From Amoeboaphelidium protococcarum X5 (Eukaryota > Fungi > Aphelidiomycota), in the NCBI GenBank assembly GCA_023515725.1, contig JALDTO010000057.1, positions 1-64,000 on the forward strand: DNA of 64,000 bases, read 5' to 3'. The position numbers were made by a program, and so were the translations under genes. This document shows positions 1 through 64,000 of this stretch, piece by piece (within the stretch, counting starts at the first letter, position 1; each line of letters begins with the position of its first letter). Under the pieces are notes generated by a model. That model saw only the letters and a program-made list of their open reading frames with translations, was not told the origin of the DNA and made no database searches.

Positions 1-151
1 AAATCTGAGGAGTATCAGATCCAGTTGTAGCAGCTCGAGTCATAACCGCAGCCATTGATCTTCTTCTATTCATGCTTGAACTTTGCAATTCCTAAGTATC
101 AACAGATAAACTCTATGCAAGGGCATTATTGTCATCAGCAGCGCTTGACAT
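1..151 (-). CDS. 5' end of a hypothetical protein running off the window (MSSAADDNNALAQSLSVDTQELQSSSMNRRRS...)
   Basis: ATG at 151 opens a TGA-free, protein-like frame to the window edge under TAR=Gln; no recognisable domain. Confidence 0.4.
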
Positions 152-1285
152 GGTTTTCTATTATCCCATCTCTGAAAAACGTCTTGAACTGCTCTAGCTT
201 TAATTCGGATCCATCTTCAATTACGAAACTTGAATTTACAATTCACTGAATTCGACTTTGAGAGTGATAAAGACAGCTAAGAAAATCAGAGTATATAATT
301 GTTAAGATACACTACTGTATAATGATGACTTTTGGATAAACCAAGTGCCAGTTTCAGCTTAAAATATAAAGTCGAATTTGATAACAAAGTCAACCGTTGT
401 CAAGAACGGACTTTTACTGAGAAAGACTCGCACACACACTGCTACAGTACGATAAGAAAGATCCGGCCTCGTTTATGATTGAAGCGTCAAACAACGCAGG
501 AACTTATTATGTGAACGGCAATTGTTAATAGCCACAATGGATTGATTTTACAATACACCGCTGGGAAAGTATTGAGATGGCGAATACAGGGACGACAGAG
601 CCAAGATTCTACCTGAGATATTCAGAACCGGGTTTGAGTGTTCTATTCTTTGACAACTTGATTTAAGTGTATGCCATCGTTGAGTAAGTTATTAATATCA
701 CGAATTATTAGAATCATAAATATCCTCATCTTGCGATAGATACAAAGCGTATAAAGTAGCTAGAAAACACGGCGCTAATCCCATAGTGTGTAAATGACCA
801 AACAAACAAAAGCAGACACAGAATTTTAAAACTGTATGAATAATGCCAGCAGTCATTGAAATAATTGAAATAAAACAAGGCGCGCATACTACAAGTGAAC
901 GCCTTCTTTCCCGCCAACGAATCTAAAACGCTCCCCTTAAATGTTTTGGTAACAACGGCGCTCGCTTTGACTCTCACTCTGTTTGACAGAGGGGCAGACC
1001 GACTGAAATCATCGCGCCGCCCGTCGCTTATCTTTTCCTCCTCGTTCCAACCTCAGGCGAAACGAAACGACAACAACAACAGAAGACGCTTTCTTTCTTT
1101 AGACGGTTATCTCTGGCATACGCACACTCACTCATACTGAAGATACACATACAGCCGTATTATTCACTCACTCACTCTTAATACAATTATCCTATTGTTG
1201 AAAGTTCTGGGGATTCCTTTATAATCTAAATTATACTACTAATAATTAGTTCATCAAGACATCATTCAAGAAGTCGTCGTAAAGT

Positions 1286-2076
1286 ATGCGTGAATATAAA
1301 TTGGTCGTTCTCGGTTCTGGTGGTGTTGGAAAGTCTGCACTGGTAAGTTTGTTGTATTTATACGCCCATTCCACCTGCTCTACTTGTCTCTCCACTCTTC
1401 TGTGGAGGCATGGATGAGTAAGCAGGTGGATGGGTGTATTTTATTTGTGGACAGATGTAACTAATTGAATCCTTTTGTATGATCGTCGTTGTATGACTGC
1501 AGACTGTTTAATTTGTGCAATCCATATTTGTGGAGAAATACGATCCCACCATTGAGGACAGTTATCGTAAGCAGGTTGAGGTTGATGGCTAGCAATGTAT
1601 GCTTGAAATTCTGGATACAGCTGGTAAGTTTCCGATCTCTTAGTCTTGTTTATATTGACAATGTATGATAATGTGTCTGTGACTCTGTCTATCTGTGTGT
1701 AGGTACTGAGCAGTTTACGGCTATGAGAGATTTGTACATGAAGAATGGGCAGGGCTTCATCCTTGTGTACTCCATCACATCTCAGGCCACCTTCAATGAT
1801 CTGGCAGAGTTGCGTGAATAAATTCTGCGTGTCAAGGACACTGACCATGTGCCTATGGTTCTGTGTGGCAACAAGTGCGATCTGGAAGATGATCGTGTGG
1901 TTGGAAAGGACCAAGGCTTCTAGCTGGCCCAGCAGTGGGGATCCGTCACATTCTTGGAGACTTCGGCTAGAAAGAAGATTAATGTCGACGAGGTGTTTTT
2001 CGATCTGGTACGACAAATTAACAAGCAGATGCCTGAGAAGGCCTAGAAGAAGAAGAGCAAGTGCCTGATTCTGTGA
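1286..2076 (+). CDS. RAP1: Rap1-family small GTPase, 3 exons (1286-1342, 1503-1623, 1703-2076)
   Basis: Spliced translation [25 protein letters not shown]...[12 protein letters not shown]...[22 protein letters not shown]...NKCDL...CLIL*. Has the Rap-specific T61 (AGTEQ), a CAAX box and GT-AG introns; in-frame TAA/TAG fall at conserved Gln positions. Confidence 0.97.
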
Positions 2077-2567
2077 GCGATTGATTACCGGAGGAATGCT
2101 ATGAGGTTGAATGAATAATAAAATGCCTTTACGGTTTTTTGAATTGTTTTTAATTGTTGCCTTTTGCTTTATTACTGAAAGGTTGTTGTGTGTCGGTCGA
2201 CATGTGAAATTGATCATCCACAGTGATCGGCTACGAGGTGTATTGATGATCATCAATGACCGATAGTTGACTCGTGATTATTACTGGCACTTAACAGATC
2301 ATTATTTGTCGATTATCAGTTTTAATGCTTTTTATGCTGTGCTTTAATGTTTTAGTTATGCTAAATAGTTGACCCAGTGATGGGGATATGCGTACAGTCA
2401 AGCGGAGCATGAGTGAATGGTCAAATGTGGCGTTATTCATTTCAAGTAAGGTCCGCAACGTGATGATGACAGTAATCAATGAATACACTGAACATGAAAA
2501 CACTCTGAAAATAAGCAATAGCGAGTACTATTATAAATACACTCTTTACATTATTACATAGACGGTG

Positions 2568-4154
2568 TCAATCAAAAGGAATAATGGTGCGTTACTTTTA
2601 GCTTTACTATTGAGCACCAATAGCACTGGGAATGCGCATGTTGCAACAGGTGGGGAAGGACTGGCCAAGAGCAAACGTTTCGACCAAACCACCACCACCA
2701 TTAGATTGACTGTCTGCACTCAAACTATCGCCTGATGAATGCGAGCATCCATGGTGAGATTAAGACATTTTACCATAGATGGGAATCTTTTTGCCATTAG
2801 GTCCTACAACATACTTGATAACAACCTCTTAATCCTCCTAATGATGCTCATGATCGTTTCCATTATTACCGCCATCTTCAGAGCGGATTATAACAGAGGC
2901 ATTAGGTACATCTACAACACGCTGATGACTATCCTCAGTTTTAAACTCTTCAATGCACTGGGATTTATACACGTCGCCATCACCCAATACGGTCATCCAG
3001 TGCTTGAGAGTCTCATCCGAGTACTGCTCTCTACCAACAAGTCCCATAAATTCGCCAAACAGAAAGTGTTGCATAATTGGAAGCTTTTTCAAACACTCTC
3101 CCAGATACATCATTATCAATCCATTGTTGACCCTGTCCCAACCGCTTCTGCAACCTTACGCCACCTGCTTCTCCTTCACATATGTGGAGCCATCAGAACG
3201 TGTCACAGTCTCGGACACGGCAATTTTCTTTGGTACAATGGCTGAGATATCATACAGCATCGGAGAATGCCACGCAAGAGACCCCTCCCCACTAAACTTC
3301 ACATCATAGATAAATTTGACACTCTCAAAGAACATCCATGAATTCTTACAACCATACGAACCATGTTCCTCAACAGCGATATGATCACATATATCTCTCG
3401 GTCTCAAGTACTAGTGTCCAACCAACTGAGCACTTCCAAATAGGAATGGCAGAAACTGATAATCATCCAGGCCCCAAACGCCATGACTACCAGCAGGCTC
3501 TAGCCAGTACTCAGATTACACGGCACGCATCCAGACGATGTAACGATTAAGCAGGACCAACGCTAGCGATGAGTGAAGATGTAAAAATTGATGCTTAACC
3601 AGAGCATATACAAACACCATGAAATTGAGTTCGTGTCCAGTACCATAATCGATTCTCTTCAGATCGCCAAAACTATGCAGGAAATATGGTAGTATATGTG
3701 AGAGGGCATTTTCAGTCAGAAGAGAGTCACCAGCGAGCCAGCTACTACTTCCGTCCTCCTCTTACTATTACTACCCACAGATCCACTAGAGAACATTATC
3801 CCAAATGTACTGATAGTATTGTCTGAACTCAACGTGACCAAAACGATGCGAAGACGCGGTGGGATTTAATTCCTTCTAAGCATCGTGAGAGGAGCCGCGC
3901 GGGAACAGCTTCAAAGCATCCTAACATTTATCAATTAGGTTCAGCACTTTCTCCAGATTTCTTACCTAATCGCTAGTCAGTTCATTATGAAATCTTTATT
4001 AAGCCTAAAGACAATCGCCATCATACTCGACGCACAACTGATTCAGTGGTAGCATAAACCCATTCCAAAACAAGTCAAAATGGATGGACGAAAGAAATTT
4101 CTCTAAATCTTACTAAGACACAATTAATTTGACAACTGAAGCAATTTATGTCAT
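2568..4154 (-). CDS. Phosphotyrosyl phosphatase activator (PTPA; Rrd1/Rrd2 family PP2A activator), 528 aa
   Basis: Motifs [52 protein letters not shown] and [19 protein letters not shown], with a fungal-type C-terminal CC...IPFD; single frame with TAR=Gln. Confidence 0.93.
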
Positions 4155-4591
4155 TTGGATAAAGCTATTACTGGTGGTGTTTTGCAGAAGAGCTGTAATC
4201 AATTTACTACAGTATGCGAAAGGTGATAGTATCGATGCGTTTTAACCGCGGAAAAGACGATCCAAAACCAGAGAGAGAGATAACGACGTTTTAGCTCATA
4301 GCTCTCTGTCACGTCATTTCCCAGTTGGAATGTTAGTTATATCAGTTTCGGCTTCTCATTTTATCCACGAATTTAATCTAATATTACAGTCAGCATATCT
4401 ATGGACCGTGATTAAAAATTACTGTAACTTAATTTCCTTTTCTTTATTGTTTGATGTCAACTACTGTATTTTGTTCCCATGAATTCTTCAATCAACAACA
4501 TTCATCAAGTTTTTCGGTCTTTCTGATATTTGTCACCTAGAATATACCGTTACAGCTGATCACATATCAGCTATAATTGAGTACACATATA

Positions 4592-7098
4592 ATGGAAAAG
4601 GGACTTAATGTGGCAATAAGAAAGAAGCAGGTAAGTTGTAGACGTCTGATATCGGACTATAATCAAATCAATGCAATTAGATGTAGAGATGGAAGGACAG
4701 ATGGATTGTGCTAAGAGGATCTGATGGTTTGGCAGTATACAAGACTGATCAAGAGTACGAACTCATGAATTTGTACAAGCTGGATTCACTGAGTGCATGT
4801 CTTCACAGTCCACTCAACACATCATCCTCATCGTCAGCCTCCCGCAGAAAGAGCGGCGATGAAGGGGAGCTGTCCAAGAAGGGCCGCCCGCATGTCATTG
4901 TTCTTTTGTTTCAGCATCTGATCGCCGTCCCGTCTGCTGAAACGGTGGCTGCCGTTACGAATGGAAATCAATCAGGCACGGTAGATCTTGGTTCTGCAGA
5001 CCATGGAACATTGAAGGAGTAGCAGTTCAAGTTGAAGACTACGATGATGTTTATAGACTTTAAGGTTAGATCTGCTATGGAAGATTTTCTGGTTATGGTT
5101 GCTTAATGCAGATTTAATGCTAAATCTCTGCTACCGGTGAATTTGTTGAGCTGGCATTCTTTATCAAGTGAGACCGGTGATGAAGTTGTTATTCCTGAAT
5201 CATAAAAGTCGGCGGGTCATGATAAGTTTGATGAATAAGGCACCATAGTTAGTTTACCCACCATGTCGACCGCAGCTCGTCTGGGCTTTATTTGCACAAC
5301 GCGCCCATCATTTGATGCGGATTGGTGGTGGATCGCTGCGCATGATGTCCTGATTCCGTTTGAAAATAATTCAGGATCATCTTTGTAACTGAATGATACC
5401 AGTCAGACTGCTGGTGATAATAAAGATATTCAAGTACTTCCTGCGTTGAATAAATAGAAAAAGTCTGGCGTAGATTTGCGTCTACCTGCATTAAATGAAA
5501 GTGCAGAGGAGGATGGCGATGTTGAAGATTAGTAGTCCCCGGATGAAGAGGAGTATGTTAGTAGTCCATTCTCTGAAGTTACTCAGTCTCCGGCCACCGT
5601 AGGATCTCCTTTGAAGAATGTCAGTTTTCCGCCGCCGCCAGCGAAAGATCCCTAGATTTATGAACCGAACCTTGCATAAAAAGGCTTAAGCGAGCTTGTG
5701 GATGCTCCTAGTATAACTGGCTACTTGTACAAGAAGAAGTTGCGTGGTGGTTTGCAAACATCCAGAAGAAATACCGTGCTCACTAACAATATTGTGCCCG
5801 GAACATTGTAAAATATTGGCTCTGCAGGAGCGATGATGAGAGGCTACTAAGATGGTCAGTCTGCTGCAGGGGAATAAAGTTCTGCAAACAAGTCGCCATT
5901 ACCAAGAATCTCTAATTCACGACTCAAAAGCGATTCTTCATATCATTAACGATACTTTGTCCTTCGTGGCACGGTTTTGTCATGGTACTAGGATGCTCGA
6001 GAGTATGAGGTTTTGCGAATGCTTGATTTGAAAGACGTCATTTGGATTAAGCTGGATTTGCGCTTGTCTGGGATCAATCAACAGAATACATCGATTGACG
6101 CTGGTGCTATGACTTCGGAATCTGACACTGGTGAGGAGAGTGAAGACGAGTACATATCTTCGACCGCCAATACTAAGAGCCTCGTCTAGAAATTAATACA
6201 TTCAGGCAGAGCTAATTCTCCACCTGCGCAGAGGAATAAAAAATTAGCCAAGAAATAGAGCCGTGCAATGTCCATTTCTTTTGGTTTAGGAGTGTCTAAT
6301 TCATCGTTCGGTCAAGTCGTATCAGTAGATCCTTCTAGTAGTCAGGGTAGTCCAATGACACCCATCTTGTCTCCTGTAAATGTTGCAATTAAGCAAGTTG
6401 CTCTCCCTACTGCAGCTAATCCATTGATGGAAGTCTCCGTGACTAGAACTTAATCGGCCCCTGTGACGAGAAAGAGCTCTAAAGTCTTGGCCAAAGAATG
6501 GTGCAGTGGTGTTGGAATTCTAAATGTCAATACTCAATTTTCTGCATTAGGGAAGCATGGTGACGCGATGAGCGATGGACTGACACAGATTCTGTGTGAA
6601 AGTGCCATTGAGGTTTCACAGGGAAGAAGGTTAATTAGTGATACTGTCAGTACAAACAAAAATCTGTCGCCTGGGATTGAGAATGATTATTTTCTCAAGA
6701 TTCTAGCCAATACTGTCAAGCAGTCATAGAATATAACTAAAGATTAGCTTAAACTTGCATGGGCTGCATTTTATGGAACACTTGGAGTGCCTGTTGCTGT
6801 AAATCAAGTTTTACCTTTGCAAGAGTCCGTTACAACACCCCTTAAAGTGACGGTACCGGTAAGTGCTGTTCCGAGATTGGAGAATAAGTCTGTGGAGGAA
6901 ATGACTCAGTAGGCTATCGTATCTTTGGAGCAGTATTACGACGAGCAGAATCACCATTTAAATGCATCATCGAAACTCTTTCATATCCGTATCATCACCA
7001 GCAAGAGAGATTACGTTCTTGCCACTGAGCGAGTTGATGAATTTGTAAAGTGGGTGATTGCTCTCAGGAGAGCGTGGATCAAAGCCAGAATATCGTGA
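4592..7098 (+). CDS. Tandem PH-domain protein (Opy1-like) with long insertions; intron about 4631-4680
   Basis: PH1 RWKDRWIVLRGSDGLAVYKTDQEYE; PH2 GYLYKKK...QRYFVLRGTVLSWYQDAREYE...RDYVLATERVDEFVKWVIALRRAW; frame open to TGA at 7096-7098. The start exon is uncertain. Confidence 0.7.
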
Positions 7099-7356
7099 AT
7101 AGAAGATGAATGTTAGTTTTAAATATAGAGAAATAATTTTTTATACATACTTGATTTTGCATTAAACTTAGAGTATCTTAATTCATTGCATACATGATAT
7201 GAGTCGAATGCTCACAACTAAACAGTTTCAATATTGATTGGAGCCTCGGTGATCGCGCGCCCTTTCCCCTCTTTTTCGCGTTTTGTGTCAACGGACCCCT
7301 TTCTGTTGTTATCAACACTATAGTTGCCACAGTCTGCCGATATCACTACTATTACC

Positions 7357-10300
7357 ATGATGATGAAGCCTAGAGTCACATTTGAAAGATAAGAGTCTGT
7401 GATCAGTTACATTCTGGCCAAAGCTTAGTATTAATTCTCTGCATCATTGCCACAGGAATTGTCTTTAGTAGAAGGATTTTATTACATTTGTCGTGAATCC
7501 GCTCATCAAGGGAGTGATGGTAATTACGGCCAGGATGCTGATGATGGTTGGATCGATGCTTTCGTGTTGGATACCAATTACTTTGAATGTGTTGACAATG
7601 AGATTCTTGGCAGTCTTGATGAAGGCGATGCCAGCCAGAGCTCATAAATGGTGGATACCACCGTGAATTAGAGATGGTAAAAATGGATTCAGCAACACAT
7701 GGAAATGCTTAAAGATCTACCGTGTGGTATTGTCCCTAAATCTTACCTGCAATATCTTGCATATGCCACTGTCGTAACTTCATAAGCTTCAGATTCGCTT
7801 TGCATAGAGGACAATTACAATCTGATTGCGCGCTCTTAAAGTGCTAGCAGCGCCCCAGAAGATGATGGAATAGAATATCAAAGCAGTGCTCCTGCATTGT
7901 ACAGTCGCGATACACATTAAAATTTTGATGTGGATAATGTCGCCAACCGTCTCAAATATGTCCTCGAGACTAATAAGGATTACACTGCTTCTATTAATGC
8001 GTCCATTGATTCTGATAATAACTACTAGCATTATGATTAGGTGACAGACAGAGAATCTGTGGTTTCTGCGTATAGCGCTAGGCATGCTGGACGGTATGAT
8101 TAGATGAACAGAGGCTAGCGACTGAATATGGATGCTCAGAACGTGTTTGTGCCTGCCAAGGCTTCCATCCTCTCAGGGTCTCATATTGATCAATCTGGTG
8201 CTAAATAATACATATTGACTGGATGTCTTCCCGTTCCTGATGATTATAAGTATTACTTTTCCAACTCGTATGCACTTGGTCTTTTTAGCAGTAAGAGTTC
8301 GAGTGTTGGTGAGTCGCGTCATTAGAATTCTGCCGATATTTAGAGATAGTCACTTCTTGCTGCTGGCATTGTGGAAACTGTGAACTAGGAAAAGAGCGGA
8401 GTCATCAATTCTGTCAACAATTTACCTTCATAGAAGCCGTATACTCAAGATCCTATATTAATTGCTGACGGCCCGTAGTGGTTGGATGAGTCGCAATCGT
8501 TCTTTGCTGTTGCTATAAATTAGTTTCTGGTGGTTTAGAAGTCAAATGCTCATCAGTCGTCTATTCATCTGCCCAAATTTGTCAGCTTTAAAGGTAATCT
8601 GCCGATAGACACGTATATTTCTTATTAAATTTCGGTATCTGTCCTAAGTCTACAACCGAGTTAATAGTAAGCAGAGAATGGGTCGTTTATGTTGCATCCG
8701 TTGAATTCTCTGCATGGAAGTATGCTCTCAAAAATGAATTCTCCTCGTCATAACTAGCAATAGTAGTAGTATTCCGCTAAGGAACAGTTTATCATATGTC
8801 GCAGATATTCTCACTTTGAGCTATTGCACGATCATTTGAAGGCAAAGTACCCAATGTTGTTTATTCCTCCTCTGCCATCCAAGCGTGTACAGGTGACCAC
8901 ATTTCCCCGTCATTTAGGAACTTTGATTGGCAAATCCAATGCTGACTAAGGGAAGATTCAGCTGCCTCAAGAAGATATCTAGGCGTATATGAAAAGGTTG
9001 TACGCTCTAGAACGTTGGTTGGAGAGGATTTTATCTCATCCTGTACTCGTCAATGATCCTGGAGTGGAGGCTTTCTTTTACTCTGATGTGGTCCAATAAT
9101 TGGGACTGACTGAGAATTCGTTAAAGATATTAGATCAATGTGGCGAAGCATCTCCACCTCGTGACAATTTAGTACAAGTGGTCGATGAGTCGCCTAATTT
9201 TGTTTGTCCCACCTATTTGGAGATGATGAAGAAGTTGCGCGGTGATCCGTCAGATGCTGCTGAATTCTACTTGCGCGTCTTCCATCCAGCTTTCAATCTC
9301 GGCCCAGATTTTGATAGATCTCAATCAGTATACAACTCTATCCGTCTGAATAGATAAACCATGTATCCTCATCCTTACTCTGCACATGACAATCAGTCTC
9401 AATCTAGAATCAGCTGCACTATGTCGGTCACTGGTAGAGTTATTGAAGACGATATCACTGGAGATTATGCCACTTTGAAATAATAAGCCAACTTTCTGAC
9501 CGAGAATTAAGAGAAATTACAAAGTATTAGACTTGCCCTGAATTCGTATAAGAACAATATCGCTGTTGAAAAGTCCAGGGAAGTGAAGCGCCTCGTCCAG
9601 AAATTGTAAGAATTAGCTCTACATGAATAAAAGCCGTCCTCTGACTCCGCAGTGCCTGAAAGTTGTGAAGGTGGCCGAATTTGGTGTCATTTGCCTCATT
9701 GTCAGAATTGTAAATGGCTGACTGAGTCGATCGCTGATCTGGGTGATTGTCTGTCCGATGTTGACGCGTCTGATAGGAATGTTATCCATGTGTATGACAG
9801 AATAATAGACTGGATTGGAGAATGGAATGAGATTTTGTAGAATGAAGATTAGATGATGAAAAAGTATTTAAGTATTCAGAAGGAGGGGATCCAAATAGGT
9901 AAGGAGATGGAGCGCGGCATCAAATCCAGACTGAAGTAGCAGCGTGAATAGCATTAGAGTTAGTTGACTTGTCAAGGTAAATCAGAGACTGAAAGCGTAC
10001 GAATTGTCGGATCAGATCGATATGGTACGATGAGCATACCAAGATCGCAGCACTCTTCCGGATCTAAATCTGCTCTTTATAATCCGAATATCGAGACTGG
10101 TGGTCCTTCTGATGGTTAGATTTCCACTTCACCCACGCCTGTTCACCTGCAACCAGTCCATGTGTTGTCGCGTCTATCTACGGTGTACAATGTTAATCAT
10201 GCTGAGGTTAATCAGTGGATGCATCGTTAAAGACAGATTGAGTTCTTTGCCATGATAAAGACGCTCTGCAAAAGTGAATTTTAAAGAGCAGAGTAAAACT

Positions 10301-10362
10301 ATTAGCTCTGGCGTTCATGCATAGACAAGATTGAGTTTATAGAAAAGAACTTAACTTCTTGA
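7357..10362 (+). CDS. SH3-PX-(BAR) sorting nexin, SNX9/18/33-like, about 1001 aa
   Basis: SH3-like AKAQYQFSASLPQELSL...GW...GIVPKSYLQ; PX core RRYSHFELLHDHLKAKYPMLFIPPLPSKR...LERWLERILSHPVL; helical C-terminus consistent with a BAR domain. Confidence 0.75.
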
Positions 10363-10794
10363 ATGTGAGTTGACCTGTGATATTAAGAATATTAATTAAA
10401 TATATATGATATGATATGAAGTCTCTTGTTGGTTATTATTTAAATGACATGAACAGTGTTTAATATTGGAAAACATTTGTTCGAATAAGGTGGAAGGAAA
10501 TTACGGCATAAATCCCTCACAGAAGGAAAAGCTTACGAGTCACCTGCCAATCATGTCAAGCCAAACTGATCACAGCGAAATTGACGCTTGAGGGATTTCC
10601 GCCAGTGATACAACGCAGATTCACACGCGCGCTGTGCGGTATTTTTGCCAAATCAAACAATTTTCTGAAATCTGATATTATTATTCTTTTCCCTCTCATC
10701 ACAAGTTTCAAGTTTTTGAATAAATACAATACTTTGAACTAATAACTATAATCAATAATAACAAAACTATCTGATCAAGATCTAATTAAGCGAA

Positions 10795-11283
10795 ATGTCT
10801 TCATCAAAGTCTGATACTAAAGTGTGCAAGTGCGATGCTAGCTGTACCTGCCCTGGAAAGTCTGGCCAGTCTTGTCCTTGCCCTGGTAAAGGCCAATCAT
10901 CTTCATCGTCGTCTAGCGGTCCTACCAAGGCTTGTAAAGCTGGATGTTAGGGAGGTGAGAAATGTATATGTGAGTCTGGCTGTCCTTGCGCTACTGGTAG
11001 TAAGTCGTAGTCTAAGAGTTGCTGCGGTGAAACATGCAAGTGTGGCGATGATTGCAAATGCGGTGATGCCTGTGAGTGCGGTGACAAGAAGTGTTGTGGC
11101 AGTAGTAACTGCAAATGTGGTGATAATTGTCAATGTGATGAAGGCTGTGAGTGTGGAGATAAGAAGTGTTGTGGTGGTAGCAAGAAGTGCGGTGATTAGT
11201 GCAAGTGTGGAGATGATTGCCAATGCGGAGATAGTTGCAAGTGTGGAGATGCTAAATGTGGTTCTGGCAAGTAATGCTGTTGA
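10795..11283 (+). CDS. Long modular metallothionein-like protein, 162 aa, about 40 Cys
   Basis: MSSSKSDTKVCKCDASCTC...CCGETCKCGDDCKCGDACECGDKKCC...GKQCC*; CxC/CC clusters and no aromatic residues. The ORF track missed it because of internal TAG/TAA. Confidence 0.88.
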
Positions 11284-11556
11284 TTTTTGAGTTAGACTAA
11301 TGACATGGAAGTTGAATGAATATATTAAATTGCATGACATTTGATATTTACTGTTTATTCAAAGTATACATTTTATTATTAAGCTCTTCAGCATTGAACG
11401 ATCAATCAATCAACCAATCGGACGGAATTCTCACGCTCCTCCCTCTTTGAAACGATCCGATCGACTACTGAAGAGGACAAGAATTTTACAATCTCAAATA
11501 CACACACATAGACGCGTCTAATAGAATAAACTTGGTATATTACATACAGTATATAT

Positions 11557-12858
11557 TCACAGTGATGTCTCTAATTAAACCTTTACGAGGAATGGCACAT
11601 ATAGGTGGAATTCTTATTCGCCTAAATCATCTCTTCGCATGACACATTTTAAAGGTATCCAATGTGTTTAAAGATCACTCGCAATGCAAGTTACTTTAAC
11701 TTTGCATTATAATTTCACCAACTCTTCAACATCAACATCCAAAGTGGGTTCAACAGTCAGCTACGTGGTATTGAACTAGACAACTTCAGCGCATTACAAC
11801 AACTAACTAAGCTCGGGATCATGCTCATCGTCAATGCCTATTTAAAATGTATACGTGGAGTTATTGGTCCAATATCCGCTAACATCAATCAATTACTCAC
11901 CCGATTTACTGAGTAAGTAAAAGCCAGGATTAAGTTGCACGAATGGATAGTATTCCGACACTGTGCTTCGAATAGAATACAGGGACGACTACTATTATGA
12001 CTTATTAGCGCGTACCTGCATCATTGAATTTGGCTTAAGAACCAACTTTTCGCATTGACAACACCTTCTACTCAATCTCACCTTCAATTACGCTGGCTGG
12101 GGATATAATTAATGATGCTTATCACCTATAGTGCAATACTACAGCATTTATGATGGGCTGACTTAACTGGAAAGAGGTTGATCCAAAGGATCATCAGTTT
12201 CACTCTTCAGTAATTCCTGATCAAAATACGACTTCCCACTAGATATTGATGAAAACAAGTCATATTGATCATAATTAACCTTGTCCAACTACCGCGTAAC
12301 TTCTTCTACGCTCATTGATTGCATCTTGAACCAGTTGACTAATCGCTCAACTTCCACTTTATGATCACTATCATCTGCTTTTTATATCATTGAAGAATTA
12401 TTGATTTCCTTCAACTATTCCGCAATACTTTTGCAAGTCTTAACCCATTACGTGCTATTTGCATATTCATTCATTATAGTATTAGTGAGCCCTGTGGCAC
12501 TCTCTTTCAAAGTCGCGTCGAATTCCAAGTTACAAGCAGGGCATTAAATCTAAGAGCCACTAACAGCATCTTACACAGTGGGCATAACGTGAGCACCACA
12601 TAGGCATCTAAAGCAAGATCGCGGACACTTCATACTAACAGGCATCGCTGCATTACTACTGGCATAAGCAATAGAAGTCAGACTCGGTTCATATTGACAC
12701 TGGGGACAGTAGAAAATGTGAGCGCTACTTTTGTCAATCATCGTATCATCTTTATGCATAAGCAGATTGCAATCGCTGCAATAGTAAGCTTCATATATAG
12801 ATTCAATCTGACCGTTTGGTAGTTGCACAAAGTTCTCCAGCGAAATCATTATTATCAT
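11557..12858 (-). CDS. Dynactin subunit p62 (DCTN4)-like, 433 aa
   Basis: N-terminal Cys pattern YYCSDC...FYCPQC...KCPRSCFRCLC...CPACN matches the p62 Zn-binding region; the length to TGA 11557 is a multiple of 3. Divergent. Confidence 0.65.
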
Positions 12859-12994
12859 TATTACTACAGTTATGAATTTGGGACTATTTACAGAAACTTG
12901 ATGCGCGTTCTGATTAAAAGTTCAAATGCCGCCGACAAATTTCTGATCAAATAGAAATATGATCTGGTCGTAATTTGATTTCTATCATTCAAAC

Positions 12995-13768
12995 ATGTAC
13001 CTTAAAGAAGTTTTGACCACTGTAATCACACGATATGCGCAAATATCTCACGTCACGATTAAGGCTGCAGACTTTATCTAGTGCCATAGTGAACAAATCT
13101 CAATAGTAAAGAAGGCAGTCTCCTTCGATGTCTCGGACAGCATTAGAAATCGTAATCTTTTGATTCGTTAAAGAGCACCCATCTGGCAGGCCGCCAATAT
13201 CTCGATAGAACGTTATCCGCGAGTTTCTACGCAGGCTCTGCTAAATAAAAGAGTTAAAGGCTGGCCTCAATATATAGCATCGAATGCATACCGTATAAAC
13301 AACTGCCCTGCGATGGCATGAGTCAACCGAAGCATCAGTGACTATTGATAATGAGCAGCTTTAGATTCAGTTGATAAGCCAAAGACATCTAACAATTAAT
13401 AGGCTTATCATTAGCGCAACAGATTAGCTTATGAGCTTGCGAAGAAGTGGCAGACGACAAGTGCACCAGCTTAATCCACCTCAGCTTATATAATCGAGAC
13501 GTGGCCTGCGACAGTATTTGCGTGAAGCTAATAATGCATACACAAATATTGCAGTTATAGATGCATTGTTTAGACAAATGAGAAATTAGCCGTTTGTTAA
13601 TGTTACGCAGAGATACTTGGCTTTGGATACTAGGAATAGGGAAATCGAAGAGCGCTTTGATTTTTCAATGAATAATCTGAAACATGCCCTGGTCAGAGGA
13701 TACACCGATCAGCAGATAGAGCAAATGTTCGGAATTGGAGTTAAGAAGCAAGTTGACGCGTAAAGTTG
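12995..13768 (+). CDS. Hypothetical coding region in two overlapping frames (possible intron, frameshift or pseudogene)
   Basis: A 108-codon ORF from ATG 12995 is followed by a second long TGA-free frame from about 13165 to 13768; no recognisable domain. Confidence 0.3.
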
Positions 13769-15099
13769 AATGAATAAAGACAATGATACGAGATTATCTT
13801 ACTTTGCCGTTTTCATCAGGTCATACTTGCTTCGAGCCCATTTAAAAATCCTTAACAATTCGAAACCAAACTACTGAAGCTGTTTTTCTTTTTGAAACCA
13901 GACTATAATCTACCGGGGATCAGAATGCAAAATGTTAATTGATTTCAGTGCTGGAATCCAATGAGTATCCTCTCAACTGTTACCATATGGCCTTTCCATT
14001 CCCCACTCTATCGTATAGACTTATTGTACTGTATGTCTTCAAGCGCAAGGTATTGCATTGTCACTCAAGGACTTGTTCACTCATATAATCCAAGTCTGCT
14101 CATTCGTTTAGTAAGGTTCTTAGGCTGATAGTAGTGCTACATTTAACTGCAGTTAACATATATTTGACAAAGTCCAAGTGGAGTTGCTGTCTCTATAATT
14201 AGCTGCCGTCCTACATCTCTGCTAAAAGCGTTTTAGTTGCTGCGATGTTATGGCTTCTTATCTTGGGTCTCATGGTTGACTGGACAGTCTATGTTATCCA
14301 TGACGAAAGAGCATGTCTCAATCATTTCTCTGTTCACCATGAGTGCCAGCTAGCGTCATTACTGTATTCTAGCAAGGCTGGCTCATCGATGTAAACAGGC
14401 AAGCTTATTGTTTTCATATCACCAAGTTTTAGAACAGCACTCATCTTTATCGTCGGTAGTCTCCGCTTCTGTATTGTGAATGCTGGTTCAAATTTGTGTT
14501 AAAGCGACACCAAACATTAAGCGATGCGATGATCTGGCATTTTCAATTTTATGAGTCACTTACAAAGCGAGAAGCTTCTTCTTCACTCCTCTTTCGGCAT
14601 CATATATATCAACAATATCACGAATGATGGAGCACTGGTCAAACTAACGCGCATTATTACGCTAATACGTTAAGTTTTTTTATTATTTATTTTAAATTCG
14701 TTACTTATCTGTGTATGTAGGATATCGTGTGCTGCCGAACAATCTTACTGGCGTTGTCTTGGGAAAGTTGCCTGCTGTATGTATGGATCAATATTTGCGC
14801 GTAGTAGTAACTGCTTATTATGTACCAAGTCGCACAACACTATATCTAATGAAGCAGGAGCGACTATGTGTCAAGAACTCGTATTGGTTTACTGTGGATA
14901 TCGCGGGTTTGATCACTGATTACTCTCCGGGGTAGTCGCTCCATATGCCACTGTCGATGCTTAATATGCCACCTTGTGGTTGAACGGAAAATCCATGTAA
15001 TCCAGTGGTATGTTAAGTTGAGAGAGAGCATTTTGGAAAGTGATCGGTTTGCCAAATCCCGAAGCTTTATCGACTGAAATTTCAGTCATAAAGTGGATA

Positions 15100-17080
15100 A
15101 AAAAATGGCGAGTTTCACCACGAGGCTTCTCTGTGGCTACTTTATTATCTTGATAATTCTCCTACGTTCTTGCTGATAATCAACCTTCTCTGTATTCTAG
15201 TCACCATTTTGGACCAAGTTCACTATTTCGATACGCAGAACATTCTATAATAGATTCAATCTGTTTAATATTCATTTCTCTGCCAATTTAGATTAGGACG
15301 CCATTTGGCAATTCAACCAGAATACCAGATGCATCACAACTAAACCGGCTAGCTATTATAACGTTTACTTAGCCTTGATGGAGTTTCTCAGGTAAAAATG
15401 GGAGCCTTCTTACTTACAGCTGCCTCTTGCTCTATCCAACTTCGACCGCATATTCCTAGTACATTTAGATCGATATAACCAACCGCCTTAATTCTGACAT
15501 TGACTTCATTTAGCCTTATCTTTGAGATCCACCTCTAATCGCCAAAGATGGAAGTGTTACTAAAATTCAAGTAGTGTCTTGCGACAGCCTGTGCCATACA
15601 AAATCATGCCCAAGAGGTGGATGATGTACAGCGAATATTTAACGATAGAGATTCACACCCGGTGGATCGGAAAGGCATCCATTGAGCAGATGTTCAACTA
15701 ATTTTAATGAGTTTCCATAACAGATTCATTTAACAACTTTATGCATATGTGTGATGAAATTTAGTGAATTTAGTTGCAACTTCATCTACTCGAGCAGCCA
15801 CTTTCTCAGCTTTCGGGATGCTTCTTCGAATTCAGCCACTCGACATATACAGTCTATATATCGAGTCAAGTTACAGAAGAGAAAATCTCATGATTGCTCA
15901 ATTACTACTTACCAGACTCAACATCAGCCTAGCAATAAACAAACATAGCATCAGGCAGAAATACTAAAATCGATTTCAGAAGAATCATTAACACAGATTT
16001 CATTAGACTAGAGTTGCCATCTCCAAGGTTCTAAGCAGCCTATTCCACGAAACCCAACTCAGCATCGAGCATCAACTGGCCTAATCTTTCAGACGAAGAG
16101 AGTAGCATACATTCGTGTTAAAGACGCATGGACATCATCAACAGCGTATTTAATCTTAGAGGAAGACAACAATTGTGAGCTCCAAGAAGAAATGCGCACT
16201 GGTATTTAAGACTTTCAGTTATTCATTTCTCTACCAATTCAATTCAGCTGTTTCTCATGCAATTTGACATCCAAAACTAAAGGAGTCAAAACCAACATAA
16301 TTGCCTTCTGGGTTGTCCTTCCTCTCATTTCTCCGTTCACTCATATTCACTCTCATCTCTTCTCTTCTCTCAATTCGCCAATATCCTTCTCAATTACTCA
16401 AACTTGACGTCAGTCATATTTGGCTTCAATTTTATCCACTTTCAGAAACGGTGTATAGTTTGAAAAGGGACAACGTTGTAAGAACTGATTCCAGAGCTGG
16501 GGCCAAATTATCAACGAAATTGAAATATTTTAGATACATTTCTTCAGGCTTTACTGTACATAACTCGCATCTTTTTTAGTTCTCTCTCCAGACTTTCAAT
16601 GTAATCCTCTTGGATCTTTACCAACTACTGCAAACGTTCTACTTCTACCTCCAATTTTACCTTCTTGACAGGCGGCCCATTACGATGAACCCGAGCACTA
16701 GGAGGTTATGCGCTCTAGGAGAAGGCATCCACTAAAGTACGCTTTGTGGTACTTGGTGTCATTATTACTGGACTGGCAGATTCATGAATGCTACCGACTT
16801 ATGTCGGAGTGGAAATAGCTTGTTGCACTTGAATAGGAGTGGATGTGGAAGTCTGCACTTGATTAGTAGTGGATGTAGCAGGAGATTTACCTTAATGATT
16901 TGCTATAAACTAGCTTCGTTTGCTGCAAAAGTCATTAATTAGTTGTTGATTTCTAGCTGGACTGCGAGTATCTAACACAAAGTTGCTCCCGCTTATCCCA
17001 GCATGTATCCAGCCTCCCATCTGTTCTAAAGGATGACCCGCCCTCTGCATTTTTTGCAGAACACTTTTAGCCTTATCCTT
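15100..17080 (-). pseudogene. Degenerate paralogue of the telobox-Myb gene at 56.9-57.8 kb, 5'-truncated inside the Myb domain; possible WRN/EXD2-type exonuclease remnant
   Basis: KDKAKSVLQKMQRAGHPLEQMGGWIHAGISGSNFVLDTRSPARNQQLINDFCSKRSQFIA closely matches the 57 kb protein. Frameshifts and TGA stops occur below about 16570; KSQIPVRISSWSSQLLSSSKIKYAVDDVHASL lies near 16120-16215. Confidence 0.65.
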
Positions 17081-17101
17081 CGAATAAATAATTCACCAGA
17101 G

Positions 17102-17470
17102 TACCGTCCGCGCAAAAATTTTGACCGGTTTGCGAAAAAACGAAACATTGATAATAAATTTATGATCACTCAATAACCTGTATGACCTCCAGATTTTTGC
17201 AGGCATATAGCAAGACGTCTTTACGCACTCTCAGCTAATTTTTCAGCTAATTCGAGCTCCAGGTTGTTCCATATGTCGAATATCTGGTCAATCAGCTCAT
17301 TTTTAGATGAAGGCCTACCGTATTTTTTTTCCCTCCTAGCTTTTATAATAGCCCAAAGATTCTCAATAGGATTAAGATCCGGCGATTGCGGCGGCCAGAG
17401 CATTGTCTAGAGGTCGATTTGTTCAAAATACTCGGTAACGACCTTCGACTTATGGCAGGGGGGCATTAGT
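17102..17470 (-). mobile_element. Tc1/mariner (DD34E-type) transposon 3' fragment with one terminal inverted repeat
   Basis: NAP/CHKSK...LWPPQSPDLNPIENLWAIIK...GGHTGY*, with a +1 frameshift in a C run near 17460; putative TIR ccgtccgcgcaaaaattttgaccg starts at 17104, next to TA. Confidence 0.85.
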
Positions 17471-17640
17471 CGCAGCCCCAGCAGCACCGAATATTACAGT
17501 GATGGTTCATTTGTTATCATTCAGGAAACCAAAAATGAATTCCTAACTGATCCTTCTCCATTTAGACCCAAAGAATACTTGCGATAATAGGACAATTTCG
17601 CAAAAGCAGCGTTGCGGCTATACCTTGACAGGAAATAAAA

Positions 17641-17686
17641 TACAGTAACAGGACGAAATTGTGCAGAATTTTGTAATGCTACTGTA
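17641..17686. repeat. 46-bp imperfect palindrome with TA-CAGT...ACTG-TA ends (Tc1-like mini-element or TIR-TIR fusion)
   Basis: tacagtaacaggacgaaattgtgcagaattttgtaatgctactgta is self-complementary with 5 mismatched pairs. Confidence 0.55.
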
Positions 17687-18282
17687 CTATTGTGATGAAA
17701 TCTGCTTTTCTATAAATCATCTAGCTAAGATGAGAATTTTTGACTCATCTATCGCCATTAATACCCGTAAAATAGTTGCGCTATTTAAATAATTTTACAC
17801 AGACATTGTGGCGCCTAATCATTATATATCTTGTCCGGATAATGGAAATTCCGCCTAGGAAGTAGAGAAAAGATTTCGATCTATTTTCGAATAGAACACG
17901 TGTTGGCGCAATATGTTGCCGGAACGAAGATTTAGCCTTCAAATTATATCAAATCTCAAGTTACGCTATTCGGCACGGACTCAAACGGGTATTCGAAATT
18001 ATGTCCGTTCCCCTATGTTACATACGCCAAGAACAGAAAGATCAAATTCAAAATTATGAGAGTGACGAGGGATTACACGCTAATAAAGATATCGAGCGAG
18101 AACTGGTTTTTGGTAGCCGATCCCATCAATGAGCTTGAAGCGAGGCGTTTCCACACGATCGATTTTAGGAGTTCGATGCCACCTTTCGGCTGCTTCTAAC
18201 TACGGCGATCACATAACTCACCGCAGTCTCGTACTAAAATTTGTGAAGGAGAATAACAGTCGCTGAACTTTAGATATTGAAA

Positions 18283-19365
18283 ATGGCTGTAATTACTGAC
18301 GCGTTTGTTAATCTTGGGTTCGCTACTGAGAAGGTGTTGGACAGGCTGGTAGGAGGAGAGGTGGAAGTGGCTCTGCAACAGCAACTACAAGCTCTGTTTC
18401 CTTCCGCTTATGCTTCAGTGTCCCAGGTACTCGAGCAGAACCGATCTATTCATGTTGACCATCTGCCTCTTATGAATCCTTTGCATGTTGGCGTACTCAT
18501 TGCCACGTACTTGAGCATTGTGTTTGGTGGCAAGTGGTTGACTCAACTGTTGCTAAGTCCCGCTGACAAACCGAATGTCGGTGTTCTGGTTAAAGCTCAT
18601 AATCTGTTCTTACTAGCACTTTCCATGTACATGGCACTCAATGTTGGTTATGAAGCATTTGTTAATCGCGGTTATTCCCTCTTTAATAACCCTAGTGAGG
18701 AGGTGCATGCAGCTCGCGGTCTGTCCAAGGCATTGTGGCTGTTCTACTTTAGTAAAGTGTTTGAGTTTATGGACACTTTCATTATGGTTCTGAAGTAGAA
18801 CTGGCGCCAAATATCCTTCCTGCATCTGTACCATCATGCTAGTATTTTCGCTGTGTGGTGGCTAACCATCTTTGTTGCTCCTACCGGAGAGGCGTACTTT
18901 AGTGCCATCCTCAACTCTCTGATTCATGTTGTCATGTACGGTTACTACTTCTTGTCTGCTTGTGGATATGGTAAGCCAGAGAAGAAGGATGTCATTAGTT
19001 AGATGGTGAAAACGGTGAAGCCATACATCACATTAGGCCAGATGACCCAGTTTTGCTGCATGATGTTCCAAGCGACTTATGACATTTCCATGGCCACCGT
19101 GTTCAAGTCTCCGGGTGATGCACGTTCTCAGCTGCCACTACACTCCCAGAGACTGCAGGATGATGGCACCTACCGCACGGGAACGTTTGCCTACCCTCTC
19201 GGTTTGACTGTGATGTTGTGGGTGTACATGTGGACAATGTTGGCTCTGTTTGGAAACTTTTACGTGAAGAATTACGGGTAGAAGAAGACCACCAAGATTG
19301 GACAATAGTCTGCAAAGTTGGCATCTTTTACCAGTGAAGGTCGTAAAATTGAAAAAGAAGAATGA
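18283..19365 (+). CDS. ELO/GNS1-family fatty-acid elongase, PUFA (delta-6, GLELO-like) type, 360 aa
   Basis: FYFSKVFEFMDT, ISFLHLYHHASIF (His box), APTGEAYFSAILNSLIHVVMYGYY, KPYITLGQMTQF and LFGNFY. Confidence 0.93.
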
Positions 19366-19490
19366 GCATCAGAATTGAATTGGAATGTGCATTAGGATTA
19401 TGAGAGTGATACAATTTTTGAGACATATAGTATCAAGCAATATATACTTTTTGTATCATGACGAATACCAAGTCCTTGTGTCATTAAGGA

Positions 19491-20921
19491 TCAATTTTGC
19501 TTTGCTTTCCACCAAGGATGCGGTTTACCATCCCATCCGACAGTCATCAATTTCCTGACTGTATTTTATTCATCCTTGGAGCCATCTTCTTCAGTACTTT
19601 TTTAGGATAATGAAGGAAGCCAATCAGTGAGGGCACAGCGAGACATTTACGCCATTACTGCATCCATGAGGACAAGAGCGGCCATTGATTCCACAATAGC
19701 AACTGCTCGTGGTACCACACACGGATCATGTCTACCCTTGTTCTCAAGTATAGACGTTGAATCATCGCAACTATCACCACTGCTACCTAGTGATGAATTA
19801 TTGTACTACGCCGTCTGTTGGGGAAGTGCTATAGTGGCAGGCGGCTTGAATCCAACTTTGAAGTAGATAGTCTCGCCATTACTAATACCACCCTATACAC
19901 CACCGCTTTTGTTCGTAGAGGTCCCCAATCTACTACCGTTCAACTCTGGTCTACCACAACGGCCCGTACGATCATCTTGCAATTCAAACATATCATTATG
20001 TTGAGATCCGAAGCTTGCTGCACCAGCAAATCCACTACCAATCTCAAACGCCTTCGTAGATGGTATGGACAGCATAGCATGTGCCAACACTGCCTCCAAT
20101 TTATCAAAAGCAGGCTCACCAAGACCACAAGGAGCATTTCTAAGTATGCAAGTGATTGATCCACCGACAGAATCCTTGTTCTACTTCTGCTGCAAGATCA
20201 ACTGACGCATCAGATCAGAGGACTCTTTATGCGGACATCTAGTGTCAAATCTGTCAACATCTTCTCGCGTCAATACTACCTGCTGATTGCCATTGATGTA
20301 CTTATCCACCTACTTCTACGGTACGTGAACTTATCCAACAGATGATACAAAAGCCACAATGTCTATGCCCAATTGCTTAAGGTACAACTCAGCGACGGCA
20401 CCTGCAGCAACGCGTCCAATAGTCTCCCTTGCACTAGACCGTCCACCGCCAGAACTTGCCTTGACACCATACTTTTCCAAATAAGTGAGATCGGCATGAC
20501 TTGGCCGTGGCATCTACTCCATTGCTGGTGTTGATTTTTACTTTTGCTGTTACGACTAATACGGTTGCACACTTGTTAAAGGAGGCTATGACGATGACGA
20601 ACCGTCAACGGAAGTAGTAGTAGCAGTCTATTTCTAACCGGAGTAGTCTTGAGGACGCTAATCTCGATTCCAGACCATCATACATAGGGGGGTTCCCAGT
20701 GTGAGTCCAGCCTCAGTTCCAGACATAATTTCCACCTGATCATACTCATTACGCGGCGTACTCAGATCCGACTGACCAGGACGTCTTCTTGACAACTACT
20801 TCTACACATCGCTGGCACTCAATTCCATACCAGGTGGCGGGGAGTCTACAATAACACCCACAGCTTTACAGTGAGACTCTCCAAACGTGGTGACGCGAAA
20901 GTATTTCCCAAACGTTGACAT
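19491..20921 (-). CDS. ARO2: Chorismate synthase, 476 aa
   Basis: [60 protein letters not shown] and [12 protein letters not shown]. Confidence 0.96.
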
Positions 20922-21100
20922 ATGCTTGTTATTATTATCGTTGTGCCAAGTGTTGAAATTTGATTCAATAAAGTGACGACTAAAGAATGGAGCGATGGTG
21001 CCAAGATTAAAGGCTAGAGAACTGGCTTACTGTATACAACAAAGACAAGAAAATATTAGAGAGTGAAGACAAAAATTTAAATTTATACTAGAGATGACAA

Positions 21101-22618
21101 TCATTATTTATTCAACACTGCTATTAATGTTTCAAACGGAATCTATGAGAGGTAATCAGTTTTGGTGTCGAATTGAAACAACTCATCAGTCTCTTCAATC
21201 ACCAGATAACTTTACTGCTTTTGAGATGGTTCGGCGTTCCTCTAAAGAGATACTACTTTCTTCTAATTAGAAACGGAGAAGTTATCATTATTATGGACAG
21301 ACTTGCCAACATCTTTATCTAAAACTTGAATAGGCTCTTAAGTAGGCGGAGCAACATCGACTCTAGAGTTAAAACTGGATACTACCGGCTACTAAGCTGA
21401 TAATAAAGGATTCTTTTACTAAATAGGCGCCTAGTAATTGGTATTAACGCGTCCATCGACACCTAAATTCAAACGCTTCTATTTCTAGACATCTACATCC
21501 ACAATATTTTAATTTAAATCATCTTCTCTAGATCTCTTTATAGAAGGGGTCGATTTAATTGAGGATTAAACAGTGGATACAAAACCATTGACACTACTTT
21601 AATCGAGCTATCGTGGAGCCTAATCACTCGTAATATGATTCTAAATCTACTACTACTACTGCTATTGTTATTGTTATTACTGCATCTATTATAATGCATG
21701 AGAGGAGGACGCGGAAGATTAAGAGGTGGCTGTTGATACATTGGACGATTTACGCTACTGCTACTTCTTCAACAACAAATCCTTGACAAACTTCTCCGCT
21801 TCGCCATACAATAGTTCGTAAGATTACACTAGCTTGTCCAGCAGGGCTGAACTGACAATGTAAATACTAGCAGGAATCAGCTCCAACTAATGTGCCATAA
21901 CAACCCAGATCTTTTGCAACTTGTCCACATTAACAGAACATCCATGTAGAAAAGATGGCTCCATCTAAGACTTTTAATAGATCTTTTGCCATTTGAGGAG
22001 ACTATCACGCAGAGGACTCAACTTGCTTTGTATTAGAGTCTATTCATTGGCTGGTAGTCCAATCTAGACTTTCAGCTTGGACCCGTCTGATAAAGTGACA
22101 GATTATTATCCGCTTTAATTAAGCTCCAACTTGACCAGACTCAAATCAATCAGCGGCGTCTAAACTGTTGATGCTTGAGGTTGCGGCTAGGATGCTTACT
22201 GTTATTATGATGAAGACTATTATAAGACAGTGTTTTAATTCTGCGTCTAAGAAGGCATTAACTGAGACTAATTCTAAATACTATTAGACATGGCGGGATT
22301 AGGCGCAGTCATAGTACCCACGCCACCACCGTTACTGCTACTACCAAGACTATTACGATTAGCGTTAGAAGGCTATTGAACTGACGACAATTTTTGAGTG
22401 GCTCGCTGAACAATACTACTGATTTTATCTGTAATCTACTTGAGGTACTATTACTTTACCAGACCGCACTGACTGAAAGCATCTTGTTCTATTTTCTGGG
22501 CAACTTTCATAATATTATCCAGCGGCAGAGTCTAGCCAAAATGCTACTACAACCTCTGAACCATCTGCAAGAGAATAGATTTTCGATCGCTTTAAGAAAC
22601 TGGTGGTACTGAAGACAT
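21101..22618 (-). CDS. Gln-rich protein with N-terminal KIX-like helices (Mediator Med15/Gal11-like), 505 aa
   Basis: N-terminus ...KVAQKIEQDAFSQCGLVKQQYLKQITDKISSI resembles a KIX domain, followed by Q/S/P-rich tracts encoded largely by TAA/TAG; single frame. The family call is tentative. Confidence 0.55.
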
Positions 22619-23162
22619 ATTCGTATTAAATCAGGCCAAAATATGATTAGATTATTAAGGTATTACTGTAGATGTTTGATCTTGGCAAGACTTGTAAAAA
22701 AGGAGATAAATGGAGAACGCGATCGATTAGTTTATATGCGCTTTCCAACACTTCAAACTAATAAAATACAAAATGTATGCACCATCTGTATGAGCTATTA
22801 AAAAATTACTTCAAACAATTGATAAGTAATAGATTAGTCAAAAAGGGGATTAGAGAATATTATTCATTGTTTCACATTGTCATCACAACTTTCATTCATA
22901 CAGTAACAAGATGTGATGTGATGTGATAATACGAGATGAATCAGTGCGCGCGTGAATCTCAAAGTCGTCGAAACAACAACGATGACTGGCGACGCGCTCT
23001 CTCTCTCTTTCACTGTCACTTTATCTGTCTTATCTGTCATTAGTTTGGTTGTACCTACTAGTTTCCCGTATAATTATTATATAGCCATCTCTTTATAATT
23101 GGCACTTGTCAGTCTTTTATTCCATTCGTAAAGACAATATACATCATTTATCATCTGACAGT

Positions 23163-24758
23163 ATGTTATCTGCAAATAGACCGCATGAGAGTTATGCTGC
23201 TGCTGTTCACGATGCTCCTCCTCAGCCTAGCTCTGGTACCAGTAAGCTGGCAGGTTAGAAGGATATGAGCTCATCCTCTTCATCCTCCTCTGATGGAAGT
23301 GCTACTCCATAGTAATTTCAGAAGGAAGGCTTGAATCAAGACCTTGATATGATGATCTAGAACAACACCCAGATTATCGAGATGAACACTGTTGAAGTGA
23401 GCTATCAGATTGGTTTGCCGTAACAGGATGAGAATCTGTCTCTGTGGTAGGATTTCTATGGTGAAACGATTAGTTATGCCAATTTCTTAATCTCCCTCAC
23501 CACTGAATTGTACGAGATGGTTTCCGAATGGTGGTCTGGTTTGCTAGTTGACAATGTACCTGGTATGCGTGATGTTTTGGAATAGCCTACCAAAGATCTG
23601 AGTCTGTGGGAAGGTGCTTGGAGATGGTCTTTCATTAATCTGTTTGGGCCGTTGCGTGTCGTGTACTCTTTGCTAGCTCAATATGCTCGCAATAATCCTA
23701 CAAGAGGTCCTATTCTTATCTGGACATTGGCTCTGGCTTCTACTCCAATTTTGATTGCTTCAGTTGCCGCATTGACTGTTATTGGCTGGACTTTGGCTGT
23801 GTCCTCTGTCATTTTAGGCCTGTCTGTTGGTGGATGGCTGTTATTTTCATCCACTGCTCTGTTCTGGTCTCTCATTGGAGCTGCTGGTTTGATGTCCACG
23901 TACTGGGTCACGATGTATGTGATGAAGTAGTCTAAGCGTCTGGTTTGTAATGTTCTCGGCTTTGCTTCTGAAGCTGAAGATAAGCTGTCTAGCCGTGTGT
24001 CTCAGGTTCGTGATCAGGTTAAGGGAAAGCTGTAAGAAGGATATGAAGATGTGAAGGAGAGTTCTTCCTAGTTGGCTTCCAAAGTTAGAAATTAGTCTTC
24101 AGAATTAGCTAGTGAGTTTGCATCCAAAGTATAGGAATCCTTCCCGCAAGCAACAGAAACTGTCCAATCTGCGGCTTCTGGTGTGAAAGACTATGCTTAA
24201 GGTGTGGCTGGCAAGGTTTAGCGCGATGGTTTGGTAGCTGGTGCATAGAAAATTGCTGGTGACGCTGGATAGCAAGCTTAGGATCTATCAAAGCAAACAT
24301 CAGAAGTTGCTTCGGAGAAGGTTAATGAGCTAGGTGAGAAGGCGCGCGAGACTTTCCCAAAGACTGCAGATGCTTTGCAAACTGTCTCGGATGATGTCAA
24401 AGACTTGAAGGATTCTGCAACTAAGACTGTCAGTGATTTGGCGGATAAAGCAGTTGAGACTGTCTATGAGAAAAAAGATTAGGCTTTGGATAAGGCTGAA
24501 GACTATGTCAGTGTTGGTGCTCAGAAGGTTTCAGATGCTTCATCCAACTTGAACAGCAAGTCTGCCCATTTCAAGGACAGTGCAATTGATCTGCTGGAGA
24601 AGAGCAAGTCTGATAGTTTGAGTAACAGTGGTGAAGATTTGGATGAGAATGATTATCATGATGTGAAGCCGTTGCAGGAAGAGAGTTTGGGCGAAGAGGC
24701 TCAGCACAAGGTTGAGGAGCTGCACAGTCACCATGCAAAAGTCATTCGTCTAGCTTGA
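23163..24758 (+). CDS. Putative lipid-droplet protein: promethin/LDAF1-like hydrophobic hairpin plus LEA/perilipin-like amphipathic repeats, 531 aa
   Basis: An uncharged stretch of about 70 aa (PILIWTLALASTPILIAS...MSTYWVTMY) is followed by A/K/D/E/S/V-rich helical repeats; frame open to TGA 24758. Confidence 0.6.
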
Positions 24759-24976
24759 TCTTGTAATTGAATAATAATAATGAAGTCTTGTGGTAATATT
24801 ATATCGGTATTGTAATACATAATTTATCCTTTTTATGTCATATCCTCTTTATATCTTCTAAATCAGTTCGCGTTGTTTCAGCCTTGTCGCGTCGAATGCT
24901 CTTTCTCTTACAGCCAGACAAGGCCGCTCTGTCATTTTGCACCCATTTGTTATAAGAAGAAGAATACTTGAGCAAA

Positions 24977-25990
24977 ATGGGAGAAAGTAGATAGGAGCTT
25001 CTAGCTTGGTTGAACGACCTATTGCAGCTCAATTATACCAAAATTGAACAAATCGGAACTGGTGCTGCTTTGGCTCAAATATTTGACTCTATTTTCGGTA
25101 GGTGACAATCTGCTGATACTAAGTTCATTAATTTTAGGAATTAAATCTTGTAGGTGATGTGTAAATGAGTAAACTAAAATTCAATGCTCTTCATGAATAT
25201 GAATACGTCAACAATTTCAAAGTTTTACAAAAGACATTCCTTGACCACAAGATTGAAAAGGTATGATAAGTACATCTATAGATTACAACTCATCAAAATT
25301 GCGTGTCAAATTATCTCACGTAGGTAATACCAGTGGAAAGGCTTCTGAAATGCAAGTTTCAAGACAATCTGGAGTTTCTGCAGTGGGTGAAACAGTACTG
25401 GGACAGTCATTTTCCTGGTGGATCGTACGATGCCGTATCACGAAGAAGGTCAAAGTCGGCAGGCAGCGGTAGTGGAGGTGGGTCGCGTGCTGCAATGGCC
25501 AACTCAACGGCTAACGGAAGTGCGAGAAAACTTCTATCTGGTGCGGGTGCCGCGTCTAATTCATCGCGTTCGCTGAAACAATCGTCCAACTCTCCTGCTC
25601 CAAATCGTGCGGCTGCTTAGAGAAATGCTGCACCTGCTGTGTCGCGTCCTTAGGTGTCTACTGCTCAAGTTGACGCGTTGAATGCGCAAGTCACTCAACT
25701 GCAAGTGATAGTTGATGGACTGGAGAAGGAGCGCGATTTCTATTTCAAAAAGTTGCGAGATGTTGAAATCTTGGTCCAGAATCGTCAAGGTATGTTTTTT
25801 TCAGTTCTAGATTTCATATGTTATTAAATTGAGAATGAGCTTTGTAGATCAAGAAGGTTCATCTGATGTGGGGAAATTCTGTCAGGAGCTATCTAGTGTT
25901 TTGTATAGCACTGAAGAAGGATTCGAATTACCTCCTGATGATGACAACTTGGTAGAGCCTGAAGCTCAAATAATTGATGAAACATTCTGA
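24977..25990 (+). CDS. BIM1: EB1/Bim1/Mal3 microtubule plus-end binding protein, introns 25098-25153, 25261-25323 and about 25790-25847
   Basis: [69 protein letters not shown] and C-terminal DETF. Confidence 0.96.
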
Positions 25991-26375
25991 TAATAACAGT
26001 GCAGCAATGTGTTAACACAGTCAATTTTTAAATTAATTTGTATTTTACAAAACTTTTTCCTTCTGATTACAAAATGATTACTAATATTACACAAATACTG
26101 CACAGAGATGCACAAAATGCCCAGACGCCAAGCTGAAGGTCACTTCGCAATTAAATCTAGTTTCAGCCAATCAGCATTCAGCATTTGATCTGGCGTACGA
26201 CTTTCTGTTGCACCGTTACTTGTGATTAGCCAATTAAAGGATTAACTTCGTACGATTAGATTATCTCTGTTTGATCAGTTCAGTATCTGTCTTCATTCAC
26301 TACATTTCCGATAAATTTTAATAACGCTTTATCAGCATCTAAGAGCAGAATAAGTGTTGATTTGAATAAGGAATT

Positions 26376-27542
26376 ATGTTTACAGGATTTTCATATTTGG
26401 ACGCGGCATTCACGTTAATTGCCTATGGAGTATTCATCTTATATAGAATCAAGACTAATGATGGAGTTAGAATACTCAGTGCTAAGGCATTGAAGAGGAT
26501 TGAATTGAAAAGTGTCGCTATTATTTTGCTGCTATTATCTCTGCTCGTGCTCGTGGTTTACAACCTCATTGCAGCCGTGGTTAAGTATCGTCAAGGATAT
26601 TACGTGGACCCAGTGACTGGTATAATCATCACACGTCCTCTATCAGAGTACAATCGACAAGACTAGAACATCTTCCCGAGTATCTCTGTTTTGCTCAATC
26701 TCAGCTGGACTCTGTAGTGTGCATCTCTATTCTTACTGATGGCGTTGTGGAATCATATGTCTAAAGCTGAATTGAACAAGTAGTTCATGTCCTCCTTTGA
26801 GTTTAAGGCTTACGCTATCTACTCTATGGTGAGTCTCAGTATCTATCCCTTCTTGTAGGTTTGGTATTTTATCTCGTAGAATGTGATCGTCAGTGGTGTT
26901 GTGCCAATCTTTGTCTACGTGTTTCAGTGTGTGCTATTACTGGTGCTGTCTCAGGTATCTCGATTCAGATTCAAGAAACTGGCTCTGCAGCTGCCTGTGA
27001 AGACTAAAGCACACTCTAGAATCAAGTATTATGGCCGTATGAACAATTTTCTGACCGTGTCAATGCTGTTGATTGCAGTCGGCCTGGGTGCTATTGCTGT
27101 AGATGCAATCTCTTCTGACATGTTCTTTTACAATCAGTTCATCTTGGATGTGTTCACAAAGCTGTACACGCTTGGTATCACTTCTTCTTATGTGATTGCA
27201 ATCCTGATCCTTCTACCTCCTGCCGTGTCTGATAGCAGCGATATGTCAAAGAATTATGGCGGTGTTAATAATAATGGTGGTGGTGTGCACTTGATTGTTG
27301 AGCCTTTGAAAAAATCGTCTCAATAGCACACCATTAAAACCGGTCGTGACTCTAAGACTCTCGCAAGTCCACTGTCCGCACACAGTAATAATGGTGGTCC
27401 AGTCTCTCCACTAAGTCCTCATGGTCGCCAGCAGTATTTGGTTGATAGAGATACGCGCGGCTTCTTTAAAGTTTAGAAAACTCCTCCTCAATCCCCCGGC
27501 TCTGATATGTCGACCACTATTCGACAGTCATTCAGGAATTGA
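26376..27542 (+). CDS. Multi-pass (about 7 TM) membrane protein, GPCR-like topology, 388 aa
   Basis: About seven hydrophobic segments and a Ser/Pro-rich cytoplasmic tail; single frame. Confidence 0.7.
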
Positions 27543-27691
27543 TTTTTTGACAGTATAATAATAATGATAATAAATAATGATGATGTGAAAATAGTATTTA
27601 GTGCATTTAAATTCTTTAATTCTCATGATTTTTAAACATATTTAGACAATAATCACTTCCCACTTCAGCTGTTACAGGCTATAAGATGATC

Positions 27692-28253
27692 TCATTTAGA
27701 CTATCGGAATGCCATATCAATCTCTTTACGCGCGCTCTCACTAGAATCCGAGCCGTGGAAACCATTTTTAGTTTGACTTAAAGCATACTTCGCGCGTAGA
27801 CTCATAGGATCTTGCATCTTTGATCTACACTAGATGCTAGTTATCAATTTCAATATCATAATATTCCTCATAAAACTTACATAATTGGATCGCTGTGTCC
27901 GATAAGAGTTCGCCACCGATTTACAGCATCAGGCGCGATAAGAATCATGGCGATAAATGGACCGCTATAGTACCATATGACTCATGATGATAAAATTATT
28001 AAATCATACCTGATGTATGTACCTACCTTGTCATGTATTCGATTAGTCTAGGATAAAACTCTTTTCCTTAATGTTCTTTGTAAAATTATGATGCCTCACT
28101 ATTGTTCCAAGTCATCGTTTACTGCCTTTCAATATCAAAAGCTCCCACTTTATTTAATTTCTTATCATTAGATTTAATAGTCTTGAATATTTGATCCACT
28201 GCCTATTTATCAGCCACGACATGCGGCTTAATCAAGGCCAATGTTCTTTACAT
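27692..28253 (-). CDS. Nucleoside diphosphate kinase, NME6-like, 147 aa, introns 27965-28026 and 27825-27880
   Basis: MQRTLALIKP, FYKEHQGKEFYPRLIEYMTSGP, RWRTLIG and SLRAKYALSQTKNGFHGSDS (catalytic His); the spliced length is in frame. Absent from the ORF track. Confidence 0.9.
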
Positions 28254-28374
28254 TATCAAAGCAATCTTCCTTTTAGTGTTAGTTTACACTGCTTGAGAGA
28301 GATCATCGCTCGCTCAATTTTTTTTGTTTCTGAAAACACGTCAAAATATTAAACTGATCAGTGCAAACAATATA

Positions 28375-31300
28375 ATGAGTACCACTAATTATAGGACAAA
28401 GTAGGTGGTGGAAGAGAATGGAAAGATTAAATTCAAGTATATCAAATTTGCTGATAGACTGAAGAGGATTAATCCAGATGTTGTGCACAGGATAAGTCGC
28501 GTGGAAGAGCTGGAACCAGAGGAAGGCGATTCGTACTTAAACGCGTCACTGCAAGAGTGGAGAGACTTGAATTGCACATTGGACTTTCAGCGCTTCTGTT
28601 AGGAAGTTTAGCCGTTGGTAAATACATTTAATCAGGTGGTATTTTGCAAGGATGATATTGTGTAAGTCTTGCTGAATCACTTGAACAAGGATCAATCTCT
28701 TGCTATGGATGCTTTGCTCAATCTGGTGACAATGTTGGCCAAGGATTTAAGAGATGATTTCTATCCATACTTTGCTCAGTTCATCCTCTGCTTTAGTAAA
28801 TTACTTAAATATTACAAGTAGGATGCCGATATGATTGAAAAGATCTTTGAGGCTATTGGGTACCTGTTCAAGTATCTGAAGCGATTATTGGCAGCCAATT
28901 TCATCTAGACATTCACTGATATTCTACCACTTCTTATGGATGAGACTGAGTTTGTCAAATGGTTTGCCGCGCCGTCGTTGGCTTTTGTATTGCGCAAAGT
29001 TCCTGATGGTGATGCACTGCGTGATGTGATCAAGTAAATGCTTTAGATTGTGGACTCTTAACAGAGTAGTAGAAGCTGTCTTTTGGATTCTGTGGCGGCT
29101 CTGTTTGCAGAGTGCATGAAAGGTATTGGTAATCTATTCCATTTCAAGGCTTCGAGGATATTGGCGCTCCTGTTGGATAATATTTAACATTCCAAGTGTG
29201 GATTAGAATTGACTGAAAAGACGTTGATTTTGTTGCTTGTTCATGGTGACTCTGAATCTAATTAGGTTATTGTGTCCATGTTGCTATCTCATGCGTAAAA
29301 CGTTGGTTTTCGATAGCATTGGCACATTGTCAAGTTGATAGTTCTTGTGCTGGCGGTCAGAAAGGGAACTCGCGTTTAAAAGTCGATATAGAATATTGGA
29401 GAGTGGTGTACTACATCGCTGATATCCAGTATCGATTTGGTATCTTTGAATGAATCTTAGATTGTTGATTTAGCTTCTCATATTGCATTGCTTCTCAATG
29501 CTGCATATGATGATGATAGACTTTTGGATAGCTTGCGTGATATATTCAGTCGAATTAGCGCCGAATAAGTGCTTTAGTTCTGCTCTGTAATGTTGAAAAT
29601 TTGCACCATTGACTTTGCCTAATTGATATTGCCGGTCCTTACTGAAATATTTTAATTAAAGTCAACTGATGATCAATTAAAACTTGTATAGTGGATATTC
29701 TGTCATTAGTGTGATGGTACTATCGGTCTGGATGGTGGACGGAAGTTGGATCTTGGTAATTGTGTTGATGAGGTGATATCAGATGGTGCTTTATCTAAAT
29801 TAACTGCTTAATTGTCAGATTAACATATTGCTTTAATGTCGCTGTTGCCATTCATCACAATTTAGAATGAAGACGCTTTGTAGCAATGCCTGCTCAAGAT
29901 GCTCTAATAGCGCCTGAAGGAGTGTGAGAGTATTGGTGATGGTTTCATTAAGTTTGCAGAGGCTCTCTTCTTGGCTTAAACTTTGTACTCTTTAGGCGTG
30001 CCCCTTAGTTGTGAGGATTTCGCTTCCATGGTTAAGTTGGCCATTTAGCTAAAGTATTGTGGCAACGTGGTGTTTTTATCAGTGGTCTAAGAGTAGGCGG
30101 AGAGGTTGCAGATGATTTCTGCTGATCTAAAAGAGTCATTTGGTGCTATTTTGTTAGAAAACCTCGTATCTCCCGTGAGGAGTTGTCGCCTGTTGAGTTT
30201 GTAGATTCTGAGTTCAATAAGTGAAGGCAGCAGTGTATAGTAGCAGATTCTAAGTCTATTAGTCTTACTCGAATAGGTTGAGTATGCCCCAGAGAATAGC
30301 CGTGAGATGGTTCGCATCATCAATAAAATCAAGACTTTAATTCCTAGAATTGGTAAGTCTGATTTGTATATGTTGCCAAAGATTTGTGTTGGTATGTTGA
30401 CTGCCAATTATAAACCTCTGTGGGCTCCAGTACTCGATCTGATGTGGACTTTTGTCAGTTCTTACCCTAACGGGGCTGCCAAAGATCCTACGTGGGGAGT
30501 AATTTGGAATTTCATCTCTCTGTTTGATTCGCTATTGTGTAGTGAATATCTTCCACGGATGATCAATGTTAGCGCAGAGTAGCTGTGCTCGTGGTAATAA
30601 TTGTAAAAGAAGACATGCTAAGCTGATACAGGTGAGGATGAGCAGTATAAGGGCAACTATCATGATATCACGCTTAATCAAATGGCTTCCTTAAATATTC
30701 CTCTGTATCAAGCAAGTGCTGTTAATGTCTATGCTTAAAATATGCTGTAAAACTTTGAATTGCTATCTAATTTGCGAGTAGACTGGCTGAATGTGTATTC
30801 TCTGCTTTGTACTTCATTGAAAGATAACTCATAGCGATTGAACAAGCTCTGGATTGCGCAGATTGCTAGAGAATATCTTCGTCTGTATGATCAATATTAA
30901 TCCAATTACGAGCACCAGTTGTATCCTAGAAGTCGCCATTTATTTGAGATACTTGCTCATAATTCTGCCTTGCCAAGCATATCTGAAGATATATTGCTTA
31001 GTCTTAGAAAGAGATCCTTTGATATACTATGTCGCCCGGATATCTAAATGCAGAAAAGTGCTCTCAAGTTACTCAAAGTGTTTTCAGAGGTTAGATTGTC
31101 CAAGTATATCGATGATTTATTGGCTCTAGTTGATGAAAAGACTTTCAGAGAGACTCTGGCTAGGTGTTCCATCTCGTAAGAGTCCGATTGGTTGTAATCT
31201 GAAGATCGTCAATTCATCCTGCCTGTATTGCTGCGCATCTTGTTCTCTAAATCTTTCTCTGGATAAGGTGGGAAGAATGTGCAGCGGTTGCGATCTAATC

Positions 31301-34300
31301 GATAGGCATTGATGTCCTATCTGGTGGTTATGGAAGAGAGTGAATTGAATATATTTGTTGATCTTCTGCTTGGTGATTATGAGGCTGAAGATGCAATTGC
31401 GGATATGGAAGTGAAGAACATTATTGGTCTGATGTCAAGACTGCTAGATTTGGTAACGTTCATGAAAACTGCAATTGTCCCCGCCGTGTCGCGACTGTGG
31501 AAGGTGATGTCTTTAGTGTAAAAGTCAGTTGATGTGAAGTTGCAGTAAGACTTGGATAGTCCTCTTGCTGACAAATGGAAATAAGTGCGCACATTGATTT
31601 CCAAGACTGTTTTGCAGTTTTTCAAAATAAGAAGTAGTGATGCGCTTTCGTAGTAGCTGACTCGATGCTTTGATTAAATGTTTAATCTGGTTATTAGACC
31701 GAGATTGAGTAAGTTTGCTGACGAGAATTTACAGTAAGCATCTACGTTATTGTAATTGTTCCATTTATGGAGCCAGTATGAGCAATATTTGCCATTTCTT
31801 AGTGGTGAAGCAGAATAGATTTTCTATCCCTTGATTGATTTGCTAAGTGGTACTAATGTGAAGAGTGAAGTCGTTGATATGACTTTGAGCATATTTGAGG
31901 ACTTGCTGAGTTTTGCCAAAGGGGATAATTCTAATGCTAGTTCAATACTTAAGATTGTTAGTGGTAGGTTTATGTTATCGTTGAAGGCTGCGTTTTATAA
32001 TCTTAAGAGTGACGATGGTATCAAGAGTAAAATTCTTAGGCGCCAAGTATCTCTTCTGTCGAATCTGGTGGATTATATCGACAATGATACTACTGCTTTG
32101 ACTGATTACGTGTCACTGCTGCTTCCATATCTCACAATGGCAGATAGATAAGTTAGTCAAGAGCAGAAAGCTAATATTCTGAAGATTGTTGCAAGTGTAT
32201 TACCTCAGCATCTTAACCTTCTGGATGATTCCAGTGATGTCAATACTATGCAGCGTGCAGTCAGCTCGTTTACTCTCTGCTTAAGATCTTTAACTTTGTA
32301 AGAGTCTAGGTTATTGCTTTGCCAGTGTTTTTAGACTATTGCTAGTAAAGAGTCGCGGTATGAAAGAGTGTGCCAGTTGCTGAATAGCCTGAATGCTTTT
32401 AAAAGTGGCCGGGTTGATGAAGCAGACTGGTCCGGTAGACTGAATTGCGTCTCGTAAATTAACGATACTCTGCTTGATCAACTAGATTGCGTAGAATGGG
32501 GAATCATACTTAATCAATATCTATACTTTGTGCAAGTTCTTGGTGATTAAAGCCTGCGATAGTCTGCATCTTATGGGATGAGAAAGTTTATATGCCTCGC
32601 GGCTTAACTTTAGGATAATTCGCCTTTGAAGAGTTTGTTGGACACTCACATCTTCAGCTTCATTAAGAATGGTGTCAAGTCTTTGGATGAAGATGTAAGG
32701 ACTGAATTTGTTCTTCTCATGGATTGTCTTATTTTGGAGATGCCCGACTGGTCTAAAGTTGCTGGACTGGGCGAACTAAGAGCTGGTGGTGACGAAGAGG
32801 CAAATTTCTTCACTAACATTATTCATCTGTAGCTTCATAGAAGGGCCAAAGCTATTAGAAGGTTCACTGAGCATTTGAAAACTGACTCATCCCAGTAAAT
32901 TCTATGCTCCACTTTGGTCAATGTGTTTATGCCAATCTTTATGAACAATCTTTTGTCTGCAGAGAAGAAAATACATGACTAGATCGTTGTGGATTCTATT
33001 CATGCCATCGCTGCTATATGTCGTCGGTTGACTTGGTCATAGTATTACAGTGTCTACTCTCAGCTTAAGAAGCTGTTTGATTTGAAAGGATAAAAGTCTA
33101 TGTTAAGAGCGCTATTGGCTGTTTTAGAGCAATTTCATTGGAAGGCTTAAGATGGCTGTGAGTAGGAATGTTCAGCGATGGATGCTTTATCCTCTAAAAT
33201 CTTACCTTACCTGTACAAGATTTTGAATATGCGTACGGAAGATGACTCTAAACTGGCTATTAGAATCCCAGTTGCACTCACTTATGCGTAGTTGCTGTAA
33301 CATTTATCTGACAGTGTTTTCGTGTACGAGATTAAGCGTCTGTTTACTTGCTTGGTGTACATTTTGCGGTCTCGTAGCCAAGAGGTTAGAGATTAGGCGC
33401 GTAATACACTGGTAAAAATTGTTAAGCTACTTGGTCACAACTGTCTTGAGTATTTAGTGAAGGAGCTCAGATCTGCTCTCACTAAAGGTTATCAATTGCA
33501 TGTTCTTGGATACAGTCTTTCCAGTATCATCATTGACAGTTTCGATGTATTTACTATTGGTGCTTTTGATCGATGCATGGATGTCACTCTGTCAATATTG
33601 TTTACTGATATATTTGGACTCGTAGGAGAGTAGAAAGAGGTTGAAGAGCTGGCTCGTCAGTCCAAAGAGTATCGCGGCTGTCGTAGCATTGAGGCATTTG
33701 AGTGTTTATCCGCTGTGCTATCTCCATCTTCGCTACCAAAGGTTATGGATCGTGTTACCAGTCTATTAGATGCATCTCAGGGTAGATCATTTAGTGTAAA
33801 GATGGGCGACGTATTGCGCAAGTTTTCCATAGGATTGTTGAGGAATAGTGGTCTAGATTCTGATGCTTTGATGTCTTATATTTAATCATTGTTGTAGCCA
33901 GTTTAAAGCAGCTTCCACTCTTAAAAGAAACAAGGTACTGTTTTGGCTGAGAATACCGAATAGTCTAATGACATGGATTAGGATGCTTCTCCAATTACTA
34001 AGACTGAATCTTCTCAGGCTGTTAAACATTACTTTGATTAGAATAAGCACTTGTTAATTGAGCTTGGTTTGAATCTACTGAGAGGCTTACTGAAGAGAGA
34101 CCAGGTGGATGACTCTGAACAATGGAATATAATTCTTGACTAACTCAGCGCCTTGTTGGAGGTTAAGGAGACTGGTGTGCTGAATTCTTGCCTCAAATGT
34201 GTGTGCTAAATGTTGAACAGGAAATTATAGTTATCATCTGATGTGCTGAGCAGGTGCTGTAATTTGTGTGTCAATATAGTTCTTCGACACTTGAATCTGA

Positions 34301-35928
34301 ATAATGCTCTGGTGCAAGAGTGTCTACGTCTGCTGGCTGTGACTCTGAAAAGTTGCCCAGATATTGAACTCTTGAATGAATACCAGTTGACTGCTATTCT
34401 GAAAATGATAAAGCCTGATATTCCAAAGTCAGATGAATAATCTGTGATATTCTCCTTCATCAGATCTGTGCTTGCCAAGCGTATGATGGCTCCAATCTTG
34501 TATGACATTATTGATGAGTGCTGTCAATGTGCTGTCACTCATCAGTCTGGTCACGTTTAGTCTGTCTGTAGAAGTATAGCTGTGTAGTTCTACCTTGATT
34601 ATCCCGTGGGTGAGAATAAGATCAAGAAGCTGTTCTAGTTCGTTGCCAGGAATATGAGTTATGACATTGAGTCTGGCAGATTATCTGTTATGCAAATGTT
34701 GGAACTGATTCTCATTAAGTTTCCCGCTGATGTGATTGATGCACAAGGAGAAGCGTTATTCATGGCTCTAGTGATGTGTCTTGCTAATGATCAATCACCT
34801 CGCTGTAAAGAGAAAGCTGCTCAGGTTTTGAATAGTCTATTCCCTATGATGTCCTAGCAGAATTTGGCGAAAGTTGAGAATCTGATCACTCTGTGGCTGG
34901 ATGGTGAGAACACTTTGTAGAGTCTTGGAGTGCAAGTGCTCGGTATTTTAATCTTGAGCCAGTCTCGACTAGTCGATGATGGTAATAGTTGTATAGTATC
35001 CTCAAAATCTGTGGAGACGTTCGTATAGAAATGCTTCACGGTATTTGACCAGAGTTTGTGCGAAGATTAAGATTGGCAGTTGCGTTATCAGTGTTTAGTA
35101 TTCTTAAATAAGTGCTTATTGGCATATAAATTGTCAGTGTATGATCAGTTATTAGAGTCAGTGATGAAGTGTATGTTGGACGTTCACGCTTGGGTGCGTC
35201 TGGCTTCTAGTCGTTTGGTGCTTTAGATTGCACGGTCTTATCCTCATTCATTAGCTTTACACACTAATAAATTGATGAGGTTAAGTCTGAATCAGTTGAA
35301 GAGTTCTGTGCTGGATGAATAACAGTGTGCTTTGACCCTGGACAATCTCAAAGTTATTGGTGATTCTGAGTACCGCCAATGCCTTCCATCTGGATTTGCT
35401 AGGGGTGCTGCAGATGTTTAGGACAGTACAAGTGATGACCAAGATCAAGCATAGAATCTCCTATCTTTGTACAAAAGAGCAATTGTGATGGCTAAACTTG
35501 AGCAGAATTCACCATCGGTTTTGGTTAGACGTGTGGTAATTGACTGGCTCACCCATATCGCTGATAGTGTAAGTAAAGAAGACTTATGCCTAATACTGCC
35601 AACTATTCTGCCATTCATTTACAGAACATCTTAGGATGAGACCACAATTGTTACTGGATTTGAAGAGGTGAAAACACAATGCCACCTAACAATGAGAGCG
35701 ATCGAGAAGAAGATTGGTACATCAGAGTATTTCAAGATTCAGCAAGAGGTGTAGATGGAGATTCAAAAGGTGAAGAATGAGCGTCTAAGAGAAAAGTAAT
35801 TAATGGCAGTATCGGATCCACAACGTTATGAGCAGCGAAAATTTCAGAAGCGCTCGATGAAGTAGAATGCCAAGAAGCGTAAAGTTGAGGAGAACAATAT
35901 CCGCTATGGGAAGAAGTTAAGACAATGA
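28375..35928 (+). CDS. UTP20: U3 snoRNP/SSU processome HEAT-repeat protein Utp20, about 2517 aa, apparently intronless
   Basis: FKYIKFADRLKRI...LQEWRDLNCTLDF, DEEANFFTNIIHLQLHRRAKAIRR, LRSRSQEVRDQAR, LTKGYQLHVLGY and SYDIESGRLSV; one frame of 7.5 kb with many TAR codons. Confidence 0.93.
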
Positions 35929-36059
35929 TTAGAGTAGATGCTAAATTATACAACTTAAAGCTTTCATTCCATGTCATATCTTTTATTGGGCTTTACACTA
36001 TACTGAGCGCATACTAACTGGAAACGGCTCCTCTAAGAAGTCATTCTCTTTCTCAAACA

Positions 36060-36500
36060 CTCCTCTATGTATTTCTCAAAATACTACACAATAGTTTGAT
36101 TCTGGCGTTCGACCACTCTTTAGAACTCTGGATGAGCGCGTCCGCGAATAATCTCCATTAGGTAGTACTTTTACAAAGCATTTACCAAAGCGTTATCAAC
36201 TTAGAGCCATTATCACTTTAGAGGACTTTAGGTTGGCCAAACCCCATTCGACTGCAGAGTGTTATAATATTCTCAGCCAGACAAACTAAGCCTCTTTCCT
36301 GGGTATCGCGAACAGCCTGGAAACTTTACTAAAGCAGTCAATAATACCAAATTTTTTAGTATTTCCTACCGGCATTAACTCTAGCCCCATCGCGACCATC
36401 CCTTTTGTTCTCAGCACCCAGTTGCCCATCATGAGCCACATTTTCATATCCCTTCAATTCAATATGCAGCCGTTCCGTAAAATGATTATATACCATGGCC
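36060..36500 (-). mobile_element. Degenerate retroviral-type integrase core (rve; Gypsy/Ginger-like)
   Basis: ERLHIEL...GIIDCFSKVSRLFAIPRKEA...FGQPKVLQSDNGS...RGRAHPEFQRVVERQNQTI, with frameshifts. Confidence 0.75.
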
Positions 36501-36699
36501 TTACCGGCATTTAATTGGTAAATTTGGAGAACTATATGCAAACTTCGCATTGCCGGATAAAATCCTCCACCCACTTTCTATTGAATCCAGTCTTACATTT
36601 CTTGCCAGTATAATACGTCTCCTACATCTTCTTGAAGCATTTCCCTACAACCCCACAATGGTAATCTATAGAAAGGAGAATAGAAGTTAAAGTAAGCTG

Positions 36700-36840
36700 C
36701 ATCCATTGCATCTTCCAAAGTCACGCACTTCCTTTAAGTCACCTCAGTTCTCCTCTCTGGCTTTCAACCCTTCTATGACATATAAAATTCCTTTTGCCTC
36801 AGTCATATTATCAATCTACCCTACCAAAGCAGAATTGTAA
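36700..36840 (-). mobile_element. Gypsy-type gag C-terminal fragment
   Basis: QIDNMTEAKGILYVIEGLK.../EVTQRKCVTLEDAMDAA, frameshifted. Confidence 0.45.
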
Positions 36841-36859
36841 GTTAATTTCTACGAGTATT

Positions 36860-37022
36860 TAAGTCTACAGTAGATTAGTTCCGTGGCTGTGTAATCTGCT
36901 GCATAATATTCAGCTTCCGTGGTACTCTTAGCTATAACTGGTTGCAAATTAATTTTCCACACTACTGGGACACCACACATCTTAATAGTACTTACAGTAT
37001 TAAAACTTCCTCCAATGCTCTT
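36860..37022 (-). mobile_element. Ty1/copia RNase H fragment
   Basis: KSIGG...KMCGVPVVWKINLQPVIAKSTTEAEYYAADYTATELIY matches the copia W-x-S-KKQ-xxVAxSTTEAEY motif. Confidence 0.8.
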
Positions 37023-37139
37023 AGTAGGAAGGGGCCAAGAAGTTTCGACAAGGATCTTTAGCCAGTGGTGGGAGGAGGTGGAGTGGTAGATAATTTATAC
37101 GAAGCACCATTTCTTGTTTGAATGAACGCAGAATGAGCA

Positions 37140-37400
37140 TACTTGTCAACCATAGACAGTTCGTCTACACACTCCTCGACAATTCCGCGAAACGCCGCCA
37201 CATACTTCAACACCGGCCCCTTCTACTTCAAGTTGCGCATCTTCTTTCTAATCTCTTCGTCGTATTGGCCTATTTGGAACTTCGAACGGAGCTCACCAGC
37301 AAACTCATCCAAGTCCGCATATGGGAAGACTCAATTCTTGGTCCTTTTGCGGAACCACTCCCAGGCACCTCCGCCACCACGTAAGACTTTCGATATATAT
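37140..37400 (-). mobile_element. Ty3/gypsy retrotransposon gag fragment (pseudogene)
   Basis: LRGGGGAWEWF...*...LDEFAGELRSKF...IRKKMRNLKQKGPVLKYVAAFRGIV; internal TGA at 37331-37333. Confidence 0.7.
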
Positions 37401-38065
37401 ATATATAGTATCGCCGTTTCCACGCTTACTGATCCTGAAGACTCTTTCAATGAGTTCTCCACTACCATTGAAATCTGACAATACAGTGACCAAAAAGTAA
37501 ATCGACTAATTCTTGCGTCCATGGACAGTGCATCATTAAGTTGAAAAAATAAAGCAGTAACCGTTCATGACGGCCAAGACTTAATCATAGCAATTTTCAT
37601 AGATGCTACCAGAACTGTAAATTTCTCTTCTTCAACTAAGTTTCTAAATACAATAAATGTTTAAATTACAATGTAATTAACCAGAGTATGTTACAGAGAC
37701 TATATACAGTCAAAAGACAACTACTTGAAAGCAGCAGTTAGAGCAAACATTGTTAACCTTCTCATTAGACTATTAAATCGGCAAAAGACACGTTGACCAA
37801 ATAGCTCATAATAAAGCAATACAGCAAGTCTTAAAATGGTTCAGAATAATAATTTCCAATTATTTACTTTTTAGAATTGCATAAAATAGAGTCATTTATT
37901 AGTGGAACAGTAAGAAGAATAAGAAGAAGAAGAAAGTCTCCTCATTTCTTGAATGTAAAAGAAATCACTCGTTGGAATTTACTTTCGTAAGTCCAATAAA
38001 TACTGTACTCTGAAGGTATATACGTGCACTTGCGGTTTAAGATTCATCTTCCAAGGTCATTCATT

Positions 38066-39703
38066 ATGCTTATAGAGGAAAATGATGTTGTTGATGGTGA
38101 TACAGCTAGTTAGAATCTAAGTATTCATGAAGATCTAAAAGTGGGCAAGATTAAAGCATTCACAGCAGTGTCCATGATTGTGGGTATGATGATAGGCGGA
38201 GGAATATTCTCTGCACCATCAGTGATTGTTAAAGATATCAAAAACTTGACCGTGGTGTTGTTTATATGGTTATCCGCTGGTCTGGTATCGACATTCGGAG
38301 CTCTAATCTATGCAGAACTGGGCACCATGATGACCAAGAGTGGTGGCGAGTAGACATATCTGTAATAGACGTATGGCCCTATGCTCGCTGCCGTATTCTC
38401 GTGGATGTCGTGCTTTGTGGGGAAACCATCATCCTTTGCAATCATTGTAATTGTATTTGCAAACTATGCCTATCCCATTTCATAATCTCCTAACGGTTCG
38501 CAGGTGGACGCGACTTATAATGAACTCAGAGATATTTGGGTGCGCAGATTGATTGCTGCTCTACTTGCCGTATTTCTCGCTCTGATGAATATGAAATCCA
38601 ACTTTGGTCTCCGGTTACAGAATATATCTACAGCTTTCAAGGTGGTTTGTATTATCGTGTTATTGATATAGGCGCTGATATTTGGAGTAACAGGGAGGTT
38701 CCAGGTTCTATCTGATAATTTCTAATCTACCACCATCAGCAATGCAGCGGATTATACTCTTACACCTTATACCATAGTGATGGCGTTGTATTAGGCATTT
38801 TGGAGTTTTGATGGTTGGAATTCTGTGAATTTTGTCGCCGCCGAAGTTGATAATCCATCCAGGAACATACCGCTGGCTATTGGTGTAAGTGTGCCGACTG
38901 TCACCCTGATATATCTATGCCTGAACCTGGCGTATTTCACAGTGATCCCCGTAGAGTAGATAATTGGCACGTCCACCATTGGTCTGGAGTTTGGCTCTAG
39001 TTTCCCATTTGGTAGAATTTTTGTAACTATTTGTGTATGTGTATCCACACTTAGTTCTGCTAATGCCTCCCTCTATACAGGGGCCAGATTGGCTGAAGCT
39101 GCTGCGGATGAGCAACTCTTGCCGCGATACTTTGCATCTGTAAATAGATCTCACGCTGATGGAAATCCTATCCGTGCACTATCTCTTCAATGTGCACTGA
39201 GTCTATTCTTCATTCTCTCTGGATCTTATGAATCTTTGGTGACTCTATATGGTCAGATGATGTGGGTGTTCTATGCCATGACTGCCACTTGTGTATATGT
39301 ACTTCGCTTCCGGTCGCCAGAGAAGTTGTGGACTCGACCATTCTCAGTACCTCTTCTGATTGCTGGTATATTCTGCGCGTTTGGTCTCTCTTTTGCCGTC
39401 CTGCCTCTGTTCACTGATACCAAGTAGGCCTTGATTTCTTATTCTTGCCTGGTTGCATTTGCCTTGTTCTATTAGATGCGTGCCTTGTATAATCGCAGAG
39501 TAAAGCGGAAATCATCACAAGACGCAGATTATACTCAGTTGGATGATTATAATGAAGTTAGTAATCTCCAAGACTAGCGACATTATTCAAACTTAAGTAA
39601 GCATGGAGATCAATTTAATAAATCGTATCAAGATGAGGAGGAGGCTGTTCAACTCTATGAGACTGTAGGTGAAAAAGTATAACTGACTGGTAAATCTACC
39701 TGA
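38066..39703 (+). CDS. APC-superfamily L-type amino acid transporter (SLC7/LAT, Mup1-like), 545 aa
   Basis: IVGMMIGGGIFSAP, YAELGTMMTKSGGEQTYL, AFWSFDGWNSVNFVAAEVDNPSRNIP and RPFSVPL. Confidence 0.92.
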
Positions 39704-39896
39704 TTTATATTTATTGATTCATTTTATAACTGCTCAATATCTTGGTGATATGGGCCAAGCTAATTAAGCACGCTTTATATAATAATTTATAGGACGTACA
39801 TTGTCTCTAAAATTGAGATTTGTGAATATAGATAATTTAAAGCATTTTCATCTAATGCAGCTCATCATTCTAATTATTTAACAACAATCATTAATA

Positions 39897-40880
39897 TCAT
39901 CGGCCTTGAGTCAGTTTTCTGAATATAAATAACATTAGTTACCGCACGTAACCGGTATATCCACCCACCTTGTTATGTAGACCGTAGTAGACGAGAGTGT
40001 TCTTCATTTTACCCATAACTAGAGCAAGTATAATCAATCGAGCCAGTTGACGTAAAAACTACCGCCGCACCTAATTCTGACGCACAAGCAGCCTTGTAGA
40101 TATAGAAATGGGATACCGAAATATGACAGAGTTGACCACGTACAGGCTGCATAGAAACACTAGACCATCAGTGACAATATCCTAATTGAATTTCGTGGAG
40201 TAAATCCGGCCAATAATCGAAGACTGATTCTACAACTGCTCCACCTACCGCGCAATCTCTTGTCTATACTCTTGTATGGAATTACTGAGGAGTTATCGCG
40301 TGTCATTCAATGCAGCACTCAAGCGCTCTGTAGTCTTCTATTGCACAGCCAGGCCCACGCTCATATCACCCACCTCAGTCTCGAGCTCATTCACACGGTC
40401 CTTGTACAGTACAAGTTCATTACTTATTTTGGATACATATCTATTCAACCGCCTGTTATTAAGAAAATTCACTATATTCACCATATAATTACTACTACTG
40501 AGCTGCAGAAGCTAATTGTTGACTTTATTTTAATTATGAAGAACCATCTCGATTGACTTGACCAACTAATGAGAATCTGCAGCCACGGGATTCTGCTAAC
40601 CATCGCCGCCATTCAACAACTGAAGCGAGTCTTGATAATTCTTGAGCAGTGCATTATGATAATTGAGCTATTAATCTTTTGCAGAATTTATCATGGATAC
40701 TTCATCTGCATCTGCATTATCTATAAATTCCTAGCTAAGAGTGGATAACGACAGATTACGACCTCCACTTTGGCGCTGACTTAGTAGTAATGCACTACTT
40801 GAAGACCGCTTCGGAAATCTAAATTTCTAGTGATTATTATTATTACTACTATTCTCCACTTTCTACTAATCAATATCCAT
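39897..40880 (-). CDS. Hypothetical coiled-coil protein with hydrophobic C-terminal segments, 327 aa
   Basis: TGA-free frame of 328 codons from ATG 40880; no family recognised. Confidence 0.6.
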
Positions 40881-40996
40881 AATTTAATAAAATTCTTAAT
40901 ATAAAGACAATCAATAAAAGCTTTATAATAATATTATCAATACAATTCTGAGTGTTTCAACCAAATCAATGAAAGGAAGAGATTCGATCAATGAAG

Positions 40997-41016
40997 GAGA
41001 GAGAGAGAGAGAGAGA
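40997..41016. repeat. (GA)n microsatellite upstream of the 39897-40880 gene
   Basis: gagagagagagagagagaga tract. Confidence 0.85.
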
Positions 41017-41210
41017 CAGAATGAAAGGGAGCGATCAGATGATTGAGTGATAGCATACAGACTGAATAGTGTACTGTAGGTTAAGACTATAATTGATTCC
41101 TAGCAAAACGCATACAGTGTAGAAATCTATAAAATTACAAAGTTGTCTCCAGTAAATATCGTTATATAAACATAATTGCATTGGCCGTATCCCTTAAGAG
41201 ATGTGCAGTG

Positions 41211-42125
41211 TCAGAGGGCATTGATTGATAAAATGGAGAGAGGCGGTAGTTCATCATCGCTCATCAGATGCGGCTATGACTTTACACTTTAATTATGAGG
41301 CCGTGATTACGATCTTATGTGGATGTGCCGTGAAGATGGTAGCTACTGCTTCTGAGACAATCGCGTCGTCTCTGCAGTCAATAGTCCCAGGTCGCTCTTC
41401 ATCATCACCATCTTGTACAGTATGGCAATCATGAATAGATTCAAAAGGGTGAAGAATATCACAGACACCAGTACCTGGGGTGCCGCTTCACATACAAGGC
41501 CACATGAGGCGCCACATAAGGCCAGCACCACTGTCTTTGAGTTTGATCTTGCGATGATTGAGTAAAATTGTTCATTCGGTGACTATATATCCTGCTTCAA
41601 ATTTCGAATATACATAGTCATAGTATATAGATACATCATATCCATCGTGACTAGGCACACTCCACCGATAGTTGCGACCACGATGAACACGATCAGCACA
41701 CTCAACTCAGACGGGTACAATGTCTACAAGACACCAAATATAGGCAATATAGTGAATGCTATTCTAGCACCCTTTATCAAGTGTGATACATACTACTCAA
41801 ATACAGTAGCAGTGATGAACGGTTTCGATCTTATTTACATATAACTGGTGTAGCATTGTAAAGAGGCACAAAAGGACACTAGATACACACCTCTCATTGG
41901 AACACTAACACGATAACCATACAGATATAATCCTTCAGACACAACAAAGACTATGAGACTTAAATGGAGGTATAATAGCAATCTATCGTGAAGATTATTA
42001 AAGATTGAAGACAGACTTTAATGAAGCCTGTAATGTACCGCCAAGAAAACAATCAGCAAGCATATCAGTGCCAATATCAACACTCCACACACCACCAAGA
42101 TGTAGTTTTGACTAGGAATTAACAT
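41211..42125 (-). CDS. Orphan membrane protein (about 7 TM), 304 aa
   Basis: Single frame with about seven hydrophobic helices and a polar tail. Confidence 0.7.
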
Positions 42126-42346
42126 GACTGAATAATATCAATTGATGTATTGAAATTACAACCACATGAATATTAGATAGGGAATGAAGCTGAATCTTGG
42201 ATATCAAAGTATTGGATTGTTATATATCAGTGAATGTTAAAAATAGACACATTTTGACATTCACTTACATTACTCATCCAAATCAACTCAAATGGAAATA
42301 AGGCTCGAAACATTAAAGAAGCAATCAATAACGAATAATCAAAATT

Positions 42347-43831
42347 TCATTTATTGTCAGTGGTTAAAGTATCCATCACAGCAGACTTGACAGTTGATAC
42401 AACAAACAACACCAATTGATGGACGTTGTCGATCGAGATCTGTTCGTCGCGCGTGCCGTTTGCGCGGATCATGTAGTGATTGATGCCAAGTGAGTTGCAG
42501 AGATACATGAAGCAGGGATTGTAATATCCTTGAGAGGCAATCTCAACTAAGTATCGCTTCTTTGGCTTCATGAATATGATATTAGACAGTGCAGCCCCAT
42601 GTGAACCGACAATCATATTAGCAGTCGAGACTTACTGGACAGTTTCAGTCAGAGTTTCATTGCCGTAGAGGACGGTGAGGCGCGTCTGGCTTGAAACATT
42701 TTCAGCCTCGAGCTAATGCAGTAGCTCATCTAACAGTTACCGTTCTTGAATCAAGTGTCTCCGCTCCACATTCAATCGACTGAAATAAACTACATTAAAC
42801 GTAACTTCTTCAGACGCATCAATAGTCTACATTTGATATACGTCAATATGCTTCCATAATTGAGATTGATAATATTTCATCAAAGGCGATGGCGCATGGA
42901 GACATCTAGGAGCTAGAGGGATTACTTGAAACTTGTCTATATAGAAAAGATCATCGATAGACACGTATATGATATTGAGAGCCGTATGATCAAGCCCAAT
43001 AAGACGTAGTAAGTGCACAGGCGAACCGACACGAAATAGCAGAGGCAACTCTGGACTTTTCACAATAATATGGCGGACCATCAAGACTCTTGGCAATACC
43101 TCAATAAGGAAATGGTAGTAATTTGCACCATACAAATGCACAAGATTTACGGCTTGCTTTAGATGTATTATACTCTATGAAGCATTATAAATGCTGTAGC
43201 CACCGTGGGCATCGTCCACTATGTCTTGACACCCTCCATGCAAATATTACACGCTGCTAGTGAATACATGTCCATTATAATTCACAAAAGATGAGTTATG
43301 AATGATTACCACAGCACCATCATACAGCAATTCAGCGCGCTCATACACCAATGGAGGATTATATCGTGACTTGCCAGAAATAGCCTTTGGTTCCCTAAAC
43401 AATCTCTGGCTTTAATCTTATAACTTTGTCAATTTACAGTACGATACTTCCGGTATATCACCACCGCAGTTTGTAAATAACGGGCATTATCTAGTACGAT
43501 TGCCTGCTCGGCCTGGACACATATCTCCGCCCAGAACTTGGATGTCGATCCATGACTTCAGTCTTTGCCTTTGCATAACTCTCATGTCAATACCGCTTCC
43601 ATTATTTACCAGGCCGAGAGTGGGCGCTTATTATTAAACGCGATCAAATTATAGCAATCTATCATTTAGTTATAATAGTTCATTAACTTGGAAGTAGCTC
43701 CGGTGCAGAATTTAATGTTCAGTTAAAAAGGACTTTCGGAACCGCTGATGGAAACGCCATTTATTCAAATAGAGGATCGTTACCAATGGAAGCAGTATAA
43801 CCAATAGGGCAATCCGAAGTCTCAATTTCAT
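42347..43831 (-). CDS. Glycosyltransferase family 61 (DUF563) type II membrane protein, 494 aa
   Basis: N-terminal TM anchor; NYYHFLIEVLPR, YFSRLNVERRHL and IVGSHGAALSNIIFM...LVEI. Confidence 0.85.
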
Positions 43832-44974
43832 ACCGCAACCTCGTCACTATGCAAATCGTAATGGCCAAAAGAAGTGCAGAATGTAAAGTTGGAATAGATT
43901 AAAAGGGACAAAAACACGACTTGAAACATCATCGGCCACGTTCTAAATGTATCAAAAAGGGAAATTCTCTGCGCGCGATATCGTCATCATACAAACGACA
44001 GGTTTCAACAAAACTCGCCGCGTCACTCTGTGCTCTTTAATTGATTCAGCATACATACCGTAGTTTAATCGAATGATTTAGATCTTGCTAGAGATTCAAA
44101 ACTATAAGAGACTCTCCGCAGTGACTTTTTGTGACGCGCTAAGATCAGTCATACTTGAGGCTATTCTGTGACTATTTAAAAAGATGTGGAGCCAAATTTA
44201 AAGCAGATTTAGAATATCCGTCATATCAAATAACCTGTAAATGTAATTTTAACACGCAACTCTTTGTGCAGTCCAGAAATAAAGTCGAATGCAGTTTTGA
44301 TGCAGTCGATAGAAAGGCGTTTGTTGTTTTTATGCAAGCGGAATATTATGGTCAGCGAAAAGCGTTTCAGGCCCCGTTTCAAGTAAAGTTGATTTAGCAT
44401 AGTCTTAACGGATGATGGGAAAGTTTTATAGAGTCGACGTTATAAGCGACTTCAAATTCTTATACTGTCGGTCATCACTGCGTTTTAATGGCGCGGTAAG
44501 TTCAGTCTTGTTTCAACCAACACCGTAATAAATCTATTAGTGTTGGAGACAAACTAGAATCAGATTCACAATATTTAGCAGATATTAAAGTTGAGGGGGA
44601 AATTTGATGGGAGCAACTCATTTTTCCATAAAAAATTAGTCGGTTGCAGCTTTCATGCATAGTTTTTATGCAAACGGAATATCTGAACAGCCGTAGGCTA
44701 TAAATATACCGTTTCAAGTACTATAAGCACTGTAATATCTCAGTACTACAATGCTTTAGGCCATATACAATGCTCTTATTGTTAAAAGTGCAAAGTGCAA
44801 AAACGGAAACCGTTAAGGTTGACGTTGGAAGAATGCGCGAGCGATCGAGCGCGCGACGGTGATCTCGCAGAAAACAGACAAGTCAGTTGTTTCAAACAAA
44901 TCCTCAATGATTTTGCATTAAACTTTTTGTATTAAATCCACTTTCAATCTCAGTCTCCATATTATCTGTCTTGT

Positions 44975-47407
44975 TCAAATACTACACTCATCCATGGTAC
45001 CAGAGCAATTGTTTGTCTTGAAGCTAGTTGGTTTGAAGTTCCCCCAATGTGCGATGAACTTATCCAAATCACCGCCAAAGTGCTTTCTCAGACATTTCAT
45101 GATCGGGCAGTATTGCTTCACGTAGAATGATTTGGCGCCAGCTGATAACCCGACGGTTGAGCCAGGATCATCCACTGCAAGAATGGCCTCCAACTTCGCC
45201 ATGGCAGTCTTCGCTTTTCTCACTTTCTCTCTCCCAGGCATATCATTCACAACTTCATCCTACTGAACAGCTGTGATGGCAGGTACAACATCAGCTACGT
45301 CAGTGTCTTCTTCATCGGATTCATAGAGTTCATCATCAGAGTGAACCGCAGCTTGTTCACGTAACTATCTGGAAGAAGATTATTGAGAAGTCAGAGTAGA
45401 TTTTGGCTACTTCAACTTAGCTGATTGAGTGGCAGCAATCAATCCATTCGCATAAAGCTCAAGCATCCTACGCAGCTCATTAATCTCCTCCGGAGTGGCA
45501 TTAGGTGCAATTTCTTTCAACTTTGCCTCAATAAGCTGCAGCACAGTCTCTTTCTTCTGCAACTGGAGAAGTGCATCGTAAATCACTCTAGGTCCACCAA
45601 CTGCATCAACATCAGATAATCCACATAAGCTACGAACAATCTCTTGACTCACCTGCTGCAGACAAAAATTGCCTCTAGAATGGGCAGCATTCAGACTGCG
45701 AGCCATCTATAGCTACTCACAGTAGGCTGATCTGAATTTGCTTACCACGGAAGACACGTCCAAACGTCTAGTCTTCGCTAATTCTAGCAAATAGCTAGCA
45801 TCCTTCTTATACAATGCGGCATTAGCGGACGAAGCGTGTCGCGCACTCTTAGTGATGTCAATCTCTGATCCCATTCCCCAAACAGCAAGCAAATAGCCAG
45901 TCTTCCTACTAGTGTGCGTACCAAATTTACCATCGGGATTGCCGGTAGCAATCTTACAAGCTTTCTGATACTGCCTATGATAAGATACGTAAGAGATGTT
46001 GTACGCCGCATGCCCAACTTGCTTCACAGCATCCAGTGTACTCTCTTGAGGGAACAAGAATCCAGTTCTAATCCCAGAAATAAAAATCCACGTCAAAAGC
46101 GCACGAACCGGGCACAATTCGGGCACATCATAATCCGTCCAAAGAGTCAAGCACACTCTAACACGATCAGACTTGCCTTTAATGTAGAAAGCAAGGGAAG
46201 ATATACTGCCATCACTTTGAAAGGTCGCAAGATCCTTGTTGAGACAATTTTCCAGCCTAGGATCATGAATTTTCAAATCGGTGACTTCATCATTGCGCAG
46301 AAATAGCTTGATACTAACGATAATCATCGTCCACATCATGAATGACTTCGCATCATTTTTCGAGATGAAATACTCGCGGAGACGTAGTAATTCCCAAGGT
46401 GTGAGCGGCTAGCTGCCTTCGGACACGTAGCTGCATCCATCGCGGGAGTTCAATCTCTACATGTTAGTCATGAGGGAAGAATTCTTTGGATCTCCACCCA
46501 GCCAAATACGAGGAGCCATCGGATGGAACCGACAGCCAGATCTATCACCACGCTCAGAACGTTGGATGCACTCTTCGCAGATATCTCTGTACTCCCCCCT
46601 CTAATTACGACTATCATGCAGCACAGAGACAGCCGATAACAACTGGTCAACATTCTGTGGCATATTCCAACCACCCTAGCACTTGATATCGTGCCCATAG
46701 ACACATTTCACAGCGTTGCCATTCTCGTCTTTTAGCAAAGAACCCTTCTCATTACGCTTGAACTTGATAAACAAAATGATGCTCTTGGCGTTCATTGACG
46801 GTGTGTACTGCGGGGGGTTAGGAAGCAGCATTAAACTCGAGCTGTAGTCACCAATTAGCGCAAAAAAGTACCGCAATCCTCTGTAATGCTTCTAGTAGGC
46901 TTACATACTATTCACAGCCAAAGGCCTACCGCCAGTGAGTGGCACAGATACGTCGGATCGAGTCAACCTCAGCAGCTTCAACGTCTCTCCAATGCCTTCA
47001 TCCAGCTTATACTTGTACGCCGCTTCAATGCGATACACATGGCTGTTCTCCGACTTCTTGCGTCTCTTCACCTTCTTCGCCAACTGCTCATCATCCAGAC
47101 CATCATCAGAGTCGTAATCGTCGTCGTCATCTTCATCTTCATTCTCCAGCTACCTATTGAAAGCAGCACTGACTTGAGCAGAACTTTGTGAAGTGATATC
47201 AGCAGTTTGATTCATGCTAACAACACTTGTTTCAGCCTCGCACCCAGCCAGACCAGAACTTGAGGAGGCGGATACGCCGACACTACTGCCAACACCAGCA
47301 CACTCATCAACGGCTGGGATGCCAGTACTACTGTTGGAGGTGGTGATACCACCTCCAGATGGCTACGAGTCACTCTACACTGCTCTAGAACGCTTCCTGC
47401 CAGACAT
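44975..47407 (-). mobile_element. Crypton-like tyrosine recombinase ORF, intact, 810 aa
   Basis: Five ORF-track fragments join into one frame under TAR=Gln. Catalytic set: R (FLRNDE), K (KGKSD), HxxR (HTSRK), H (ARH) and Y (ALYKKD), plus CPVRAL...LFP. No RT or gag is linked. Confidence 0.85.
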
Positions 47408-47912
47408 GCGAGACGGTCGAGATTGTAACAAAGCGAGTTCGGTGCGTTTCTCCGGGTGCAAGGTGCAAAACACTACCGGTGCAAAAGAAAACAAGCGTTT
47501 TATTTGTTTTAAAAGAGTCAGATACAAAAGATTACTTGGTGCTGTCGACAGGTAACGCGCCAGAACCAAATAGCTGCCACAGCTCCAAATCTCCATTCTC
47601 ACGCGCCACAGCAGTGATAGGAGGATAAGGATATCCATCCGGTGTACTTTTTATACACGCAATAGCAGAGGGTTGAATATTCAAAAATCTTACTCGATGA
47701 GTCTCCATTTGATGCGTAGTATATCACCAATATTACACAGATCAATCCAGTTTTCGGATAGTCCAAGAGAGTGAAATTTGATAATTTTTCGCCTTCGCTT
47801 TGACACTTGGCTTCAAAGTGGAAAAGCACCGCCTGAAATATAATGAAAATTCAACAATTATTTAGATGAAACTACCTTTGATAAATTTCACCATGTTTAA
47901 ATCAATGTTACT

Positions 47913-49370
47913 TCATTCATTTTAAATCAGTTCGAATTCTGCCTCTAGATTTTTTAACGGCCGCTGATTAGGATGATCGAAGTCTGTTAGCCCCAGTTTA
48001 GTGTACTTTTTATAAAACTCATCCAATCGATACTCCATTTGCGCATACCTTTTGGAGTAATTCTGCACGTATACATTGTCTACAAAGTCTGGATATTTAC
48101 TGATGAGTTCAGAGAAATCATTAGCTTTGCGAACAAGCCTGGCTATTTCATTGCTCAATGCAGATTTTTTGTAAAGCTTCTTCGCGACGCCGTGAACAGA
48201 ATGCCACAAATATGAGTACTTTTGATCGGCATCTTTAAGACTAGTCACAATGATACTAATGATAGCAGGGATTCTCATTTCCACTACGCTTTTGAGTTTA
48301 TCATCATACTAGAGGAAATCGGAATGAAGTCTTTTATACTCGCTAGCGGCATCGTTATAGAGAGACGCCAAACGCCGCATCTCTGAAGCTCCTTCTTTCA
48401 ACAAACTTCTCATATCAGGACTAGATGACAAAGTTTAACGGACTCTGATTAGATACTCCTTAAAGCTCAGTAACGCATCATATAGCAGGACACTATCCTA
48501 TCGAAGCTATAGAAATGCAGTGCCAGTATCTTCACCAGGTTGAGCTTGTTATAATCTCATGAGAGCACGTTCATATTAGCCATGATACTCCATCGCCTTA
48601 CTTTTAGAACTTAAAGCTCCTTCCATTATCTAGTCAAGTAGAAGAATTTAGGTTTGCAAATCAGATTCCATTGTAGCCTCTTTTCTACTGGATTTTGGCC
48701 TGACATGTTTACCTTCACTTTTAAAACCCTTTTTTCCAGCAATGGTCTTCTGTGTGCTTGGTTCAACGTCTTCACCGCTGTGCTCGCCATCTAGCTTATC
48801 TTATTACTAAGGTGTCTATAAAGAGCTCAGAAGAGCCAATGACGTCGCTCGACTTTACTTAGTAGCCTGCTTATAAGCGCGATCCAATCTTACAGGTTAC
48901 TTTGGTGTTAAGAATGGGCCAGCTTCAATCTCGGATCTCAGATCACGCGGTATCTCTTACCATTACGGCTCAGACTAATCGTAATCATCCCTAAACGACT
49001 AGCTAGGCTCTATTTACGCGTCATCACTCACTCTAAGATGACTCAAACGCTTCTCCCACGCATTAAACGCTGGCTTTTGACTAATACTGGAAGAGCCTTA
49101 ATCGCGATCACGTTGAGAAGATTACGCGCTATGCAATACTTTAATGCCATGTCCTTGACCACTATTTCCACCCAGGATATCAGAATTTGGTGGTATAGCC
49201 TACATGGATGAAATTGCAACACCGTCATCATCATCGTCATATCCTTCTCCATTCTTATCACCGCCCAATGTATCATAAAAATCGCCATCATCAGCAGCAT
49301 CACGAGTGCCACCTGTTGATATTGCACGTATTACCAAGAATATGCTCAGCAAGATAATTGCATTCTTCAT
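47913..49370 (-). CDS. Secreted protein A of the DFYDxxG family, 485 aa
   Basis: Signal peptide MKNAIILLSIFLVIRA; DFYDTLG at residue 30; acidic linker, basic patch and helical C-terminal domain. Confidence 0.8.
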
Positions 49371-49730
49371 ATTTACTATTACTTGATTAATCTGTCAGTA
49401 CATTTATCTACAGAGAAATGATTAATACTCACGATATCAATCGAGCATTCTGTATCATTTCCCACGTGGTCCATCTACTCCGTGATCACCCTGCCAGTCC
49501 TAAGTAAAAATTCAAACGCCGACACTTTGATAGAGACATTAGGCATCTGCATTTGAAAATATTATAAGTAAACGCGTTTTTAGACTTTAAAAGTCAATTG
49601 AATGATCTATCTTCTCATTTTGAATGTAATATGAGCTTTACATGGCACAACAATGAAAAATACAACAGCTTATAACATGCTCTAAAATTTATTTTCTCTT
49701 CAGCTATTCAAATTCTCATGTTCCTCATTA

Positions 49731-51128
49731 TCACTGAGATCCCAACTGCGCCTTGCAGAGTTACATTCTCTCCTTGTAATCATAAAACAGTTCAGAGATC
49801 TAAGAATTAATGGCTTAGACTTCTTGAGATGGATATCTATTGGCGTAAACGTACGCATAAACCATATCTACCTTTTCGCGAGTACCAAACACGCTTTCGC
49901 TCGAACTCTCAAATCCCTCATCTTCGCACTGGAGCGACAGAACGTCCTCCAACAGGTCCAGAAGATGGCCAAACACCTCAACTTCAGAGCTTCTACCATA
50001 AGTTCTTACATCTTTAATTAACACTTTAAATAGTGCTTCTTATTGAGAGAACTCCTCTCTGAGCTGTAATCCTTGCTGATAGCTATCTGTCAACTCTTTA
50101 TACTTTTCAGCAAATCCAGAGTATTGAGCATCGGCGGTTTGCAGAAACTTGACATTGATGCAATCCAGAGCACTTTCAAACAGCTCAAATGCAGCATAAG
50201 CGTTGGCATAATGTACAGAGCCTTCCGACGCAAAAAGCACCATATTATACAGCATATCCAGCTTTTAACTAGGAACCATATTCTCTTTAGCGGAAAACAC
50301 GTCAGCCAATAACTTTAGTTACATAACGTTGTCTTTGAAATCTTCATAAAATAGATTGAAATTCTCCTTGAGCTCTATCATAGTTTACACTTAGTACTTT
50401 AACTTTGACACTTGCTTTTCGTGCACAGATTCTAGCTCACTAAGCTTCTGCTCTACCATTTTTTGATTTTATAACTAAGCTTCAGCAAAGAGAGCGTCCA
50501 AATCATCATCCTCGTCCAGCGCTTTGCCTTTATTCTAAACATTGGAATTATTGGCTGATGCTTTGCTTTTGCTCTTCTTCTTCTTCTTCTTCTTCTTATT
50601 TTCTGGGCTGGATGGCTTTTTAAGAGCTTCACTTGGGGACTGATCGCCGGTATAATCAAAATCCTCTTCCAATTCTCCGTTTGACGCGTCAATCTAACGC
50701 TCAGGCGGCAACTCTCCGGTAATTACAGATACATCCAGCTAATATTAACTTTCATCATTAATATCATACTCGCCAGTTTCGCGATTAAAGTCTTAGGGAG
50801 TTGATTCATTATCCAAGCTATCGATCACAGATTTAGAAGCGAAGGACTCTGGCTATTCAATTTCGTCAATGTTGGCAATAGCATCCTCATTGGCGAGAAG
50901 CTGGCCATCACCGAAATTACTCAGTGCGTCATCATCTTCAAGCAGAGTAGATATTTTCAGAGGATTCGTGTTATCAAAATCGCCAAACTTTACGAATTGT
51001 GTACCATCTTCATGACTATTCATATCAAAGCCAAGAGTGTCATAAAAGTCCTCGACGAAGCGCGTAGGAGCAGCATTAGTCCCAGAAACAGCAATCAACA
51101 CAAAGACTATCGGTAGAGATATCATCAT
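49731..51128 (-). CDS. Secreted protein B of the DFYDxxG family, 465 aa
   Basis: Signal peptide MMISLPIVFVLIAVSGTNA; DFYDTLG at residue 27; NKKKKKKKSKSK; helical C-terminal domain. Confidence 0.8.
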
Positions 51129-51450
51129 GATTTATACAGCGAATAATTTGTCAAATCACTGATGCAATGTCAAAATAAAAAAAGAGTGCAAATGATGATA
51201 TGCCCCTGAATGTGAATGAGATAATGTCAAGTCGTTGTTTGACTGCACGAGAGATGCAAGATTCAAATCTATCAAATTGGTGGTTATTAATGTGCTCTGC
51301 AAAAAGGCATTAAAGGGGAAAAGTTCACTATACTGGTAATAACTGAGAAAAATAGAATATGAAATCCATGCAACCTTTGTCTATCTAAAATTTTATTACT
51401 CTATAAGCAACATCAAAATCAACTCTTATAAACCTTCCGAATTTCTCATA

Positions 51451-53025
51451 TCAATCCAATGAATGATCAGTGACGCGTGGTAACAACTGGAGCATAATCT
51501 TTTTTAAACGCACCTATGAAGAGACTCTAAATTTGCTGATAGAATCCGCCACTTCATCGTTTTCATCACCAATGTAGCCCAGAACTTGCAACGCTCTATT
51601 AATTTCCATGCTAGTGTAATCCGCATAATCCTAGTCCAGTACGCGCCCGTTTTTATACGTTGCTTATACCTTTCTTTGCAAATCATAAAGTCTTAGATCA
51701 ACAAAGGACATGATTGCCGGTATGTTCTATTGTATAGTATCACAGAAAGACTTGTCGAATTTTCTAAACTGCTCAACACGAGTATTCATTTGAGAAACTA
51801 TCGTTTGCACTCTGACTTGCTAACTCTTTAGGATTTCAGTTATCTCTACAAATTCTGGGGATTCAGACTCGAAATTCTAAACATATTGATCAATTTCTCC
51901 CCTTTCACGCTAAATTGCATCAAGCAAGTTAGCAATCTGAGGGACCAGCATTCGCAGCTTGTCCAGAAAATACAAAACTCCAGCAAATGCCTCAATCTTC
52001 AAATCAACAGAAATGGTAGAAGCAGAGGTTTGCATCTAAATCAGCTGTTAACATGGCTTGGACGTCAGAAGCATTTAGAAAAGACCCTCAAGCTCAATCT
52101 ACTTGGCTGCCGTATCTACTATCTTATCTTCAATAACAGTCTTCAACTGCTTTTTATACTATTCAAAATGATACAACACAAGAGCTTTCGCGGCCTTCTC
52201 CTAAATCTCTGATTGTTCAGCTTTCATCTAAGCAGCTTCCTTAATCGCCGCTTCCAAAAGCGCGTCTTCATCAACAGCACTCATAGCTTGGTTCGCCACC
52301 TTATTTTTCTAGTTCTTAGACTTAGACTTAGACTTTGACTCCTTATTCGTGGCCTTCTTTGATGAGGTCTATGATTGCGTTGCATGGCGTTGACTGCTAT
52401 GCGCCTGACTAGATTTTGTTGAATGCTGCACAGATTTATCGATTTCACTGCCTTTGTCAGAAGACACGTTGTCGGATAGAATACTGTACGGGTTGCTATT
52501 AGTAAAAGATTCCACAGCACTATTGACTTAAGCTTCATGCAGCTTTTGCTGGTGAGCACCATCAGCAGAGGAACTTTCTGATAATTAGTACTGAGACAAA
52601 TCTACCAATTCCTCTTCATAAGACTTATTGCCCGAAATGTCCTATACATCAGCTTACTCTTACTGAGACATAGGAGAAGGGTCGTCGACAACACTATCAA
52701 AATCATATGGTGAAGTGGAATAACGCGCGTCCATTGCGATGCCATCATCATCGTCTTCTGGCGCAATATCAGGTACGATATTATCACTGAGATACTCACC
52801 ATCAGGCTTAAGATACTAACGATCACCGCGCCTAATGATAGGATTCTACTAATTGGCATCCAATAAAATCGTATCGCCCTCAGACTTTGATTTGACACCA
52901 AAATAATCATAGAAATCAGCATCATCATCCACAGCTTGGTGGCCAGATGCACGACCTGTCATGGGCTACGCGCGAAGACAATCAACGAGAACTATAACGG
53001 AAAACACTTTACACAGCAGCAACAT
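51451..53025 (-). CDS. Secreted protein C of the DFYDxxG family, 524 aa
   Basis: Signal peptide MLLLCKVFSVIVLVDCLRA; DFYDYFG at residue 37; KKATNKESKSKSKSKNQKNK; helical C-terminal domain. Confidence 0.8.
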
Positions 53026-53466
53026 ATATATCTTTTAACGATCACTCTTAGCTAATAATCAAATTTAATAACTTTTTTTTGGTATAAGCAACAGGAGTGA
53101 AAATTGTGAAATTTTATAAATCAGCTTCTCAAAGCCCCTGAATTATGTCCATCGTCAGATCCGAATTCAAGTTGTGTCTCCATAGAGCAACCTGAAATCA
53201 TATTGAACCCACTTAAGGCCAAGTTTAAGACCTATCGTGTACAAAGTACTTATAATCTTCTAAATTTAAGTGTAGCGATTGACCGCTGATCAACACATTA
53301 TCAGATTGTACATTTCATACCATGGTATGGTTCAACACAATTTGGATCTAATCGAGCAACGTGCCGCCCGTCGTTAACTTCAATAAACGAAAAGTGTAAG
53401 GACGAGTTGGAAAGTAATTTAAAGTGTTACCGAAAATTAATTTTATTTATTTCACCATCAAATTAT

Positions 53467-55134
53467 TCAGAGAGCCATCATTAGTAGAGCAGTAAACGCT
53501 ATTGAGAGCGCAGAGAGACCACCGGCGATCTTATTACCGGCACTGTTAGAATCAGAGTTGGACACTATGGAGCTGCCAACATCATTCTCGTTCTTCTGTG
53601 GGATTGGAGTTTGAGTTGCCGCTGCGGCAGAGCTGGTGGTAGTTGATCTGATGGATGTGGTATTACTCAAAGTTGAGTTTCCGCCACCCATCGTGGAATT
53701 CTTAAGACCACCAGTAGCATTATTCTATGAAGATGGACCCTTATTGCTGTCACCATAGTGCATTCCAGGAGGTGGATTGATGAGGACAGGAGTATACTAT
53801 GAAGTGTCGACTTCATCACAGAATGGTAACTACTCGTATTACTTTGCTTCTTCGCTCTTTTCAGGCTCACACACACAGTTGTCGCCAGCAGGAGCAGAAG
53901 AACCGTATCCACCGTCACCACTGCCTGTTGAAGGACTAGACTGACCATAACCTCCGCTTGATGGAGATGCGCACTTGCAGTTGTCTCCGCCAGTTGCAGG
54001 ACTGGAGCTTCCATAGCCGCCACTTGGGCTCTTAGGAGATTAACCACCTGCAGGTGGCTGAGTTGCCGGAGAGGTACTAGGAGAAGGAGAAGGACCAGAG
54101 CTACCGTATCCACCAGATGGACTTTGACTAGTTGGTTTGGAGCCGGCAGGAGATGAACTGCCATATCCACCTGAAGGACTTTGACCAGCTGGACTGGATC
54201 CACCATATCCACCACTTGGGCTTGCGCTCGGCTATGAACCAGCTGGGGTAGGAGATGGAGATTGACCACCGTAGGTAGGTGCGTTAGCAACAGGGGCAGC
54301 AGGTCCGCCGCTGGTAGAAGGAGAGGCTCCCTTTGGTGTTGCAGGGCTAGGTGCTGAAGTATCACCGCCATAAGAAGGAGTGTTCACAGCAGGAGAGCCA
54401 GATCCACCCTTTTGAGGAGCGTTGGTTGGAGGCAGGTCATAAAGAGTGACAGTGTTGGTACATGGCGCCTTACCAGTTTTGGAAGGTGCAGGCACAGGAA
54501 GGCCACCGGCTGGGCTCGAACCGGAAGGAGCCTTGGGTGTAGGCGCCTTGTCTCCGCCAGCGCTAGTCCCATTCTTTGAAGGAGCAGGCACGGGCATTGC
54601 CGGAGCAGGAGCAGGCTTTTCCGGTACATGCGTCTTTGAAGCCACCGAGTCAGATTCGCAAGGAGTTGTAGATGACGGCTTAGTCTGATCCGGCTTGACA
54701 TCAGTAGGAGGCTTCATTGTGCTGTTACCAGGAGCAGCGGGTTGTGGTGCAGGCATAGGAGCCGGCTTTGGCGCCGCAGGCTATGGATGAGGAGTCTACT
54801 AAGCAGCTTTCTCGGACTCACAAGGAGTAGATTAAGCAGGCTTGGTAGAGTCAGCAGCAACTGGATGAACAGGAGGAGCTGAAGCAGACTATGGAGAAGC
54901 CCCATTCGGAAGAGGAACATCATCCGGAAGCTTCATGCGGTGCTTTTCATCAGGAGCAGGGACAGGAGCCGCTGGTTATTAGCCACCAGCTGGTGCAGGA
55001 GTTGAGGGAGCAGATTATCCGTAGCCAGGACTATTTTACGCGCCCTTCTCATGGCTTGTTCCCTCTACTAGCAGTGTGTTGAACTGAGAAGCCAACAAGA
55101 TTAACGCGATTGATTAATATATTCCAAATTTCAT
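53467..55134 (-). CDS. GPI-anchored Pro/Ser/Gly-rich surface protein with SPSGGYG repeats, 555 aa
   Basis: Signal peptide, low-complexity body and C-terminal NSAG...LSALSIAFTALLMMAL GPI signal. Confidence 0.85.
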
Positions 55135-55457
55135 TATTCCAGTAATAGACAGATCTCTAAAGGCAATTATATAACTAAATTATTTTGTCAAGAATAAAGA
55201 AACAGATTTATTTTGATAGAGATAAAGAGATGTTACCAGCATGATAATGGCCATACTTGATCAGTCGTTACACCGAACGAGGTTACATGTCCAATCAGCG
55301 GCGGCGCAATCGATGTATTTGTGATCTGCGGGCTTCAATTGGTCACACAGCCAAGATCACAGTTAATTGGTGTAACAAGATCGATACCGGGGTCAATAGG
55401 CATGAAAGTCAAGTGATATCTGTCAATACGTGATCTATTACTGTTTCACATGCAACT

Positions 55458-55775
55458 TCACGCATTCATCAAATTCATTACATCAGCGAGGTTCTATGTT
55501 ACATCACGGAGAGATTTCTTGATCTAGCCATGTGCCATACGATGTCTTAAAGATTCGTTCCTCCTCTGGTCCTTCTTGACTACAATCCGCTTAGCTATAG
55601 CAGGTACGCGGAACTCTGTAAAGTCTTGATTTAGATCGTTTTTCAACTTTTCAAGTCCAGTCTTATTGTTATTATTACTTCGCCTCTATTTCTTAATGAT
55701 GCCTTTATTCGCGCTGAGCGTTCGTCGTTCCTTATCAGCACTCTACCGTCCACTACTGATTCTCTTAGCTTTCAT
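55458..55775 (-). CDS. Small basic hypothetical protein, 105 aa
   Basis: MKAKRISSGRQSADKERR...LADVMNLMNA*; K/R-rich with no family recognised. Confidence 0.5.
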
Positions 55776-56874
55776 CAATTAGAAAGGAGATATCGGTTGT
55801 TATAAAAATCCTTTTAGCAGTTTGAGATTGAAATTTAGTGATCTTTTAGCGAAAGGAAATGACTGATCAATACGAAAAAAGATCAAATGAATGCGGTCAT
55901 GAACTTAAGCTTTAGAAAAGAGCGACGATCGAATTACGATTTTGCATCTTGAAATGATGCAATGCTTCTGCCACTTTTCTAGATTGTAGAATATACCTAA
56001 TACAAAGATTTTGTAAAGTATCTAGTAATTCGAATCAGCGCAGTTTTGGGCTGAACCGATTATTTTCTTAGCTCCGCATTTAGAAAGGCCGTATACGGTA
56101 GCAAGCGCCGTAGAAGTAAAGTTAATAGCTTCATAATATTAAAAGCGTATAATGAGGTAAAACCAATAAACTATAATAAACCAATATGCTTTAAGTATTG
56201 ATAAAACAAAATCAAAGGTCATAAGTGCGTGGATATGCACTCTCAAATTCAAACGAATTCATCAGACGGAAGTCCCAGGATCGAATCACGTTCAATCTAT
56301 TACGGAGTAGATTGCGCAGCATAGATAAAACTTTAAGCCAACTCTGTTGATTTTTTTTATTCTGTATATAACTAAAGTTAATTAGTAGTTGCATCACGCG
56401 GTCAAGTATCCGCTTTGTTCACCTATGGGTTTCTACTTAACACCCTACAGGAAGGAATGCATGGGCTGTAACCCTTGATTACTATTGACAAGTCCAGCTC
56501 TTTCGAGCCAGCACCTGGACAGCTCTATAGCGTCCGACGTGTTCAAGCATCCTTCTCTCCTTCCTTTACAATTAAATACATGAATCTGACCCCCAGCACA
56601 TTGTCCGCATAATACACATTAATTCACCAAGAAGTTATAGTATTTGCACAGATTGGTAATATGGCTGAAGCTATCTGACAGGACTTCAATCTTTAGCTTG
56701 GTGAGGTCCTTTGACAACTTGCACTCACATAAAGCGGTGATACCTTTCTGCATTACTTGACTTAAGTCCTATATATCGATCTTCGTTATCAAAAGTACAT
56801 TTCAACATACTTTGAGCGCAACTTGCTACATATTGCACCATTTTCCAGTCATCATCCGGGGGAACTTCACCAGT

Positions 56875-57780
56875 TCATGCTATCGGTTTGACGGCATCCA
56901 TGGACTTTGTTTCAGCCACGTGCTCTACAAAAAGATTGTAGAACTATCCAGTCAAAGTTTTTCTCTAATTATCCGCAAGAATATTGGGGAATGAGAGAGC
57001 ATGCAACCCTCGCAGTCCTGAGTCAGTGACACAATTTTACTTTGGAGAGCGCCCAGATACTGATGGAATGGATGACGTTTATGGAACCAAGATCTAAGCT
57101 GGCGACTTTAACTCGTGTATCTCACGAAGTTGTGAAATAATTACTCGATCTTTTGCTTAAGTGGCCATAAGGTTTGATTGCACATTACTTGGCTGATTCG
57201 CAGGAGAAGAGGCGTTGTAATACTATGCAATAAACTGTTGTCTTTTATTGCAAAAATCATTAATCAGCTCCCGGTGTCTTTCTGGACTGCGGGGGTCAAG
57301 CGTAAAAGCGCTCCCGCTAATACCGGCATGAATCCAGCCACCCATCTGTTCCATTGGATGACCATCCTTCACCATCTTCTGGAGCACACTTCTAGCTTTA
57401 TCTTTCAACTACTACGAGGAGAACTTGGCCAAATCAGGATAGTTGACATCCTTCAACATCTAAGCAAACTTATCAATCTTATTATAGTACTTGCAAAGGC
57501 CATGTTCCAATTGCCTCTCTTCTTCGGGAGTCCATTTATGACGGTTTGCACCAGTTTGAACAGCAAATGCAAGGAAGCGTAAACTTGATTTTGTTGTGCC
57601 TCAAAATAGCCTTTCAACTATTATGGGCACCTTAATTGTAAGTGCCCACCTTATTTACTTTCACAAGAGAAACGTACAAGATTTTTACTATTCAAAGTAC
57701 GCACCATGACGAGTGGAAACACATATCTTATAATTGCTCTTTGTGTTTACACTCTGCTTGCTGGTCGCGTCCTTTGTCAT
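56875..57780 (-). CDS. Telobox-type Myb/SANT domain protein (TRF/Tbf1-like domain); 5' exon structure uncertain
   Basis: HKWTPEEERQLEHGLCKY...FAQMLKDVNYPDLAKFSSQQLKDKARSV at about 57390-57540; possible intron about 57600-57675; coding-like remnants continue beyond TGA 56875. Confidence 0.6.
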
Positions 57781-57950
57781 TCTGGGCTTGACGCGACGTC
57801 TCTCTCGCCCTTTCACTATTTCGCTTGATCTCCTGCTTTTACGCCATTTTTACACTAAATGGCCCCTGAGATCACTTTCTATTCATCCAATTATTACTTG
57901 CGTTAATTAAGAAAATATTGCAGCTTATTTACGCGTTTATAGAAGAATCT

Positions 57951-59129
57951 ATGATTTTACGACCTTTATTAATCAGTGCTCTTTGTACGGGATCCACTCT
58001 CTTGTCAGTTTAAGCTGATGCCTCTCATAGGCTTGATTTTGCTGGGGGATTGCCTGACTCTTAATTGACTGATAATGCATTAATGCCTCCACAATAGAAT
58101 GACAATATTATGGCTCTAAAATAACAACAATAATAATAGGTATCTGTCCCTCCTCCTTCTCCTCCTGAAGATAATTTAGTTTTACTGTAAATGCATCCAT
58201 ACTAGCTGAATCCTGTTGTACTGCCACCGAAAATAGATGATGATGGTGTCCCGATTATTGAAATGTATGTACCATTTGGAGAGGATGATGAACTGATCGA
58301 TGGATATGATGAGGCATGGAATGATTTCGTATACCGTGATCCTGCTTTCCAGTATAGAGCTATCAGTTTGCCTCGTAACATCGTCTATGGATCTGTGGAT
58401 GGTGTGGTAGATATTGCTGAGGGTACTGCCAACGTATTTTTGCATCCTGTGCGTACAGCTAAAGATATTGCAGATTTTGCAGAGCATGCTATTACGGATC
58501 CTGTTGATACGGTGAAAGGCGTAGGACATGCTTTGAAAACTCATACGATGGAGCATGGTCTGGGACACGCGTTTGGTGAGGCATTGCCTCAGGCTGCGCT
58601 GTTGGCCGCACCATTTCTTGGTACTAGTTCAAGTGCATCATCATCAGCTGCCACGGTGGCTAATGCTGCATAAGATGTTGCCGATGTTGGCAATGTGGCA
58701 TCGAGTTTGTCTCGTGTTGGATCCGCGTCGTAAATGTCCCTGACTGCTTTAGACGCTGCGTCAGATGCTGCGACTATAGCCTCTACAGCTGGCTCTGCAA
58801 CTGAAGCAACGTCAAAGTTGTCATGGGCGTAGTAAGTTGCACAGCAAGCAGCTAAATTGCCACAATAAGGATTAGAAGTTGTAAGGACTGGAGCAAAACA
58901 TGCAGCATTGAAAAGATTTGCCGGCCAGGTGGTGGGAGATAGTGCTAAGGTGGCCAAGCAGGGTGCCATTTTGGGACAGGTTATTGATCATGCTAGCGAT
59001 GTTGATCAGCTTGGTAAAATTGCGCGTGATCGCCGAGCATTTCGTCAAGATTTGAGAACCGCCTAGGAGTTTGTGAACCTGCATGAGTAAGTGAGGCCTA
59101 GATAAAGACGAAGAATAAGCTATAACTGA
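57951..59129 (+). CDS. Secreted Ala/Gly-rich helical protein with a pre-toxin-like segment, 392 aa
   Basis: Signal peptide MILRPLLISALCTGSTLLSVQA; single frame to TGA 59127-59129. Confidence 0.75.
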
Positions 59130-59225
59130 ATAGAGTGTTCAAGAAGAAGATTTCATAGAAATTATATAATAAACTGTAATCAGAATAGACAATATGTTTG
59201 AATCTTAAGTTTTAAATTTATATAT

Positions 59226-62073
59226 TCAAACTTCTTCATATTGGTTACCATCAAATTAGTATGACATCTTTGGCTAAGTCGTCACTGAAGTGAAAGCTGA
59301 TGATTAGAGCGAGTATTATCCCATATTAGGCAATGATGCGAAATCCAGAGAGCTTTCATCAGTCAAAGAATAAGTCTCCTGCGTATTTCTTTTAGATCTA
59401 TCACCATCAGTAAACTCTTATTCATTGCTGGTGTTACTCTCACCAAAATCACTAGCAATAACAGAGCGGGATAGAGCAGATCGTGCAAAACTCATAGTCT
59501 TTGGTCTTTAATGGAAGGCTGAGCTTCGAGGAGAATTGAATCTACTTACACCATTGATAAAGCTGTCATCATCATCCTTGTCATTGTCATTTTGGTTCTA
59601 ATTCAAAGCAGCTTCAAACTCCAGGATAGAGTCCATCTCTGCTTACTAATTAGGATCAATACGCAAATCCTTATAGTACCAACTCTGATTCTTGGCAGCC
59701 TCAGCTTTACGCACGCGATCTTGTTGAATACGCTCGCGATACTTCTTCACGGCAAATCCAAAGACTACCAGTAACGCGCAGTTAAAGATCACTGAACCAG
59801 CAATGATAAAGTTACGAGAATTTTAGTCGCTAAGACGTGCAGCTCCATCGTTAGTCAGAGACTTGATGACATCAACACCGAAAACAGACGGATCTAAATC
59901 CTTGGTTATTTGACCATTCCTCAGCGCGCTATTCGCATCATCCAACTGGGATTTGAATGCATTAGCCTGAGTAATAGAATCAGTCGAGTCAGACAGTGGC
60001 CACAATGTGAACTGAATAGCAGTCTCGGACAATACTTCAACGATGTTCAAAACTTGAATCTTGTCCTCCTGAGATGCCCCGTATCCAGCAGCTTTCAATG
60101 CACCAACAACATCGGCCTTAAACTTTTCAATGAAGCTCTTGCGCGTAGGATTGGATGACGATTTGCAAATCTCTCCACAAGGCATGTGAAAAGCAGCAAT
60201 AACGATAGCCAGACCAGAAGGAAGATTGTCAAGAGCACTTTTATCGTATCCAGCCGTGTTTGGCAGCAAGTTGAGAAGCCTTTACCCTGCTCCACTGGAA
60301 GGTGGATTAATGAAGACGGTTTATTCACTGACAGATTGTTCGGTGTTTTTTGCACCTGGCTTCTATTGCTATACAACACCTTGGTCAGGCTTGGCAGATT
60401 CTTGGCTAACAGTTGAAGGCTAATCATTAATGATACCTGGATTGGTGACCAAGCTTCTTGCAAGACTAGGAGGAGATGCAGGAATTGATGGAGGGGGAGG
60501 ATTAGCTGGAGAATCCATACTAGGAGACTGTTAAGACCCTTGCTATGACGAAGGAGGAGTAGAACTGTCACCATTTGGTGATGGAGGATTCCTTTTTGGT
60601 GGAGATACAAGATCAGACAGAGAAGGAGGTGCTGGCTCTGGTTATTTAGGAGCTGGTGGTGGAGGAGGAGAAGAGTTGGATGGAGGTGACGTACTAGCAA
60701 CCTGTTACTCTGCAGGAGGTGGAGGTCTTGCGGAGCCAGAAGAAGGAGGTTCAAGCGAAGCTGGTGTCAGAGGATTACCAACACTGCTTTGTGGTGGCAC
60801 AACGGCGCCGCCACCAATAATTGGCGCAGGAGTCAGCGGTAATGGTAATGCAGGTGGTCTACCTCCGTCTGAAGGATTATTTCCTGTGGGAGCTGGAGGA
60901 GTAGTAGCCGGATTACCAGGTGGGGTCTACGAAGGAGGGCCTTATGGAGGAGTTGGGTTAGATGGTGGTTCAATCTTCACAGGTGGAACCACAACAGGAT
61001 CTACGGCGACAGGCGGCAGAGCTACTGGAGGTGGCAGAGGGACAATGGGGCCATCAACAACTGGCGGCGGTGTAGTGGGAGGAGTACCGGGAGAAGGCAC
61101 AGATGGAGGCTAACCAGCGCCAGGTGGCGGTCTAGTATCACCGTTTCCAGGAGGTGATGGCTACGGTCGAGAAGGGCCGGGATTTTCGACTGGAGGCACC
61201 GAAATAGGCGGTACTGGGATAGGAGGCGCAACCACAGGTGGTTAAACAACAGGAGGTAGAACAACAGGTGGCTGAACCACAGGAGGTAGAACTACAGGCG
61301 GTGCAGGAGTTGGAGGTTTTGGAGCTGGATTTGGAGGTTATGGAGCTGGAGTCGGAGGTTATGGAGCTGGAGTCGGAGGTTATGGAGCTGGCTCCTATGG
61401 GGGTCCAGTTGGAGGAGATGGAGTATCAACAGGAGGCCCAACAGGTGGCTACGGAACAGGAGCGGGATTAGGAGCAGGTACCGGACCAGGTGCTGGAACA
61501 GGATTCGGAGCAGGTACTGGTGCTGGCTATGGAGCTGGATTAGGACCAGGGACTGGAGCAGGAGGTTCAGGCACTGGGGCTGGGTTTGGAGTGGGTGGAG
61601 AAGGCTATGGAGCAGGATTAGCTGGAGGTCCAGGCACTGGCGCAGGAGCAGGATTAGCAGGTGGGGATGGCACCGGAGCCGGAGATGGAGGAGTGACAGG
61701 ATCAACGGGAGCCGGAGTGCCAGGTACAGGATTAGGAACCGTTGGAGGTGGTCCCTATGGCGGTCCAGGAGGAGCAGGATCAGTCTCTGCAGGTGGAGGA
61801 GATGGAGGTGGAGACGGAGTCATTGGCGGAGGAGGCTATGGAGCAGGAGTGGGTGGCTAATTAGGACCAATTGGACCGCCAGGTGGTGGGTTCTTACCCG
61901 GGCCATCTCCATTGCCTGGAGGAATCTTTGGATCAGTAGGATTGCCATCGGCAGGCGGATTTGGTGTAGTCGGAGGCGCAGGAGTTGGGGTAGTGTCATT
62001 CTCTTTTGGAGGTCCAGTAGGAGCTTAAGATGGAGGAGTCGGAGTAGCATTTCCTTTTCCAGGGCCATCAGCA
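59226..62073 (-). CDS. Msb2/Hkr1-like signalling mucin (Pro-rich stalk, juxtamembrane domain, TM, cytoplasmic tail), 5' end missing
   Basis: About 600 aa of Pro-rich sequence; domain ending FKSQLDDANSALRNGQITKDLDPS; TM FIIAGSVIFNCALLVVFGFAV then KKYRER. No ATG or signal peptide before the in-frame TGA near 62293. Confidence 0.7.
61311..61394. repeat. 21-bp coding tandem repeat x4 (PAPQPPT-like)
   Basis: (t/c)ggaggtt(t/a)tggagctgga.. units; the Gln is encoded by TAA in three copies. Confidence 0.85.
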
Positions 62074-62826
62074 GGTATTATCGATCGAGTGGGTATCGTG
62101 AAAGAAGGCTTGGTGAATACTTTTGCTGCTTTTGGTATAGAAACCTTTGAGATTTATAATTTCCCCTCTCCTCCTTATGATTTCAGGCGGATTTAGAATG
62201 GTAAATAGTCGGAAGATGTGGGCAAATCATCCGTATCTGGATTTGATGGACGGAAGCAGTGGCATGTTGGCGTGTTTGGATCTCATTGGATTCATAAAAA
62301 TGTTCTGGTGCAGATTGTGGCCTTGTGCCAGTTTGACTATGTCATTATACATGTTCTGAAGAAGCCCAGTATCTCCTATCTCTAACACTGCCGCGCGTAT
62401 ATAGTAGAGCATGGGGATTCAATACCACATTATAAATTTGTCGAGCTAATTCGAAGAATGGATGTCACCATGTACGTGTCGCTGACTGAAGGATTTCCCA
62501 TGACTGTGTTGGAATCTATCAGTGTTGGCGTACCGGCGTTGACTAGTGCCACAAGCGCAATCTACTCTCTTGATCCGTATCTCCATGATGCTTTGGTTGT
62601 TAATGAGGCTGACAGTCCTGACTTTATCGCTCTGAAAGTTTAGAAAGTTTTTGAGAATTACTCCACAATTACTTAGAAAATTTGTATACTCGTTCCTAAA
62701 ATTCATACCAGAGCGTAGTAGTTGATGGACTCATTCATTGGTAATAAACCTTTATCAAAACTGGCTGCCATTGGTGAGAAGGAGACTCGGTCCAGATGCT
62801 TAAGCTCTGCCACTTCTAAATGTTGA
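62074..62826 (+). pseudogene. Glycosyltransferase family 4 (GT-B) C-terminal half, 5' end missing
   Basis: GIIDRVGIVK...VGVFGSHWIHKN...MDVTMYVSLTEGFPMTVLESISVGVP (EX7E motif); the upstream frame runs into antisense mucin sequence. Confidence 0.7.
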
Positions 62827-63177
62827 TGTCGTTTATAGTCTTTTGAAAAATACTATTATTATTTGATTATTTGTTATTGTTATACTCGACTGTATTCATT
62901 TTAATGTATTTTGTTGGTTCTTAAGCATTGAGTTTTGGAAAGAGCAACTAAATGAGGTAATGATATCATGAGGGTAACACGCGTTGTCACGCTTGGCTGA
63001 GATTGAAATTTTGGAACGATCACACGACAAGGAGAACAAAACTTAGCCACTCGGAAACGGTATATTGAGGGTTGGTTAGCAGCTTTAATTTAAAAATTTT
63101 TCTATTTCTTGGCATCTCATTCTCTATATCCACACCCTTTGTGTTTAGCTATTAAAGCGGCAGTGCTGGGCAGTTCG

Positions 63178-64000
63178 ATGTCGGCAGTCTAAATATAACC
63201 TTCCGTCTCTAATGCTGTTGTGCTGGCCGCGGCTCTCGGTGATGAGCTCGATCAGCCAATGATGCATCAGTATCATCAAATCAAAGATTTCGCTCGAGAT
63301 ACTCATAAATAGACTTTTGATACTGCGGCGGTTGTTGTCGATAAAGCTGGACTACCAGACTTGAGTAGTAGTAATAGTAATAGCGTCGGAGACTGTCTGG
63401 CGGATAAGATGCGCATTAATCCTGGAGCAGTCAATGGGGAATCACGCATAACTGAGGAAATGATCTCGCTCATACACGTAACCACTCAATCTGTCATTCC
63501 AATCTAACATGGCTCGTAATCCCCTCTCAAGCGCGTCCCTCTCCTCAAAGAATATATCAAAGATTTGCTCTTAAAGTCTGGCATTACCTCGAAATTGATT
63601 GGCGTTATCTATATCTACTTATGTAAAGTCAAGGCTGCTCTTCCTCTCACCGCCAAAGGTCTTCCCTGCACTCCTCATCGTCTATTCACTGCAGCTCTTG
63701 TACTTGCGTGGAAGTTCACTTCTGATCATGGAATTAAGAATCTGCACTGGTCCCGGGTATCTGGTATATTTTGTGTCTCTGAGATCAATCTGATTGAAAG
63801 ACAATTTCTATCATTGCTGCAGTATCGTCTCTCTGTCTCTGATGGTGAATACTACGATTACTTGTCCCAATTGGATCGATACAATGACGCATTACGTGGA
63901 TCTTTCAAGTCTCTACCTTTGTCTGCAATGCTTCTCGCTTCATCCAGCCGTGAAGACCAGAGTATGAGTGATAATGTGTCCGTTGTGTCGTCAGAGTCTT
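63178..64000 (+). CDS. Pho85-type cyclin, Pcl1/2 subfamily (runs off the window)
   Basis: LPLTAKGLPCTPHRLFTAALVLAWKFTSD...KNLHWSRVSGIFCVSEINLIERQFLSLLQYRL. Confidence 0.88.

Follow-up and report, generated by a model that had tools for sequence, protein, structure and literature searches.

The gene cluster

The window analysed here is a stretch of 64,000 nucleotides from Amoeboaphelidium protococcarum X5 (contig JALDTO010000057.1). Its minus strand carries three co-oriented genes, A, B and C, each a single ORF running from ATG to TGA without an internal TGA. Gene A (51451..53025), with TAA and TAG read as sense and TGA as stop, encodes 524 aa and is taken to be the 524-aa database protein P0013; gene B (49731..51128) encodes the 465 aa of P0010, and gene C (47913..49370) the 485 aa of P0008. 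These ORFs, and the motif coordinates given below, are exactly those of the initial annotation. Further copies are P0012, P0003 and P0005 for A, P0001, P0011 and L074:11789-13192 for B, and P0009, P0002 and L074:13558-15015 for C; duplicates of the three genes are found on a second contig (C235), and these duplicates are named as hypothetical proteins of A. protococcarum. A WD40 (UTP4-like) gene adjoins the cluster.

All three genes are intact and under purifying selection, with a dN/dS between duplicates of 0.32-0.48 (about 0.3-0.5); the value for the upstream neighbour gene is 0.14. A reading of the trio as broken genes was rejected, as TAA and TAG face TAR or CAR codons at 80 of the 107 positions aligned between duplicates. 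The NCBI annotation of the duplicates translates both codons as Gln, most DnaJ domains of the A. protococcarum genome contain them, and their reassignment has been published (PMC5304391). The alleles of the trio are recombination mosaics between subgenomes, with pS ranging from 0.0 to 0.6 within one gene.

Layout and predicted structure of the proteins

Each protein has a hydrophobic N-terminus and an acidic disordered linker rich in S, P and G, with no later transmembrane stretch. Signal peptides were judged only from hydrophobicity and from small residues near the cleavage site; those predicted have an 8-residue Kyte-Doolittle core of 3.4-3.9 and a small residue at the predicted cut. They would comprise residues 1-19 of A (52969..53025), where a predicted cut after L-R-A leaves an x-P start, residues 1-19 of B (51072..51128), followed by A-P-T-R, and residues 1-16 of C (49323..49370), ending in R-A as in A. 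Of the common layout proposed initially, the signal-peptide-like start and the acidic linker are present throughout, while the Lys-rich patch is strong in A (52255..52359, followed by the acidic helix start DEDALL) and in B (residues 178-189, 50562..50597, followed by the helix start DDDLDAL) and weak in C. A T(G)R element, also proposed, is not conserved, two of the four copies of C having T-H instead.

A helical C-terminal domain had likewise been proposed, and the models, which cover A and C, are all-helical. In the AlphaFold2 model of A (pLDDT 79.5, pTM 0.65) residues about 249-512 (51490..52281) are predicted to form five long helices, arranged as two tandem three-helix bundles with a common 70-residue helix that is kinked at a P-A-I sequence (51706-51720). 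The model of the corresponding domain of C (residues about 236-458, 47997..48665), of low confidence (pLDDT 51) and linked to A by sequence, has the same predicted helix order and proline register, its P-A-I (48255-48269) lying in the long third helix, 23 residues short of its end. The C-terminal domain of B (residues about 205-465, 49734..50516), known from its sequence alone, is the best-conserved part of that protein.

Fold searches with these models gave nothing specific. Foldseek returned nothing significant (E above 0.03 for A); the best matches of A reach Z 11-15 at about 10-18% identity with tied scores, and none stands out, designed proteins and unrelated bundles being at the top. Long antiparallel helices like those of A occur in generic three-helix bundles (syntaxin Habc, spectrin repeats, BAG, the Not3/5 N-terminus), but A has no specific match among these and no homology is claimed; for BAG, spectrin and syntaxin Habc there was neither a Pfam match over the cut-off nor a structural match standing clear of the rest.

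An N-terminal motif common to the three proteins

The word common to the three proteins is DFYDYFG in A (residues 37-43, 52897..52917), unchanged in 5 of 5 copies, and DFYDTLG in both B (residues 27-33, 51030..51050) and C (residues 30-36, 49263..49283). In B it is also unchanged in 5 of 5 copies, the most divergent of which carries two synonymous changes within it; the duplicate of C on contig C235, also an intact gene, has DFYNQFG. The form first described, DFYD[TY][LF]G, is therefore kept in most but not all copies, and it is the slightly wider DFY[DN]x[LF]G that is retained in 14 copies, which come from two strains and a wild contig. The motif lies in an acidic context, 7-19 residues past the predicted cleavage site. 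Its occurrence in A, B and C is beyond chance: the probability of such a common word is about 2.5e-6 per 40-aa window, and with leave-one-gene-out profiles the real score was reached by 0, 0 and 1 of 2000 shuffles.

The initial suggestion of purifying selection on the motif is supported by its retention in the 14 copies and by gene B, in which the codons around the motif have diverged (pS 0.49, pN 0.12) with a pN of 0 within it. The three substitutions in the duplicate of C are exchanges within a class (D/N, polar, hydrophobic). Nor does the motif stand out as the best-conserved part of these proteins, since 8-22% of the 7-aa windows of each gene are equally invariant. The first 100 residues of A are highly conserved at synonymous sites too, which points to the recombination mosaic.

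Another reading is that the word has no present function and has spread, or been kept, through short gene-conversion tracts between neighbours. The 19 of 22 nucleotides common to A and C around the motif would fit this explanation, as would the mosaic alleles described above; however, there is no longer common tract of DNA, and in the 21 nt that encode the identical seven residues of B and C there are 5 synonymous differences, which a recent conversion would have erased. We consider this reading quite unlikely.

Distribution of the motif in the genome

The exact word occurs at only 6 genome sites, which are the three genes and their duplicates. Variants with one mismatch show no enrichment, numbering 46 against 55 in the control. 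When the pattern is relaxed to [DE]FYxx[LF]G there are 44 matches vs 24 in the reversed control, 34 of the 44 contexts being unread. Genome searches with profiles of the trio N-termini and of the whole proteins yielded no further locus, nor was the word found in the neighbouring secreted-type genes. GFYDTLG at C233:648767, which follows a hydrophobic stretch, was considered as a fourth site and rejected for want of an in-frame Met past the upstream TGA, and DFYNLVG at C146/C155 for want of a hydrophobic leader.

These counts bear on the proposal that the motif is an RxLR-like targeting signal. The RxLR-dEER and CRN LFLAK motifs of oomycetes, PEXEL of Plasmodium and Y/F/WxC of powdery mildews mark tens to hundreds of unrelated proteins. 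The trio resembles these systems in having a predicted signal peptide, a short word soon after it, acidic residues, a lineage-specific C-terminal domain and clustered genes in a parasite; it differs in that its word was found in one three-gene cluster and lacks an Arg/Leu core. The position of the word at the acidic start of three barely alignable proteins would suit a signal for sorting, cleavage or translocation by which a class of effectors is defined, and the excess of the looser pattern, with its 34 unread contexts, points the same way. Against this, within the searches run the exact word is confined to the trio and its duplicates, an outcome named at first as one that would refute the proposal, the one-mismatch set shows no excess, and among the 40 other one-mismatch contexts no new ORF with signal peptide plus motif appeared except a J-domain protein. 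Moreover, an RxLR or PEXEL (RxLx[EQD]) pattern is present in 0 of 12 copies within residues 16-90, the Arg is lost in two copies of C, and the neighbouring secreted-type genes do without the word. That no other secreted protein was found with the exact word suggests that the word is a trait of this family and not a general signal for host targeting, and we regard the latter as very improbable.

The J-domain protein just mentioned, an ERdj3-like DnaJ (DYYNILG, C24:32008), is the sole other signal-peptide protein found with a near-match, and three more DnaJs fit the relaxed pattern. ER-luminal J-domain proteins (ERdj3/DNAJB11/Scj1, PF00226) have a signal peptide closely followed by D[YF]YxxLG, as is predicted of the trio. 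The word might be a relic of J-domain helix I, if the family arose from an ER-luminal DnaJ gene whose 5' end supplied the signal peptide and DYYxILG and whose J domain has decayed; the generic fold matches of A include Hsp70-binding BAG domains (Z about 11), which would not be out of place in such a history. Unlike those proteins, the trio continues into a disordered acidic segment, with no HPD in the six copies of the A. protococcarum genome and no helices II-III; PF00226 has no match at the trio loci, and a profile built from four of the genome's own DnaJs scores at most 2.8 bits. The fifth residue of the motif is T, Y or Q, not aliphatic, and the strict D[YF]Yx[ILV]LG fits 0 of 12 copies. 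A lone helix I is not known to do anything that would be maintained by selection, and we find this origin very doubtful.

Relationships among A, B and C

No homologue, family or specific fold of the trio was found outside A. protococcarum. Searches with B, C and a three-protein profile against 5.8 billion proteins, and with the N-terminal profile against 1.84 billion representatives, retrieved only A. protococcarum copies and a repeat protein, P0004, which was discarded as a relative, there being no sign of relation to the trio. Pfam, the ESM Atlas (by features and by shape), PDB sequences, PDB folds, viral folds and two metagenome scans gave nothing specific. The description of the three as predicted secreted-type orphan proteins of an algal parasitoid, and not as orthologues of housekeeping families, is supported.

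Within the trio, A and C are related outside the motif. Their match F..[YF]D-x10-[IM]PAI.S is reached by 2 of 1000 shuffles, and with signal peptide and motif removed the A-C similarity is attained by 0 of 500 and 3 of 499 block shuffles; HHalign gives E 0.01 with low probabilities. A and C also have in common the R-A cleavage context and a D-rich word. The earlier view that only these two share more than the motif holds as regards A and C, but A and B have collinear words as well (NP[IL], PEDDD, D.SQYQL, and the Lys patch with a DDxL helix); these were picked by hand, and the A-B score was not significant, being reached by 60-71 of 500 shuffles. For B-C no significant similarity was found. 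The relatedness of A and C outside the motif, together with their same predicted helical layout, leads us to read the trio as old tandem paralogues, B being probably one of them. Shared ancestry would account for the common word, and a targeting signal is not supported.

Possible roles of the motif

Aphelids branch next to fungi, and they destroy microalgal cultures. Isolate FD01, the one described in PMC3577820, is now assigned to the sister species A. occidentale. The interpretation that we prefer, and to which we give an even chance, is that A, C and probably B descend from one Amoeboaphelidium-specific secreted protein and have kept a short docking motif. The signal peptide would direct entry into the ER, and its removal would leave the x-P start. 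The parasite sits between the host wall and the host plasma membrane, at a fibrillar interface (PMC3577820), and release outside the parasite would most plausibly be at the cyst or into the fibrillar zone between the membranes of parasite and host. DFY[DN]x[LF]G, exposed in the disordered acidic arm, could then dock through its aromatic and hydrophobic residues to one partner common to the three paralogues, for example a sorting receptor or scaffold of the parasite, or a host surface protein, and the flexible linker would hold it at a distance from the rod-like bundle of helices, the domain in which the paralogues have diverged. On this view the motif would be a family-internal relic under selection, not an address label of the whole secretome.

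Other roles start from the same features. An invariant Tyr amid acidic residues, in a secreted disordered segment, is what might be expected of a tyrosine sulfation site, comparable with those of sulfated signalling peptides and pathogen mimics, and Sulfotransfer_3 (PF13469) has a match at two genome loci (34 bits each). However, that match is partial and makes for a candidate protein tyrosine sulfotransferase only. The plant enzyme needs a D-Y pair, which is present in A only, and sulfation leaves the invariant F and G unexplained; such a Golgi modification is in our opinion highly improbable.

It is also conceivable, but unlikely, that the proteins are translocated effectors in which the motif imitates one used for docking in the host cytosol (YxxPhi for adaptor mu subunits, FFAT-like for VAP, AIM/LIR for ATG8), the Lys patch then serving as a nuclear localisation signal. 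The poly-Lys patches of A and B do resemble such signals, and would fit a role inside host cells. YxxPhi fits 12 of 12 scored copies and [WFY]xx[LIV] 11 of 12, although these patterns, like FFAT, are low in information. The trio resembles FFAT-like motifs (PMC3261905) in having a D-F-Y-D core that follows acidic residues within disordered sequence. For such a motif a penalty of 2 or lower, maintained across orthologues, would be expected. With the penalty matrix of that study, by which about 10% of background ORFs score 2.5 or less, no other site in any copy scores better than the word, whose penalty is 2-3 in A and 2-2.5 in three copies of C. It scores poorly in B (3-3.5) and in the duplicate of C (4-4.5), however, and the pattern of conservation differs, as the conserved positions 6 (hydrophobic) and 7 (Gly) are those that FFAT leaves free or penalises. 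That the host membrane stays intact early in infection (PMC3577820) counts in favour of this reading; a signal peptide argues against a cytosolic location unless the proteins, predicted to enter the secretory pathway, are delivered into the host. A broader variant, in which the trio are effectors able to cross the plasma membrane of the host and the word represents, in its best-preserved state, a degenerate motif for uptake or host docking (a YxxPhi or FFAT-like mimic) that is looser in other secreted proteins among the 34 unread sites, seems to us a long shot.

For the preferred interpretation of a motif internal to one family, the cluster is a modest lead, and would become important only if delivery into the algal cell or a wider class of degenerate motifs proved true. 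It does offer three concrete, selected, species-specific proteins of secreted type with a testable 7-residue handle; an infection-transcriptome paper, with dual RNA-seq of Graesiella and A. protococcarum, lists only effector candidates based on similarity (PMC8657485), and in the literature searched we found no description of such a cluster in an aphelid. Close parallels are the lineage-specific tandem clusters of secreted orphans in fungal and fungus-related parasites, which are likewise co-oriented, lack outside homologues and have a relaxed dN/dS; mosaic alleles and a short common N-terminal word are further points of likeness. Unlike the small Cys-rich secreted orphans, the members of the trio are large (465-524 aa) and Cys-poor, and combine an acidic disordered arm with long predicted helical bundles.

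Structure of the gene cluster

The cluster of secreted-type orphan genes is real and species-specific, and its seven-residue word is constrained. It consists of three minus-strand genes, A (51451-53025, 524 aa), B (49731-51128, 465 aa) and C (47913-49370, 485 aa), each a single ORF with the motif (DFYDTLG or DFYDYFG) at residue 37, 27 and 30, respectively, exactly where the initial annotation had placed it. The common layout proposed for them is also recognizable, as a hydrophobic start and an acidic Ser/Pro/Gly-rich linker are seen in all three; the Lys patch is evident in A and B, with only a weak counterpart in C. No later membrane span was found in A, B or C.

All three genes are intact, of secreted type and under selection, and they share a constrained word. 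A reading of A, B and C as broken genes was considered and discarded, because TAA and TAG are sense codons in this genome (23.6 Mb, 346 contigs, with the window on contig C57). In alignments of the duplicate genes, 80 of the 107 aligned TAA/TAG positions have a TAR or CAR codon opposite, most DnaJ domains of the genome contain internal TAA/TAG, and reassignment of these codons to Gln has been published (PMC5304391). These genes were translated with TAA/TAG left as X, apart from a table-6 survey of 50-residue ORF starts, and codons were classed according to table 6 in all divergence counts; stop-free pieces served as queries in window and locus searches, and natural database proteins in full-length searches. 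A 2,500-codon ORF at 28297-35925 (plus strand) is likewise open only with TAA/TAG as sense; its start may resemble UTP20.

The shared word is not a product of chance. Its probability from local composition is ~2.5e-6 per 40-residue window, and a profile built on two of the genes recovers the third, with 0, 0 and 1 of 2000 shuffles of the mature N-terminus matching the score. The word is absent from neighbouring secreted-type genes, among them a Pro/Gly-rich protein of 555 aa encoded immediately upstream (53467-55134, minus strand).

Conservation and divergence among the copies

The A-B-C block is duplicated on a second contig, C235, at ~88% nucleotide identity, which fits a published account of genome-wide duplication in the species (PMC10608142); the proteins of the duplicate locus appear in NCBI as hypothetical proteins of Amoeboaphelidium protococcarum (MIR68_009877-9). 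The block is present twice in the second strain, MP228, and in part on a wild contig. Across 14 copies the word reads DFY[DN][TYQ][LF]G; it is invariant among the copies of A and of B, and becomes DFYNQFG in the C235 copy of C, an intact gene. The T(G)R annotated upstream of it holds only in part, its Arg being replaced by His in two of the four C copies.

Values of dN/dS between duplicates are 0.48, 0.32 and 0.41 for the trio and 0.14 for the upstream neighbour, which is far better conserved (94% identity to its own duplicate). In the most divergent comparison of B (pS = 0.49, pN = 0.12 over residues 20-80) the motif has changed only synonymously, and the same seven residues in B and C are spelled with five synonymous differences; on the strength of these codon patterns we therefore consider the motif constrained, as initially suggested. 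Its conservation is not exceptional within each gene, invariant seven-residue windows over four copies representing 8-22% of all windows per gene.

Divergence is uneven along the genes. Synonymous divergence within a single gene jumps between ~0.0 and ~0.6 (positions 47913-53025; L012-L014, L073 and L074, the last with copies of B and C), the breaks separating residues 1-100 of A from the rest, and the N-half of B from its C-half. The four copies of each gene are thus mosaics, and the jumps point to recombination between subgenomes or strains; neutral gene conversion as the explanation of the word itself is quite unlikely. Further out, the alignment to C235 is interrupted at 56344-56373 and 57124-57572, and the region 56373-56530 contains a 100-150-nt stretch that matches four further contigs at ~80%. 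Metagenomes from biofilm, freshwater, sediment and wastewater (runs X12-X15) contain at least part of the locus, and the biofilm run includes a 3.9-kb contig (L075) bearing the divergent A allele; no RNA run is among those listed for the stretch.

Distribution of the motif and its possible roles

RxLR/PEXEL-type signals are defined by their presence in many unrelated proteins. As far as tested, this property is not seen here, because the word is found only in the cluster and its duplicate and its one-mismatch variants are not enriched: genome matches to the strict pattern and to DFY[DN]x[LF]G are confined to these loci, and one-mismatch sites number 46 versus 55 in the reversed control. Profiles of N-termini and of whole proteins retrieved only the six copies in the genome, a lower bound given the loose first pass. 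The looser pattern [DE]FYxx[LF]G occurs at 44 sites versus 24 in a control that was not codon-matched, and the contexts inspected cover 10 of these 44. RxLR or RxLx[EQD] is absent from every copy scored. Within these searches, the RxLR-like targeting signal initially proposed is thus not borne out, the cluster is not a demonstrated RxLR analogue, and a general targeting signal is highly improbable.

Among the 40 other one-mismatch contexts, all inspected, only one further ORF combines a signal peptide with the word close to the start: an ERdj3/Scj1-like DnaJ (C24, 31814-32008), in which J-domain helix I (DYYNILG) directly follows the leader. J-domain matches genome-wide are ~48, mostly paired. 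A derivation of the word from a relic J-domain is nevertheless very unlikely, as there is no HPD and J profile scores do not exceed 2.8 bits. Mimicry of a host-cytosol motif is unlikely: YxxPhi fits 12 of 12 scored copies and the FFAT penalty is 2-3 for A and for three copies of C, but it reaches 3-4.5 for B and the C duplicate. Tyr sulfation is most improbable, for although the genome has a PF13469 gene, a D-Y pair occurs in A only. The Sulfotransfer_3 (PF13469) matches above cut-off form a pair of candidate protein tyrosine sulfotransferases (C57, 332438-332818; C249, 394375-394659).

Probable paralogy, fold and a possible mechanism

A and C are probable paralogues. Their profiles still recognize each other after removal of signal peptide and motif (score reached by 0/500 and 3/499 block shuffles), and their local alignment score is reached by 2/1000 shuffles; HHalign gives E = 0.01 but a probability of 4%. 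The AlphaFold2 model of the A C-domain has five long helices (pLDDT 79.5, pTM 0.65); the lower-confidence model of C (pLDDT 51) has the same helix order, and in both models the shared P-A-I proline precedes the end of the third helix (70-74 residues) by 23 residues. It had been claimed that only A and C share more than the motif; their match is real, but A and B also have collinear words, chosen by eye (NP[IL], PEDDD, D.SQYQL, and a Lys patch followed by a DDxL helix). The A-B profile test was not significant (60-71/500 shuffles) and no B-C similarity was found beyond the N-terminus; paralogy of B to the others is plausible.

Protein database and metagenome searches found no homologues outside A. 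protococcarum, which does not prove their absence in other aphelids, and the literature searched contained no description of the cluster or its word. Pfam, Atlas and PDB searches matched no family. Structural searches returned only tied generic bundles (designed proteins, syntaxin Habc, spectrin, BAG, Not5), the best with Z = 14.9 at 9% identity; Foldseek matches had E above 0.03, and the best Atlas match (TM 0.57) was to a segment of an unrelated starch synthase. Such matches point to a common arrangement and not to homology.

A mechanism can be proposed in which the signal peptide would direct ER entry, with cleavage leaving an x-P start, and release of the proteins would take place either at the cyst or in the fibrillar zone that separates the membranes of parasite and host (PMC3577820). 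The word, on its flexible acidic arm, may then dock onto one partner common to the paralogues, while the helical rods would have diverged between them. Of the readings considered this scheme is the most likely, with about even odds of proving right.

Region downstream of the cluster

Downstream of C, a WD40 gene that is perhaps UTP4-like (47523-47708) is cut after 186 nt by a mobile element, and its remainder is absent from the window; the gene is whole on C235 and on both second-strain contigs. The truncation reflects either a rearrangement involving two copies of the element or a join made at this repeat during assembly. The 2.76-kb element (44766-47527) ends in TACAATGCTCTTATT and GAGTCAGATACAA, with TACAA at each end, and has one long minus-strand ORF (44975-47680); six stop-free pieces scanned gave no Pfam match. 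With ~19 other full-length genome copies at ~100% identity, it looks recently active.
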